Of a stretch of 64,000 nucleotides of DNA, positions 1 through 64,000 are shown piece after piece (position 1 is the stretch's first letter; each line of letters begins with the position of its first letter). Position numbers and translations under genes: made by a program. The notes beneath the pieces are model-generated. The model was not told the DNA's origin. It made no database searches and was given only the letters and a program-made list of their open reading frames with translations. Source of the DNA: an uncultured virus (IMG/VR IMGVR_UViG_2700989568_000007) (taxonomy: Duplodnaviria > Heunggongvirae > Uroviricota > Caudoviricetes); the IMG/VR virus record IMGVR_UViG_2700989568_000007. One strand, 5' to 3'.

Positions 1-175
1 TTTCCAGCGGATAGGGCCTGCGACCATTACCGGCCTTGGGATACACAGGCTCGATAACGCCAAGTAATTTGTCCCAGGGAAGCAAGTCATCCATTCTGCC
101 AAGGAAAACTTCTTTGCGGGTCTGGCGGCGTTTACTGGAAAACTCACTGTCGGCAAAAGTCAGTTGCTGGCTCAT
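1..175 (-). CDS. IS5-family transposase, N-terminal part (partial; not in ORF track)
   Basis: Manual translation from ATG at 175: [58 protein letters not shown], a typical IS5 transposase N-terminus. Confidence 0.93.
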
Positions 176-243
176 CCGGTTACTCATTCTGGGTTCAGGT
201 TACAACACGATGATCTCACATCTCGGACTTATTCGCACCTTCC
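1..243 (-). mobile_element. IS5-family insertion sequence, left end (runs off window start)
   Basis: Terminal IR GGAAGGTGCGAATAAG on the minus strand at 228-243, flanked by TTAG (244-247), which fits the IS5 YTAR target. A transposase start lies inside. Confidence 0.92.
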
Positions 244-411
244 TTAGCAGAAGCCTTTCATTATAGCTGATGCTTTTAAATTTGGAAAAACATATGAGCT
301 TTGTAGGGAAAAAAATCTTCAAAAGCGTGAGATAAATCTCCTGTAATGACCTGAATTTACTTGTTTTCTGCCTGATAGGTTTTGTCAGAATACGCTCAAC
401 CAAAACGCGGA

Positions 412-439
412 AACGCACCAACGCACCAACGCACCAACG
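412..439 (+). repeat. 8-bp tandem repeat (AACGCACC)x3.5
   Basis: Read directly; lies just upstream of the AAGGAG RBS of ORF 459. Confidence 0.9.
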
Positions 440-458
440 AAAACATAAGGAGTTAAAA

Positions 459-1301
459 ATGAGCGTAGTTACCAACAATGTTAAAAACGATGACCTGGAT
501 GAACTGACTGCGATGCTGCAATCTCTCGACGAACCAGTTCAGAACGCTGCGAAAATGAGCGGTGTCGACGAGATCGACGATCTTCTCTCTGGTCTGGATG
601 ATGCAATCGCAAAACCAGTCGAGGCGGTGGCGGATGAAGTAATGAATGCCAGCTCTACCGGGGATCTGAGTAGCGTGCTGGAAGTGCTTGAGATTGAGCA
701 CGAATCGGTGAAGATCGAAGAACCCGAGCGTGGCCTGATTGCGGAGATTGTGAACGAGCCAGCGCCTGAACTTGACGCTCGAAGTACTGAGACTACCGGT
801 ACAGATCCAACTCCTTTACCTTCAGTGGCGTCAGAGCCTAAACCTGAAGAAGAGCAGCCAAAACGCCAGAAGGCAAAATCAGAGCGTGCGCCGGCCAAAC
901 CTCGCTTCACGCTGGAAGGTAAGGACGAATCGTTCTATGCGTCAGCCGGTCTGGAAAGTGAGAGCTTTACTGCTGCATTCGAAGGGGCGCCAGTCAAAGC
1001 GAAAGACAAGATCTTGAACCTGTTGAACTGGTTTAACGGTGGGCCGGAAATCAGTGTCTACACGGTAATCGCAATGCGCTATATCCTTGACGCGAACACG
1101 GTGACCAGCAATAGCATTAAACTGGCGCTGATGAGCAACCCGGAGAAACCATACCCGCTCAACACTGCTTCGACTCAGGCTGGCCAGATGATGGCTGTGT
1201 TTCCAGCGACTGGCATCGCAACCAGAGAAGGTGGGAATTTAACACTTAATAAAGAGTCGCCGATCGTAAAAAAATTTATAGCGGAGTATTCCATTGGATG
1301 A
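459..1301 (+). CDS. Phage hypothetical protein, acidic N-terminus, possible C-terminal winged-helix
   Basis: 280-aa ORF with good RBS, followed by a hairpin at ~1379-1418. Confidence 0.75.
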   Translation: MSVVTNNVKNDDLDELTAMLQSLDEPVQNAAKMSGVDEIDDLLSGLDDAIAKPVEAVADEVMNASSTGDLSSVLEVLEIEHESVKIEEPERGLIAEIVNEPAPELDARSTETTGTDPTPLPSVASEPKPEEEQPKRQKAKSERAPAKPRFTLEGKDESFYASAGLESESFTAAFEGAPVKAKDKILNLLNWFNGGPEISVYTVIAMRYILDANTVTSNSIKLALMSNPEKPYPLNTASTQAGQMMAVFPATGIATREGGNLTLNKESPIVKKFIAEYSIG

Positions 1302-1486
1302 TGTCCCCCAACTCGATTTAAAGCCATCTGATAGCTTAAAGATGCTGGGTGAGCATATTTCATATCCAGCATCGAAAAAACGCGCCAGAGAGCTTCCCTT
1401 TTGCGATTCTGGCGCGTTCTTCTTTGTTTGCTATCCGTTGGATTAAATGAAAAAATAGGTAAGTATTAATCTATTAGAGAAAAGCA

Positions 1487-2080
1487 ATGATCGCAGCCGA
1501 AAAAATCAAAAAGCGAGAGCGTGATGCCTCTCTTCGCGACCTTTGGCGCACACCGCAGTGGTTGTTTGTCGCCATCCAACGTTACATAGGCGTAAAGTTC
1601 GATGTGGACGTCGCCTGCAACAAAGATAATGTTCTCTTGCCGAACTTTATCGGTGTTGAGCGTGATGCGCTCAAGTGCAGCTGGGGAGAACCTGGCACAG
1701 TGGCGTTCCTTAACCCGCCCTACTCCAGAATCAACCCCTGGATAGACGCAGCAATTCGCGAGCAGGCGCGCGGAGTGACGACAGTCATGCTGATACCACA
1801 ATCCCTCGATACGCAGTGGTACGAGCGTGCGGCTGAATGCGCCAACGAAACCGTCATCTTGTCTGGCGGCCGCGTGGCGTTCATGGAACCTGACGTCACA
1901 TTGGGTCTGGTTGAGGTCAATATCAACCCAGGCGGAAGTATGCTGGTGGTCTTCCGCGGATTCTGTCAGAACGTTGGTCACTTCATGAATAAAGTCCCGC
2001 TGACGGTGATGAAAAGTCTGGGTGGTTATGATCCTGCCAATGTTGTCAGGAAGAAGAGACCACGTAAAAAGGCAGCGTAA
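1487..2080 (+). CDS. Phage DNA N6-adenine methyltransferase (Dam-type phage family)
   Basis: Motifs DLWRTP, FDVDVAC, catalytic NPPYS, VMLIP and GRVAF. Confidence 0.9.
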   Translation: MIAAEKIKKRERDASLRDLWRTPQWLFVAIQRYIGVKFDVDVACNKDNVLLPNFIGVERDALKCSWGEPGTVAFLNPPYSRINPWIDAAIREQARGVTTVMLIPQSLDTQWYERAAECANETVILSGGRVAFMEPDVTLGLVEVNINPGGSMLVVFRGFCQNVGHFMNKVPLTVMKSLGGYDPANVVRKKRPRKKAA

Positions 2081-2086
2081 ACACCA

Positions 2087-2199
2087 GTCTGGGAGTTAGT
2101 TTGAGAACCTGCTTCCGTATATATAAATAACTAAGTACTAATTATTAATATATACAGACGCAGGCTTTTTAAGACGTGATTTCCAAACAACTCCCAGAC
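2087..2199. repeat. ~110-bp imperfect palindrome, copy 1
   Basis: Arms GTCTGGGAGTT/AACTCCCAGAC and CCTGC..GTATATAT/ATATATAC..GCAGG around a TAAGTACTAA core. A second copy is at 28753-28852. Confidence 0.85.
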
Positions 2200-2282
2200 C
2201 GTTTTACACCTCCAGAACCCACTGGAACCCCTCTTCAGACGCTCTAGAATCGATTTTATGAACCACAGTAAGGAAAACTATC

Positions 2283-2525
2283 ATGGTATACCCGACGAAC
2301 GTCGTAGCGCTCGTTGAGAGCGATTTTTTGGCTAACGCTCGCGAACTCATGAAGGATCGTGAAAAGGCATTCAGTCTTTACGAGTGGTCACTGAAATGTT
2401 TGCACACTGGCGAACACAAAGACCTGATTGAGCAGCTCCTTGGCGAGCTAATCAACGAGGTTTTTGCTCTGCAAGTTCAGCTTCATGGTAGACAAAATGA
2501 TCAGTCAAAAAAAGTAAGTAAGTAG
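2283..2525 (+). CDS. Phage hypothetical protein
   Basis: 80-aa ORF with AAGGA RBS. Confidence 0.75.
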   Translation: MVYPTNVVALVESDFLANARELMKDREKAFSLYEWSLKCLHTGEHKDLIEQLLGELINEVFALQVQLHGRQNDQSKKVSK

Positions 2526-2531
2526 TTACCG

Positions 2532-2560
2532 TTTACAATGTATCATAGTGGTTGTAGAAT
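2532..2560 (+). promoter_or_regulatory. Sigma70-like promoter TTTACA-N17-TAGAAT
   Basis: -35 at 2532-2537, -10 at 2555-2560, 17-bp spacer. A TAAGTAAGTAGTTACC motif lies immediately upstream. Confidence 0.7.
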
Positions 2561-2566
2561 GATGTC

Positions 2567-3000
2567 GATTTCGACCTGAATCGAAATCTCGATCTGATGG
2601 GTGGGGGGTAGCGTCACTGGCGTCAGGTTTAAAAAAGCTCACTACCAGCGTAGAACCGGCACCGTTTAGGGGTTGGGGAAGGGGGAACCAAAGTGAGCAG
2701 AGAGAAGGGTCACTTTATGATTGTCGAGTCTGGAGTGTTTCGAGAGGTTGAATCCAGTACTCCCCTTCATAAAGTGTGGGAAGATCTCGGTTCTGGGGTG
2801 CTGTCATCCATAACTTCCCAAGCCTAAGCTGGCAGTAGACTTAGGTCATAACTTTTCAGGTTATGAAACGACCAGGTTGGTGAGGATTTTTTACTCACCT
2901 CCCTGGGAGAGTATTACCTGAAAAGACAACCTCTCACTTCGTTCGAGGTGAACTTCGCTCACTTCGTTCGCTCAGTTCAGGTTTTAATAAAACCTGTTCT
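2567..3000 (+). ncRNA. Candidate structured non-coding RNA or long leader upstream of RNase H
   Basis: No ORF of 60 aa or more in 2526-2947; about nine consecutive inverted repeats and several G-runs; begins about 7 nt after a good -10 box. Confidence 0.5.
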
Positions 3001-3106
3001 GGGAAGTAAGTTTTTCTTTTCTAAAATTTTTAATATTTACACGCACGTGTGCGCGCACGCGCGAGGGAAAAAAAAAATCGTCGCGGCGCGCGATTCTGGA
3101 GCCAAA

Positions 3107-3715
3107 ATGACGACCAAGACCCCAGCCCGGCAACATACTGGCTGCCGCACGAAGTCCAAAGCCAGATACCAAACCCACCAGCAATCCCGTACCAACTTCA
3201 AAACCCCCGTAGTCGAGTTCAATCCCCAGCTCAAAACCGTAAAAGTATTCAGTGATGGCTCTTGCCTCAAAAATCCGGGCGGGCCTGGCGGTTACGGCAT
3301 CGTTCTCCAGTATCGAGGCGAAGAGCGCGAGCTTTCTGAGGGCTTCCACAGCACCACAAACAATCGCATGGAGATGATGGGCGCCCTGATAGCTTTGGAA
3401 CGCCTTAAATTCTCCTGCAACGTGATCCTGCACTCAGATAGCCAGTATCTCAAAAATGGTAAGACCCTCTGGATGAAGGGGTGGAAACAAAATGGTTGGA
3501 TCACTGCTGACAAGAAGCCTGTTAAGAATGTCGACCTCTGGAAACGACTCGATTTAGCCGCCAGTCGCCACAATGTCAGGTGGAACTGGGTAAAGGGCCA
3601 CGCCGGGCATCGAGAAAACGAAATATGCGACAGGCTGGCCAAGATCGCAGCATATGCGGCAGCGGATACTCCACACAAAAAAGATGCTGGTTTTTTGGTA
3701 CAAAATGATAAGTAA
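3107..3715 (+). CDS. rnhA: Ribonuclease HI with basic N-terminal extension
   Basis: Catalytic motifs FSDGSC, TNNRME, SDSQY and [18 protein letters not shown]. Start moved to ATG 3107 (GGAG RBS). Confidence 0.93.
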
Positions 3716-3861
3716 GTATTTACCTATAATTTTGTATCATGTATCTTACCCATCGTCAGGATGACAACGTGCTGGTTAGGCACGGTTCCAAGGATGGAAC
3801 GCAAAAAAACGGCGGCTGGACATTCCAGCCGCAACTCTTTCTGACATTGAAAGGATTTCAA

Positions 3862-4401
3862 ATGGCACATCAAACGCCTTCCTCTTCTCTTAAGAAACAC
3901 CCCCGTTCGCTACGACTCATCCTGGCGGAGTTATTCTCCGGCCGCGTGTCTGCACGCCTGTCCGAACTGGAAGAGAAAGTAGGTCAAATGGAGCATCGTC
4001 TGGATGACCATGCGGTGGCCATCTCTAACCTGGGGGCTCGTGTGGCAATGGGGGAAGTGATGAAGACCCGAACCGCAAAAATCCTGCGAGACACCTGGGG
4101 CGTGCGAGCCAATCAAACGCGCATGGAGAGCTCAGATGGATCAATTTCAACGAAAAAGACTACTTCCAATGGCCTACGGGCTGATCACGATTTGTCTGGC
4201 AGCCGTAGCAATACCGTCGACTCAGGCGTTGCTGATGCCGGACTCATGCAAAACGGTTTCGCAGCAGACGCCGGCACCAGTCACGGAAAGCACAACCAGC
4301 ATCACCACCATGCCCCGGTCTGCCACTCTGGATGGGATGCGGTTGGATTCGATTCCTCAAGTTCGTCCTGCGACTCCGGATCTTCCTCCTGCTGCGACTG
4401 A
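3862..4401 (+). CDS. Phage hypothetical protein, coiled coil plus His/Ser/Cys low-complexity tail
   Basis: ATG 3862 with AAGGA RBS; ends ...SSSSSCDSGSSSCCD. Confidence 0.65.
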   Translation: MAHQTPSSSLKKHPRSLRLILAELFSGRVSARLSELEEKVGQMEHRLDDHAVAISNLGARVAMGEVMKTRTAKILRDTWGVRANQTRMESSDGSISTKKTTSNGLRADHDLSGSRSNTVDSGVADAGLMQNGFAADAGTSHGKHNQHHHHAPVCHSGWDAVGFDSSSSSCDSGSSSCCD

Positions 4402-4410
4402 GGTGATGGC

Positions 4411-4599
4411 GTGATCTTCTTACTCAAAAACTGGTCATTCATTTGGATAGCCATTCTGCTTTTGGCGGTGGGTGGCTGGATCTCAAACATCGTTAAGCTG
4501 GCACTACACGGTGATTTATTTCTTCACTCAGGTATGACGATCGCTCGTGTTGTGGGGATTTTTGTCCCACCGATCGGCTCTGTTCTCGGGTTCTGTTAA
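4411..4599 (+). CDS. Small membrane protein
   Basis: 62 aa with two hydrophobic segments; GAGG RBS. Confidence 0.7.
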   Translation: MIFLLKNWSFIWIAILLLAVGGWISNIVKLALHGDLFLHSGMTIARVVGIFVPPIGSVLGFC

Positions 4600-4701
4600 T
4601 GGGCGTAGGGGTTGAAGCCTTGGAGGCTCTCTTTGCTGCCTTAATGTTTATTTGTATACGAAAACAATTTGTTTAAGCACATAACATATAGGGAAAAACA
4701 C

Positions 4702-5127
4702 ATGTTAGGTTTCTTCAAAAAGAAAACTCGTAAAGCGGTTATTGAAGTTAAAAAAATGGAGAACCGCGATGCGGTCGAAGCTACTGTCTGGGGCGCATAC
4801 ATGATCGCTTATGCAGACGGCAACTGTGATGCAAAAGAAATCGCTATTCTGGAGAAGACCATCTCCGCATTGCCAGCTTTCTCACCGTTCGCGGGTGAGA
4901 TCGCCCAGATGAGCAGCAATATTCGTGCTCGCTATGAAGCTTCTCCTCGTTCCGCCAACGCACAGGCTCTTCGGGAGCTGGCTGATGTCGCCGGCACTCC
5001 AGAAGCCGTTGATGTGTTGTGTCTCTGCCTGGATATTGCCGATCAGGATGGCATCGGCGAAGAAGAAGAGGTTGTGCTGAAGAAAATTGCTCAGGCGCTG
5101 CAGTTATCTCTGGATGCGTACATCTAA
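4702..5127 (+). CDS. TerB-family protein (similar in kind to P1 TciA)
   Basis: Motifs IAYADG..DAKE and CLDIADQDGIGEEE..LKKIAQAL typical of the TerB fold. Start moved to ATG 4702. Confidence 0.82.
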   Translation: MLGFFKKKTRKAVIEVKKMENRDAVEATVWGAYMIAYADGNCDAKEIAILEKTISALPAFSPFAGEIAQMSSNIRARYEASPRSANAQALRELADVAGTPEAVDVLCLCLDIADQDGIGEEEEVVLKKIAQALQLSLDAYI

Positions 5128-5282
5128 TGGCAGAGAAATTAAGGCTGGCCGTCGTCGCCATTCTTCTCGTGCTGGTCGTGCTGGTGGACTTCACTGGCAA
5201 ACTGATGTCTATCGCGGCAGATGGCGTGTTGGTTGGATTGGCTATCTACTTTGCCCAACCTCTACTTAAAAAATCGAAGTGA
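5127..5282 (+). CDS. Small membrane protein coupled to the TerB-like gene (TciB/DUF3927-like)
   Basis: TAATG overlap at 5125-5129; 51-aa hydrophobic MAEKLRLAVVAILLVLVVLVDFTGKLMS... Confidence 0.7.
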   Translation: MAEKLRLAVVAILLVLVVLVDFTGKLMSIAADGVLVGLAIYFAQPLLKKSK

Positions 5283-5409
5283 TCGCCGAGGGCCACCTGG
5301 CCCTCGATTCTTCTGGTTTAACCGTTATGACGCGTTTGCCCCCCTCTTCTGAATTGTCAGAATAAAGCAATCAAGAAAACAAATTATTTTAACAATTAAG
5401 GAAAAACAC

Positions 5410-5988
5410 ATGTGTGATAAATGCACCGCCGCTAACGCTGAAGTAAAGAAGATCATTAATGAAGTCGGGGCTAAAAAACTCGTAGGGATGCTTGATTCTA
5501 TAACTGGTCATGGTGACGCTCATCCGCTGGAACGCATCATGGCCATCGTCCAGGTCATGGACTTATTTGACGAACCAATGAAAATCCTGATGCTTGCTCG
5601 TCACTTTGGCGGGGCGTATGTGGAAGAGCATGAACGTGCCAATAAACTGCAGGCAACTCTGGACATGATGAGCGAACCAAAATGCGCGCCGGCGCCAGAG
5701 CTCTCCGGAGACAATATGGGCATTGAAAGCAAAGAGCGGGAGATCGCCAGCCTTAAGTCTTCTTTAGGCATGTTAATTACCGCCTTTAAACTAATGGCAA
5801 CCCATAACGGTTTCAAAATGCCAGAGCTAACCGGCGATGAACATCCCGCTGCTATTCGCCAGCTGCTTGGTGTGATGGCGGATAATATGGATGAAGCGAA
5901 GAGCCGTATCGAAGACATGATGCGAGAACTTGCCCACCGCCACGATCTAAATGACCAGCCGCACAAGATGCAGCAAGTCAGCCACTGA
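5410..5988 (+). CDS. Phage hypothetical helical protein
   Basis: 192-aa ORF with AAGGA RBS and an upstream operator-like motif. Confidence 0.75.
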   Translation: MCDKCTAANAEVKKIINEVGAKKLVGMLDSITGHGDAHPLERIMAIVQVMDLFDEPMKILMLARHFGGAYVEEHERANKLQATLDMMSEPKCAPAPELSGDNMGIESKEREIASLKSSLGMLITAFKLMATHNGFKMPELTGDEHPAAIRQLLGVMADNMDEAKSRIEDMMRELAHRHDLNDQPHKMQQVSH

Positions 5989-6000
5989 ACCTGAAATAGC

Positions 6001-6020
6001 AAGGGGGCGAAAGCCCCCTT
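6001..6020. terminator. Hairpin AAGGGGGC-GAAA-GCCCCCTT
   Basis: Perfect 8-bp stem with GNRA loop right after the ORF 5410 stop. Confidence 0.6.
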
Positions 6021-6116
6021 CCCCTCCTCCGTAGCCCTCTGGATAGATCTTTAACGCCTTTTCTTATCTAAGATAATAAAACCAATAATAAAACAAATTG
6101 TTTATATGGTGGGATT

Positions 6117-6332
6117 ATGAGTGCTGCGCTTTCTGTCCTTGAGTCTTTTGCTTCGAACACCGGTATCGACCACAGCAAAGAGATGAACGTCATCCATGCA
6201 ATCGTGGCCGAGTGCGAGAAAGGGATCGCGTTCATGCACCAGGTTCACGACTTCACTTATGGCGACGAACGTCACTGGAATAAGTGTTTAAGATTTGCAC
6301 TACGTACATTGGAAGTGGAAATTATTTGGTAG
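6117..6332 (+). pseudogene. Probable 5' remnant of a longer phage gene (DUF4942-like), truncated by the R-M island
   Basis: N-terminus EMNVIHAIVAECEK.IAFMHQVHDF.YGDERH resembles, from memory, a much longer protein of this phage group. The sequence turns AT-rich at ~6280. Confidence 0.55.
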
Positions 6333-6393
6333 GGATATAAGATCATATCCCTAAGCTCTTTTAAGAAAAAATTGCTTAATAACCTAATGTAAT

Positions 6394-9300
6394 TTAAATC
6401 CTTCCTCCAACCCCTTTAAATTTTTCGATAAACGCCCCAATTTTTTGGAATACGGTCTGCTTTTTCGTTTTGTACTGAGGATTCAGCGGACTGAGTTTTG
6501 GTAGCGTCTCATTTAACTCCGTCCCATTTTCGGTAGCATATTCCCGTTTGAGTGATGTACGGATATAGCGCCTTGCCGCCTCTTCATTGAGGTTTTCTTC
6601 CTTAATCAACGCTTCCGCTTCCCGTTGCTGTTCACGCTGAGCATAGGTAAAGAATGCATCAATGATACTGGCCTTATCCGGCATGTCATCAAGGTTAGTT
6701 TGCTGAATAAAGTCAACAATCAGACCTTCTTTGGCACGGTTGCCCAGACTTGAGCGGATTAAGCGTCGGACCTCTTCAGTCAGGGCTTCTTTACCCTTTT
6801 TCTGACGGTTGTGGTCAAAAATCAGGCCCAGAATGTAGTCCAGGTTAATCTCTTGCGACTTGAGCAGGTCAATTTCAAACACCACGTCATCCCAGTCCGT
6901 GGTTGATGTATCCCTGTCGTTTGCTGCTTTTTCACGTCGCTGCCAGTCCCGGATATCATTGTAAGCTGAGCGGTAGTCCTGAACTTTACGTTCGGCAGGG
7001 AGGCGAATGGTTTGTAATTCAGCAAATTTTTCATCATCCACGTAGTGCTCTGCTTTAAAGGTTTCTACCGCTTCCGGGTCACTAATATCAACCTTCTGCA
7101 GGGCTTTCAGCGTGGCAAATTCATCGTAGTTTTGCAGGATGTTTTCTGCCCGCAGATATTCACCAAACAGTTTGACGAAGGCTTTTTTCTCTTTTTCACT
7201 GTCGATACTGGCAGGGTCAGGGAAGCGCTGCTCCAGCTCCGAAACAATAGACATAAAACCTCGTTTAGCTTCGCCGGTTGCCGCATCGCTAAAGCCCTGC
7301 ATGTACTCTTCGTAGCTTTTTTCCAGTACCACATTCTTGGTGTTTTTGTCGCCAAAAAGTGTAATGGCATCAATGGTGGGACGCTCCAGGTCCCTGAAAG
7401 TCACGATATTGCCGAAGGTTTTGGTTGCATCATAGATACGGTTGGTGCGGGAAAATGCCTGCATCAGGCCGTGATAACGCAGGTTTTTGTCAACGAACAG
7501 AGTGTTAAGCGTCGGGGCATCAAAGCCGGTTAAGAACATTCCCACCACGATGAGAAGGTCAATATCCTGATTTTTCACTCGTTGAGCTAAATCGCGGTAG
7601 TAGTTCTGGAAGCCGTTACTGTCGGTACTGAAATTGGTTTTAAAGTGGTTGTTATAGTCATCAATAGCTGAATCCAGGAATTCCTTTGCGCTGCTGTTCA
7701 TCGCGCTGGTATCAAAGCTTTCGTCAGTAATATCACCAATGGCGCTTTGCTCTTCATTTGCAGCAAAGGAGAAGATGGTTGCAACCCGAAGGCGTTTATA
7801 GCTGCCTGATTTTTTTGCTGCTTCTTCCTGTAGCATTTTAAACGTCGAGTAATAAGCTTTTGCCGCTTCCACACTGCTAACTGCTAACATGGCGTTAAAG
7901 CCCTTAGCTCCCGGGAAGGTTCGGTGCGTTTTCTGACGGAAGTTATTGATAATGTATTGCGTTATTTCCTGGATACGTAGTGGGTGCAAAAATGCCTGTT
8001 GGTTTTCAGCCGCGCTGAGTTTTTTCTCATCAGTTTCCGTTTCAAGAGACTTAAACCGTGGGCGGACATCGTTATAGTCCACCTTAAACTTCAGCACCTT
8101 TTCATCACGAATCGCATCAGTAATGACGTAAGAATGTAATTCACGCCCGAAGACGCTGGCGGTGGTTTCTGCCCCCAGTGCATTTTCCGGGAAAATAGGC
8201 GTACCAGTAAAACCAAACTGATAAAAGCGTCTGAATTTCTTTTTGAGGTTTTTCTGGGCCTCACCAAACTGGCTGCGGTGACACTCATCAAAGATAAACA
8301 CCACCTGCTGCTGATAGACGGGCAGGTCAGCTTCGGCTTTCATCAGGTTATTGAGTTTCTGAATGGTTGTGACGATAATTTTGTTATCGTCCTTATCCAG
8401 GTTTCTTCTGAGGCCTGCTGTATTATCCGAACCATTGACACTGTCCGGAGAGAAGCGCTGATACTCCTTCATGGTCTGGTAATCGAGGTCTTTCCTGTCG
8501 ACCACGAAGAAGACTTTATCAATAAAGTCCAGCTCCGTAGCCAGTCGTGCAGCCTTAAAGCTGGTCAGGGTTTTGCCTGACCCGGTGGTATGCCAGATAA
8601 ATCCACCGCTTTCGGGTTTTGACCAGTTCTTCGCTTTAAAAGAGCTGTTGATTTTCCAGAGAATGCGCTCAGTGGCTGCTATCTGATAGGGACGCATGGC
8701 GAGCAGAGTCTGGCTGCTGTCAAACACGCTGTAATTAAACAGAACATTCAGCAGGGTATGCTTCTGGAAGAAAGTGGCGGTAAAGTCCTTCAGGTCCTTA
8801 ATCAAGGTGTTATCCGATTTCGCCCAGTTCATGGTGAAATCAAAGCTGTTTTTATCCCGTTTAGTGGTACTGGCAAAGTACCGGGTATCAGTCCCGTTGG
8901 AAATCACGAAGAGTTGCAGGTATTTAAACAGGGAGTTATCGCTGTTAAAGCTTTCCTTGCTGTAACGGTGTATCTGGTTAAAGGCTTCACGAATCGCCAC
9001 GCCACGCTTTTTGAGTTCGATTTGCACCAGCGGCAGGCCGTTGACCAGAACTGTTACATCATAACGGTTAGCGTGTGAGCCGGTCTGTTCAAACTGCTGA
9101 ATGACCTGCACCTTGTTGCGCAGCAGGTTCTTTTTATCTATCAGATAGATGTTTTCCAGACGACCGTCATCAAACGTGAAATCACAGATATAGTCGATAT
9201 GGATTTTACGGGTTTTGTCCAGGCTGCTGTCACTAGGGCTGTCCAGATACTGCTCTGCGAAGCGCCGCCATTCACTTTCGTTAAACACCACACCATTAAG

Positions 9301-9510
9301 ATGCTGAAGCTGGTCCCGCACATTCGCCAGCATCGCAGTCCGTGACTTTACAGAGATAAACTCATAACCCTGATTAAGAAGGTCCTGAATCAGCTCCCGC
9401 TCAAGGTCCGATTCGCTTTGGTAGCTGTCGCCAGCATCCTGAACTTTGGAGTATTTATCAAGGACGATAAAGTTATTGGATTCAGCAATGGTATGTATCT
9501 GTTGTGTCAT
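6394..9510 (-). CDS. hsdR: Type I restriction enzyme R subunit, EcoR124 (type IC) family
   Basis: Nuclease motif QIELK, Walker [18 protein letters not shown] and QAFSRTNR. 1038 aa from ATG 9510 ([16 protein letters not shown]). Confidence 0.97.
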
Positions 9511-9626
9511 GGTGCATCCTGTGCGTCGTCTGGCAAAGTCCGGAAGGGTATCAGAAGCATCTTCCGGCATTCATAAAACCTGATACCGGGCGGGTGAGAA
9601 CAAACCCTGCCGGTATCAATGGTCCG

Positions 9627-10852
<1,226 letters not shown>

Positions 10853-10856
<4 letters not shown>

Positions 10857-12409
10857 TTCTGCACCTCGTCACCTTCAATCTCAGCCACAATTGTATCAAT
10901 GTCTTTACGTAACTGATCGATTTTGCTGACGGTGGTTTTTAGCTCGACATTCAGCTCTGCAATATCGACAATTTCGCGGGTATTCAAGGCTTCGACGTAG
11001 CTGCTGACAGACAGGTTGTAATCATTCCCAGCCACTTTCTCGAAGGCTACAGATTTCGCCAGATGGTCAACATCTGCTTTGCTGGCAAAGACCTGCATAA
11101 TCTTTTCGATATGATCATCAGTCAGGATATTGTTATTGGTTTCTTTCTTAAACAACCCGCTGGCGTCAATAAATTGCACGCGGGTATCTGTTTTGTGCTT
11201 GGACAGCACCAGAATGTTAACAGCAATAGTGGTGCCGAAGAACAGGTTTGGTGCCAGAGAAATCACCGTTTCAACATAGTTGTTGTCGACCAGGTACTGG
11301 CGGATTTTCTGCTCTGCTCCGCCACGGTAGAAAATACCGGGGAAGCAAACTATTGCTGCACGTCCCTTAGCAGACAGGTAGTTAAGCGCATGAAGCACGA
11401 ACGCAAAGTCAGCTTTTGATTTTGGTGCCAGCACACCTGCCGGAGCGAAACGCTCATCGTTAATCAGGGTCGGGTCGTCACTGCCAATCCACTTAACTGA
11501 GTACGGTGGGTTAGAGACGATCGCGTCAAACGGTTTTTCATCGCAAAAGTGAGGCTCAGTCAGGGTATTCCCCAGTCTGATATCAAATTTGTCGTAGTTG
11601 ATATTGTGCAGAAACATGTTCATACGCGCCAGGTTGAACGTCGTATGGTTGATTTCCTGACCAAAAAAGCCTTCTTCGATGATGTGGTTATCAAAATGTT
11701 TTTTCGCCTGCAGCAGCAGTGAGCCCGAGCCTGCAGCAGGGTCATAGATTTTGTTGACGTGAGTCTGACCGTGCATCGCAAGCTGAGCAATCAACTTAGA
11801 GACATGCTGTGGCGTGAAGAACTCTCCGCCAGACTTACCGGCATTCGCCGCATAGTTAGAAATCAGGAACTCGTAGGCATCACCAAACAGATCAATCTGG
11901 TGCTCGTTAAAATTCCCCAGCTTCAGCCCCTCCACGCCTTTCAGAACGGCGGCAAGACGGCTGTTTTTATCTTTTACGGTGTTCCCCAGTCGATTGCTGG
12001 TCGTATCGAAATCGGCGAACAGGCCTTTGATGTCGGCCTCGGACGGATAGCCGTAGGCAGAGCTTTCAATAGCAACGAAGATACTGTTTAAATCAGCATT
12101 CAGCCTGTCGTTGGTGTTAGCTTTAGCGGCAACGTTGCAGAACAGCTGGCTCGGGTAGATGAAATAGCCTTTAGTCCTGATGGCATCGTCTTTGATGTCA
12201 TCGGTAATGATGCTGTCATCAAGTGCAGCATAATGTATGCTCTCATCCCCTGCTTCCATGTAGCTGGAAAAATTCTCACTAATGAAGCGATAGAAAAGTG
12301 CACCGAGTACATACTGTTTAAAATCCCATCCATCCACTGAGCCCCTGACATCATTGGCTATGGCCCAGATTTGACGGTGTAGCTCTGCACGCTGCTGAAG
12401 GCTTGTCAT
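10853..12409 (-). CDS. hsdM: Type I R-M methyltransferase subunit
   Basis: [17 protein letters not shown] and NPPY motifs; 4-bp overlap with hsdS. Confidence 0.97.
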
Positions 12410-12612
12410 CTTGTATCCTGTTGTATGATTCTTAAGTACTGTTATTGGCCCGATTTTATCGCAATTTCATATTGATGACAGGTTTTGTATGTCATGCGTT
12501 GCACTGAGAGTTCGTTTGCCCGGTTGTGTAGCCAACGTTCTTTCAGTCAGGCCAGTAGAAACGTTGCGCTGACGATAAATACTGAAGCCCCGATACTATC
12601 GGGGCTGAGCGT

Positions 12613-14490
12613 TCAGTCGGTGAGAATTTCTTCATCCGTATCTATTGTGGATGGTGATGAATCTATTTTTGTTGTAAGAAATACCCGATTCAGTAGTCTT
12701 TGCTTTAGGGCGTTTCTTCGCTCATTGTAGAATTCCTGGAAGCGACTAAACTCAATGTTTTCATCTGAAACTAACAGCATTGATGGAGTATAGTTGTTTG
12801 ATGAGTGAGATAGCCATTGTTTCAGGGATGTATTCTGTTTACTTGTATTCTGAGAGTGATTCAGTAAATGAAGATTTGGTATGGTGTCCCAGTGTTCCGG
12901 ATTTTCGTAAAAGCTGAGTTTCTCCGGTGAATTCGCAATATAATCTAATTTTTCAAGATATTTATTTGAAAAATGATTTCTTGGATGAAGGTGATCAATA
13001 TGAAACACCTCGGTCGGATTCATTTCAGGGAACAGAAGATGCAATAGTGCGCGGCAGCGACCTTCGCCATATCTGATATTGAGAAGGCTTTCGATGTATT
13101 CGTTGTCAAATCTGAGGTCCTTATTCGAGCCTTTGTACCTGTCAATAATCTTCTCAAGAGGAAAATGAACATCTGAAAGACTATTCTTCATTACGTCTCT
13201 GATGCTCGTGAGTAGCGCATCTGCCTGGCTTCCAAAGATCCCTTTCAGAAGTACCATGTAAAACCACTGGCTAATTACTGAGCGTTCATTGTGGTTTTTA
13301 TTCAGGAGATTAATCGTTGTATATAATGGGTGTCCATTGGTTTGCTTTTTGTAAAGCCAGTAGACCACAGGAATGACTGCATTTTTAGATATCAGTGACT
13401 GTGGATTGATGCCGAATCGCCTGATAAGAACAAAAGTCTCCTTGATACAGGATTTTATTTCAGACCATTGTTGTTGTATCTTACCGACCTCTTCTGAAGT
13501 GAAATTTTTTACTTTGAACCGGACGTCAGAGTCAATAAGCATCAGGCTGGTTTTTAAGAACCAGTCTCTTTCAATATAAAACCCCATTTCATTATTCTGA
13601 TGAATGTTTTTTGTTAGTTCATCCAGTTCTCTTCTGAAATCACCCTGCCAGTGTGCTACAGCTATTGACATCAGTAAGTCGGAGAACTCAAGTTTTGTCC
13701 CCCCGCTATTCGTGCGGATGAAAACATCCAACACATGATCAATGTCCTGGCTGCTCTCATTGAAGTAGTGGATAAGACTCTCAGTTCTTATCTTGGTATA
13801 AAGTTTAAGCAGGGTTTTTCTGGAGAATTCACTGGAAATGAGTCCTCTTTTTTCGAGTTCTGGTACGACAACTTTAAATAAGATATCATCCGGAGAATCA
13901 ATTTGCTCGTATTTGAATATTTCGTGAAGGCAGAACCAGTGATGTTTGTTGTCTGTAAGTGAATCAGCGTATTGCTTGTCGGTGAGGAACCTGAAGTTAT
14001 ACTTCATCATGAGCTCATCGTCTGAATTAAGTGGCGCTGTTAAATCGACGTAAAGCTTTCTTGGCGGCAGGATGCGATCATCCTGTGCCGAAGGCCACCA
14101 CACCCGGGGCTGTTTATACGCATACGTTCCACACAATCCAATATATAATGATGTGAGACGTTGCTGACCATCAATCACCGCCTTGAAATCATGAAATCCA
14201 GCATTTGTTGCTACGCAGGGGTTTTCTTCATTAAACCGCTGACAGTATTCTTTCAGGAACTCATAAAATTTGTAATCGTTTTTAATACTGGCACTACGGA
14301 TATCCCACATCATGAAAGAGTTTATCGGGTAGTCTCGCATGATGGAATCAAATAGTAGACATATCTGCCCGTAACTCCAGACAAACTTTCGCTGAATTGC
14401 AGGCAGAAGGTAGTGGCGTAAATTAATTGAATCTATCGCTTGTTTTATCGTTATTGCTTTTTCATACTGGCCAGCCATCATAAACCTCAT
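12613..14490 (-). CDS. DUF262 + HNH-like (DUF1524-type) protein, GmrSD/SspE-like
   Basis: LPAIQRKFVW, LFDSIMRDYPI, IDGQQRLTS and VFIRTNSGG (DUF262); C-terminal HIDHLHP...NLHLL...N. AT-rich. The true start may be 14481 or 14478. Confidence 0.88.
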   Translation of the reverse strand: MRFMMAGQYEKAITIKQAIDSINLRHYLLPAIQRKFVWSYGQICLLFDSIMRDYPINSFMMWDIRSASIKNDYKFYEFLKEYCQRFNEENPCVATNAGFHDFKAVIDGQQRLTSLYIGLCGTYAYKQPRVWWPSAQDDRILPPRKLYVDLTAPLNSDDELMMKYNFRFLTDKQYADSLTDNKHHWFCLHEIFKYEQIDSPDDILFKVVVPELEKRGLISSEFSRKTLLKLYTKIRTESLIHYFNESSQDIDHVLDVFIRTNSGGTKLEFSDLLMSIAVAHWQGDFRRELDELTKNIHQNNEMGFYIERDWFLKTSLMLIDSDVRFKVKNFTSEEVGKIQQQWSEIKSCIKETFVLIRRFGINPQSLISKNAVIPVVYWLYKKQTNGHPLYTTINLLNKNHNERSVISQWFYMVLLKGIFGSQADALLTSIRDVMKNSLSDVHFPLEKIIDRYKGSNKDLRFDNEYIESLLNIRYGEGRCRALLHLLFPEMNPTEVFHIDHLHPRNHFSNKYLEKLDYIANSPEKLSFYENPEHWDTIPNLHLLNHSQNTSKQNTSLKQWLSHSSNNYTPSMLLVSDENIEFSRFQEFYNERRNALKQRLLNRVFLTTKIDSSPSTIDTDEEILTD

Positions 14491-16338
14491 GTGTTATATT
14501 AGCTGGCTGATTTTAATCTAAAGGGTGTAACGAGTACAGTATTTGCACAAGCATAATTTATGCAGTGGAAAAGCTGACTGCTCGGTTTGTGTTTTTCGTT
14601 CGGGTAGACTCGCATTGCGGACGCACAAAGTGATGAAACCTGTCTTGCTATGTTTTTACCAAAGTTAACAAGAAGTCCATGCTTTATCTTCTCGCCATCT
14701 GTTATGTCTGCCAGGTCATTACCAAACGTTACGCTGGCAGCTTTGTGACGCGTGATTTGGGGGGGGGGGAATGAAGCGTGGCTACGCGTACAGACTCCCA
14801 GGCGACAGACTAATTAACGCGTTGACATTGGCGGTCACTAATTGAGGATTTCTATAAGAACTCGTTGATCGCCCCTCTTCCCTACCCGCCAACCTCATAC
14901 ACTCCAGGCGCGGCAAGGCTTTTACGCACATAACACCCACAAGAAAACAAATAAATAACACATCAATGAAAAGTCAACGCTTTACCCTGATTTGGTCTCG
15001 AAAGTTGACGTTTTGCCATGCCACTTCTTATATCCGTTAAGCAGCGCACCAGAGACCAACACCCTGCGACGAAAACGCCAAAAACGACTCCTGATACCAC
15101 CACAAAACAGACACGCTCAGAATCGCTCTGGTTGCGTTTAATGAGTATATAAACAAATTGTTTTAGGCAATAAGAAAACAACAAAACAAGATAACGAAGA
15201 AAAGGAAATGCCATTACCCCACACCCAGGCAATACCCACCTCTTCCTGCCAGGCTACCGAAAAGACCAACCTCATTGCCCCAGGCTACCGACCCCATGAA
15301 GCAAACCTCGACCACCACCAAAAAGCGACGAGAGAAAGGCAATTTATCTGAACGCCATTCCCCAATACACCGAAGAGAATACCCGGGAAGAATCTCCAGA
15401 CAAGACCAGGCCAGAACAGTACCCGGCGCCATCTCGTTTACCCACTCTTACCCCGAAAGAAAACGCAAATTCCTGATAAGCAGAGAACGCCATTACTTCA
15501 CATAAGGAGAACGACAACAGACCAGAAACCACATCACCCACACTTCCACCTCTCAAGATGAACGAAAGGAAAAGCGCACACGCCATTACTCCATACACAG
15601 AGAAGAACTATCCCCACAACGAAGAATACAGACCAGAGGAAAACCACAAGACCACCACCTCTACAACATCTGCAAAACCACTTACCGGCAGAGAGAAGAA
15701 AGTTGCCTTTTCTCCCATACGAATGGTCACCGTATAGAGCGCTAATAAGAGAGATACGAGTCCCCCATAAGAGAGGTTATTCGAGTCAGGAAAGAGCACA
15801 GATATAAGACAGAGGGGATGGAGGGGGATCGCTCCCTTTCCCGTATTTATTCAAGTCCTGATTTTATCCCCCGTAACATCCCTGCGGTCGAACGAGTGAA
15901 AGGGCCACCGCGAAAATCTATCGGGAGCGTCCCCGCAGGGGAAAGGCTGGCTGCCTGAGTGGAAACGGCTGGGTTCCCGTCATGGAAAGGGTGCGTGCCG
16001 GTATAGAGACAAAATGCCGCGGGGACGGCTGATTTCCTGGCGGTACACCGTTTGGTGCGCGGTTGGCTTTCTTCCCGCTGCGCGCAGCTACTGATACGTA
16101 TTCTGCCAGAGCGTTCGAGGGTCACAAGCTGTTTCAGTAGGTTTTCGGGAAGAGGAAAATACTGCTCACCAGCCCTGCGGTGCGCGTTGAGAAGAATAAT
16201 GTAAAAAGTGTTCCCGATACGTTCCCGGATACTCACTGCTTTTCCAGCGCTTCCCGATACAAAATGCTTTTTCGCCTATGTCTTATTGCGATAATAACAC
16301 CATCAAGAAAACAACGTGTTTAGACAAAGGAGAAACAC

Positions 16339-16557
16339 ATGTACAAGCATTTGAACATCAGCATCACCCTTTGCGGAGAAGAGACGTGTACTGACGAACT
16401 CCAGATCTCTCTGGATGACGTTATCCGCTCTGCGGATGTCGCTGGGCGCATTGGTACGTTGATTGGCGAAGGGTATCGCGAGGGCACGTTTGATTTTCAT
16501 ATCGAGGACAACGCAATGTCCGTCGCGTGGAACTGCACAACGTCAGAGTCCAGATAA
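16339..16557 (+). CDS. Small phage hypothetical protein
   Basis: AAGGAG RBS; upstream GATAAT and operator unit. Confidence 0.75.
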   Translation: MYKHLNISITLCGEETCTDELQISLDDVIRSADVAGRIGTLIGEGYREGTFDFHIEDNAMSVAWNCTTSESR

Positions 16558-16569
16558 AGGAGGAAGACA

Positions 16570-16782
16570 ATGAATATGCCTGTGATTGTGGAAGTATGGA
16601 GCGTGGACTCGCTGGCCGAATGTCTTGATGGCGTAGGGCCAGCACTGACCCGTAAATTATGGTCGTTTGTACCAGCTGAGGGAGAGTCACCAAAAGGGAA
16701 GGACGTGTGGCACCTGCTGACTGATGAAGAGAAGCGGGAGCTGGTGGCCGCAGTGAAAGAGGAGTTCCCTGACGAAGATTAA
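16570..16782 (+). CDS. Small phage hypothetical protein
   Basis: AGGAGG RBS; 70 aa. Confidence 0.75.
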   Translation: MNMPVIVEVWSVDSLAECLDGVGPALTRKLWSFVPAEGESPKGKDVWHLLTDEEKRELVAAVKEEFPDED

Positions 16783-16918
16783 CGATGGCCACCAGCAGGT
16801 GGCTTTTGAGTGATTGTGGCCTGCGGCCAGCTGAATGCCGGAACGCTTCGCTTGGTGGCCGTTTTCATAATGGTATTATTTACAACAACAAGAAAACAAG
16901 TTGTTTACGGAGTGTGTA

Positions 16919-17230
16919 ATGAATACCGAGATGATTTTGAAACTGGATAAACTCCAGCCTCGCAAAGACAAACCTGCAGTACTCGGTTCGATCACTTTAC
17001 TGGACATAGTGGCCAACGGCACAGCCATCCGACTTTTCAAAGAGACCGTTGTCGTCTTCGGCGAAACTTCTCGCAAGCGCATCGTAATGAGCGTCAGGCG
17101 CTATAGTGCGAAAGGGTGGGTAGCTAAACAAGTTATCTGGCCTGAGTCAGAACTGGAGTTGGCTTTACTGGAAGTTAACAAGGTCGCCCAGCAGGAAATT
17201 CAACGAGCAACAACCCTCGCCATAGCATAG
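16919..17230 (+). CDS. Phage hypothetical protein
   Basis: GGAG RBS before ATG 16919; operator motif at 16894. Confidence 0.72.
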   Translation: MNTEMILKLDKLQPRKDKPAVLGSITLLDIVANGTAIRLFKETVVVFGETSRKRIVMSVRRYSAKGWVAKQVIWPESELELALLEVNKVAQQEIQRATTLAIA

Positions 17231-17262
17231 TCATGTGCAACACAGATTAGTCGAATTTACGA

Positions 17263-17291
17263 CAGCCCCGTTGATCCTTCGGGGCTTTTTT
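17263..17291 (+). terminator. Rho-independent terminator
   Basis: AGCCCCG...CGGGGCT stem followed by a T-run. Confidence 0.75.
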
Positions 17292-17349
17292 GTATTGTAA
17301 GTACTTACCTACGGCGATAGTATTACGACGCATTTACATGGAGGTAAAA

Positions 17350-17757
17350 ATGAGTTTGACCAAAGAAGATTTAGTATTTGACCTGTACTACGCATCCAGC
17401 ACTGACGAAGAAGGCAATAAACTGGCCCAGCTGACCGTTCAGTTCCGTGATGCATCGGCTGTTCCGCATGTGACCACCCAGCTGGCCCGTACAACTCTTA
17501 AGCGAGATCGCTCGAAGGTTTATGCCGTCGGCGAGCAGTCAGTGAAAAATGGTTCGGACACTCTGCTGGCCGCCATTGAAGCCTATTATCGAACAGACCC
17601 GAAGACCATTTTCGAAAACCTGATGGCACAGGTTCAGGATATGATCGAGGGCAATCTGGGCGCCAACAATACCTGGGTTGGTTCATACGGCATAACCATT
17701 GTGTCTGGCGGCTCTCTGGAAGAGTATCTGCCTGAGTCCGTCTACAACGTCCAGTAA
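17350..17757 (+). CDS. Phage hypothetical protein
   Basis: GGAGGT RBS before ATG 17350; terminator-like hairpin at 17765-17790. Confidence 0.78.
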   Translation: MSLTKEDLVFDLYYASSTDEEGNKLAQLTVQFRDASAVPHVTTQLARTTLKRDRSKVYAVGEQSVKNGSDTLLAAIEAYYRTDPKTIFENLMAQVQDMIEGNLGANNTWVGSYGITIVSGGSLEEYLPESVYNVQ

Positions 17758-17885
17758 ACCAGCCAATGGCGCGTAACCCGCGCCATTTTTCCCCAACCCG
17801 TAAACAAGTTGTTTTATACCTTTTCTGAGTTGCGATAATAACACCAACAAGAAAACAAGTTATTAACGAAGTTGAGGAAATGTTC

Positions 17886-18260
17886 ATGGGACTTGATATC
17901 TATATTGAGACGCAGCCAAAAAACGATCTGAATAACGAGGCATCCAGAAAGCAAGTTGGCTACTTCCGTAAGTTCAATGCTCTCGTTGGGTGGATGAACC
18001 GTAACGTAGGTGAAGTTGTAAATTGTGAACTTTTAGAAGTTACGATGAATGATATTTGTGCTCTCAAGGCTGATTTGATTCGTCTAAACGAAAGCAATTG
18101 TGAAGAGTATCTGCCTACCCAGGAAGGGTTTTTCTTCGGTAGTCAGGAGTACGATGAAGGGTACTGGAATGACGTGGAAGAGCTGAAAGAGCTTGTGGAT
18201 GAGCTGATTAAAAATCACGACTTCTACAATAACAGACTGACATTTTGCGCCTGGTGGTAA
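17886..18260 (+). CDS. Phage protein of the MGLD...Y(F/W)RK.N type, function unknown
   Basis: MGLDIYIE...GYFRKFNAL...LPTQEGFFFGS..YD..YW pattern; GAGG RBS. Confidence 0.78.
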   Translation: MGLDIYIETQPKNDLNNEASRKQVGYFRKFNALVGWMNRNVGEVVNCELLEVTMNDICALKADLIRLNESNCEEYLPTQEGFFFGSQEYDEGYWNDVEELKELVDELIKNHDFYNNRLTFCAWW

Positions 18261-18262
18261 AT

Positions 18263-18544
18263 ATGACTGATTTCACCATCTCCCCGAAAGCAGAAAACGT
18301 ATGGCTGGAATCCTGGCTTGACCTGTCGCCGGCCGAGCAGAAAGAAATGGATCACGTCGAACCGGACGAACAAACCAGCTCCCGCTTCTTCCATTATCAG
18401 GATAGCGTTTATGACATTGCCGATTTCATGCGCGATGACCGCTTCCCGGAATGGAACGCCGGCTATCCACTGAATGCCTTCGCTATGTTGATGATCCGCT
18501 TAACTGATTCAGGCGACACCATCGACATCGGATTACTTCATTGA
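18263..18544 (+). CDS. Phage hypothetical protein
   Basis: ATG 2 nt after the upstream stop; 93 aa, acidic. Confidence 0.7.
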   Translation: MTDFTISPKAENVWLESWLDLSPAEQKEMDHVEPDEQTSSRFFHYQDSVYDIADFMRDDRFPEWNAGYPLNAFAMLMIRLTDSGDTIDIGLLH

Positions 18545-18749
18545 GAGAGGAGGGCCACCGATGCTGGTGGCTCTTAACTACCACCTGCTTTCCCGCAGGC
18601 TAAAAACACCCACCTCTTACCGCCAGGCTACCGAAGCACCCACCGACTTCCCGACGGCCACCAGCTGCCGAAACAGAACGCTTGGACACCTCACACCCAC
18701 TGCGATAATTAAACCAACGAGAAAACAAGTTGTTTAAAGGATTATCACA

Positions 18750-19232
18750 ATGAACTATATCGCCACTGTAAACACTCCCGCGCATGGCACCATCTCTGTC
18801 ACATACTCCGATACTGAAAAGAACATCCTGGGCGCCTGGCGCGAAGAAGAGACCATCCAGCTGTCCGGGAAAGAGAAGCAGCAGATCGCCAACGACATCA
18901 TTTGCAACCGTCGATTCACGCGTGTCTTCGAAAAAGCTTATGTCACCACCTCAGGATTCGGGGTGTTTATCTTCCCGGTTCGAAGCGGGAGGTTCTGTCA
19001 GTCAAAACTCATCGGGTTCGCAACACAGATTGCTGTGTGGATCAAAACAGAGTCCGGGTTCGACTTTACAGACCAGGAAGCAACAGCGCAGGGTGTGCGG
19101 ATCGCCGACAATGCTCTTAAGTGCAAAAACGTCATTTACGAAGCCGGTATCGACTCGTGGAAGGTCACTTGCGGGGAGTTCGTGAAAGAGATGCACGCCA
19201 GCAATCGGATTCACATACTGGCTGGCAAGTAA
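18750..19232 (+). CDS. Phage hypothetical protein
   Basis: AAGGA RBS; GATAAT and operator unit upstream. Confidence 0.75.
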   Translation: MNYIATVNTPAHGTISVTYSDTEKNILGAWREEETIQLSGKEKQQIANDIICNRRFTRVFEKAYVTTSGFGVFIFPVRSGRFCQSKLIGFATQIAVWIKTESGFDFTDQEATAQGVRIADNALKCKNVIYEAGIDSWKVTCGEFVKEMHASNRIHILAGK

Positions 19233-19869
19233 GAGGGGAGGGGGCTGGAAACGCCCCTTTCTTTCCGTCCACCAGCTCCCGCAGGGAAATTCAGGAACGG
19301 CCAGAGGGCTGTCAGGGGAACCGAAGGGAAACGGTCAGGAAATTTTCGGGAAACGGCTGGGTTTGCCTTTATGTAGAAAACAGAGCGGGAGAAGCCCAGA
19401 ATCGCGCCAGAAATTGCGTAGCGGCGCTGGGGTAACGCTGGTGGAGTTTCAGCCCCTGAGCCATCCAGATAGCTTTCGCTATGTGATTATGTGAATCCGT
19501 GGGTAAACCACTGCAAGCGCGGATCACGTCGCGCCAATGATACGCGAGCGCCCACGGATAGCGCCAACATTGCCAACACGCCCCGAAGGATAGCGCGGAT
19601 CACGTCACCAGATAACGCCAGACGATCACGCCCACGACACGACAAAATAAGCCACGCGCTAAAACGCTTTTAAACGCGCTATAACGTGTTTTTTACTGTG
19701 TGTAATGGGTATGTACTACCACACGTAAAAACGCGTTAAATTGGCGCGTTTATGGCGCTTATTTTTGGTGTGAATGAGTGAACGCCAGATAAAAGATAAC
19801 GCGCCATTGTTGGCGCGTTATGGTGGGAGTATTGGAAACGAAAAAAGCGCCCATAGTGGGCGCTCGATT

Positions 19870-20100
19870 TTATTTGTGTAAACTGATTTTAAATCCCATT
19901 TCTGCAAACGCTTTTAACATTAAAAATATATCAGCGTCGTTCACGTCTGCTTTTTTTCGCTCCTGGTCGCTCAATAAGTCAATTTTACGCGTCGTTTCAT
20001 CTATAAACTCGACTGCGCGCCCAGCGATCCCAGCGATCCCAGCGATCCGATTAACATAATATTCATTACGGATATTAACGCCAGAGATGAAAATTACCAT
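19870..20100 (-). CDS. Small hypothetical protein with IAG x3 repeat
   Basis: AAGGAG RBS; 9-bp tandem repeat CCAGCGATC x3 at 20021-20047; flanked by hairpins. Confidence 0.65.
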   Translation of the reverse strand: MVIFISGVNIRNEYYVNRIAGIAGIAGRAVEFIDETTRKIDLLSDQERKKADVNDADIFLMLKAFAEMGFKISLHK

Positions 20101-20147
20101 GGTTAAGCTCCTTTATAGCGCCCATATTGGGCGCTATATCCATCTAA

Positions 20148-20798
20148 TTACGCTTTGAAAGCATCAGCCAAATAGTTATAAAAATCATTTTTGATAAAGC
20201 GATATTGCTGCGATCCGTTTTTCGCTGCGCCCATTCCTTTGATTTTCTCGACCAGTCCGAGACGCTCGCAAAGATTGATCAGCTGGTTGGCTTGCGTATA
20301 GCCAGCGTCTAACTTAATTTCGCACGCTTTTTTCGCTTCATTCATCAAATCGAAAACAGCGCCATTTGTGAACGTGTCGATCTCGTCGTTAATCATATCG
20401 ATTAAAGCGAATACACGAGATCCGGACATATCAGCGACTGAATACACACATTTACCAGACTTGATAGACTTAACCAGATAAACCAGCTTTTCGAGAGAGT
20501 AGCTATTTGTCATCGCTTCGCGGAAAAACACTTCTGGCGTTTGCTTGCTTGCTTTAATCGCGTAGTAGAAGACACCAGACAACTTATCGTCGTTTACTGC
20601 GTTTACAACGTTATTCACGAAGTATGCGAGTTTAGTAGACGCTGCAAGCATGTTAGCTTTATCTGCTTTGGTGTGCGTGCCATTCTGATAATGTTCGTTG
20701 TAAGTCTGTGTAGCTTGATCTGCTTTTAATTGTAATTCGTCAGTGATAACTACAGCAGCATCAATGATAGATTTTTTAGAAATGGTTACGTTAGACAT
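20148..20798 (-). CDS. Phage hypothetical protein, possible C-terminal winged-helix
   Basis: 216 aa with AAGGA RBS; upstream TTGATT-N16-GATAAT promoter (20871-20898, minus strand). Confidence 0.78.
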   Translation of the reverse strand: MSNVTISKKSIIDAAVVITDELQLKADQATQTYNEHYQNGTHTKADKANMLAASTKLAYFVNNVVNAVNDDKLSGVFYYAIKASKQTPEVFFREAMTNSYSLEKLVYLVKSIKSGKCVYSVADMSGSRVFALIDMINDEIDTFTNGAVFDLMNEAKKACEIKLDAGYTQANQLINLCERLGLVEKIKGMGAAKNGSQQYRFIKNDFYNYLADAFKA

Positions 20799-21114
20799 GA
20801 TATTAATCCTTACTTTAAATTAGAAAATTATTTCGTTCTATCGTTGGCGTGTTCGCTTTCGATGTGACTAATTATCGACATACAAAAAATAAAATCAAGC
20901 GTTTTTCGCAAGGGGTGATAAAAAATTTATTTCGCAAATAAATCATAGTCTTAGAAATAAATCGCGTTTTCTCGAAGGTGTTGCCTAAATAAATTCCGTA
21001 CTCGGTGTATTACCCTTATATATTTAGCGCTGACCATACTTATGGTGATTTAATTTATCGGGAAGTGACCCATAAAATAATAACCGGACATAGCCGGTTA
21101 TTACCCTTATAGAT

Positions 21115-21666
21115 TTAAAACGGTAAAATGCGCTCGACCCAATCGAAGAGAATAATCATTCTGGTTTGTTTCCCGACCCTCATAGTTACCTGACAAGCGT
21201 CAACGCCTAACGATACCCCCTCTATTTCACGACCGTCAGCCATGTACACCCTTATAGACTTTTGTTCATTGTGTGCATTACGACAAATTTTGAAAAAGTC
21301 ACGCCGAGAGGGTTGGTTTTGCACGTCCTCGTTGCTTACAGTCAGTCTTCCGGTGAACTCTTTGTCCACATCTGGAGGTATGATTGTCTCTATGGTGCTT
21401 ACTCGCTCCAGTGGAAGCCTTACACGATTCTCTCTATCGAATGGAGTAGGGCAAAGATCGACTTTATTGCGTGATGATAGTGTTCCCTGTACGTACATGT
21501 TGAACACTTGTCCATTTTCTACAGTAACCCTAATAGGTACTGTTCGCTTTCTCCAGAACATCAAAGCCGACTCTATGCTGGAGTAGTCACGAGGCCATAC
21601 TTCTGCTGGGATGCCGTATGTTATATCAGTAATATTGTTGGGCATAAGATACGCCTTGTTCGTCAA
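21115..21666 (-). CDS. Hypothetical protein with two Sm/Hfq-like repeats
   Basis: Two segments: WRKRTVPIRVTVENGQVF...LERVSTI and EQKSIRVYMADGREIEG...FDWVERI. Confidence 0.65.
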   Translation of the reverse strand: MTNKAYLMPNNITDITYGIPAEVWPRDYSSIESALMFWRKRTVPIRVTVENGQVFNMYVQGTLSSRNKVDLCPTPFDRENRVRLPLERVSTIETIIPPDVDKEFTGRLTVSNEDVQNQPSRRDFFKICRNAHNEQKSIRVYMADGREIEGVSLGVDACQVTMRVGKQTRMIILFDWVERILPF

Positions 21667-21694
21667 GTTGAGGGGTTAACCCATCACCTGTTGA

Positions 21695-22051
21695 TTATTT
21701 GTAACCTATTTCTTTACAGCTTTCTTCGAAGACTTCCTTGGGAAGGATATTGATATCTACCGGAACATTTTTCTCCTTAGAAACTATGCTCTTGTAGGGG
21801 ATCTGGACCCATCGATAGCCTGTGTAACCGCCATATAGATTGGTAGCATTTAGCTGGAAACAATATGTTGATTCGCTTTCGATGTAGTCAGGAAATTTAT
21901 ATTTTGCTGAATCAGGATCAAGTAAATTTGGCTCAAGAGTGGCTTTTATATAATTTTGCTGATCTATCGTAATAGGTTTAGCCGCAAGTGCAGTCGTAGA
22001 TGAAAAAACAGACAAAAGTGTTACTAGTAGCGAAATTTTAACCTGTTTCAT
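21695..22051 (-). CDS. Exported (signal-peptide) protein
   Basis: N-terminal signal ending in ALA; LLDPDSAKYK...NATNLYGGYTGY motif. Confidence 0.75.
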   Translation of the reverse strand: MKQVKISLLVTLLSVFSSTTALAAKPITIDQQNYIKATLEPNLLDPDSAKYKFPDYIESESTYCFQLNATNLYGGYTGYRWVQIPYKSIVSKEKNVPVDINILPKEVFEESCKEIGYK

Positions 22052-22075
22052 GTGAGCAATATCCTAAATTTGCCT

Positions 22076-22690
22076 CTATTTGTGACCTATTGTATCAGAA
22101 GCTATAAGAGAAAAATATTCTAATATATTTTCATTTGTATTATTTTCGTTTCTATGTCTAGGTAGCCCGGATTGATAATAGATACTAGATAGCTTTCCTG
22201 TGGTTCCCGCAGGTAAAAGTAGATGTTTTTTTAATTCAATGATAAGGTTCCACAAATTGTCTTCATTATCAACTTTCATAGAGTATCCTACGCCACAGTA
22301 TCTTTTACTTTTTGATGGTTTGTGTATTTGGAATGCATTGAAGTTGGAACTTAGTTGGATGTGTCCAAGTGCTATGCCGTCTATTTTATCAATAATATGA
22401 ATTAATTTTTTAATGTCGAAAGGGAATATGACCAGCGAGTAATCATCTCTTCTTGATTGATTCTCTGGTGAAATTATGTATATATGGAATGGATCTATAT
22501 TTGGACTTTTTAATGAGTTTATGTGCTCATCTCCAAAATAGAAACCTCTAGCATGTTCTTTTTTATTTTTTTCTTTTGCCCGTTGTATTCTTATGTCATT
22601 CTTCAGCAGTAAATAATCTGGGTTGTCAACAGAATTATTAATGATGGTTTGAAGTTGTATATTTGAAAGAGCCACTCCCATATCCTCCAT
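22076..22690 (-). CDS. AT-rich accessory hypothetical protein
   Basis: 204-aa ORF, markedly more AT-rich than its neighbours. Confidence 0.65.
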   Translation of the reverse strand: MEDMGVALSNIQLQTIINNSVDNPDYLLLKNDIRIQRAKEKNKKEHARGFYFGDEHINSLKSPNIDPFHIYIISPENQSRRDDYSLVIFPFDIKKLIHIIDKIDGIALGHIQLSSNFNAFQIHKPSKSKRYCGVGYSMKVDNEDNLWNLIIELKKHLLLPAGTTGKLSSIYYQSGLPRHRNENNTNENILEYFSLIASDTIGHK

Positions 22691-22769
22691 TTAAATTCTA
22701 TGAAATGGAGGCTACTCATATATCTAAACTAATCAAGATCTTTTTTCAGCCGGAGGTGGTAGATAATTG

Positions 22770-22791
22770 AAATGTGATGTAGATCACATAC
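22770..22791. promoter_or_regulatory. CRP-like binding site
   Basis: AAATGTGATGTAGATCACATAC versus consensus AAATGTGATCTAGATCACATTT; intergenic. Confidence 0.65.
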
Positions 22792-22821
22792 TGGAGCAAG
22801 TAAGCTCCAGCATGTTGTTGA

Positions 22822-23397
22822 TTATTTACTCAATGCTTGGTATTTGCTCGCGATCAAGCGTTCACCCTTTCTGGTTATTGTAAAACCAAACGGCATCTTG
22901 CTGTTTTTTCGTAACACGCCTTCAGTAAGCGAATCATTGGTTGGCTGTACAGTTGCATTGTCTATCCACCCAATAAGAGCAAGAAAGTTTAGAAGTTTCA
23001 TGCTTGTGATCCCCATATCACATGCTACCTCATTGATGGTGCGACGTGCTCTGCCTCTGATTTTAGTTGCTCCACTGGCTGATATTTCACTTTTCGGTGA
23101 AAGCAATGTATCCAGCGTATTGAAGAACCCTCTTGCTGATTCCGATTTAATAAGCCCTGAGTCGCTCATATCGCACGCGACCCGATAAAGAACATTGCTG
23201 TTGTTCATAAATGGATACTTCTCGATAAACTCTACGAACGTCTTCGCCCCGTTCACGCCGCACTTATAATCGAGTGGATTGTCGACGCGCCAGAAAAAAG
23301 CCTTGTTGGCTTTGGCATCGAAGATGTCAACAAATGGTAATTCTGCTAAGTAATTCATCATGTGCTCCTTTGTTATTGACGAGCACATGATGAACAT
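22822..23397 (-). CDS. Antirepressor-like protein with C-terminal KilAC/ANT-type domain
   Basis: TINEVACDMGI...LLNFL..IGWI...QPT..SL.EG.L...TITRKG pattern. The likely start is the MM at ~23358-23361 (AAGGAG RBS). Confidence 0.6.
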   Translation of the reverse strand: MFIMCSSITKEHMMNYLAELPFVDIFDAKANKAFFWRVDNPLDYKCGVNGAKTFVEFIEKYPFMNNSNVLYRVACDMSDSGLIKSESARGFFNTLDTLLSPKSEISASGATKIRGRARRTINEVACDMGITSMKLLNFLALIGWIDNATVQPTNDSLTEGVLRKNSKMPFGFTITRKGERLIASKYQALSK

Positions 23398-23422
23398 TGC
23401 ATGACGGGGAAAAAGAAGAAGT

Positions 23423-23701
23423 CTACGGCAGCCGTTTTAGGATGTCTTCCAGGTCTTCCTTGGTCATCCCGGAGTTCTCGTAGATCTGTATCACTTTTTC
23501 CCTGGCCTTTTCAGCCGCTGCCATCGAGGTCGCGATCTTCTCAAACTCTGCTGTGCTCATCTTGGTCAGAACAAGGTTAATGATGTCTGACTTCGACATT
23601 TTGATGTTGCGCTCTTTCAGGCGCGTTTTGAACGAACCAAGCTTTTCGTTGGCTTTTTCGGTGAGCTTCACCTGACATGAAATTGAGCGATTTTCGGTCA
23701 T
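23423..23701 (-). CDS. Small putative DNA-binding protein (ribbon-helix-helix-like)
   Basis: N-terminal beta pattern ISCQVKL followed by helices (MSKSDIINLVL); 2 nt from the helicase stop. Confidence 0.6.
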   Translation of the reverse strand: MTENRSISCQVKLTEKANEKLGSFKTRLKERNIKMSKSDIINLVLTKMSTAEFEKIATSMAAAEKAREKVIQIYENSGMTKEDLEDILKRLP

Positions 23702-23703
23702 AA

Positions 23704-25263
23704 TTAATCTCTTTGTAATACACCAAAGTCAAAACTGCTCCCGACAGGCAACACGCCTTCCGCAAACCCGGGAGTGGTGTCAATAATGTGTTTTCGTTCG
23801 TATGAGTGTGACATCAGGTGTTTGTTGCTTATATCGATAAAATCCGAAATAAAACACACATTTGCCTGATTCTTCTTGGCACGAAGGCCGCGACCAACAC
23901 GTTGACGCATTTCGACTTCGGCCTTGCCTCCTCCGGCAAGAATTACGGCGCCAACACTTGGCACATCGACACCGACATCCAGTATCGTAGAGCCGATCAG
24001 CACATCAATTTTCCCTGCAGCCAGGCTGTTAAGCTTAGCCTGTCTGGTACTCTGGTTGGATTCACCGTAAATAAAATCTACCCGTAAGCCGCTCTCTTTC
24101 ATCATTTCCATCAGTATCTGACCGTGGCGTTTGATCCTCACCAGGGTCATACAGTTCAGTCCATGATCACGGTACATCAGCGCGTCGCGAACGACGGCCT
24201 CGTTACGTCCAATATTGTAAACGATACCGAGCTGATAAGCTTTCTGATACGGCGTACTCATACCAACTCTGAAGTTCAGATGCTTGGAAGCGAGCTCCGC
24301 TCGTATACGAGCCTCATCCGGAGTGTACGCGATTTTATGGTATACGAAGTAAGGTTTGGCCAAAATACCTCGCTCGATCAGATATTTTTCAGTGACCTTT
24401 ATCTCGATGCGTCCTGCAACCGCCATCAGACGCATATTGGCCTCAGTTGAAGCCTTCATAAACGGGGTTGCCGTCAGCGCCAGGCGATAGTCTGCGTTAA
24501 TGCAAAGCCTGGCGATGTCATAAAAGTTTGAACCGGAGGATTCGTGGGCTTCTTCGAGGATTAGCAGTGAGACGCTTGAGAGGAATCGCTTAACCAGCTC
24601 CCGGCGCTTAAGATGATAAGCCTTTTTCTCCGCCGGCATATCGCGTGGAGGCTCTTCAAGAAAACTCGCCAGGGTTTGCACTGTTGCGACATTGATATGG
24701 CGAGACACCTGAAACTCACCAGAACCAATGATGCCAACCTTCTGACCTTTAAGCCACGGCTCTCCATTCTCAGCTCGATAGTCGATCGACTTCTGGAAGT
24801 TATCTGCCATTTGAAACATAAGAACAGAGCGGGTGGTTAAAAACAGCGTCATGCGTCCAATACGCGCCGCGGCTTTGCAAGCTACGTTCGACTTTCCCCC
24901 GCCTGTGGCGATCTGCGCAATCATCATTCCTTCGCGAACCAGTGTCTCTACAGCCTGATCTTGATACGCATAGTCCGGATTATAGGGGAAGGGGTTAACT
25001 GCCGGGTTTGGTTTACCAAGCGCCGGAACCTTGTCTTTGCGAATATGCACGCATTTAATGCCAGCCTTCACCAGATTTGCTGCTACCGATTTAGCAAAAC
25101 CCGCGGGGAAGGCATTTTTGCTCCAGTTGAACATAGTACTGGTGCCTTTCCAGTCGCCAGCTTCGACTTCGTAACTCAGCATTTCCTGGACGAGTCGCTT
25201 CACGTTGTCATCAGCGCCGGAGACCATAGCGTTGACCGCGTTCGAAACAATCCTAACAGTCAT
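23704..25263 (-). CDS. Superfamily II DEAD/DEAH-like helicase
   Basis: Walker A ATGGGKS, Walker B variant LEEAH, LTATP, GVDVP and QRVGRGLR. Confidence 0.92.
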   Translation of the reverse strand: MTVRIVSNAVNAMVSGADDNVKRLVQEMLSYEVEAGDWKGTSTMFNWSKNAFPAGFAKSVAANLVKAGIKCVHIRKDKVPALGKPNPAVNPFPYNPDYAYQDQAVETLVREGMMIAQIATGGGKSNVACKAAARIGRMTLFLTTRSVLMFQMADNFQKSIDYRAENGEPWLKGQKVGIIGSGEFQVSRHINVATVQTLASFLEEPPRDMPAEKKAYHLKRRELVKRFLSSVSLLILEEAHESSGSNFYDIARLCINADYRLALTATPFMKASTEANMRLMAVAGRIEIKVTEKYLIERGILAKPYFVYHKIAYTPDEARIRAELASKHLNFRVGMSTPYQKAYQLGIVYNIGRNEAVVRDALMYRDHGLNCMTLVRIKRHGQILMEMMKESGLRVDFIYGESNQSTRQAKLNSLAAGKIDVLIGSTILDVGVDVPSVGAVILAGGGKAEVEMRQRVGRGLRAKKNQANVCFISDFIDISNKHLMSHSYERKHIIDTTPGFAEGVLPVGSSFDFGVLQRD

Positions 25264-25346
25264 AAATATCTTTCCTTCGTGCCTTTTATATGTTAATTGG
25301 CTAGAATAGTAAGTAAGTACTTATGCAATGGATTGTATCAAAAAGT

Positions 25347-26027
25347 ATGGACGTAAAAATTACCATTCTGCAGGTAGAAGTGGCCAGACTCCGGCCAAAT
25401 CCCTGGAACACCAACTCGGTTGGTGCTCAAAACTTCGAAAAACTGAAAGGCTCCATCGAAAAACTGGGTTTTTTCAAGCCAATTCTCGCGCGTGAGCTGG
25501 ACGGTGGCCAATTTGAGATCCTCGGTGGCGAACATCGCTGGCGAGCCGCTATGGAACAGGGTATTTCCACGGTTCCTGTTATATCGGTGGGCAAAATAAG
25601 CGAGCTGGTGGCGAAACAAATGTCTCTGGTCGATAACGAGCGATACGGCGAAGACGATCAGGTCGCATTACAGCGTCTGATCGAGGAAATTCAGTCAGAA
25701 CTCGATTATCAGCTGTCGGAAATTGCCCCTTACGACGACGAACTGGCGGCCACACTGGCTCGTGAGTCGGCAATTGACCTGGAAATGCTTGAGGCGTTGT
25801 CGCGTGGCGACGAAGAGCCCGTTGAGAAGGACTCTCGCGAAAAAGCTGAGCGTGCTGGTGCGGAACACCAGACCATGCGTTTCAAAGTGACGTTTGACGC
25901 TTCTGATCGCGTTACCGAAACCATCAAATCCATCATCAAAGAGCAGGCGATCAACACCGGCAACGACATGGAGAATGCTGGTGAAGCTCTGGTATGGCTG
26001 GTCGATAACTACAAGGAGTGTATTTAA
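25347..26027 (+). CDS. ParB/Srx N-terminal-domain protein
   Basis: LRPNPWN, SIEKLGFFKPIL and ILGGEHRWRA motifs. Confidence 0.88.
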   Translation: MDVKITILQVEVARLRPNPWNTNSVGAQNFEKLKGSIEKLGFFKPILARELDGGQFEILGGEHRWRAAMEQGISTVPVISVGKISELVAKQMSLVDNERYGEDDQVALQRLIEEIQSELDYQLSEIAPYDDELAATLARESAIDLEMLEALSRGDEEPVEKDSREKAERAGAEHQTMRFKVTFDASDRVTETIKSIIKEQAINTGNDMENAGEALVWLVDNYKECI

Positions 26028-26695
26028 TGACCAAAACGTTCGAAATCGTCTACCGAGACCCGGCAGAGCTCATTCCCTATGAAATGAACGCCAAAAAGCA
26101 TGACGAGCAACAGATCCGTGATCTGGCCGCAGCCATAAAAAAGCGTGGTTTTGACCAGCCGATCACTGTCGATAAAGACGATGTCATCATTACTGGCCAT
26201 GGCCGCCGCGAAGCTGCGCTTTTAGCGGGGCTGAAAAGTGTGCCGGTGATCGTTCGCGACGATCTGTCCGATGAAGAAGTGAAGGCGAAGCGTCTGGAGG
26301 ATAACCGGCTGGCCAGCATTGATTACGATGCCATCAAGTTACAGAAAGAGCTGGAGTCTCTGGTATTTGGTGACGTTGAAGTCTTCGGCTTTGACGAGCG
26401 TGAGCTGAACGTGCTGGTCGGTAGCATGACCGAAGAAATGGATACTGGCGCACTGGTTATGGATCTGGGGGAGGAAACCGAGCGCCAGAAAGAAGAGCAC
26501 ACCGAAATCAGTCGCGAAGTCGCCGCCGAAGAGGTTCGAGTGGTCGATGTTCTGGGCTTTAAAACGCTCCCTGCTGGCTCTGCGATTGTCGTGGGGGATT
26601 TGCTTGCCCACATGGAAGAAATCACGGGAGAGAGCGGGGTAGACGCGTTCGTTGCTTATGCGCAGAAAGTTTCCTCCGGGGGAGTCGAAGCATGA
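26027..26695 (+). CDS. ParB N-terminal-domain protein (second)
   Basis: LIPYEMNAKKH, GFDQPI, IITGHGRREA and RLEDNR; TAATG coupling. Confidence 0.88.
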   Translation: MTKTFEIVYRDPAELIPYEMNAKKHDEQQIRDLAAAIKKRGFDQPITVDKDDVIITGHGRREAALLAGLKSVPVIVRDDLSDEEVKAKRLEDNRLASIDYDAIKLQKELESLVFGDVEVFGFDERELNVLVGSMTEEMDTGALVMDLGEETERQKEEHTEISREVAAEEVRVVDVLGFKTLPAGSAIVVGDLLAHMEEITGESGVDAFVAYAQKVSSGGVEA

Positions 26696-27330
26696 GCACA
26701 TATACCATCAACGTATCGTTCCAGACCCGTGTCAACAAGACCACTCGCACGCTTGAGATCGCCGAATCGTTTGGGCTTGGCCTGGATGAAAAAGACTGGA
26801 CACTTTACGACAATCTTGAGCTGGAAGTCGAGCAGGGTGATGTGGTCTACATCACTGGCCAGTCAGGCTCCGGAAAATCTGTCGTGCTGCGTGAGCTACA
26901 ACGCCAGATGAAAGATGAAGGGCTTTCAGTCGCCTCCATTGATGACTTTACCTTTGACAACGACGTCAATGTCATTGACCAACTGGGTAAAACCACCAGC
27001 GAAGCGTTAGGGCTGCTTTCGATGGCTGGCTTGAATGATGCCTATCTCTTTGTGCGCAAACCTTCTGAAATGTCGGATGGCCAGAAATACCGGCTCAAGA
27101 TCGCCAAGCTTATTGAGTCGGGCGCAAAGGTATGGGCTGCGGATGAATTTGGCGCAGTTCTTGATCGTGTTACCGCCCAGGTTGTGGCGTCGAACCTCCA
27201 GCGTGCCGCGCGAAAGGTAGGTGCGACGGTAATGGTGGCGACGACACACGAAGACCTGAAGAACGCGCTGCGCCCGGATATGCAGATCACCAAGCACTAC
27301 AAAGAACGCGTGAAGGTGGAATATGCCTGA
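26692..27330 (+). CDS. Stand-alone ABC-type ATPase
   Basis: Walker A GQSGSGKS, signature MSDGQ, Walker B WAADE and H-loop ATTH. No permease nearby. Confidence 0.9.
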   Translation: MSTYTINVSFQTRVNKTTRTLEIAESFGLGLDEKDWTLYDNLELEVEQGDVVYITGQSGSGKSVVLRELQRQMKDEGLSVASIDDFTFDNDVNVIDQLGKTTSEALGLLSMAGLNDAYLFVRKPSEMSDGQKYRLKIAKLIESGAKVWAADEFGAVLDRVTAQVVASNLQRAARKVGATVMVATTHEDLKNALRPDMQITKHYKERVKVEYA

Positions 27331-27577
27331 TTTGAAGATCGTAGAGCTGAAGCCATCGAAAGAGACTGACAACAATAACGTTGAAGTCATCCGCCTGCTG
27401 GAAGATGCACTCCAGTACGCCAGAGAAGGCAAAAGCCATAGCCTGGCGCTGCTGATGATCAATAACGACGGGAGTGTTCTGGATTGCTGGCATAACGGTG
27501 GGCGCCCATACGTCATGGTTGGGGCGATGGAATCGCTTCGCCTGGACTTCATCAATGCCAATATCGAGCGCAGGTGA
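27323..27577 (+). CDS. Small hypothetical protein
   Basis: Overlaps both neighbours in operon fashion. Confidence 0.7.
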   Translation: MPDLKIVELKPSKETDNNNVEVIRLLEDALQYAREGKSHSLALLMINNDGSVLDCWHNGGRPYVMVGAMESLRLDFINANIERR

Positions 27578-28473
27578 TCGGCATGACAGACATCATCATC
27601 AAACGGTATCGCCCGGAGGAGTTCCCGCGCCATCTGGACTTTCTTGAGCGCATGACCGTCACCAGGGGGACGGTAGAAGACTGGCACGCGCTTAAGTCGC
27701 TTCACTACAAGACAGATGGGAAGCCGTTCGCCCCTACCTACTACCGTTGTGAGCTAGATGGTCGGTTGGTAGGCGTTGTAGTTATGGCCTTCCCTAAACT
27801 GCTGCTGGCGCCGCGGCATCGCATGTTTCCAAAGCTGAAACCCACAACCAACACCACTGTGGCAAATCAGTACTGGGGACGTTACGTAAACAACAACTTC
27901 GCTGTGATCAGCCGCTCTGTAGTGGACACCCAGTATCGTGGCGTCGGGGTATCGTATCGCATGATTAATCTGGTTAGCAGGATGCATGACCGGCCAATCA
28001 TCGAGATCCAGTCGTCGATGAGCAAATATAACCCGTTTGCTATGAAAGCAGGGTTTTGCTTCATCCGTCCTGAACGTCCGAAGAGCTACGAAAGCGCGCT
28101 TCGTGTCTTTCAGCGCCATTTTCGTTCTGACCCCGGCGACAACGAAGCGATTGTGAAGGAGCTGTTTGCGATGACTGATTCACGCCGGCGCCGCGCACTG
28201 CGAGATCTGGTGGCGGACTACCACAAGAATAGTTCTCTGGCAAAAGCAGGCCGCAACCGTGGCACTACCATTCAGGATATCGCGGATAGCCTGGTGGATG
28301 AGGCCAGCATCGTGAAACTGCTCAAGGATATTCACAATCTGAGCTTCACTTCACCGCTCTATGGGGTTTATCGCAACCCTGATTTTGGTCGCCAGCTGCC
28401 TGACACACTGCCACTGCTGGCTTTTGATAAACAACCGCTGAATGCACCACTGGATATTGCGTTACCGGCATAA
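27574..28473 (+). CDS. GNAT-fold (Mom-like) acyltransferase
   Basis: ISRSVVDTQYRGVGVS acyl-CoA motif, LHY motif and MSKYNPF..KAGF. Confidence 0.72.
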   Translation: MIGMTDIIIKRYRPEEFPRHLDFLERMTVTRGTVEDWHALKSLHYKTDGKPFAPTYYRCELDGRLVGVVVMAFPKLLLAPRHRMFPKLKPTTNTTVANQYWGRYVNNNFAVISRSVVDTQYRGVGVSYRMINLVSRMHDRPIIEIQSSMSKYNPFAMKAGFCFIRPERPKSYESALRVFQRHFRSDPGDNEAIVKELFAMTDSRRRRALRDLVADYHKNSSLAKAGRNRGTTIQDIADSLVDEASIVKLLKDIHNLSFTSPLYGVYRNPDFGRQLPDTLPLLAFDKQPLNAPLDIALPA

Positions 28474-28482
28474 GGATTTGCC

Positions 28483-28749
28483 ATGACACTGACTGATAAA
28501 CAGAAAGACATCATTAAGACCATCAACTTAGGCCATGAACGTGGACATTTGCTCGATCTGGACGAGCTGCTGGAAGTGCTGCCTTACCGGACGACAAAGC
28601 AGTCTATGCAATTCTCCCTGCGCGCGCTGATCAAGAAAGGTTTGGTCGAAAAGCACGACTGCCGGCCGCGAGAGGATTCTGGCTACCAGCGTCGAACTCT
28701 GGGGCTGACGACATTAGGTCGAGCCAGAGCCAAGTTACTGGTGATGTAA
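28483..28749 (+). CDS. Winged-helix DNA-binding protein
   Basis: LTDKQKDII...SMQFSLRALIKKGLVEK...LTTLGR pattern. Confidence 0.72.
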   Translation: MTLTDKQKDIIKTINLGHERGHLLDLDELLEVLPYRTTKQSMQFSLRALIKKGLVEKHDCRPREDSGYQRRTLGLTTLGRARAKLLVM

Positions 28750-28752
28750 GTT

Positions 28753-28852
28753 GGTCTGGGAGTCAGATTAACAGCCTGCGTCTGTATATATAACTAATAA
28801 GTCACTTATTAAATATATACTAAAGCAGGCTCTCAAACAGATTCCCCAGACC
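28753..28852. repeat. ~100-bp imperfect palindrome, copy 2 (inverted relative to copy 1)
   Basis: 28773-28791 is the exact reverse complement of 2148-2166; same GTCTGGG outer arms. Confidence 0.85.
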
Positions 28853-28924
28853 TAATTAATACAACCAGAAAACAAATTGTTTAAGAGTGCAAGGAAGCGC
28901 TCTGTGTGTGTTTTAGAGGGATCT

Positions 28925-29566
28925 ATGACTGTCGAAAAAGACGAGAGCAAAACTCGCCTGACTCCGGCTGAATGGGCGGAAGCCGAAGCGAAATGGACTT
29001 CGGGCGAGTATACGCTCTCAAAACTGGAAGAAGAGTACGGCATCCGTCGTGAAACGCTCTCCAGACACTTCAAAAAGCGTGGATTAGAGAAAGGCGCTGA
29101 TTCTGTTGGGAAGATGGTGCGCGAGTCTCTCAAGTCCGATGCAGAACTGCGCGCTAAAGCCCGAGCCGAAAAGATAGAAGACCGCCGGACACGCTATGAC
29201 GGCTGGGCGTATGCCCTTGGTCAGATGGTGATGGTCGAGGTCACTACAGCAAAGCGCGAAGGTAAGCCACTGGCCTCGATTGAGGACGATCTTAAAAGCC
29301 TGCAGCGCGCCAGCGGCACGCTGGCCAAATGCTTCGAAATTTCCTCCAAGGCATTGGGCATGGAGAAAGAAGAAGGCGGTGAAGAGGATATTCCGAACCT
29401 TGTCTTTGGCGAGCTAACCCCATCACAGGTGGCCCAGCTGCGCAAGGAAGATGATGAGCCCGAAGTGATTGATGACGATCTGTTGGAATCACTCGAAGAA
29501 GAAGCGCTGAGCGAAGCTGAGAGCGATTTTGACGCATCGGGCGAAGACGATGATGGAGATGCATAA
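28925..29566 (+). CDS. Putative terminase small subunit
   Basis: N-terminal HTH (TLSKLEEEYGIRRETLSRHF), acidic tail, directly upstream of the large terminase. Confidence 0.72.
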   Translation: MTVEKDESKTRLTPAEWAEAEAKWTSGEYTLSKLEEEYGIRRETLSRHFKKRGLEKGADSVGKMVRESLKSDAELRAKARAEKIEDRRTRYDGWAYALGQMVMVEVTTAKREGKPLASIEDDLKSLQRASGTLAKCFEISSKALGMEKEEGGEEDIPNLVFGELTPSQVAQLRKEDDEPEVIDDDLLESLEEEALSEAESDFDASGEDDDGDA

Positions 29567-29568
29567 CC

Positions 29569-30825
29569 ATGTCCATCCCGTCGTCTCTAAGTCTCGTACA
29601 GCTGCACTCCGGGCAGATGCAAGTCTTCCAGTCGCCACATCGTTTCAAAGTGGTGTGCGCCGGACGACGTTGGGGTAAATCGAGGCTGTCGATCTCAACC
29701 ATCATTCGCGCTGCCGCTAAGGAAAGAAAACAACGAGTTTGGTACGTCGCGCCGACCTATCAAATGGCGCGCCAGATTTTGTGGGATGATCTGCAGGAAG
29801 TTCTGCCGCGTAAGTGGATTCGGAAGAAGAACGACACCACGATGACCATCGTGTTGAAAAACGGTTCGGAGATCGCGCTTAAAGGCGCGGATAAACCGGA
29901 TACGCTTCGTGGTGTTGCGCTGCATTTCGTTGTGCTCGACGAGTTCCAGGATATGAAGCCAGACACCTGGTACAAGGTTCTCCGTCCGACATTGTCATCC
30001 ACCCGCGGCGGCGCGCTGATCATCGGTACACCGAAAGGGTTCTCCGAATTCCATAAACTATGGACTATCGGGCAGAACAAAGAGCTGCAGCGCAAAGGTC
30101 AGTGGAAAAGCTGGCAGTTTGTAACCGCTGATTCACCATTCGTTCCGACGGCAGAAATCGAGGCAGCCAAGAACGATATGGACCCTAAGTCGTTCGCTCA
30201 GGAGTACCTCGCCAGCTTCGAAAACATGTCAGGGCGCGTGTATTACCCGTTCGATCGTAGCGTTCACGTTAAGCCGCTGCAGTTCAATCCTAAATTACCG
30301 GTGTGGGTAGGCCAGGACTTCAACATTGATCCAATGTCGTCGGTCATCCTGCAGCCACAACCGAATGGGGAGCTGTGGGCTGTGGATGAGCTTGTCTTGT
30401 TTTCGTCGAATACGGCAGAAGTGTGCGATGAGCTGGAGCGCCGCTTCTGGCGGTGGAAATCGCAGGTCACAATTTTTCCAGACCCGGCCGGCGCCTATCG
30501 TCAGCACGCTCGTGGGGAATCGGACATCGACATCTTCAAGGAGAAGGGCTTTCTGCGTGTTGATTATCCGAAAAAGCACCCACCGATTGCTGATCGTGTG
30601 AACTCAGTGAACCGCATGTTGATGAGCGCCTCTGGCGAAACTCGTTTGTATATCGACCCTAAGTGCAAACATCTCATCGATTCACTGGAGAAAGTTATCT
30701 ACAAACCAGGCTCTCGCGATATGGATAAGAGCGGGGGGATTGAGCACAGCGCGGATGCCTTGGGCTACCCGGTTCATCGTAGGTATCCCGTAAAAAATCG
30801 TGTTATTCTTGGTGGTTCAAGATAA
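29569..30825 (+). CDS. terL: Terminase large subunit
   Basis: GRRWGKS Walker A, LRG...VLDE Walker B, GTPKG, and nuclease motifs GQDFN...H.ADALGY. Confidence 0.95.
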   Translation: MSIPSSLSLVQLHSGQMQVFQSPHRFKVVCAGRRWGKSRLSISTIIRAAAKERKQRVWYVAPTYQMARQILWDDLQEVLPRKWIRKKNDTTMTIVLKNGSEIALKGADKPDTLRGVALHFVVLDEFQDMKPDTWYKVLRPTLSSTRGGALIIGTPKGFSEFHKLWTIGQNKELQRKGQWKSWQFVTADSPFVPTAEIEAAKNDMDPKSFAQEYLASFENMSGRVYYPFDRSVHVKPLQFNPKLPVWVGQDFNIDPMSSVILQPQPNGELWAVDELVLFSSNTAEVCDELERRFWRWKSQVTIFPDPAGAYRQHARGESDIDIFKEKGFLRVDYPKKHPPIADRVNSVNRMLMSASGETRLYIDPKCKHLIDSLEKVIYKPGSRDMDKSGGIEHSADALGYPVHRRYPVKNRVILGGSR

Positions 30826-30842
30826 GTAAGTACTTACCTATC

Positions 30843-32432
30843 ATGGAAGGGAAGCAAATGGAATTGACTGAGAAGCAAATTAAGGATCTTGTGGCAAGAC
30901 GCCACCCCGAATACATAAAGAAAAAAGAGCACTGGGATTTCCTCGCCAGCACATACGCTGGCGGGCGTGCCTGGTTCGATGACAACATTTTCCGATACTT
31001 CAAAGAAGGTGATCAGGAGTTCAAGGAGCGTCTGGAACGCGCCTACCGCTTCAATCACACCAGGGAAGTGGTGAACCTGATTAATAAATATCTCTTTAAA
31101 GAGGACATCCATCGAAATGTAGAAGAAGCGCCTGAGCCAATTCAGAAGTTCTGGAAACGCGCGACACGACAGAATGTTTCCATCGATGGCTTTATGTCCG
31201 CGCTTGACCTCCAGTCCTCCATCTATGGCCGTGTCTGGGTGGTGGTCGATAGCACGATGGATAGTGACGCAGAATCCGTCGCTGACGAGAAGAAGAAGGA
31301 TGTTCGCGCCTATGCCTACTGGATTTCTCCGCAGCAGATGTTGGATATGGCGTGGGACGATGACGGCAATTTGATCTGGGCGCTGATTGTCGAAGTGGCG
31401 CGCGATGATCAAGATCCTTTTACCTCATCTGGCCAGGAATATCAGCGTTATCGTCTATGGACACGTAACGAGTGGTATCTATTCCGGGAAGAGGTTAAGA
31501 AAGGCGCCGGGAATGCCGGTCGTCGGACCGCAAAAGTTGTGCTTGAAGATAAAGGCGAACACAAACTTGGCGTTGTACCTGTGTTTCCTGTTGATTGCAT
31601 AGGGGAGAGCGAATCGCCGTATTTTAGCCCGTCGCTTATTGATGATATCGCCTACCTTGACCGTGCAGTAGCCAACTATCTGTCGAACCTTGACGCCATT
31701 ATTCAGGATCAGACGTTCAGCCAACTGGCCATTCCCGTTCAGTCGCTCCTGCCAGGCGATGAGAATCACGCAAAGGTAATGGAAATGGGGACAAAACGCG
31801 TCTTCACCTATGACTCGGAAAGTGGCAACCAGCCTTTTTATTTGTCGCCAGACCCTAAGCAAGCTCAGATGATCATCACCACTATCCAGACCGTGATTAA
31901 TGAGATCTACCACTCCGTTGGGGTCGCTGGCGAGCGAACAAAGCAGGATAACGCTAAGGGGATCGATAATTCATCCGGGGCCGCCAAGTTATATGATTTT
32001 CAGCGGGTTAATAGTCTGCTTATTACTAAAGCCGAGCGTCTTGAGCGGGCTGAACGCCAGATGATGTTTTTGGCGGCGAAGTGGATGGGGGTCGATCTCG
32101 ATGAGGAGCATTCGCTGATTGCCTATCCGGAGAGCTTTGATATCCGCGGTCTGACGGATGAATTTGCCGTTGCCGAGAAACTTGGGCTGCTGGAAGCACC
32201 GGATTCTGTGCGTCGATATCAGATGGAAATGCTCATTGAGAAAATCTTCCCGAATATTTCGGCCGCGATGCAGAAAGAATTTGAGAAAGATCTCTTGAAT
32301 TTTCCGCCAAAAAATGCTCTTAACACCCTTGAAAATAAGTCAGTACTTACTTATCATCGTGATACAGTCCAAGAGAGCGGACAAGATCTATCCCAAGGGA
32401 ATGGGAACTCATCAACTCAAGCAACCGAGTGA
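30843..32432 (+). CDS. Portal protein
   Basis: ~525 aa immediately after terL; YGRVWVVVD motif. Start may be 30858. Confidence 0.85.
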   Translation: MEGKQMELTEKQIKDLVARRHPEYIKKKEHWDFLASTYAGGRAWFDDNIFRYFKEGDQEFKERLERAYRFNHTREVVNLINKYLFKEDIHRNVEEAPEPIQKFWKRATRQNVSIDGFMSALDLQSSIYGRVWVVVDSTMDSDAESVADEKKKDVRAYAYWISPQQMLDMAWDDDGNLIWALIVEVARDDQDPFTSSGQEYQRYRLWTRNEWYLFREEVKKGAGNAGRRTAKVVLEDKGEHKLGVVPVFPVDCIGESESPYFSPSLIDDIAYLDRAVANYLSNLDAIIQDQTFSQLAIPVQSLLPGDENHAKVMEMGTKRVFTYDSESGNQPFYLSPDPKQAQMIITTIQTVINEIYHSVGVAGERTKQDNAKGIDNSSGAAKLYDFQRVNSLLITKAERLERAERQMMFLAAKWMGVDLDEEHSLIAYPESFDIRGLTDEFAVAEKLGLLEAPDSVRRYQMEMLIEKIFPNISAAMQKEFEKDLLNFPPKNALNTLENKSVLTYHRDTVQESGQDLSQGNGNSSTQATE

Positions 32433-32454
32433 TAAGTAATTAAAAGGAATTTTT

Positions 32455-33354
32455 ATGAATCTGTGGCAAATGCTAATGGCCCGTCGTGGCCTCATGGATG
32501 TCGCCGAATCACATGAACGTGGTGGCGCAGGTGCTGGAGCTCCCGCTGGTGCAGAAGAGCAGGGCACCCAGGAATCTGGTAAGCAGAACGGCGAGCAGAA
32601 AGATCAGCCGAAAATCGAAGACGATGAATTCGGAGGGATGACTCAGGAAGAGTTGCTCGCTGAATTGCGTAAATCCAAGAAAGCCGGTGCTGACCTGCTG
32701 AAAGAGAACATGAAACGCAAGGAAAAAGAGCGTGCCATGGCCGATCAACTGGCTCAGTACGGTGATATCGATCCGGCACGAGCACGCCAGCTTCTTGAAG
32801 CTGAGCAAGCCGCAGAAAACGCACGCCGTGAGGCGGAGCAAGCTGAACTGGAACGCCGCGGTGAATTCGATGCTGTGAAAAAGCAAATGATCGAAGCTCA
32901 CCAGGCTGAGATGGCTCAACGTGATGAACGTTTTTCCGCTCTGGAGAGCGAAAACGCCGCACTTAAAGCCCAGCTGGTTGAAATGACCGTCGGCGCTTCC
33001 TTTTCTGGCTCCAATTTCCTGCGTGAAAAAGTTCTGATGACTCCGGCTAAGGCCCGCGTTATCTACGGCTCTCATTTCGAAGTGGGTGAAGACGGTAACG
33101 TCGTTGGCTATGACAAGCCGGCAGGTCAGAAAGAGCGTGCTGTTCTGGTTGACGGCGAAGGTAAGCCGTTACCGTTCGAATCCGCGATTGAGCGTATTTT
33201 ACGTGCAGATCCGGAAGCTGACGCTTTATTGCGCAGCGAAGCTAAGCAGGGTGCTGGTTCAATTAGTAAACCGACCCACAAAGTAACCCAGCCGAAGAAC
33301 AAGTCGACAATGGATAAGTTGACTGCCGGTTTAGGGAAAATCGGAATCAAGTAA
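32455..33354 (+). CDS. Capsid scaffolding protein
   Basis: Charged coiled-coil protein between portal and capsid genes. Confidence 0.72.
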   Translation: MNLWQMLMARRGLMDVAESHERGGAGAGAPAGAEEQGTQESGKQNGEQKDQPKIEDDEFGGMTQEELLAELRKSKKAGADLLKENMKRKEKERAMADQLAQYGDIDPARARQLLEAEQAAENARREAEQAELERRGEFDAVKKQMIEAHQAEMAQRDERFSALESENAALKAQLVEMTVGASFSGSNFLREKVLMTPAKARVIYGSHFEVGEDGNVVGYDKPAGQKERAVLVDGEGKPLPFESAIERILRADPEADALLRSEAKQGAGSISKPTHKVTQPKNKSTMDKLTAGLGKIGIK

Positions 33355-33380
33355 CATCTTAAATCATAGGGAAATGAAAG

Positions 33381-34259
33381 ATGCCATTACTGCGTGAAGA
33401 AGCTGAAAAGCTGTCTAATAACGAGCTTGAACAGGGCGTGATCGAGACCATTATCGATCGTGACGACCTGTTTGCCGTCCTGCCTTTCATGAAGATCAAT
33501 TCGAAGGCATATCTTTATAACCGCGAAAAAACCCTGAGCGAAGCTACTTTCATTGATGTGAACGACACCATCACCGAAGGTGCAGCAACCTTCGAAGAGA
33601 AAGTTGCGAAGCTGCGCATTCTGGCTGGCGACGTTGACGTCGACAAATTCCTGGCTACCACTATGGCTGATACCAACAACCAGCTGGCTATCCAGGTTCG
33701 TCAGAAAGTCAAAGGTCTGGCTCGTGCCTTCCGTCGCAATCTGATTGTTGGCGACTCCACCACTAACAACAAAGCCTTCGACGGTATTCCGAAGCTGATG
33801 CATGACGATCAGAAGATCGACATCTCCGGCGCATCCATGACTTTCTCCATGTTCGACGAACTGGTCGACGCAGTTAAAGATCTGGGCGCAGACTGCATCA
33901 TGATGCGTTCTGAGCATCTTCGCGCATATCGTGCGCTGCTGCGAACTGTAAACGTAGGCCCGTCCGAAATCATGATGGAAAACTTCGGTCGACCAATGCT
34001 GTGCCATAACGGCGTTCCGTTTATCGTAAACGATTTCATTCCGGTTGCGGACTCCACCAAAGCGGATATCTACTGTCTGCACCTTTCTGAAGAAAACGGT
34101 GTAACTGGTCTGTACGGCGGCGAAAACGCCGGTATCGTTGTGGAAAACATTGGCACCGTTCAGAACAAAGACGCAGTACGTACTCGTGTGAAGTGGTACT
34201 GCTCTCTGGCCAATAAGCACGACAAAGCTATCGCGGCGCTGACTAACGTCAAAATTTAA
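33381..34259 (+). CDS. Major capsid protein
   Basis: 292 aa; position, biased codon usage, and FDGI and GVPFIVND motifs of HK97-fold capsids. Confidence 0.88.
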   Translation: MPLLREEAEKLSNNELEQGVIETIIDRDDLFAVLPFMKINSKAYLYNREKTLSEATFIDVNDTITEGAATFEEKVAKLRILAGDVDVDKFLATTMADTNNQLAIQVRQKVKGLARAFRRNLIVGDSTTNNKAFDGIPKLMHDDQKIDISGASMTFSMFDELVDAVKDLGADCIMMRSEHLRAYRALLRTVNVGPSEIMMENFGRPMLCHNGVPFIVNDFIPVADSTKADIYCLHLSEENGVTGLYGGENAGIVVENIGTVQNKDAVRTRVKWYCSLANKHDKAIAALTNVKI

Positions 34260-34263
34260 TCCT

Positions 34264-34291
34264 AATAATAGGTAAGTACTTACCTATTATT
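34264..34291. promoter_or_regulatory. 28-bp perfect palindrome, best copy of the dispersed TARGTAAGTACTTACYTA motif
   Basis: AATAATAGGTAAGTACTTACCTATTATT; about 12 related copies elsewhere in the window. Confidence 0.8.
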
Positions 34292-34337
34292 TTTAAATGG
34301 GTGGGCTATACGCCCGCCCTTTTTATAGGAGCGATAT

Positions 34338-34766
34338 ATGTCAGAAAAAAAAGTGAAGATCACTGAAAAGGCCTTCACCGACTTTACGGGGGTTATGTTC
34401 CGTACTTCTTTCACTAAATCGGTGTCCGATCATCCAGTAAACGAGCGCATGCAGAACCGTATCACCGCAGCTATGCGAGCGGTTCCGATGGAGCCCACTG
34501 TCGCTGTTACCGGTGTGTCGGTAAGTCCTAAGTCGGCATCGGTGGAGGTGAAAAAAACGGTTCAACTCACGGCTACCGTGGCGCCTGCTGGTGCTACCAA
34601 CAAGAAAGTTACCTGGGCGTCGAAAAATGCTGAATTTGCAACGGTTGACGCGGCTACTGGTCTCGTGACCGGCGTTGCAGAAGGGACTGCAACAATTGAA
34701 GTCACGACCGCAGACGGCAGCCATAAAGCAACCGCAACTGTTCAAGTTACAGCAGCTGCAGCCTGA
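34338..34766 (+). CDS. Ig-like (Big_2) virion decoration protein
   Basis: VTGVSVSP...QLTATVAP..ATNKKVTW.S...ATVD..GLVTGVAEG. Confidence 0.85.
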   Translation: MSEKKVKITEKAFTDFTGVMFRTSFTKSVSDHPVNERMQNRITAAMRAVPMEPTVAVTGVSVSPKSASVEVKKTVQLTATVAPAGATNKKVTWASKNAEFATVDAATGLVTGVAEGTATIEVTTADGSHKATATVQVTAAAA

Positions 34767-34813
34767 TTCAGCAACAAGGTGTGGCTCTGGCCACCCTGTT
34801 CAGAGGAAAACTC

Positions 34814-35248
34814 ATGAAACCAGCAAAAATTCATCTTCTGGAACCTCAGTTCCTTGGATACACGGGCATCCTGTGCGGCGTTTACTTTAAAGACGGCATT
34901 TCCGTAGCAGAGCTGCCATTCCTCGATCAACAGCGGATCTGCGCCTCAATGCGTGCCGAAACGATTGATGGGCAAAATGTCTCTCCATCAGCTGCCTTCA
35001 GCAATCGTAACGAGCTGGTGGCCGATCAGATTGTGGAGCCTACGGCCCCTGATATTGTCCCTATGAAACGTGGCGTCGCGAAGGAGGAGACAAAACATGT
35101 GCAGCGCTTCACCCGAGAAGAGCTGGAGTCCATTGCTGACTGTGAAGGTATCGCCGGCCTGCGCCAGATCGGCAACACGCTTGGCGTGAAAGCGAAGGGC
35201 ATTGTTGAAATGATCGAGGGCATCCTGAAAGCACAAGGCGGTGAGTGA
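34814..35248 (+). CDS. Phage head-module hypothetical protein
   Basis: GAGGA RBS before ATG 34814; operon position. Confidence 0.72.
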   Translation: MKPAKIHLLEPQFLGYTGILCGVYFKDGISVAELPFLDQQRICASMRAETIDGQNVSPSAAFSNRNELVADQIVEPTAPDIVPMKRGVAKEETKHVQRFTREELESIADCEGIAGLRQIGNTLGVKAKGIVEMIEGILKAQGGE

Positions 35249-36081
35249 TGGCTCTGATCGACACGTTTCGTAGCGGAGACATCGTGTCTCTGACCTTCGC
35301 CTTTAACGTACTGGATATCGACTCCGCCTCTTATACGGTGCGAGATAGTGCAGGCACAACAATTGTGGACGAAGAGCCTCTCGATATTGCAGAAGGCCAA
35401 ATGTCTATACCGGTTGTGATCTCAGCAGAGCATAACCAGCTGGTCGAAAAAGAGCGTGATCTGCGCTACGTCATCGTGAAGGCCACAGCGGGTGGGCTAA
35501 CCCACGAAGAGCGGCAGATGTATGTGCTGCTTAATAGCTTTGAACTATCCGTCCCGGGTCAGTCGTTTGCCACCGTAGCCGATGCTCAAATGCAGGCCAT
35601 TGATATGATCAATGGAGATACATTGCTGGCTGATGGAGAGGGTTTGATGCGCAAGCGGCTAATCGAAGCGACACGGCGAATCAAAACCTTACCTTTCTCT
35701 ATCCGGAGGATCATGCGCATCGATTTCGACCGGTATGACCGTCCCCAAAACATGCTGAATGTCTATGACATTCCCTGGGGGGCTGACGGTGTGTATCGGC
35801 AGGATTTGGTGGACTGGGAACGGATCACTTCGGAGCAGTTTGCGGATTTGCCAGACTACTTTAAAGAGGCGCTGCTTCTGGCCACCGTTAATGAGGCATG
35901 CGAGATCGCCAATGGCAACGATATTGCGAGTGCGCGTGAAGACGGCATTTTGTCTGAATCTATCGGTGAAACAACCAATATGTACCGCACAAGCAAAGTG
36001 GCGAATGTCCGTGTGGCCCGCAGCACCTGGCGATTGCTTATTAGTTACATCAACAATCGGATGATTGTTCGTCGTGCGTAA
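35245..36081 (+). CDS. Putative head-tail adaptor
   Basis: Position; C-terminal GILSESIGE motif. Confidence 0.65.
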   Translation: MMALIDTFRSGDIVSLTFAFNVLDIDSASYTVRDSAGTTIVDEEPLDIAEGQMSIPVVISAEHNQLVEKERDLRYVIVKATAGGLTHEERQMYVLLNSFELSVPGQSFATVADAQMQAIDMINGDTLLADGEGLMRKRLIEATRRIKTLPFSIRRIMRIDFDRYDRPQNMLNVYDIPWGADGVYRQDLVDWERITSEQFADLPDYFKEALLLATVNEACEIANGNDIASAREDGILSESIGETTNMYRTSKVANVRVARSTWRLLISYINNRMIVRRA

Positions 36082-36178
36082 CACACGTCGTGCTCTTTAC
36101 TTCTGGTCGACAGGCCAAAGACGGGAAACCGCGCCTCCGCCTGGTAATGAGTGCGACGACTTCACACAAGGAGAGTGG

Positions 36179-36523
36179 ATGAATATTTCGTGGCAAGCCG
36201 AATTGTCGATCTACCGGTTTGGTTCCAAAAACGTCTACGGTGAAGCGCAATTGCAGTTCGTCAGGAAGACGAAAGTAGGCGTCGTTAAATTTGAACAGAG
36301 CAATGAAAAATCGTCCGTCAGGGCAGATAGCTCTGGAAGCCGCGGAAAGGCGGCGCTGGAATTGTTTGACGCAGTACTTATTGCTCCACTTGAAGCCGCT
36401 GTTCAACTCGACGACGTTCTTGTGCTGGAGGGACAGAAGCTGAAGGTCTCAAGCGTACATCGGCGATGGGGACTACGAGGCCGCCCTGGGCATCTTGAGT
36501 TGGGGGCGAATATATGGGTTTGA
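36179..36523 (+). CDS. Putative head closure protein
   Basis: Small beta-rich protein, AAGGAG RBS, neck-gene position. Confidence 0.62.
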   Translation: MNISWQAELSIYRFGSKNVYGEAQLQFVRKTKVGVVKFEQSNEKSSVRADSSGSRGKAALELFDAVLIAPLEAAVQLDDVLVLEGQKLKVSSVHRRWGLRGRPGHLELGANIWV

Positions 36524-36987
36524 AATATGACGCACACCAGTTTAAGCGTGCCGGCGCCAGACTTAATAACAGCCAGAAAGCGTTCAAGCGATATCTAATC
36601 AGGGACATGGAAAAGCTGGCGCGTCTGGTTGAACGACTGGCACGAGCCATGGCCCCGCTTGAAACCGGATCGCTTGAGAGCGCCATTTTTGCGCGGGTTG
36701 TAAAAGAAGGATACGCGGGGCTTCGTATTGAGCTTTCCGTTTCAGGCGCAAAGCAGCGAGAAGGGCATCCAGGCGTTGAGGTGGGGGACTATGCCAAATA
36801 CATGGAGCTTGGTAAGTACCGTCTTGGTTATTTGTCTCGTATGAAGAATGTTACCAACCCTCCTGTCGCCGGCGTGAAGCCTAAAGTGGGCCCATATTTC
36901 CTTGAGCGAGCGACTCAGATCAGCGAAAAGCAATTTTCGCAGACGATCTTGGAAGCTGCCAGAAAAGCAGGATTTACGCGAGGTTGA
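36514..36987 (+). CDS. HK97 gp10-like tail completion protein
   Basis: ARAMAPLETGSLESAI, YAKYMELG and PYFLERA motifs. Confidence 0.78.
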   Translation: MGLKYDAHQFKRAGARLNNSQKAFKRYLIRDMEKLARLVERLARAMAPLETGSLESAIFARVVKEGYAGLRIELSVSGAKQREGHPGVEVGDYAKYMELGKYRLGYLSRMKNVTNPPVAGVKPKVGPYFLERATQISEKQFSQTILEAARKAGFTRG

Positions 36988-36988
36988 C

Positions 36989-37381
36989 GTGTTTGTAGAA
37001 GCATTCGCAAAATTGATACAAAAAAAGGGGCTTGGAAAAGTAGGGACGGACATTTTCTGTCACTACATGCCAGCAAAAGTTAAGTCTGGCATCTTGCTGA
37101 TTAATCCCAATACAGGCATAGCCATCGACCCGGATTTGCAGGGTTTTTACTTCGACTCATTCACGATAGTAGTTCGCAATGCGAGTATTACAAAATCTGT
37201 TGAAATGGCCAACGAAATCATGGGCATCCTTCCTGTTAGCAACGTTGAGTCTGACGGGGTATTCTTCAAAATGGTTAGGCCGATGGCGATGCCAATAACG
37301 TATCCAATAAATGACGGATCGCTTATTGAAACGGGGATTCCACTTGAATTTGCCGGGTACTTTATTGAACTGAATAAATAA
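36989..37381 (+). CDS. Putative tail terminator / minor capsid protein
   Basis: GTG start 1 nt after the upstream stop; position before the tail tube gene. Confidence 0.65.
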   Translation: MFVEAFAKLIQKKGLGKVGTDIFCHYMPAKVKSGILLINPNTGIAIDPDLQGFYFDSFTIVVRNASITKSVEMANEIMGILPVSNVESDGVFFKMVRPMAMPITYPINDGSLIETGIPLEFAGYFIELNK

Positions 37382-37448
37382 GTAAGTATATACTTACTAT
37401 TGTGTGTCGGAATGACACTGTTTTAACGGAAAAAGGAGTTTTCCAATA

Positions 37449-38195
37449 ATGTCCAATACCCATGTTAAAAACATCAAGCTTGGCGCCTGCAAGGTGTCGT
37501 TTGGTGGCGTGGATCTGGGTTACACCAAAGGCGGCGTTCAGGTTGAAATCGCAACCGAAACGCTGAAAGTGACCGTAGACCAGCTGGGCCAGACCACGAT
37601 CTCCGAGCTGATCCAGGGCCGCAATATCACCATTACTGCGCCGCTGGCTGAATCCGTGTTGAAAAACATGGTCGATCTGATGCCAGGTTCCACGCTGAGT
37701 TCTGGCGAAGATACCGTAACCATCACGTCTGCGCAGGGTGTGAACCTGATCGACGTTGCGAAAGAGTTGGTGCTGACCCCGCAGGATGCGACGGATTATG
37801 TTCTGACCATCCCTAAAGCAGCAACTGCGGGTAACTTCACCATGACCTACCAGTCTGACGACGTTCGCGTGTTCTCAGTTGAGTTTTCCGCTTACCCGGA
37901 CGACGCTGGCGTGTTGGGGAAAATGAGCCTCCCAAAGCCGGTTGAGAGCGTCACGCTGACCCCGTCTTCACCGACCGTAAAAGTGGGCGCTAAAGTTCAG
38001 TTGAGCGCAACCTTTACCCCGGCCGATGCAACCAATAAGACTGGCGTGTGGAGCTCTGATGCGACTGATAAAGCGACCGTAGATCAGAACGGACTGGTAA
38101 CTGGTAAAGCTGTCGGTTCAGCCAATATCACCTTCACAACTAATGACGGCGCCAAGAAGGCGACCAAAGCCGTCTCTGTAACTGCCGCAAGCTAA
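37449..38195 (+). CDS. Major tail (tube) protein with C-terminal Ig-like domain
   Basis: DLGYTKGGV motif; Big_2 C-terminus. Confidence 0.88.
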   Translation: MSNTHVKNIKLGACKVSFGGVDLGYTKGGVQVEIATETLKVTVDQLGQTTISELIQGRNITITAPLAESVLKNMVDLMPGSTLSSGEDTVTITSAQGVNLIDVAKELVLTPQDATDYVLTIPKAATAGNFTMTYQSDDVRVFSVEFSAYPDDAGVLGKMSLPKPVESVTLTPSSPTVKVGAKVQLSATFTPADATNKTGVWSSDATDKATVDQNGLVTGKAVGSANITFTTNDGAKKATKAVSVTAAS

Positions 38196-38256
38196 ATTGT
38201 TATAACCCAAGAGGCCCATGGATGGGCCTCTGTATGAGTTTAAAAGGATTTAAACC

Positions 38257-38574
38257 ATGACCAAATTACTCGATCTCGACTCCATTCTGCCGCCGAAAAA
38301 AAGCATCAAATTTGGTGGCAAAGAATATCCCATCATTGAAATGACCGTCGGCCTCTTTGTTTCTATCAAGCAGATGGAAGACAAAGACCTCATGAATATG
38401 TCTCCCGTCGACCAGGTAACTGCCTACGCAGAACTGGTACGCAAAGTCATTCCGTCAGTACCTGACTCCGTTCTGGAAAAACTGACTGTCCAGCAACTCC
38501 AGCAGATCTTCACTTTCGCCATGGAAGTGATTGATGAAGAGAACGAAAAAGCGGCTGGCGAAGGGGCAAAGTAA
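38257..38574 (+). CDS. Tail assembly chaperone (gpG-like)
   Basis: Lies between the tail tube and tape measure genes. Confidence 0.8.
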   Translation: MTKLLDLDSILPPKKSIKFGGKEYPIIEMTVGLFVSIKQMEDKDLMNMSPVDQVTAYAELVRKVIPSVPDSVLEKLTVQQLQQIFTFAMEVIDEENEKAAGEGAK

Positions 38575-38924
38575 TATCCCGCGATGAATCCGGGGTAAAG
38601 ACCGTTTCGATAGATCTCGGATTCTATTTCAGTCGTGTAGTTGCTCACTACGCCGTATCGCCAATAGAGCTACTGAGTGTCCCGTTGACCATGTTCTGGA
38701 TGCTCAGCCGCAATATCGATCGTCTGCGAGCGGAAGAGGATGTCCGCAATCTGCAGGTCGCCCGCGTCGCCCAAGCGGATGGCGATGGCGTTAAGGCGTT
38801 CATGGAGGGTTTGCAACTCAGGATTGGAAGGCCAGTCGTTACTGATAAAGTCTACCGTCCGCATATGGATAAGGCAGACCCCGACGCCAAAGAGCAGCTG
38901 ATGCAAATTTTTGGCAGAGGATGA
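38571..38924 (+). CDS. Tail assembly chaperone -1 frameshift extension (gpT-like)
   Basis: The -1 frame is open from 38538 to the stop at 38924 (VISRDESGVKTVSIDLGFYFSRVVAHY...). No clear RBS of its own. Confidence 0.72.
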   Translation, partial: VISRDESGVKTVSIDLGFYFSRVVAHYAVSPIELLSVPLTMFWMLSRNIDRLRAEEDVRNLQVARVAQADGDGVKAFMEGLQLRIGRPVVTDKVYRPHMDKADPDAKEQLMQIFGRG

Positions 38925-38931
38925 CAAGGGA

Positions 38932-41900
38932 ATGTCACAAAACGTAGAGTTTATCCTGTCGCTGGAAGACAAACAGTTTACGGCGTCAATCGACCGGGCG
39001 GGTAAATTACTTACCAAATTTGGCGAGCGGGCTACCAAACCGGCTCAAAAAATTAAAAACCTCGAGCGCTCTCTGGGTTCGGTCTCCAGCATTCTTGGCG
39101 CTCTTGAAACCAGACTCAATTCTACGGCAGACAAACTACAGGACGTAGCTGCCGGTTTTGAACTCGTTTCCAACACCTCTCGAAAGGCACAACGTGAACT
39201 GTCCGCTATCAGCACTGATTTGCGGACATTCACAGATCGCGTTGATTCAGCAACATCGTCTACGCACAAGTTCCTGGCCTCATTGCGGAAGGTTCAGTCG
39301 GAACTCAATGAGTTTTCTGATTGGGTTAAATACGCAGGAGACCATGCCGGTAAATTCAACACTGAGATCAAGGGTGCCACTACTTCTCTTGGTGGGATGA
39401 ACACCAGACTAAATGCGACCAGCAAGCGTCTGAGCAATTGGGGAACAACGACAAGCCAGGCGGCCGAGGGTTTAAAAAAAGTCAAAGATCAGATGGATGG
39501 CGTTATTCGAAGCCAGCAGCTGATCAGCCGTCCAGTCAGGGTCAGAACAACCACAACGGGTGGGGGAGGCAGCGGAGGTGGCGCTGATCGATTTACCGCT
39601 GCGCCCCATCGCGGTGGTGGTCGTGAAAATGGCGTCTTTTATGGATTACGCGGCAATATTTTCCTTCTGGGAGAAATTGGGGATGCTGCCAGAACGGTTA
39701 CTGACATCCTGTTTGGTTGGCAGAAGCCGATCGTAGAGGCTGCGGCCGAAATGCAGCGTATGCGTGTCATGTTGCGTGGCTTGAACAAGGATAAAGTCAA
39801 TCCTGAAGAAGCCGCTGCTCAAGACATGCAGTATATCGTGAACATGGCGAAAAACGCCCCATTTGCGATGCAGTCTTTAACCGACTCATTTGTGAAGTTC
39901 CGTTCTGCTGGGCTCGATCCTACTGATGGCTCGTTAAAGGCACTGGTGGACTCAGTCGCACGTTTTGGTGGCGATAGTGAGTTGCTTAAACGAGCGGCGG
40001 TGGCTGTCCAACAGATGTCTGGTAAAGGCGTTGTGTCGATGGAAGAGCTCCGCCAGCAATTGGGTGAAGCGGTTCCAAATGCGATGAAGGCCATGGCAGA
40101 TGCGGCCGGTATCACGATGGGTGAGCTAACCAAAGCCGTCTCCAGTGGGACCGTTGAAGCGAAACATGCTCTTTCATTGATGTTTGTTGGTTTGCGTGCG
40201 GAAAACGAAAATGCCGCCAAAGATATGATGCAAACCTACACCGGTGCGTTGGCGCAGCTGCAAACCTCTTTCACTCTGTTTGCCGATCGAGTAGGGCAGG
40301 CTGGATATCTTGATTCTCTGACCAAGGGGATGAAAGAGCTGGCGGCCGTAATGAACAGCGCTGAAGGCATTTCGTTCGCTAATTCACTGGGAGAGGGGCT
40401 TACCACCGCGATTGATGGCCTGCGCGAGCTGGCGCAATGGTTGGCTAAGAATCAGGAGTTGGTTATTACGCTGGGCAAAATTGTCGCCGGAATGGTGGCA
40501 TTTAAAATGCTCAGAGCGGGCATTTTAGGTGTTGTCGGCGCCGGCGGCCAGATGCTTTCCACCTTCATGAAAATGTCCACTGTAATCCAGACACCATTCA
40601 CGCTGGGAGCGACGGCGGTCACTCGTTTCAATCGTGCTGCACGCATGGGACTGGCACCAATCCCATCGCTCATTTTTGCCATTCGTGGCGCGATTACGGG
40701 GCTGAAAGGGGCATTCGCTGGGCTGACTGCGTTTATCGCAGCAAACCCGATTGGCTTTGTGTTTACTGCCGCAATGACAGCAGTGGCGGGGCTGATCACT
40801 TACATGACTATGCTCCGCAGCGAAACGTCAAAAGTCGTTGATGAGATCCGCAAAATCCCCGAGGCGATGACGGCCGCCAAGCGCGCACAAATGGCGGATT
40901 ACAAGGAACGTCTTGATCGCCAAATAGCTCAGAAGGAGCAGGAGCTAAATTCTGGTGAAAAAATGGTCTACGGACCAGGGATGGCCGGAACCACTATCAA
41001 AATTGACCGTAAGAAGGTCGAGTCCGAACTGAGCGACCTTCGCAAACAACGCGATAGAGTTAGTGGGACTATTGAACTGGGGGACACTGCCGTCTCCAAA
41101 CGTCTCGCAAAAGAGGCGGCTGAATCTCAGATTGAAAAAATCCGCGATGAAAACAAAGATTTTTCGGCCAAGTTCGTGAAAGCGCGCCAGGAAGCTTTGG
41201 AGAAAATTCAGAAGATCAATGACGACAAGTCTTTGTCCGATGATGAAAAGAACAAGCTGCTGGGGCCATTACGAGAAACGGTAAATAAATCTTATCTGGT
41301 ACCAGCCCAAAAGTTGGTTGAGTCTTTATCATCGCGCAAGACCGCAACTGAAAAGCAGATCGCACACTTCAGCGATCTGCTGGAAAAGGCAAAAAAAGAA
41401 GGAAACACAGAACAGGTACAGAAGCTGCAGGGCAGTATTCGTGGCTATCAGGAACATCTTGAAACTGTTGCTCAGGAACTGACACAGGCTGAGTTTGAAC
41501 GCGATAACGCGGCGAAAACCGGGAAGGGCGTGAAGACCAACCAGGGAACAGTGCTTGGGTTGGGCACCAGCGACAAAGGCGCTGATAAAGCGCTTGCGCA
41601 GTACATGCGCAACCAGATGGACTCTGCGGTTTACCAACGCACGCTGCCTGATGGCACACCAATGATGGATTTTGAAGGAAAACCTATCATTGGGCCGAAG
41701 CAGCTTAAAACTCAGCTTAACCTGCAGAAAGCCTCAACCGCATCTTCTCTGGAAAAGATGAGCGAGAAGGAGCGTGCAGCCGCCATAGCCGCATTAACCA
41801 AAGCTCGTGAACAAGATGCCGCTGCTGCCGAGAGGGCAGGGAAGCGTACCGCGAATGCCTCGGAACGCGCCGCGAAGAGGGAGGAAAGTGCGCAACAGAA

Positions 41901-43482
41901 GCTGGCTGCCGGCTACCAGAAAGCACTGGATAAAGCCGATCAGCTTATGGGGCAGATGGGTGAAAGCTCAAAAGCGACTGTGTCGTTTGATCAGTCTCTC
42001 CGCGATACCAACAAATCTCTGACCGAACTAGCCAACGCCGTACCGAATGAGTTCATCACTCAGGAGATGATCGACAAAGCCAAGTCTCGTCTGGCTGACC
42101 TGGCAAATGCGAGCGACGACTATCGTGAGATGTTCAACCGTCGCAACGTCGAGCAGATGATCTCCACCTGGGCGCCGGAGTCCGATTCCATCATTAGCGC
42201 GGGCTACAGAGCATCACGCGGCGAGAAGGTGGCCGACTTTGAGGAAACTTATAACCGTAACCTCAAAGCGCTGATGGATCTGCGCGAAACTGCCATCAAG
42301 TCAGGTACTGCGTCTAAGAGTCAGATTGAGCAATACACTAAGCAGATCAACCAACTCGTTGCCGCTGGCAACAATGCGCTGATTAAGCAAACAGGCACAG
42401 CGACCCAGCAGTTGGCTCTGGAGTATGAGAACCTGGCTGAACAGATTGAGGGCACATGGACAGATCTGTTTAGCGGCTTAACTGACACGCTTACTGACTT
42501 TGTTGTTAACGGGAAGATGAGCTTCTCCAGTCTGGCCACATCGATCCTTAAAGACATCACCAACATGGTCGTGAAGACCCAGATCACTCTGCCTCTCATG
42601 AATATGTTGGGAATGGGAACGACAAACGCCGGCAATGCACAAAGTGGAAATCTCATGAATGGCGTAGCGTCTGCGATCGCTAATCAAGGGGTTCAGCTAG
42701 GTAATTCTGGTGTGTCGGTGGCCAATGGGGATAAATCTGTCGGCGAGGCCACTAAGGAGACAGCCTCCGGCATAAATTCTATGGGGCAAGCGTCTCAGAA
42801 TGCGGCCAGCGGTTTAAGCCAGGCGGTGAATGGCGTCTGGGACTGGACTAAGTCATTGTTCACCGGTACTGACGCTACGAAAGATCAAACCAAAGCGGTT
42901 AACAGCAGCATCCTCAGTATGGGGAATCTGTCTACCGCGGCTGGGGCGCTGGCAGCTACATTCGCCATGGTAGGTGCTTCGTCGTCGAGTTCGTCCAGCC
43001 GTTGGCTGAATTTCGGTCTGTCACTGGCCAGTACCGCAGTGTCCGCCTGGGCTGGGTCAGCTTCATCGTCTTCATCTGAGCCAAAGCCTAATGTGAAGAA
43101 ACACGCCAATGGCGGCATCTTTGGCAAGGAAGGGGTTGTACCTCTGAGAGCCTATCAGAAAGGCGGAATCGCCACCTCACCGCAGTTGGCGATGTTTGGC
43201 GAGGGCTCAATGAATGAGGCTTACGTACCGCTGCCAGATGGTCGAACCATTCCAGTCACACTTTCTGCAGAGTCAGCTGGAAAGAGTACGGGTAATGCGG
43301 TGTCACCTGTCTCGATTCAGATCAATGTAACCAAGGATGGCCGAACCAGCGAGAGCAGCAGTGGAAGCGAGAGCAGTCTCTGGAACGGTGCAGCGCGGCA
43401 AATTAAGTCGATTGTGCTTGAGACGATTGCCGAAGAGAAACGTTCTGGTGGTTCACTTAATCCGCATACCACCAGAGGGTAA
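38932..43482 (+). CDS. Tail tape measure protein
   Basis: ~1516-aa helical Ala-rich protein with tape-measure motif QMSGKGVVSMEELRQQLGE. Confidence 0.93.
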   Translation: MSQNVEFILSLEDKQFTASIDRAGKLLTKFGERATKPAQKIKNLERSLGSVSSILGALETRLNSTADKLQDVAAGFELVSNTSRKAQRELSAISTDLRTFTDRVDSATSSTHKFLASLRKVQSELNEFSDWVKYAGDHAGKFNTEIKGATTSLGGMNTRLNATSKRLSNWGTTTSQAAEGLKKVKDQMDGVIRSQQLISRPVRVRTTTTGGGGSGGGADRFTAAPHRGGGRENGVFYGLRGNIFLLGEIGDAARTVTDILFGWQKPIVEAAAEMQRMRVMLRGLNKDKVNPEEAAAQDMQYIVNMAKNAPFAMQSLTDSFVKFRSAGLDPTDGSLKALVDSVARFGGDSELLKRAAVAVQQMSGKGVVSMEELRQQLGEAVPNAMKAMADAAGITMGELTKAVSSGTVEAKHALSLMFVGLRAENENAAKDMMQTYTGALAQLQTSFTLFADRVGQAGYLDSLTKGMKELAAVMNSAEGISFANSLGEGLTTAIDGLRELAQWLAKNQELVITLGKIVAGMVAFKMLRAGILGVVGAGGQMLSTFMKMSTVIQTPFTLGATAVTRFNRAARMGLAPIPSLIFAIRGAITGLKGAFAGLTAFIAANPIGFVFTAAMTAVAGLITYMTMLRSETSKVVDEIRKIPEAMTAAKRAQMADYKERLDRQIAQKEQELNSGEKMVYGPGMAGTTIKIDRKKVESELSDLRKQRDRVSGTIELGDTAVSKRLAKEAAESQIEKIRDENKDFSAKFVKARQEALEKIQKINDDKSLSDDEKNKLLGPLRETVNKSYLVPAQKLVESLSSRKTATEKQIAHFSDLLEKAKKEGNTEQVQKLQGSIRGYQEHLETVAQELTQAEFERDNAAKTGKGVKTNQGTVLGLGTSDKGADKALAQYMRNQMDSAVYQRTLPDGTPMMDFEGKPIIGPKQLKTQLNLQKASTASSLEKMSEKERAAAIAALTKAREQDAAAAERAGKRTANASERAAKREESAQQKLAAGYQKALDKADQLMGQMGESSKATVSFDQSLRDTNKSLTELANAVPNEFITQEMIDKAKSRLADLANASDDYREMFNRRNVEQMISTWAPESDSIISAGYRASRGEKVADFEETYNRNLKALMDLRETAIKSGTASKSQIEQYTKQINQLVAAGNNALIKQTGTATQQLALEYENLAEQIEGTWTDLFSGLTDTLTDFVVNGKMSFSSLATSILKDITNMVVKTQITLPLMNMLGMGTTNAGNAQSGNLMNGVASAIANQGVQLGNSGVSVANGDKSVGEATKETASGINSMGQASQNAASGLSQAVNGVWDWTKSLFTGTDATKDQTKAVNSSILSMGNLSTAAGALAATFAMVGASSSSSSSRWLNFGLSLASTAVSAWAGSASSSSSEPKPNVKKHANGGIFGKEGVVPLRAYQKGGIATSPQLAMFGEGSMNEAYVPLPDGRTIPVTLSAESAGKSTGNAVSPVSIQINVTKDGRTSESSSGSESSLWNGAARQIKSIVLETIAEEKRSGGSLNPHTTRG

Positions 43483-43525
43483 TAAAGCCGGCCGCCTTAG
43501 CGGGCGGCCATCACAAGGAAGTGAT

Positions 43526-43861
43526 ATGTCGAGGAAAGTATTTAATTGGTATCCAGATTATGAGTCTGAGAAAACGGTAAAGCCTAACGTGACCGTGCTG
43601 AACTACGGCGATGATTACGAGCAGCGCCAGTCGCAGGGGCTCAATCGGATTAAAGAAGAGTGGTCTCTCACGTTCACCCGCAGCCATGACGTGGTAAACG
43701 ACGTTGATGACTTTTTGACTGCCCGCGCAGGGGTGGAGTCATTCATTTGGACTAACCCAAGAGGCAAAGCAATTATCGTGGTTTGTGATAGCCATACGGT
43801 AAAACGTTACCCAGGTTATCAAGTGCTTACGGCAACATTTAGACAGGTTTTTGAGTCTTAA
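43526..43861 (+). CDS. Minor tail protein M-like (distal tail)
   Basis: YGDDYEQR...GLN and FL.ARAGVESF.W motifs of the lambda gpM family. Confidence 0.88.
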   Translation: MSRKVFNWYPDYESEKTVKPNVTVLNYGDDYEQRQSQGLNRIKEEWSLTFTRSHDVVNDVDDFLTARAGVESFIWTNPRGKAIIVVCDSHTVKRYPGYQVLTATFRQVFES

Positions 43862-43947
43862 TTTGCGACTATAGATAAGTAAGTGCTTATCTATTATTAT
43901 ATATCAACGTCACAGGATGTGACGTTGAGTTTTTCAAGGATGAAGTG

Positions 43948-44646
43948 ATGGGTATTAGAGCTGATATTCAGAGTTTATCGCCTTCTGCGCTCATTGAGTT
44001 GTTCGAGCTGGATATGTCGGTGACAACCTCCGGCGGCAAGTTGTATTTCCATGCCGGCACCAACGGGCTTAGCCAGCCAATTGTCTGGCAGGGAGTTTCC
44101 TATGAGCCGTGGCCAATTAAAGCGTCTGGCTTTGATAAAAGCGGTCAGGGAACACTTCCTCGTCCAAAGATTCAGGTTTCCAACTACGACGGTGTAATTT
44201 CTGCCGAGCTGCAGGCCAATGACGATCTGATTGGCTGCAAAATCATTCGCAAGATGACGCTGGCACGTTTTCTGGACGCGGTGAACTTTCCGGATGGAAA
44301 CCCGACCGCAGACCCAAGTCAGCATTTTGCTGATGAAATGTGGTTCGTCGAACAGAAGACCCTGGAGACACACCAGTATGTCGAATTCGAGCTGTCCAGC
44401 GTCTTAGATCTGATGGGTGTTCAACTGCCGTATCGTCAGATCATCAAAAACAGCTGCCCGTGGAAATATCGCGGAACAGAGTGTGGCTACACCGGCCCAT
44501 ATTTCGACAAAAACAACCAGCAAACCTCTTTGGCCGGCGCCGACTACTGCACCAAGCGTTACGACGCCTGTAATGCTCGTCGCAACTACTTCGCGAATGG
44601 CGTTATTCATTTTGGCGGATTTATTGGGGCGACACGATATGAGTAA
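43948..44646 (+). CDS. Minor tail protein L-like
   Basis: IELFELD, RFLDAVNF, CPWKYRGTECGY and FGGF motifs. Confidence 0.92.
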   Translation: MGIRADIQSLSPSALIELFELDMSVTTSGGKLYFHAGTNGLSQPIVWQGVSYEPWPIKASGFDKSGQGTLPRPKIQVSNYDGVISAELQANDDLIGCKIIRKMTLARFLDAVNFPDGNPTADPSQHFADEMWFVEQKTLETHQYVEFELSSVLDLMGVQLPYRQIIKNSCPWKYRGTECGYTGPYFDKNNQQTSLAGADYCTKRYDACNARRNYFANGVIHFGGFIGATRYE

Positions 44647-45436
44647 CCAGACGTTACCTGAGCTGGGCTCAGAAGTCATGCAGGATATCTACCGCTGCGC
44701 TATCCAACGTTACCCGAATGAAGCGTGTGGCTTTCTGGTGCGCACACAGGGTGAGAAATATCGCTTTATGGAAGCGATGAATGTCTCTGAAACGCCACGT
44801 GAGGATTTTGTCATGCGTGCCAGCGACATTATTGCGGCCGAAGATGCTGGGGAAGTGATCGCTATTTGGCACTCTCACGTTGAGCGCAGCGCAGAGGCGT
44901 CAGACCCGGATCGCTCCGGGTGCGAGGCGACGGAACTACCGTGGATGATTCTGGCAATTCGCAAAAATGTGGAAAGCGATATGCCATTCCACTTTAGCGA
45001 AATGAACGTCATTTATCCGTGTGGTTTTGAGATGCCCTACCTCGGGCGCCCATACGTATTCGGTGTGTTTGATTGCTGGATGCTGTGCCGCGATTACCTA
45101 AAGCGTGAATTTGACGTTGAGCTGAATGCAAACGCCCACCTGCATATTCCTTCCTGGTACACGGGGGACAACGACATCCTCGACCAGAACTACCGAAATG
45201 AAGGACTTGTCCGCATGGCGCCGGGGACGGAACCCCAGCGCGGCGACATCTTCTTCATCCAGTACGGGAAAATGCCAGATCACTGCGCGGTATACATCGG
45301 CGACGGCATGATCATGCATCACCAGATCGACCGTCTCAGCTGTCGGGCTTATTACGGTGGGATGTATCAGAAGCACACGACGCATCACCTGCGTCACAGG
45401 GATTTACTCAAGGGAGACGAGACGTGTCTGAATTAG
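44639..45436 (+). CDS. Tail assembly protein K-like (JAB + NlpC/P60)
   Basis: YPNEACG, WHSH...S..D, DCW.L.RDY and HCAVY motifs. Confidence 0.92.
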   Translation: MSNQTLPELGSEVMQDIYRCAIQRYPNEACGFLVRTQGEKYRFMEAMNVSETPREDFVMRASDIIAAEDAGEVIAIWHSHVERSAEASDPDRSGCEATELPWMILAIRKNVESDMPFHFSEMNVIYPCGFEMPYLGRPYVFGVFDCWMLCRDYLKREFDVELNANAHLHIPSWYTGDNDILDQNYRNEGLVRMAPGTEPQRGDIFFIQYGKMPDHCAVYIGDGMIMHHQIDRLSCRAYYGGMYQKHTTHHLRHRDLLKGDETCLN

Positions 45437-46035
45437 TTCATGTTCAGCTCGGCGGTGCGATGGCAAAGAACTTTGGCCGCCATTGGAAATTGAAGGTGCG
45501 CAACACCAAACAAGCCATCGATTTGATTGAGGCGAATCGCCCGGGCTTTAAAGCCTGGATTAAGCGTAACCGTAACCACTTCGATAAGTACCACATCCAG
45601 GTCACAAATAAGCAGGGCCACAAGTGGTCAATGGACGACACCGAATACCAGATGATGGGCGAGTCGGAAAATATCGCAAAAATCCGCATTACTCCCGTAC
45701 CACGTGGCAGCGGTGGTAAGGCGTTTGGGTGGTTCCAGACTTTCGTAGGCGCCGCGATGATCGCTGTCGGTGCGATTGGCTTTGGTCTTACCGCGGGTGC
45801 GTCATCTGCGCTGATGATGGGAGGGATGTCATTGATGATGGGCGGTGTGTCCATGCTGATTTCGCCGCAGGCATCAAATGCGTCTGTCAGACAGGCTGAT
45901 AACACGGATTCGTTTTATTTCGATGGGCCTCAAAACACCAGCAACCAGGGAAACCCGGTTCAGCTTAATTACGGCGAGGAAATTTTAGTTGGCTCACAGA
46001 TTGTGAGTTCTTCAATCACCATAGACCAACTGTAA
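45424..46035 (+). CDS. Tail assembly protein I-like
   Basis: Ubiquitin-like N-terminus, hydrophobic Gly-rich middle, and QGNPVQLNYGE..VGS. Confidence 0.9.
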   Translation: MSELVHVQLGGAMAKNFGRHWKLKVRNTKQAIDLIEANRPGFKAWIKRNRNHFDKYHIQVTNKQGHKWSMDDTEYQMMGESENIAKIRITPVPRGSGGKAFGWFQTFVGAAMIAVGAIGFGLTAGASSALMMGGMSLMMGGVSMLISPQASNASVRQADNTDSFYFDGPQNTSNQGNPVQLNYGEEILVGSQIVSSSITIDQL

Positions 46036-46051
46036 GGGAAGTTTTTTGAAC

Positions 46052-49000
46052 ATGGATCAGTTCAAGAAAAAGAGATTGCCCCTCCTGATTGCGGGAGCGG
46101 GCGGCAAAAAGAGCTCAGGCTCAAGCCGTACACCAGTTGAAGCGGATGATACCGTTAATTCGCGGGCCATGGCGTCTATCCTCGATCTGCTCGGGGAAGG
46201 TGTTGTTGGTGGGCTTATTAACGGTGCTAAATCTATCTTCATCGATGGCGTGGCGCTGGAGAACGAAGACGGATCATTCAACTATTCCGGTGTAACCTGG
46301 GATTTCCGGGATGGTTCGCAAGACCAAAGCCCGATGCCTGGTTTCGATTTTGTCGAAACGCCAAAGGCCGTTAACACACAGCTGAAAACCACAAACGCGG
46401 TTACGGTCGCCATCGATAACGACGACGCTGATCGTGTCCGAGTGATCATGAAGTTCCCGTCGCTGCGTAGCATTGACAAGAAAACAGGGGACACAAACGG
46501 TACTTCGGTCCAGTTTAAGTTCCAGCTGGCCAACGGCAATGGCTCTTTCTATGACGTGATTGCTACAGGTGAGAGCAGCTCTGACGTGACGCTGACTGCG
46601 AAAAAGACTGGTGTCTACTACCGCAGTTACGAAATCCAGCTTCCAAAGCCTGGGCGTGCCTATAAAGTGCGCGTGCTTCGTCTCTCCGCCGACAGCAACG
46701 ATCAGTATCTCTTTAACGATACCTGGGTCGACTCTATCGGTGAGATCGTTGATACCCCAATGAACTACCCGAACTCCGTTCTGGTTGGCCTTAAGGTTAA
46801 CTCTGAGCAGTTTGGTAGCTCTATGCCGTCACGTTCGTATCTTATCCGTGGCCTCAAAATCCGTGTGCCTTCGAATTATGATGAAAACACGAACACTTAT
46901 AACGGCGTTTGGGATGGAACCTTTAAACTTCTGTCGTCTTCCAACCCTGCCTGGATTCTGTTCGATCTGCTGACCAATGCTCGTTATGGCCTCGGCAAAT
47001 TTGTTTCGGAGTCAATGATTGACCTTGGCCAGCTTTATCAGATCGGTCGCTACTGCGACGAAGAGGTTGATGATGGCTTTGGCGGCAAAGAAAAACGCTT
47101 TGCAATCAACACCCAGATCACCAGTCGTCAGGACGCTTATCGTCTGATTCAGGATATTGCCGGTGCTTTCCGTGGCATGGTTTTCTGGGCTGGTGGCATG
47201 GTGAATATCATGCAGGACAGCCCGTCTGATCCTGTCATGCTGTTTACCAACGCAAACGTAAAAGATGGCCTGTTTACCTATAAAGGCTCTGCTCGAAAAG
47301 ACCGGCCGTCCGTAGCGCTGATCACTTATAACAACAAACAAGACGGCTATAAGCAGAACGTTGAGTATGTTGAAGATCAGGAAGCGATGGCCCGATACGG
47401 GGAGCGCAAGACCGAGGCCGTTGCGTTCGGATGCACCAGCCGTGGTCAGGCTCATCGTGTAGGTTTGTGGCTGCTCTATACCGCGCGTATGGAGTCAGAC
47501 ATGATCACCTTTACCGCGGGCCTGGACGCCTCGTTCCTGATGCCGGGCGAAACCGTTCTGATCCAGAACAAATATCGTGCCGGCAAACGCAATTCCGGTC
47601 GCATTGTCTCTTTCACCAAAAACAGCATCACCCTCGATGCACCTGTCTCTCTGAAAAAGAGCGGTAGCTTCATCCGTATCATCAATCAGGAAGGCAAAAT
47701 CGTTGAGCGAGACATCAACGAGACCGGCGACAACATCACTAAAGTTACCTTCAAGACGGCGTTGGCCACAGCCGATCAACCAGTAGCGAATGGCGTCTGG
47801 ACGATCACCGAACCAGACCTGGTTCCAATGCGGGCGCGCGTTGTCGCTATCGCGCAAGGTGAAACCCCGGGGTCGTTTGATATCACGGTGGTGCAGAACA
47901 ATGCATCTAAGTACCAGGCGATTGATAACGGGGCCGCGCTCGTTCCAGAAAATACGACGGTTCTTGATCCCACATATTCCAAACCGAGCAATCTGGTCAT
48001 CTCAGAAGGCACCTATCTGTCCAGTCCGGGCAACTTGTCCGTGAAGCTGATGCTTGCCTGGGAAGGTAAATCACCAGAATACTGGGTCAGCTGGCGCCGC
48101 TCCGACGAGGGCAACGTCTCCAACTGGCAATCTGCCCGCGCCACGGAAGAACAATATGAAATCGTCAATGTTGCCGAAAATGGGCGATATGACTTCCAGC
48201 TGTATTCCGTTTCCTTCGGCGGCAAAAAATCCGAGATCATTACTGCTGTCTATCAGGTAAAAGGCACGATGACGCCGCCAGGGGCGCCCACATCACTGAC
48301 CGCGGTGGGGGATTATCGTAACGTGGTATTGAATTGGGTTAACCCTGATTCAGTCGACCTCGCGCAGATCAACGTGTATGCGTCCAAAACAAATAAGCTG
48401 GACACCGCGACACTCATTGCTCAGGCCGCCACAACGACTTTCACTCACGCTGGGCTGGGTGACAACGAGACCTGGTATTACTGGATTCGTGCGGTAAACA
48501 AACGTGGGATGGTAGGCCAGCCGAACTCGAACCTCGGTACAGAGGCCACCACTCGCGACGTATTGTCTTTCCTGAAAGATAAGATCACATCTTCTGAACT
48601 CGGCAAGGAGCTGCTCGACGAAATCGACAGCAAAGCCACTCAGGAGGCGGTAGACAACGCCATTGGCGAGGTTCAGAACTCAGTCAACGAGTCTATTCAG
48701 CAAGTTGAAAACGACCTTGCGCAAACCTCCTCCGAAATTAAGGCGCAGGTTGACTCTGTCAATCAGTCGCTGAAAGAGAACATTGATACCGTCAATCAGA
48801 CAATTGTCGACAATATCGATACGGTCAACCAGACGATCAATACCAACATCTCCAATGTAAACAGCCAAATTGAAGCTGCAAAACAGTCGATTAAAGACGG
48901 CGACGCTGCTCTGTCGCAGGAGATTAAGAAAGCGCAGTCATCACTGACAACGTCGCTGTCCCAGACCAGCAAAGATCTGACTGCGGCCATTCAGAAAGAG

Positions 49001-52000
49001 ACGAATGACCGTATTGCAGATGTTAATGATGCAGCCAAGCAAGCGGCCGACCAACTGCTGAGCGCGAAGAATGAGCTGAAAACCTCTATCGATAGCTTGT
49101 CTGAGGTTGTGACCTCCGGTGACGAAAACCTCGCGCGACAGATCTCGCAGATTGCCGCTGGCACAGGGGAACAGTTTGACTCTCTGAAAATCTGGTATTT
49201 CGACCAGGACGCTGAAGGCTGGACGGAAGATGATAATGGCTACACGCCAATGAGCGTCACCAGCGATGGCTGGCTGAAAGCGAACAATCCGACCTCAACC
49301 TGTCGTTCCCCTAACGGATTGACGATCGATGCCCATGCTTATCGTTTCATTAAGATGCGCATTAAAAAGGTTGGCAACCCAACCTGGAACGCCAAAATGT
49401 TCTGGATCGGCGCTGATGAAACCGGCTGGAATGCTGGTCGCTCCGTGGTTATTAATGAACCGGAATACGATGACAAGGGTATTGCGATTCTGACCCTGCA
49501 CGACATTGAGTGGCGAGATTCGACAACGATTCGTCGTTTCCGCTTCGATTTCACTTCAGGTCAGGATGCGGACAATTACCTGTTATTCGACTGGATCGCC
49601 GTTGGTCGACCGACGCCGGGCGCAGGCATGGCCGCGTTACAGGAAGAGCAGCAGGCTCGTGCGAATGCAGATACCGCCGAAGCACAGGCGCGCAGCACAT
49701 TGGCTGCACAAATCCGCGGTTCATCTGAAAGCGGAAATCTGGACGACATTCGCTCCGGTCTGATCTATCAGGAGAAAAATGCTCGTATCACCGCCGATGC
49801 TGCGGAAGCGAGTGCGCGTGAATCCCTGCAGACTGAATTCAACAGAAACAAAGCCTCTGTTGCAGAAGAACTGCATACGCTGTCCACTGAACAAGCTTCC
49901 CAGGCAAGCAAGATTACCGGGTTGCAAACAAGCCTTGGCCAGAAGGCCGATGCCAGTGCAGTACAGACAATTTCCCAGAAGGTTGAAGAGCAGGGCAACA
50001 CCCTTAAATCACAAGGTGCGGCATTGTCTACGCTGGACAATCGCGTAGGAAGTGTTGAGTCTGGTGTGTCTGCGAACAGCAAGGCGATCACGGGTCTGCA
50101 GTCGACCGTAACCCAGCAGGGTAAAACCCTTAGCAGCCAGAGTGAAAGCATCACCACCCTGAATAACTCGCTGAGCGATATTCAGAGCGATACCGATACT
50201 GCCAAAAGCAACCCGAGCAATTTGCTGGTTAACGCCTCCTTTGAGCGTGACCTGGCAGGTTGGTCTGCAGGCAACAGCGTATCCAGTGTAATCAAGGCGA
50301 GTGCGCCCCATTCTGGTAGCAAAATTCTTGTTTGCGCCGCCGGCACGGTGCAAATCACGCAATCTGTAAGCGTCGTCGAAGGGCGGACATACAAGCTGTC
50401 CTCTTTTGTGCGGTGCACCACGGATGCGGTGATCAGCAGCCCTGGCAACAACAAACTGCGTATTGGCGCGGCCACGTTGCTCAAAGAGATTCCGATCCGT
50501 CCGGAGAATCTGCCCAAAGATGAAACATGGAAAGAGGTCTCTGATACCTGGAAGGCGACGCTGACCGGTAAAGTTGACGTATCGATCATGTCTTCTCTCA
50601 AAACCGGTTCTCAGTACTTCGATGATGTTGGTTTTGTTGACGTCACTGATGCTCTGGCGATTGAGGCGAACGCCAGTGCCACCAATACTTTGACCTCTCG
50701 GGTATCGTCTGTTGAGGGCACCATCACAAGCCAGGGGCAGCAGATCACTTCGATGCAGAACAGCATCAAGAACAAAGCCGACGCCTCCGCTGTGACTAAT
50801 CTGACAAACCGCGTAACTGCTGCCGAAAATCAGATCTCCAGCCAGTCCCAGAGCATCACCAGCCTGTCAAACTCGCTGGATAACGCCAATGCTGATGCGG
50901 ATGCCTCGAAAGCGATCATCGGCAACATGCTCAAAAACAACTCTTTTGAACGTGGTTTCGAAGGTTGGGAGTATGTCGGCTGGACTCTGCTGGAGGCCCA
51001 GAACCCCAAATCGGGGAAATACATCATCCAGGCGGGCAAACTGGCCTCTGGCGGTGACTCAGGCTGCAATCAAACGGTCGAGCTGCAGGCTGGCAAGACT
51101 TATCGTATCGGCGCATGGGTTCGCAAATCCGCTGACTTCGCGATCAATAATGCCGGCAACAACAAGATTAGCCTTCGAAACGCAGATCTGACGCCGTTAA
51201 AGGATATCCCGATCACCGGCGCCGGGCTGTCGACTAACTGGGCGCTTATTAGCGGAGAGTATACGCCAGCCAAAACCGCGAGCGTGGTTGTGTCTCTGCG
51301 CGCAAGTGTCGCTTCCGGCTATATGTATCTCGATGACGTCTTCTGCGTTGACGTGAGCAATGAGAAGGCGATTGATGCGACGTCCAATGCGTTATCAACC
51401 CTCAACAGTACCGTGACCCAGCAGGGAAAAGACATTACGTCTAACTCCAACAGCATCACTTCGCTGTCAAACCAGATGGTTAACGGCCGCCAGAACATGT
51501 GGGTGCGTAGCGTATACAACGTACAACTGGCAAACAGCACTATTGAGCCGACCTTTAGCGATATCAACGGTAAGGCGCCAACCTCGATCGAGGAGGTTCC
51601 TGACGCTGCAAAACTGGACTTTGCGAGCGCCGGCAGTTACGTGATCGCGCATTACAAAGCCTTCGTGAAGGTCAATGCTGATACCACCATCACTATGGCT
51701 CCAGGTGCTCGTGTTTTTGATGATACGGGCGCTGTATATGTGAACGGTGTTAGGGTTGCATTTGGTAATGCGAGCTGGAATACGGTTAGCTTTGATCTGA
51801 AAGCTGGCTGGAGCACGGTTGAGTTTCTGGTGAACCAATGGAGTGGTCAGGCTTACATTAACCTCGGTTTTAAACTGTCCGAGAAGGTAGCCCAGCTGAA
51901 TTCTGCTCTTGGGATGAACGCGCTTTCGAATGCCATTAGCGCCGTCACCTCAAACGTCAGCACCGTAGGTGATCGCGTCACGAGCACCTCACAGAGCGTT

Positions 52001-55000
52001 ACTGACCTGCGAAATAGCCTCGAACAGACAAACGCTAATCTGGCGAATAAGGCAGATGCACAGGCGCTGTCTACGTTGTCGAGCACGGTGACACAGCAGG
52101 GTGACAAGATCATCAGTCAGGGCAACAGCATCACTAAGTTGACCAATGACCTCGAAGCCGCTGACGCAAACATCGCGAAAAAGGCCGATCAGTCGGCAGT
52201 CACTACGCTGACAGGTCGGGTAGAGAAGACGGAGTCCGGTCTGACGGCTGCGAACAGCAACATTACGTCGCTCAGCAGTTCTCTGAACCAGCAATCCAAA
52301 CGCGGCGCCAATCTGCTTCCTGATGGCACTTTTGAAAGCTACGCGGTTGGCCATAATCTATCAAATAATCGCGTTATCGTGACCACTGATGACTCGCATG
52401 GCGGTAGTAAGTGCATCCGTGTGACGCGTCCGAATGATTACAACGCTAACGCAACTGATAACAGCGATAATCACATTTTCAGCGGGTTCCAGATTCGCGA
52501 TAACGCAGTCTTCTATATGGAATGCTGGGTTAAGCTGGATGCCAAGAGCACCGCTATGGCCGAGAATGCGCAGATCTCCATTGGCTTATCGCTCCAGTAT
52601 CAGGACAACTCTTGGCAGTGGCCGGCAGTCACCAAAGCGGCAAAGGATCTCTCTTCAACTCAATGGACGAAGGTTTCTGGTTACCTGAAATCAACGAAGA
52701 GCGGTATTAAGCAGGCAATGGTGAGGATTTCTATTCCTAACGTTAGCAGCGTTAAGGCGGGTAACTCATTCCTCATTGATGACCTGGTCATTACCGAAGT
52801 GACTGATGCCTACAACGCGCAAAGTACAGCAGATGCTAACGCCAATGCGATTTCAACACTGGACTCGACCGTCTCCCAACAGGGAGACCAGATCACCAGT
52901 CAGGGTAACAGCATCACCAAACTGACAAATGACCTGGCAACGACCAATAACAACGTCAGTAAAAAAGCGGATCAGAGCGCTTTAAGCGTGTTGTCCGGGC
53001 GCGTCGATCAAACAGAATCGGGCTTATCCTCTGCGAATAGCAGTATCACTGCGCTTAATTCATCTGTACGCGCAGGGAATGCGACAAGTGGCGATTTGAT
53101 TAGCAACCCGACATTTGACCCAGAGTTTAGTCAGATGGGCTTCACTGTGGTTTCCAGCTCGTCTGAGGGCGTGCCAGCCAATTGCCCATACGCTTATGTC
53201 GCACGCATTGCGGCTCGCGACCATCACCCAAATTTTGCTGCTATTCCGGCGACATTGGGGGATGTCTATGAAATGTCTGCTCTCGTCGCGTGTGGCACCG
53301 GCTCCGCTGATTTCAACCTGTATCTCGGAACCGCAACACGGCCAAGCGGCAGCGTTGGCGCGCCTCTGTCATCTGGCGGCAACCGCAAGGCGTCGGCCAC
53401 ATGGCAGCGAGTAACCTGGCGTTTCAAAATTACTCAGGGGATTGTCGATCGCGGCTTCTTCCGTCCATTCCTGCAAATCAACCAGTCCAGCCCGTTCGGC
53501 ACCGTCTGGTATGTGACCGACTGGCATCTGCGGAACGTAACCGACTCCTCCAAAGTTCAGGATTCTCTCGATGCCACGGCGAAAGCGGTTGATTCGCTGA
53601 CCTCTACGGTAAATCAGCAGGGGGAGAACATCTCAAGTATTGGTACACGCACTACCAATCTTGAGAACAATTTGAGAACAACAAATGCAAACGTTGCTCA
53701 AAAAGCGGACGCAAATGCTCTGACGGCACTGACCAACCGTGTTACCCAGACCGAAAAAGACATTAACTCAACGAGTTCTTCTGTCACGAATCTGAACAAC
53801 AAGGTTGATGCAATTTCTGTCGGCGGTACAAACCTGATCAAGAACTCCGGCGATATGGCCGGCTGGTCGAACGTTGTCAGCGATACGTATCGTGGTAATG
53901 CGGTAACTGGCGCAACTGTAAAAGCTGGCTCCGGTTACAAGGATCTGCGGGAAATCACGCTTGAGTCGCCGGTCGATGCAGGTGAGTACGTTTACAGCTT
54001 CTATGCGAAAGGCGGCGTTGCTGGCCAGACGATGACGGCGTTCTTCTACAATCCGAACACCACAACGTCTATCGAGACCAGCCAGGGCGCGAAAGGTAAC
54101 AACAGTGATGGCCGTGCGCAGTTCACGCTGACCACTTCATGGGCCCGTTATTGGGTTAAGTGGAAGCAGACACCTACTACGGGCACTAAGCGCCTGATTC
54201 TGTGCCGTATCGAGAGCAATACCTCCAAAGACCAGACGGTGTACATCAACAGTCCGAAGTTTGAGGTAGGTAACGTTGTTTCCGACTGGAACGAGTCTCC
54301 GTCTGATAGCGCCAGTGCGTCGGCTGTGGATTCGCTGACAACGAAAGTGAATCAGCAAGGCACTTCCATTAGCTCTATCGGAAATCGCACCACATCGTTG
54401 GAGAACGGGCTGTCGACAGCTCAGAACAATATTGCCAAGAAAGCTGATGCTTCTGCATTGCAGGATCTCCGGAACACGGTGACATCTCAGGGGGGCGATT
54501 TAACCGCGGCGAACAGTAGCATTACCAGCCTGCAGGCCTCGATGAACCGTCGCACTGTGTTTACTGTCACTGCACGGGGGAATGGCAACAGCGTAACTCC
54601 TGGGGTTTTTGATGAAAGCGGCAAGAATCTGTTTACCCCTGGTCGCAGCTGGGCGCTGGTCACTTTTGCAAAACACAGCGACGGATCAACGGTGATTGCG
54701 ACCTCCAAAACTTATGATGTCTTTGGCAGCGCGGATAATGGCGCCACGATGTCGGCCGATATCGAGGCGTTGGCTAGTGGCACTTACGTTTGCGTCCTGA
54801 CATTCGATGAGCCATCTGGCAACCGAGGTAAGATATTGTCTGCTCTGGAATCTCTTGGTGGTACATCCGAAGTAGTCAACTCTCTGCCGTATCGTGGTGC
54901 CTATATCCTCCTTGGCCGCAAAGGCATGAAACCGGGCGATGGTCTGGAACTGCGTGCGCCAACCGGTGGCGACGGCACCGCCCACATTTCGACCTCAGTC

Positions 55001-57796
55001 GAGTTCGTGAACGGCGTAATGATGGGGCTTGGAGCAGCTGGTGGCGTGATGATGAAAGCAGATGCAAACGCATCGGCGATTACCACACTCCAGAACACAG
55101 TAACGCAGCAAGGTAAAGATATTACCTCGTCCAGTAGCGCAATCACGAGTCTCCAGAATGGACTGGTAGCAGCGAACAGCAACATCGACAAGAAAGCTGA
55201 CGCAACGGCGCTTCAGTCACTCCAGAACACGGTAACACAGCAAGGTAAGGATATTTCCACGCAGAGCGGTAATGTCACCAACCTGCAGAACAGCCTGAGT
55301 GCCACGAATACCGGACTTGCCAATCTGGTTGCGGACAGCGACGCGTCGAAAAAAATCATTGGAAACCTTCTGACCAACTCATCGTTTGAGCGAGGTCTGG
55401 AAGGTTTCAGCGGCGGCGCGTCATTTATAAAGGTTATTGATGCTCAGTCGCCAAATTCGGGAAGTAAGATCCTGTCATGTGGGGCCGGTACGGGGACAGT
55501 CTCCCAAAGCATCGCAGTGACGAAAGATCGCACCTACAAAATCGGCGTGTTTGCTCGCTGTCAGTCTGGCTCCGTTGTCGACAATCAGAGCAATAACAAA
55601 CTGCGTATCGGCAACTCTGTCTTACTCGCTGACTTTCAGTTTAAGCCTGCTGATTTGCCGACTGATTCCACATGGAAGGAGATTGCTGGAAAATGGAAGG
55701 CTACGGTTACAGGCAAAGTTGATGTTTCCATCAACTCATCCCTGTCATCGGGAACTCAGTATTTCGATGATTTTTACTTCATCGATATCACTGACATAGT
55801 GAACATCGACGCGGCGAGCAATGCGGTTGCTAGTCTGACTTCGCGAGTTACCAGTGCGGAAGGTACTGTTTCCAGTCACACCGGGAGTATCACGAATCTG
55901 AGCAATAGCCTTAATTCGTTGAATAACACGGTTTCTGGTAAGGCTGATGCTTCGGCACTTCAGTCACTGCAGAACACGGTTACGCAGCAAGGCAAAGACT
56001 TGTCTTCTGCGAGTGGCAGTGTCACTGAACTGAAGAGTAGCCTGAATACGCTGAAGGTCCAGAGTAACCCGTGGATCGACGGTACTTTCGAAACCTATGA
56101 CAACAATCAGCAGTTAGGCGGCAGCACTGCGGTTGTTACGACGGACTTTAGCTACTCCGGCAGCAAATGTCTGAAGGTTACTCGCCCGGCCAATACCAGC
56201 GGGAATGCCGACAAAAGCATCGGCTCTTATTCTGTGGTACGCCAGAGCGCGAAATATCGCGTTGAGTTTTGGGCTATGATGCCAGCAAGTGAAGCCCCGC
56301 CGTCTGGCTGGTCTGTGGTCGTTGGTCTGCACTCCATCAACAAAGATGGCGGGAATGACTGGCAGGGCATTACGTTCAACGAGGCTGGTCTTGGCGGTCG
56401 CGACCAGTGGGTTAAGTTTACTGGTGTAGTGAAAGTGAGTCCGAGCGTTACCCGTAGCCATGTATGGATTTCTACTCGTGGTCAGAGTGGCTCCAACACA
56501 CCTGGATACGCGGTGTACATTGATGATTTCGTCATTACCGATATCACTGATGCTGCGGATGCACAGGCTACGGCGGATGCAAACGCAACAGCAATCTCAT
56601 CGTTGCAGACGAAGGTCAGCGATATCGATGGGAAAGTGACTGCCCAAACGTCGCAACTGTCTTCCATGCAGTCGAAGGTAGACGCGTCTTCTTCGAAAGT
56701 GGATCAGCTGTCTAAGACCATTTCGGACAGTCAGAGCACTCAGGCATCGTTGAATACCAGCTTGCAGTCGCAAATTGACGCGCAGGCATCGGCAAACATC
56801 AAAAACCAGACGGAGTTGAATAACGCCACCACCTCGCTGGCGGCAATTAAGTCAACTCAGCAGACCCAGGCCACAACGATAAGCGCACTGTCTCAGCAGC
56901 AGACGAATTTGACAGCTCAGGTAGGAGGCCAGTCAGCCGAGCTTCAGGAGCTGAAGAAAACGGTTGTCGAAAACGGCAACGTTAACAGTACCTGGATGGT
57001 CAAAATGGAAACCAACAGCAATGGTAAAAAATATGCTGCTGGTATTGCTTTAGGTATCGATGGCAAAAATTTGCAGAGCCAGTTTCTGGTTCAGGCTGAT
57101 CGCTTCGGCTTAATCAACACCTCTAACGGGAATACGACTACACCTTTCGTTATCGAAAATGGCGTTGCCTACATGAATGCCGCTGTGATTAAGGATGGCT
57201 CCATCACCAATGCAAAAATTGGCGGTGAAATCCGATCTGACAATTTCGTTAACGGTTCAAATGGCTGGAGAATTGGAAAAGACGGTAGTTCACAGTTCAA
57301 CAACGTAGTTATTCGTGGTGAAGTTCACGCAAATACTGGTGTGCTTAATAACGTGACTATTAACGAGAACTGCACTGTGCTTGGCACTGTTCAGGCCAAT
57401 AAAATTGTTGGTGACGTTGTGACAATGACCGACCGTGTTGTTAAAAACTGGCCAGCTTCCGGGAATACCTCATCCGGCACGCGCTACCTGATTGCAACGA
57501 TTGACGGTATGCCCTTTGAACGGCGTATGGTGTTCAATGGTTCCGTTGTGATTGTTCAGTCATGGCGTCAAAACGTAACAATCCGCGTTGATGAAACGAC
57601 CGTTTGGACTTTTGACTCTGGAAACGATGGTAAGGACTTTGAAACATCAATCTTCTCAATCCGTATCCCGGCGTCAAACTTCGGTCAACGTCACCAGATT
57701 ACCATTCAGTGGCCGAACCGTGGCGATAGCGGTCAGTTCCGGTTTACAGGGGTTGTCTCGATGTACAGAACTACTGGCTCCATCTCTCTGGCTTAA
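46052..57796 (+). CDS. Tail tip / host-specificity protein J-like, ~3,900 aa, with many inserted carbohydrate-binding-like domains
   Basis: gpJ N-terminus (DLLGEG, NPAWILFDLLT..RYGLG, GCTSRGQAHR.G.W), FN3 domains, repeated N..FE...W modules separated by heptad repeats, and DUF1983-like YAAGIALG...FLVQADRF. Confidence 0.93.
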   Translation: MDQFKKKRLPLLIAGAGGKKSSGSSRTPVEADDTVNSRAMASILDLLGEGVVGGLINGAKSIFIDGVALENEDGSFNYSGVTWDFRDGSQDQSPMPGFDFVETPKAVNTQLKTTNAVTVAIDNDDADRVRVIMKFPSLRSIDKKTGDTNGTSVQFKFQLANGNGSFYDVIATGESSSDVTLTAKKTGVYYRSYEIQLPKPGRAYKVRVLRLSADSNDQYLFNDTWVDSIGEIVDTPMNYPNSVLVGLKVNSEQFGSSMPSRSYLIRGLKIRVPSNYDENTNTYNGVWDGTFKLLSSSNPAWILFDLLTNARYGLGKFVSESMIDLGQLYQIGRYCDEEVDDGFGGKEKRFAINTQITSRQDAYRLIQDIAGAFRGMVFWAGGMVNIMQDSPSDPVMLFTNANVKDGLFTYKGSARKDRPSVALITYNNKQDGYKQNVEYVEDQEAMARYGERKTEAVAFGCTSRGQAHRVGLWLLYTARMESDMITFTAGLDASFLMPGETVLIQNKYRAGKRNSGRIVSFTKNSITLDAPVSLKKSGSFIRIINQEGKIVERDINETGDNITKVTFKTALATADQPVANGVWTITEPDLVPMRARVVAIAQGETPGSFDITVVQNNASKYQAIDNGAALVPENTTVLDPTYSKPSNLVISEGTYLSSPGNLSVKLMLAWEGKSPEYWVSWRRSDEGNVSNWQSARATEEQYEIVNVAENGRYDFQLYSVSFGGKKSEIITAVYQVKGTMTPPGAPTSLTAVGDYRNVVLNWVNPDSVDLAQINVYASKTNKLDTATLIAQAATTTFTHAGLGDNETWYYWIRAVNKRGMVGQPNSNLGTEATTRDVLSFLKDKITSSELGKELLDEIDSKATQEAVDNAIGEVQNSVNESIQQVENDLAQTSSEIKAQVDSVNQSLKENIDTVNQTIVDNIDTVNQTINTNISNVNSQIEAAKQSIKDGDAALSQEIKKAQSSLTTSLSQTSKDLTAAIQKETNDRIADVNDAAKQAADQLLSAKNELKTSIDSLSEVVTSGDENLARQISQIAAGTGEQFDSLKIWYFDQDAEGWTEDDNGYTPMSVTSDGWLKANNPTSTCRSPNGLTIDAHAYRFIKMRIKKVGNPTWNAKMFWIGADETGWNAGRSVVINEPEYDDKGIAILTLHDIEWRDSTTIRRFRFDFTSGQDADNYLLFDWIAVGRPTPGAGMAALQEEQQARANADTAEAQARSTLAAQIRGSSESGNLDDIRSGLIYQEKNARITADAAEASARESLQTEFNRNKASVAEELHTLSTEQASQASKITGLQTSLGQKADASAVQTISQKVEEQGNTLKSQGAALSTLDNRVGSVESGVSANSKAITGLQSTVTQQGKTLSSQSESITTLNNSLSDIQSDTDTAKSNPSNLLVNASFERDLAGWSAGNSVSSVIKASAPHSGSKILVCAAGTVQITQSVSVVEGRTYKLSSFVRCTTDAVISSPGNNKLRIGAATLLKEIPIRPENLPKDETWKEVSDTWKATLTGKVDVSIMSSLKTGSQYFDDVGFVDVTDALAIEANASATNTLTSRVSSVEGTITSQGQQITSMQNSIKNKADASAVTNLTNRVTAAENQISSQSQSITSLSNSLDNANADADASKAIIGNMLKNNSFERGFEGWEYVGWTLLEAQNPKSGKYIIQAGKLASGGDSGCNQTVELQAGKTYRIGAWVRKSADFAINNAGNNKISLRNADLTPLKDIPITGAGLSTNWALISGEYTPAKTASVVVSLRASVASGYMYLDDVFCVDVSNEKAIDATSNALSTLNSTVTQQGKDITSNSNSITSLSNQMVNGRQNMWVRSVYNVQLANSTIEPTFSDINGKAPTSIEEVPDAAKLDFASAGSYVIAHYKAFVKVNADTTITMAPGARVFDDTGAVYVNGVRVAFGNASWNTVSFDLKAGWSTVEFLVNQWSGQAYINLGFKLSEKVAQLNSALGMNALSNAISAVTSNVSTVGDRVTSTSQSVTDLRNSLEQTNANLANKADAQALSTLSSTVTQQGDKIISQGNSITKLTNDLEAADANIAKKADQSAVTTLTGRVEKTESGLTAANSNITSLSSSLNQQSKRGANLLPDGTFESYAVGHNLSNNRVIVTTDDSHGGSKCIRVTRPNDYNANATDNSDNHIFSGFQIRDNAVFYMECWVKLDAKSTAMAENAQISIGLSLQYQDNSWQWPAVTKAAKDLSSTQWTKVSGYLKSTKSGIKQAMVRISIPNVSSVKAGNSFLIDDLVITEVTDAYNAQSTADANANAISTLDSTVSQQGDQITSQGNSITKLTNDLATTNNNVSKKADQSALSVLSGRVDQTESGLSSANSSITALNSSVRAGNATSGDLISNPTFDPEFSQMGFTVVSSSSEGVPANCPYAYVARIAARDHHPNFAAIPATLGDVYEMSALVACGTGSADFNLYLGTATRPSGSVGAPLSSGGNRKASATWQRVTWRFKITQGIVDRGFFRPFLQINQSSPFGTVWYVTDWHLRNVTDSSKVQDSLDATAKAVDSLTSTVNQQGENISSIGTRTTNLENNLRTTNANVAQKADANALTALTNRVTQTEKDINSTSSSVTNLNNKVDAISVGGTNLIKNSGDMAGWSNVVSDTYRGNAVTGATVKAGSGYKDLREITLESPVDAGEYVYSFYAKGGVAGQTMTAFFYNPNTTTSIETSQGAKGNNSDGRAQFTLTTSWARYWVKWKQTPTTGTKRLILCRIESNTSKDQTVYINSPKFEVGNVVSDWNESPSDSASASAVDSLTTKVNQQGTSISSIGNRTTSLENGLSTAQNNIAKKADASALQDLRNTVTSQGGDLTAANSSITSLQASMNRRTVFTVTARGNGNSVTPGVFDESGKNLFTPGRSWALVTFAKHSDGSTVIATSKTYDVFGSADNGATMSADIEALASGTYVCVLTFDEPSGNRGKILSALESLGGTSEVVNSLPYRGAYILLGRKGMKPGDGLELRAPTGGDGTAHISTSVEFVNGVMMGLGAAGGVMMKADANASAITTLQNTVTQQGKDITSSSSAITSLQNGLVAANSNIDKKADATALQSLQNTVTQQGKDISTQSGNVTNLQNSLSATNTGLANLVADSDASKKIIGNLLTNSSFERGLEGFSGGASFIKVIDAQSPNSGSKILSCGAGTGTVSQSIAVTKDRTYKIGVFARCQSGSVVDNQSNNKLRIGNSVLLADFQFKPADLPTDSTWKEIAGKWKATVTGKVDVSINSSLSSGTQYFDDFYFIDITDIVNIDAASNAVASLTSRVTSAEGTVSSHTGSITNLSNSLNSLNNTVSGKADASALQSLQNTVTQQGKDLSSASGSVTELKSSLNTLKVQSNPWIDGTFETYDNNQQLGGSTAVVTTDFSYSGSKCLKVTRPANTSGNADKSIGSYSVVRQSAKYRVEFWAMMPASEAPPSGWSVVVGLHSINKDGGNDWQGITFNEAGLGGRDQWVKFTGVVKVSPSVTRSHVWISTRGQSGSNTPGYAVYIDDFVITDITDAADAQATADANATAISSLQTKVSDIDGKVTAQTSQLSSMQSKVDASSSKVDQLSKTISDSQSTQASLNTSLQSQIDAQASANIKNQTELNNATTSLAAIKSTQQTQATTISALSQQQTNLTAQVGGQSAELQELKKTVVENGNVNSTWMVKMETNSNGKKYAAGIALGIDGKNLQSQFLVQADRFGLINTSNGNTTTPFVIENGVAYMNAAVIKDGSITNAKIGGEIRSDNFVNGSNGWRIGKDGSSQFNNVVIRGEVHANTGVLNNVTINENCTVLGTVQANKIVGDVVTMTDRVVKNWPASGNTSSGTRYLIATIDGMPFERRMVFNGSVVIVQSWRQNVTIRVDETTVWTFDSGNDGKDFETSIFSIRIPASNFGQRHQITIQWPNRGDSGQFRFTGVVSMYRTTGSISLA

Positions 57797-57848
57797 GTTT
57801 CAGGCGGCTCTTTGAGAGCCGCTCATTAAAATTACAAGGAATGTAATT

Positions 57849-59375
57849 ATGGCAATGTATGAAGTTGGCACCGTAACGGGTGCAGCAAACCAGGCAAAGG
57901 TTACTGGTATTTCAACAAAGTGGTCGGAGCCCGCACTTGGTATTCAAGAGGGTTCAATTTTAGTCATTTATCGCAATGGAAGTGCTGATCTGTATGCCAT
58001 CAAATCAGTAAATAATGACACTCAACTGACTTTGACGAGAAACATCACAACAGCTTTTTCTGGTGCGAAATATGGAATTATCACGTCAGAAACTGCCAGC
58101 ACATCGTCTTTTGCGAACCAACTAGCCAGTGCATTTACTCTTTGGCGTAACGTTGTCCAAGGATGGTCTACAGCCCTGACCGGAAGCGGCGACATTACGA
58201 TGACAGACCCTATTACAGGTACGCAGGTGACCGTACCGGCGATTGCCGGGATGGCGAAGGCTTCGGATCTGGATGCGCTGGCTAAACTTTCAGGGGGAAA
58301 CAACCTCGCCGGCTCGCAAATTATAACCAGCGATAATTCCGGTTTTATTTTGGGCAGGAATTCAGATCTGGCTCTGCTCAAAAAACAGGGGCAAGGCGGG
58401 ACAATTGCCGTTGGCTCGGGAACACCGTTCAGGGTTCAACGTTCAAGAGCGACCACTGTATCACCGTCAGACACCTATGATGACATCCTCGTTATTGGCA
58501 CCAACAACCAGACGACGTTGCCCGGAGATTTGGTTGTCGGTGGTGGTTTCGATAATACGGCAAAGGGCAAGCTGTATTCCCAGGCGTTAGAGCTGTCGAT
58601 GGGCACTCCGTACATCGATTTTCATCATAACAATAGTACCAACGACTACACTGCTCGTCTCATAACCACAGCCGCTGATCAACTGAGTGTGCAGGGGAGC
58701 CACCTACGGGTAGACAGAGACCTGCGGGTGGGGCAAGCGGCCGACATCGGCAGCTGGATACAGTGTCGCTATGACTGTGTGTCCCAGCAGACCGACTTCG
58801 GTTCCCCTGCCATTGGCGCGTTAGTTTCCGGTGGCAGAGTCCGGTCCCGCATGACAGGGCGTGGAGGAAACGGCGACACGTCTGGAGCGTGGGGTGGTTT
58901 CTACCTTGAAGAATACGTTGGGTACAACCACCGAGTGGTACTGTATATGGACGGCTTCGACAGAAAAGATGCCTGGCTCTTTTACACCGGTGGGACAATC
59001 TCCACACCTAAAGGCGATGTTATGACCACTGGCTCAGACGTGCGGCTGAAAAAAGATTTTACGGATTCTCAGAAAGGGGCATCCAAGCGTATTAACGCGC
59101 TGGGGGTATGTGAGTTCAACATGAAAGGCGAAACACGCCGTAGGCGTGGATTTATTGCTCAACAAGCCGAAAAAGTGGACCCGATTTACACTTTCCAAAG
59201 CGGTGATGTAGAAATTGATGGCGAGAAGATCAATATCCTTAACGTAGATCAGACAGCAATTGTCGCAGACCTGGTAACTACCGTTCAGGAGCAATACGAA
59301 TGTATCGAAAAACTAAAAGGTGAGATCCAAAATCTAAAGGTTTTAGTGATGAACACATCAGCAAAAGCGACTTAA
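57849..59375 (+). CDS. Tail fibre with C-terminal intramolecular chaperone (peptidase S74-like)
   Basis: MYEVGTVTG N-terminus, PYIDFH repeat, GSDVRLKKD cleavage motif, GFIAQQ and terminal coiled coil. Confidence 0.88.
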   Translation: MAMYEVGTVTGAANQAKVTGISTKWSEPALGIQEGSILVIYRNGSADLYAIKSVNNDTQLTLTRNITTAFSGAKYGIITSETASTSSFANQLASAFTLWRNVVQGWSTALTGSGDITMTDPITGTQVTVPAIAGMAKASDLDALAKLSGGNNLAGSQIITSDNSGFILGRNSDLALLKKQGQGGTIAVGSGTPFRVQRSRATTVSPSDTYDDILVIGTNNQTTLPGDLVVGGGFDNTAKGKLYSQALELSMGTPYIDFHHNNSTNDYTARLITTAADQLSVQGSHLRVDRDLRVGQAADIGSWIQCRYDCVSQQTDFGSPAIGALVSGGRVRSRMTGRGGNGDTSGAWGGFYLEEYVGYNHRVVLYMDGFDRKDAWLFYTGGTISTPKGDVMTTGSDVRLKKDFTDSQKGASKRINALGVCEFNMKGETRRRRGFIAQQAEKVDPIYTFQSGDVEIDGEKINILNVDQTAIVADLVTTVQEQYECIEKLKGEIQNLKVLVMNTSAKAT

Positions 59376-59459
59376 AAGGAATAATTATTGTATGTAAGTA
59401 CTTACCTACAATTAGTTTCTAATTTATGATATAAATCTGCCATCCGATTTGACTTATTC

Positions 59460-59795
59460 ATGGAGGAAGACATGTCAAACGAGATGGCAGGCGTGACGCC
59501 AGAGCAGGTGGAGCGCATTGCCGCAATTGTTGCGCGAGAAGTCGTAGGAAAATTAAGTAAGGAGCTTCGCGATGATATTGGCCAGGAGGTCAACGATCAG
59601 CTGCGAACCTACTTTGGTGATATGACTCCGGCGCAACATAGCATTCAGCATTCCAACCTGGACAAACTTCTTAATCGGCTCGACACGATTTCAAGCGGGT
59701 TCTTTGGAGGCATTATTTCCAAGATTACCTCGTTCCTGATCACCGTGCTGCTTTTGGGTTTGGCCGCTTATGGCGTGAAAAATGGACTGCAATAA
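59460..59795 (+). CDS. Putative holin/antiholin-like membrane protein
   Basis: C-terminal transmembrane segment; first gene of the lysis cassette. Start may be 59472. Confidence 0.55.
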   Translation: MEEDMSNEMAGVTPEQVERIAAIVAREVVGKLSKELRDDIGQEVNDQLRTYFGDMTPAQHSIQHSNLDKLLNRLDTISSGFFGGIISKITSFLITVLLLGLAAYGVKNGLQ

Positions 59796-59808
59796 CAGGA
59801 GAACAAGG

Positions 59809-60501
59809 ATGAGTACTCCAAGAGGCATTCGTAACAATAACCCTGGTAACCTGGATAAGGGGTCGCCGTGGCAAGGGCTAGTAAACAATCCGGCGGAACC
59901 GCGGTTCTGCACTTTTAAAGACCCCGTATGGGGGATTCGAGCACTGACAGTAACGCTCATCACCTACCATGATAAGCGCCGCGCAAAAGACGGTTCCAGC
60001 ATCGATACGATCCGCGAAGTCATCGAGCGTTGGGCGCCGCCACATGAAAACAACACGGCCGCCTATATCAATGAGGTCTCTAAAGCCGTAGGCGTGACGC
60101 CGGACATGATCATCGATCTGCATGACTACAATACTATGCGGCCGCTGGTGGAGGCGATTATTCGTCATGAGAACGGTCGTGGCCCGTTGAAAACACTCAA
60201 TAGCTGGTATTCGGCCGAAGTTATTGACGAAGGTATGCGTCGCGCCGGCGTCGTTAAACCGGTGACTGCAGTGAAAGCCGTACCTGTCACGAAAGAAACT
60301 GCAGGCGCAACGGTGACTGCAGGTATCGGTATTGCGCAGCTGGCGGACGTAATGCCGCAGATCTCCGTTGCGATGGATAAGGCCCAGGGACATATCACCA
60401 GCGGGGACACCGTTCGCATTATTTTCGGTATTGCGACCATTGTTGTCGCCGGCTTTATTGCCTGGGCGCAGATTCGTAAGCATCAGGCAGGAGTGGTGTA
60501 A
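59809..60501 (+). CDS. Putative endolysin (RNNNPGN lysozyme-like family) with hydrophobic C-terminus
   Basis: PRGIRNNNPGNL, RWAPPHENNT..Y and AIIRHENG motifs; C-terminal transmembrane segment. Confidence 0.75.
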   Translation: MSTPRGIRNNNPGNLDKGSPWQGLVNNPAEPRFCTFKDPVWGIRALTVTLITYHDKRRAKDGSSIDTIREVIERWAPPHENNTAAYINEVSKAVGVTPDMIIDLHDYNTMRPLVEAIIRHENGRGPLKTLNSWYSAEVIDEGMRRAGVVKPVTAVKAVPVTKETAGATVTAGIGIAQLADVMPQISVAMDKAQGHITSGDTVRIIFGIATIVVAGFIAWAQIRKHQAGVV

Positions 60502-60503
60502 CC

Positions 60504-60755
60504 ATGAACGGCAGCCTGTTTTCAAAGGTCAAATCGACCATCATGACTTTGGCTGCCGTCTTCTTTGTGCTCGTTGGGGCGTACACCTGGGGTGGACGCG
60601 CTGCCCGGCGGGCCATGGAGGAAAAGGCGCAGAGAGAAACCAACAAACGGCTTCAAGGCACAGTGGATGTGAAAAATGAGACGATTAATGAAGTCAGGAC
60701 TAAGGATGCTTCTGCCGTTCATCGCGAGCTTCGCGATAAGTGGATGCGTGATTAA
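60504..60755 (+). CDS. Putative i-spanin (Rz-like)
   Basis: N-terminal transmembrane segment plus coiled coil; overlaps a lipoprotein ORF. Confidence 0.68.
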   Translation: MNGSLFSKVKSTIMTLAAVFFVLVGAYTWGGRAARRAMEEKAQRETNKRLQGTVDVKNETINEVRTKDASAVHRELRDKWMRD

Positions 60756-60897
60756 ACCTCAGACCGTTGGCGTACAATTCTGTGATGGGGCAAACCCTAT
60801 CTACATCAGCAAGGACGACGCCCTGACAGAAGAAACTGAGAGGGAAATCCTGATCCACAACACGCTGGGTGAAAGAATTTGTGATTGGGGGCGGTAG
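60706..60897 (+). CDS. Putative o-spanin (Rz1-like lipoprotein)
   Basis: MLLPFIASFAISGC lipobox; overlaps the 3' end of the i-spanin gene. Start uncertain (60676-60706). Confidence 0.68.
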   Translation: MLLPFIASFAISGCVIKPQTVGVQFCDGANPIYISKDDALTEETEREILIHNTLGERICDWGR

Positions 60898-61171
60898 CAT
60901 TTTATGCCCCGCCTCAGAGGATACGCTGCGTTACACTACCTAAACTATGGCGTATCCTCTTTTCTTCACATCTGTCGTCAGAGCTTGATATTCACGGCAT
61001 CTAACTGTGCTTCATTCAACCTCATGTTGAATGATCCTGCTTAATGATGTAGATTTGATATGACTACAGTCATAACGTGTAGTCACATTCAAGCTACGCA
61101 TACTCGTAGCCTCTAAACCCCACAGGGGGTCGCCGCAACGACAGCATTGTCTCAACGGCTAAGGTGGAAAC

Positions 61172-61570
61172 ATGCATAACGCACTTAACTCATCACGTTC
61201 TATTCAAACGATTAGAGACTGTACCAACATGATCGCATCGGTTCCTTTGCGTCATTGGGATGACTCGCTCCAAATCCGAGAAATGGGCACACCAGGTGAA
61301 CTTAAGGATCAGCGTTTCATCATTACACTGAAGAGTGACGTGGAAGCAGGTAGCTTTACTATCAAATTATTTGCTGAGTTGATGGTTCTGAACAACCGTT
61401 TGCGCTTCCTCGTGAAGCCCGAAAAACAGTTTCCAGAAGTCGTTTACTGCGAAAGGCAAATTTTTTCGGATATCGAGAGTGAAATTGCTACTTTTGTTAA
61501 GGACAAGTACAGTGTAGATGTTAGTCTTGTCCGTACAGATAAATCAATGGACATGCGGCTTGCAAACTAG
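61172..61570 (+). CDS. Accessory hypothetical protein
   Basis: 132 aa; its stop abuts the next ATG. Confidence 0.68.
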   Translation: MHNALNSSRSIQTIRDCTNMIASVPLRHWDDSLQIREMGTPGELKDQRFIITLKSDVEAGSFTIKLFAELMVLNNRLRFLVKPEKQFPEVVYCERQIFSDIESEIATFVKDKYSVDVSLVRTDKSMDMRLAN

Positions 61571-62353
61571 ATGGCACCTTCACTAATCGCGGATTACAAA
61601 AAGGTACTCTCAGATTTCCCAGATCATGATAAACGCGAAAAAATCCGAGTCGGCTATACGGTTGGCTCGGATTTTTCTGTTTTGCGCCTTACTGAGTGGG
61701 CGTTGACGGGGTCAAGTTACCCATATTGCCTCACTGTATCTGTGGTAGGGGCGCCAGATAATGAGTGGTTGCAAGAAATTGCGATAGAAATGGATGCCTC
61801 TGATAATGATGAAGAGGAAATCATTGGCTACATACGTGCTTTAGTCGGTGCTGAACCTGAAGATGATGATGGCATCCAGATCGCTAGATTTGTATACAGA
61901 GATTTTCTGTTTCGGTCACAACAAGGTCACCACAGCGGAGTGCAGATTAAAGGTGCTTTTGTTGATCCTTCCAAGGAAAAGAAAGGCCTTGCCCGCTTAG
62001 TATATGGCTTCCTCCTTAACTGGCACGAGCATATCATCAGCGATGACCATCAGACGGTTTATGGGGCTAAGATATGGGCCGTTGGGATGTTAAAAGTAGG
62101 TAGAGTGCAAGTCTACGATAACATAAAAAGTGATTTTGTAGATGTGCTTACTGAAGGCGGTATCGGTATAAATGGATTCAAGCCTTGGGATGCTATGATG
62201 CTCAAAGAAGCACAGCTAAAGCACTGGAACCCTATGGCGATTAGTATAGACCCATCATCGCAGATTCTAGCCATCATTTCAGCGTCTGACAGGCATCAGT
62301 ATAATGGTGTTACTGTGTTTTTAACAGAGTCGTTAGACGAAGGCTCAGAGTAA
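61571..62353 (+). CDS. Accessory protein with GNAT-like acetyltransferase motif
   Basis: IKGAFVDPSKEKKGLARLVYGFLL...ISDDHQTVYGAKIW. Confidence 0.62.
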   Translation: MAPSLIADYKKVLSDFPDHDKREKIRVGYTVGSDFSVLRLTEWALTGSSYPYCLTVSVVGAPDNEWLQEIAIEMDASDNDEEEIIGYIRALVGAEPEDDDGIQIARFVYRDFLFRSQQGHHSGVQIKGAFVDPSKEKKGLARLVYGFLLNWHEHIISDDHQTVYGAKIWAVGMLKVGRVQVYDNIKSDFVDVLTEGGIGINGFKPWDAMMLKEAQLKHWNPMAISIDPSSQILAIISASDRHQYNGVTVFLTESLDEGSE

Positions 62354-62359
62354 CGAGAT

Positions 62360-62382
62360 AAACCCGCTGCGGCGGGTTTTTT
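62360..62382 (+). terminator. Rho-independent terminator
   Basis: AAACCCGC-TGCG-GCGGGTTTTTT. Confidence 0.8.
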
Positions 62383-62517
62383 GTTGCCATCCTTTAATTA
62401 ACTCCAAAGTACCTACCATTTCACCTTTACACCGCAGCCGTAGGCATTTAGGCTATATCGCATATAAGAAAACAAGTTGTTTCATACGACGATAAATCAC
62501 ACGTAGGGATATCACGA

Positions 62518-63183
62518 ATGACTCAGATCATTGTGGTGGGCGGCACCAAGGGTGGCCCAGGCAAATCGACTGTTGCTCAGCAAATTGCAGCCTGTCTGAA
62601 AATCAAAAAGAAAAAGAAAGTCCAGATCACTGATATCGACATCCAGCGCACCACGACAGGGTGGTGTGAAGACCGCCGGCACAATGAAGAACTGGAGCTG
62701 ATCCCGTTCGCCTATGTCCAGGATGACATTATTAAACACATCACTTCGCTTCGCGGCCGTTACGATTACGTCGTAGTCGACGCTGGTGGTTTCGACTCCG
62801 AAATTCAGCGCCAGGCTATGCTGATGGCCAACGTGATCCTTATCCCGCTTCGCCCGAAACGCCGCGATCTGAAATCCTTACGTGACATCGACCCCATCGT
62901 CGACAGCGTTAGCAGCGTGAATGACCAAATCAAAATCCGTGCTGTAATGAACCAGTGCCCGTCTCTGCCCTCCCAGGCTGCGCGCATTATCGCTGCAAAA
63001 GAAATTGTCGAAACCTTTGGCATCGAGGCGGTGCCGGTGAACCTTTACAACCGCAACGTCTATGACGATGCCGAAGAGGCGGGTCGTTCCATCTTTGAGA
63101 TGACCGGAGCCGAACGCGACAAAAAGGCTGAGGCCGAGATTGAAGCATTAGTAGAATACGTAATGACCTTGGAGGGTGAATAA
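62518..63183 (+). CDS. parA: Plasmid partition ATPase ParA (short type Ib)
   Basis: Deviant Walker A KGGPGKST, DIDIQ, and YDYVVVDAGG. Confidence 0.92.
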   Translation: MTQIIVVGGTKGGPGKSTVAQQIAACLKIKKKKKVQITDIDIQRTTTGWCEDRRHNEELELIPFAYVQDDIIKHITSLRGRYDYVVVDAGGFDSEIQRQAMLMANVILIPLRPKRRDLKSLRDIDPIVDSVSSVNDQIKIRAVMNQCPSLPSQAARIIAAKEIVETFGIEAVPVNLYNRNVYDDAEEAGRSIFEMTGAERDKKAEAEIEALVEYVMTLEGE

Positions 63184-63545
63184 TGTCCATGAAAATGGGT
63201 GATCTGGCAAAACGTCCGGCTGCAGAAGCTGCCGCGCCTAAAAGCAGCACACCGATGCGCCAGCCTGTCCGTCCACAAGGCCGTCCAACACGTGGCAAAG
63301 AGAAAATCAAAAGCCGCACGATGTCTCTTGAAGACGAGTATTTCGAATTACTGGAGATGATGAAGTTCATCCCTCGCTTCGAGAAGTTCACCCGTTCTGA
63401 TGTGATACGTGCAGCCATTTTCCATCTGGCAGAGAAGTCCCCGCAGGAAATAGAGGACATCGTAAAGATGAACGAGGCGATCACCGCAGCCGATGTGACG
63501 ATGCGTACCGATGAAATCAAGCGTGAGCTGATGAAGAAAGGTTAA
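63183..63545 (+). CDS. ParA partner, centromere-binding ribbon-helix-helix protein
   Basis: TAATG coupling; flexible N-terminus then SRTMSL...TRSDVIRAAI. Confidence 0.75.
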   Translation: MSMKMGDLAKRPAAEAAAPKSSTPMRQPVRPQGRPTRGKEKIKSRTMSLEDEYFELLEMMKFIPRFEKFTRSDVIRAAIFHLAEKSPQEIEDIVKMNEAITAADVTMRTDEIKRELMKKG

Positions 63546-63590
63546 ATAAGAGGCGTCGAAAGATGCCTTTAACTCAAAAGGACTTTGTTT

Positions 63591-64000
63591 GTGCTGTACA
63601 AATACGTAGGGCATGAAGACCCAAACGAATTAATCAAAATTCTTAAATTCTTCATCGAAGATGGAACCATCCGAGCCACCCGGCCACACGACTTCAATGA
63701 TCCTGCCGAGTTCAAAGCCAAATTTAGTTTTGACGCCACGATCCAAGAGAAGCTTGTCCGATATCATGAGATGTGGCCTGGCAAAAGCGACGATGACGGT
63801 GAGAACTGGTTAAGAGGGCGAACCAAAAACGCCGAAGAGTTTGACGCCTATATGCTGCGCGGAAATCTGCTTTTGGATACTGGTGTGATATGCCTCACCA
63901 GAACTGACACTAATTACCTGATGTGGTCGCATTACGCCAGCTCCCACTCTGGATTTTGCATAGGGTTTGATGACGCTATTGTGGAAGCGCTGGATGACCG
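63591..64000 (+). CDS. DUF2971-domain protein (partial, runs off window; not in ORF track)
   Basis: Manual translation from GTG 63591: LYKY...DFNDPAEF...CLT...LMWSHYASSHSGFCIGFD. Confidence 0.82.
   Translation, partial: MLYKYVGHEDPNELIKILKFFIEDGTIRATRPHDFNDPAEFKAKFSFDATIQEKLVRYHEMWPGKSDDDGENWLRGRTKNAEEFDAYMLRGNLLLDTGVICLTRTDTNYLMWSHYASSHSGFCIGFDDAIVEALDD

Follow-up and report, generated by a model that had tools for sequence, protein, structure and literature searches.

A structured RNA joined to an origin-like DNA module in SSU5-type phage-plasmids

What occupies the gap between the small gene that ends at position 2525 and the RNase HI gene (rnhA) that starts at ATG 3107 in the viral record IMGVR_UViG_2700989568_000007? 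The window, a stretch of 64,000 nucleotides, was given a first-pass annotation that read the gap as a promoter-driven, multi-hairpin RNA and proposed that RNA and RNase H form a module acting as a lytic origin or, failing that, that the RNA is a new regulator. The window is a Klebsiella phage-plasmid of the SSU5 type: positions 2200-3900 match non-mobilizable IncFIB plasmids of ~110 kb, with 699 plasmid records matched and 603 of these at 80% coverage or more, 12 of the 17 phage matches span most of the region, with phage SSU5 among the phages matched, and the genes, in the order nucleotide-metabolism block, 280-aa gene, adenine methyltransferase, 80-aa gene, gap and rnhA, are arranged as in phage-plasmids of the SSU5 type. 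The plasmid initiator RepA is encoded ~18 kb from the RNA locus in both SSU5 and its relative Cyrano, and the locus is therefore not the known plasmid origin. Elsewhere in the window, the left edge (1-187) carries the start of an IS5-type transposase, a type I restriction-modification operon has been inserted on the minus strand at 6394-12409, and a long inverted repeat with an AT-rich core, with self-complementary matches in many relatives, lies between the methyltransferase and the 80-aa gene (2087-2210).

Covariation, strand asymmetry and published expression together give good support to a structured, non-coding plus-strand RNA, so far without description, that spans approximately 2566-2935 (Table 1). 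All 10 stems of the first-pass annotation are real, being perfect Watson–Crick pairings at the coordinates it gave, although one of them (2978-85/2989-96) is lost in the distant subfamily; the G-runs, the 13-bp direct repeat (at 2933 and 2958), the alternating purine-pyrimidine tract and the A10 run (3068-3077) that it listed are likewise all present. Compared with dinucleotide-shuffled sequences, a test set beforehand, the fold scores z = -4.87 on the plus and -5.90 on the minus strand with none of 100 shuffles as good, while two neighbouring coding stretches used as controls score -0.59 and -1.58. The alignment comprises 24 distinct rows chosen by eye for diversity (17 close and 7 distant), in which 28 of 79 base pairs distributed over 11 helices show compensatory (two-sided) changes and 99.6% of the 1896 cells are paired, against only 33-46% in slid controls. 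Two-sided changes fill 178 cells versus 51 ± 6 upon shuffling, a value that none of 500 shuffles reaches; most of them derive from the single split between close and distant rows, so that independent events are fewer than cells, and part arise within the close group. G-U combinations occur in 151 cells and A-C combinations in 2 when read on the plus strand, an excess that identifies this as the RNA strand. The 3' end is placed between ~2935 and ~3075. The candidate long-range pairing of the P4 loop is invariant over its 8 bp and hence provides no covariation. A G-quadruplex reading was rejected, as the distant subfamily does not share the second G-run; this run could pair with the C-tract 2762-2765 only after a register shift.

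Table 1. Coordinates of the features at the RNA locus (window numbering; a full stop denotes no strand)
Feature	Position	Strand	Observations
80-aa gene, function unassigned (phrog_5343)	2283..2525	+	Fixed neighbour; RNA lies 3' of it in 74/74 close loci
Operator-like palindrome abutting the -35 box, putative repressor site	2516..2531	.	TAAGTA-type palindrome at the same position across homologues
Sigma-70-type promoter	2532..2560 (-35 2532-2537, -10 2555-2560)	+	Layout constant in 82/86 loci, spacer diverging
Structured non-coding RNA, about 370 nt	2566..2937	+	Covariation; expressed in Cyrano lysogen (PMC9928086); 5' end inferred from the -10 box
P1, 5'-terminal hairpin, sequence variable	2567..2588	+	Folds in 24/24 rows despite 50-71% identity in divergent relatives
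P2, pairs some of the first G-run (2600-2603 with 2615-2618)	2592..2628	+	12 pairs, 4 compensatory, 100% paired
P3, around the second purine-rich run	2637..2698	+	Compensatory in 3/5 counted pairs
P4, inner helix 2730-2734/2753-2757, invariant loop AGAGGUUG	2711..2776	+	Compensatory in 6/14 pairs
P5, P6, P7, P8/P9, back-to-back helices	2777..2906	+	Compensatory in 12/34 pairs
Candidate long-range pairing, 2743-2750 (P4 loop) with 2927-2934, overlapping an arm of H1	2743..2934	+	8 bp invariant in 24/24 rows; inference
Candidate pseudoknot, P7 loop with 2919-2923 (the 'alternative' stem of the first-pass annotation)	2854..2923	+	Complementarity retained in the distant subfamily with one pair swapped
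H1, hairpin with tandem G·A pairs and GNA triloop, template strand	2930..2948	-	Each of the four bases occurs as loop N among 86 loci
H2, the other G·A/GNA hairpin (core 2957-2971), enclosed in a covarying stem	2949..2979	-	A-C on plus = G-T on minus in 3/24 rows
AT-rich tract, length variable; candidate unwinding element	3004..3038	.	AT fraction 0.8-0.9 in 84/84 measured loci; spacer 32-61 nt
Alternating purine-pyrimidine tract ending in CGCGCGAG (3058-3065)	3039..3065	.	CGCGCGAG in 80/86 loci (79 counted, 1 read from its row)
A-run, where the retained unit ends on its 3' side; also U-tract to a terminator-like hairpin (3081-3093) on the minus strand	3068..3077	+	Break points 3051-3074
rnhA, RNase HI with basic N-terminal extension, optional neighbour	3107..3715	+	Full-length homology, catalytic residues present

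The RNA is usually more conserved than the genes that flank it. Its core (2590-2975) is 91-98% identical in five close relatives out of six representatives, and the methyltransferase, the 80-aa gene and rnhA are mostly 63-91% identical in close relatives, with one Klebsiella relative at 95-98% in two of these. In a distant subfamily, made up of Cronobacter JZ38, Enterobacter CP102 and five viral contigs, identity in the core is 69%. A query of 2515-3110 matches 687 plasmid records, mostly at 90% identity or above, and phage-plasmids of the SSU5 type are frequent in Klebsiella, E. coli, Enterobacter and Salmonella. The window itself is a mosaic with a break at 2588: promoter and first hairpin are closest to Klebsiella-type relatives, the RNA core 3' of the break is closer to the SSU5 type (98% versus 94%). 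No match at the gathering threshold was obtained in a scan of Rfam 15 (best E 1.5 in an E-value scan), tRNA and tmRNA scans found none, and a covariance model of the core (173 positions) recovered no member beyond those already known in 29 sources and had no match in five further records, the latter search being run without positive control. Looking for distant homologues via the upstream 80-aa protein yielded two close loci in genome contigs and one real match in 401 genomes; the range of the RNA in this analysis is confined to enterobacterial SSU5-group phage-plasmids. The literature searched, with subscription papers largely outside it, describes neither the RNA nor an SSU5 lytic origin, and the searchable part of the supplements to the Fremin 2023 catalogue (PMC10690425) contains no k-mer match; a prior listing elsewhere in them is possible.

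The promoter proposed at first pass, TTTACA-N17-TAGAAT, is found directly upstream, and the same arrangement of -35 box, 17-nt spacer and -10 box recurs in 82 of 86 homologous loci. By itself such a match does not exceed chance (2 sites per 6 kb versus 5.2 in shuffled sequence); it is the combination of operator-like palindrome, -35 box, 17-nt spacer and TANNAT -10 box that is matched in 82 of the 86 loci. A different palindrome takes the operator position in the distant subfamily, and the palindrome may be a repressor site.

Evidence for a discrete transcript comes from published RNA-seq of Cyrano, a phage-plasmid of E. coli LF82, which lists the gene CYRAN_81 as a moron with expression 12-fold over background (PMC9928086). 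CYRAN_81 is a 44-aa frame inside the RNA (window ORF 2693-2827), and this internal frame is expressed distinctly from its neighbours in all five conditions: its raw counts per base in the published tables exceed those of the upstream gene 10-43-fold and those of rnhA 8-62-fold in the lysogen, or 7-32-fold and 4-33-fold, respectively, after 200 nt are added to each length (PMC9928086). The data set is stranded, although its gene counts may not be. In LB, CYRAN_81 reaches the level of the putative repressor and, in the lysogen, about that of repA as well; the tables place primase, Pol III alpha, SSB and RecA near background in the lysogen (PMC9928086). Four further RNA runs yield no level, strand or end points: three are sets of contigs whose depth is flat throughout the region, and the fourth, of raw reads, contributed one read. 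As a separate observation, Cyrano CYRAN_43 (record 40268-40822), annotated as a hypothetical gene, stands 723-fold over background in the lysogen (PMC9928086) and may hide another abundant RNA.

Immediately 3' of the RNA lies a module that appears to be conserved as DNA. On the minus strand each 13-bp repeat forms a stem, tandem G·A pairs, two base pairs and a GNA loop, and the middle base of the H1 loop is distributed 80/4/1/1 across 86 loci. The SSU5 record of 103 kb and the window each contain the motif exactly twice, in every case at the RNA locus. Tandem G·A pairs stabilise a hairpin stem, although the folding computation did not show it here. Nearest-neighbour DNA folding gives z values of 0.09 (minus) and -0.62 (plus) in the window and -1.94 on both strands of a distant homologue, i.e. 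no strand preference, with a model that may not score sheared pairs; to our understanding, sheared G·A pairs are not scored by it. GNA mini-hairpins are more stable as DNA than as RNA and are found at the priming sites of G4 and ssiA, according to PMC13037366. Downstream of the hairpins follow the AT-rich tract, the alternating tract and an A-run whose length varies from 0 to 9 among the 86 loci. In some relatives the sequence beyond is replaced by betT, unrelated genes or a truncated rnhA with the RNA unchanged, and since these replacements begin at 3051-3074 the retained unit runs from the operator through the A-run. A promoter-driven plus-strand RNA of ~370 nt is made and accumulates, and it is fused to a co-conserved origin-like DNA module independently of rnhA.

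A possible function of this module is suggested by its occurrence elsewhere. A G·A/GNA hairpin followed by CGCGCGAG 5-35 nt downstream was found at 24 viral loci, 13 of which fall inside genes of initiator families (one of the 13 by a weak match, E 4e-4), whereas the inverted arrangement, used as control, gave 13 loci with none in an initiator gene; the scan covered 31 of 43 candidate ORFs of the first set and 22 of 22 of the control. The difference (13/24 versus 0/13) has a Fisher p of 0.0009 counted by loci and 0.026 by a rough grouping into about seven independent families. The matches in initiator genes share one orientation relative to transcription, and their hairpins lie in two reading frames and near mid-gene, with closing stems mostly of 4-8 bp; frames, position and stems together indicate that the signature is a signal at the level of DNA. 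In diverse phage initiators (viral loci L409-L430 and L176) it is found mid-gene, translated as SLRS or LT[ST]FE. Hairpin plus CGCGCGAG may be a general origin marker, and the matches in initiator genes would then mark origins. At the RNA locus, hairpin and CGCGCGAG have the same order and orientation but are ~88 nt apart, compared to 5-35 nt in the scanned pattern. The hairpin by itself is widespread, with 118 metagenome loci carrying the 19-mer, most of them not of SSU5 type; 36 of the 77 ORFs listed near such loci were scanned and five are initiators, each with the motif in sense orientation. The lambda O region and P1 repL, checked for the G·A/GNA hairpin, have none. The recurrence of the 3' module inside phage initiator genes thus lends indirect support, at the level of sequence pattern, to a role as origin.

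How does the element compare to origins with known mechanisms? Like the RNA described here, RNA II of ColE1 is promoter-driven, several hundred nucleotides long, rich in hairpins and purine-rich runs and devoid of an ORF, and ColE1 carries one G·A/GNA hairpin of the same architecture ~140 nt past the end of RNA II, albeit on the RNA-sense strand whereas the hairpins here are on the template strand; the RNA could also use the host RNase HI, as in ColE1. Sequence similarity to RNA II is not significant (best E 0.67). An antisense RNA I promoter and a G-tract beside a conserved A-run at the cleavage site are features of the ColE1 type. Upstream of the A-run there is only GAGG(G) and no adjoining G6 run, unlike a ColE1-type locus (L264), and a search for an antisense promoter returned none at 9 of 12 positions and one weak 8-of-12 site at 2937. 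The G-tracts and A-run that had been cited as ColE1 features do not carry that comparison, as the first G-run is partly engaged in a covarying helix, the second is not kept as a run and the length of the A-run differs among loci. The element may nonetheless work like the origins of ColE1 or T4, although by these marks it does not belong to the ColE1 family. T4 uses R-loop origins consisting of a promoter and an AT-rich element, defined by a persistent R-loop and by autonomous plasmid replication after infection and shut off by UvsW (PMC3016281). A promoter followed by an AT-rich element is common to oriF, oriG and the RNA locus, here as sequence layout only (PMC3016281), and Cyrano possesses a T4-like UvsW/UvsX/UvsY/gp32 gene set. 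The T4 origins, however, are ~100 bp long and require no specific RNA sequence, in contrast to ~370 nt of conserved sequence and structure here (PMC3016281), and their promoter depends on MotA rather than being of the sigma-70 type. Origins within initiator genes (lambda O, P1 repL/oriL, DnaD-like rep genes) offer the third parallel: many initiator genes share the hairpin and CGCGCGAG signature, and P1 PkilA has an operator beside its upstream promoter, as does the RNA locus. They differ from it in having an initiator ORF where the RNA gene lies, no iteron array is seen here, and lambda O and P1 repL lack the hairpin.

We tentatively favour the view that the two-part unit is a putative transcription-primed lytic origin in which an RNA takes the place of an initiator protein, a proposal whose chances we put a little short of even. 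It draws on the signature in initiator genes, the restriction of the motif to the RNA locus in SSU5 and the retention of the unit where rnhA is replaced, together with the ColE1-type hairpin, the GNA hairpins at priming sites and the T4-like replication genes of Cyrano. The folded 5' domain would let the 3' end of the transcript remain hybridised across the hairpins and the AT-rich zone. The loop AGAGGUUG may grip its complement at 2927-2934, either within the RNA itself or on the DNA strand that is displaced, and thereby free the template-strand hairpins for loading of the phage helicase or primase; after trimming by RNase HI of phage or host, the end of the RNA could then prime or open the origin. 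Control over firing would rest with the phage replisome genes, whose expression in the lysogen is near background, and not with the promoter of the RNA. The unit would amount to a structured version of the T4 origin with its promoter and unwinding element (PMC3016281). The annotation of Cyrano includes UvsW, UvsY, a gp32-like SSB, RecA, helicase, primase and Pol III alpha, and among its genes 32-123 no initiator other than RepA is named (PMC9928086). Several observations speak against an origin: the RNA is abundant in lysogens in which the replication genes are near background; the hairpins occupy the template strand where ColE1 has its hairpin in RNA sense, are common outside origins and show no strand preference in DNA folding; and GC and TA skews, overall and at four-fold sites, have no switch in three records and the window. 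Moellerella, Pseudomonas phage nickie and a Rhizobium phage match the RNA model nowhere and have no rnhA, and the sister group fills the slot with an RNA that cannot be aligned and has no DNA module.

The last point belongs to the strongest rival, a large structured RNA that is expressed in the plasmid state and acts in trans as a free molecule, for instance as protein scaffold, sponge or counter-defence RNA, the DNA module being a terminator or insulator or an independent travelling signal. The abundance in lysogens, at about the level of the repressor and repA and far above rnhA, and the unrelated RNA of the sister group make such a role nearly as likely as an origin. In 30 Klebsiella plasmids whose 80-aa gene is more distantly related, an operator, promoter and 5' hairpin like those here lead into a different conserved sequence that is equally well folded (z -6.9), gives no match to the RNA model and has no G·A/GNA hairpins at that place. 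At one sister-group locus (L241, 4268-4790) ~500 nt of conserved structured sequence end in an imperfect hairpin of ~150 nt, with no Rfam match. The high identity of the core extends to unpaired loops and candidate pseudoknots, as would suit a trans-acting RNA, and judged from published descriptions OLE, ROOL, GOLLD and raiA are likewise large, multi-helix and abundant RNAs with candidate pseudoknots on mobile elements, although they are larger than the RNA described here, which has no Rfam counterpart. Against a trans role, the origin-like module is attached in 86 of the 86 loci with an H1, and this hairpin is overlapped by the long-range pairing; in addition, SSU5 contains no 13-nt antisense target elsewhere and no partner protein has been identified. 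Should the RNA act in trans, it would be a new abundant prophage RNA with natural variation enough for structure work; should the origin reading hold, ~560 bp become the single candidate for the lytic origin of SSU5-type elements. In either case at least one, and probably two, large RNA families are missing from Rfam. An extension of the origin reading, which we consider unlikely, is that SSU5-group phage-plasmids swapped an initiator gene for an RNA gene: a pseudoknotted RNA would sit at the position of an O/RepL-type ORF, the internal origin signals would have been kept behind it, and the RNA would open the lytic origin by base-pairing, with sister lineages using an unrelated RNA.

The enzyme encoded downstream is a genuine RNase HI, as the first-pass annotation stated. 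It aligns to E. coli RNase HI with E 6e-62, retains the catalytic residues D50, E89, D111, H168 and D175, and carries a basic extension of 41 aa (8 K/R, 1 D/E) that had been estimated at ~45. A longer version starting at 2948 was rejected, as the upstream open frame varies from 21 to 95 codons. The proposed pairing of RNA and RNase H in one module is weak, by contrast, because the RNA persists without an intact rnhA beside it and rnhA is barely co-transcribed with it. Nor is linkage obligatory: an intact adjacent rnhA is missing in 14 of 80 assessable family loci. The 74 close loci anchored on the 80-aa gene all have the RNA, 66 have an intact adjacent rnhA, seven do not and in one the locus ends; adjacent rnhA occurs in none of the seven distant loci, and in the sister group in 10 of 15 (missing in 5). 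Both complete distant plasmids, searched throughout with SSU5 as positive control, contain no rnhA, and among five whole plasmids chosen for having none locally it is absent from four and present only as a fragment in the fifth. As host RNase HI could substitute, the loss of rnhA removes the argument for a module but leaves priming unrefuted. A cis-acting leader or attenuator controlling rnhA is, for similar reasons, very improbable: rnhA does follow in most close loci and the RNA far exceeds rnhA mRNA, as in attenuation, but the RNA is the same in front of betT, unrelated genes or truncated rnhA, and the distant subfamily dispenses with rnhA. At some loci (L159 5065-6677 and L074-L077) the 5' half of rnhA has given way to a cassette of two genes directly past the A-run, and one of its products has weak PHROG matches, including an endolysin family (E 2e-4).

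That the 44-aa ORF encodes the small protein annotated as an expressed moron (PMC9928086) is scarcely credible, since the frame contains a frameshift or stop in 6 of 17 close rows, has no start in 7 of 7 distant rows and accumulates substitutions evenly over the codon positions (15/16/13); the Cyrano 'moron' is instead the RNA, and the small-protein annotation of CYRAN_81 is to be corrected accordingly. The gap had been called ORF-free, which is not literally so in view of this ORF and of a frame open from GTG 2948 into rnhA, but neither is conserved.

A second, smaller element follows rnhA. At 3710-3845 another operator-like palindrome and promoter-like site precede an RNA-like element of ~95 nt (z -5.6) that retains GGA in two hairpin loops and has a terminator-like stem, and that resembles a CsrA-binding small RNA. 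It is present in all three slot types, and where rnhA is missing it lies directly 3' of the main element.
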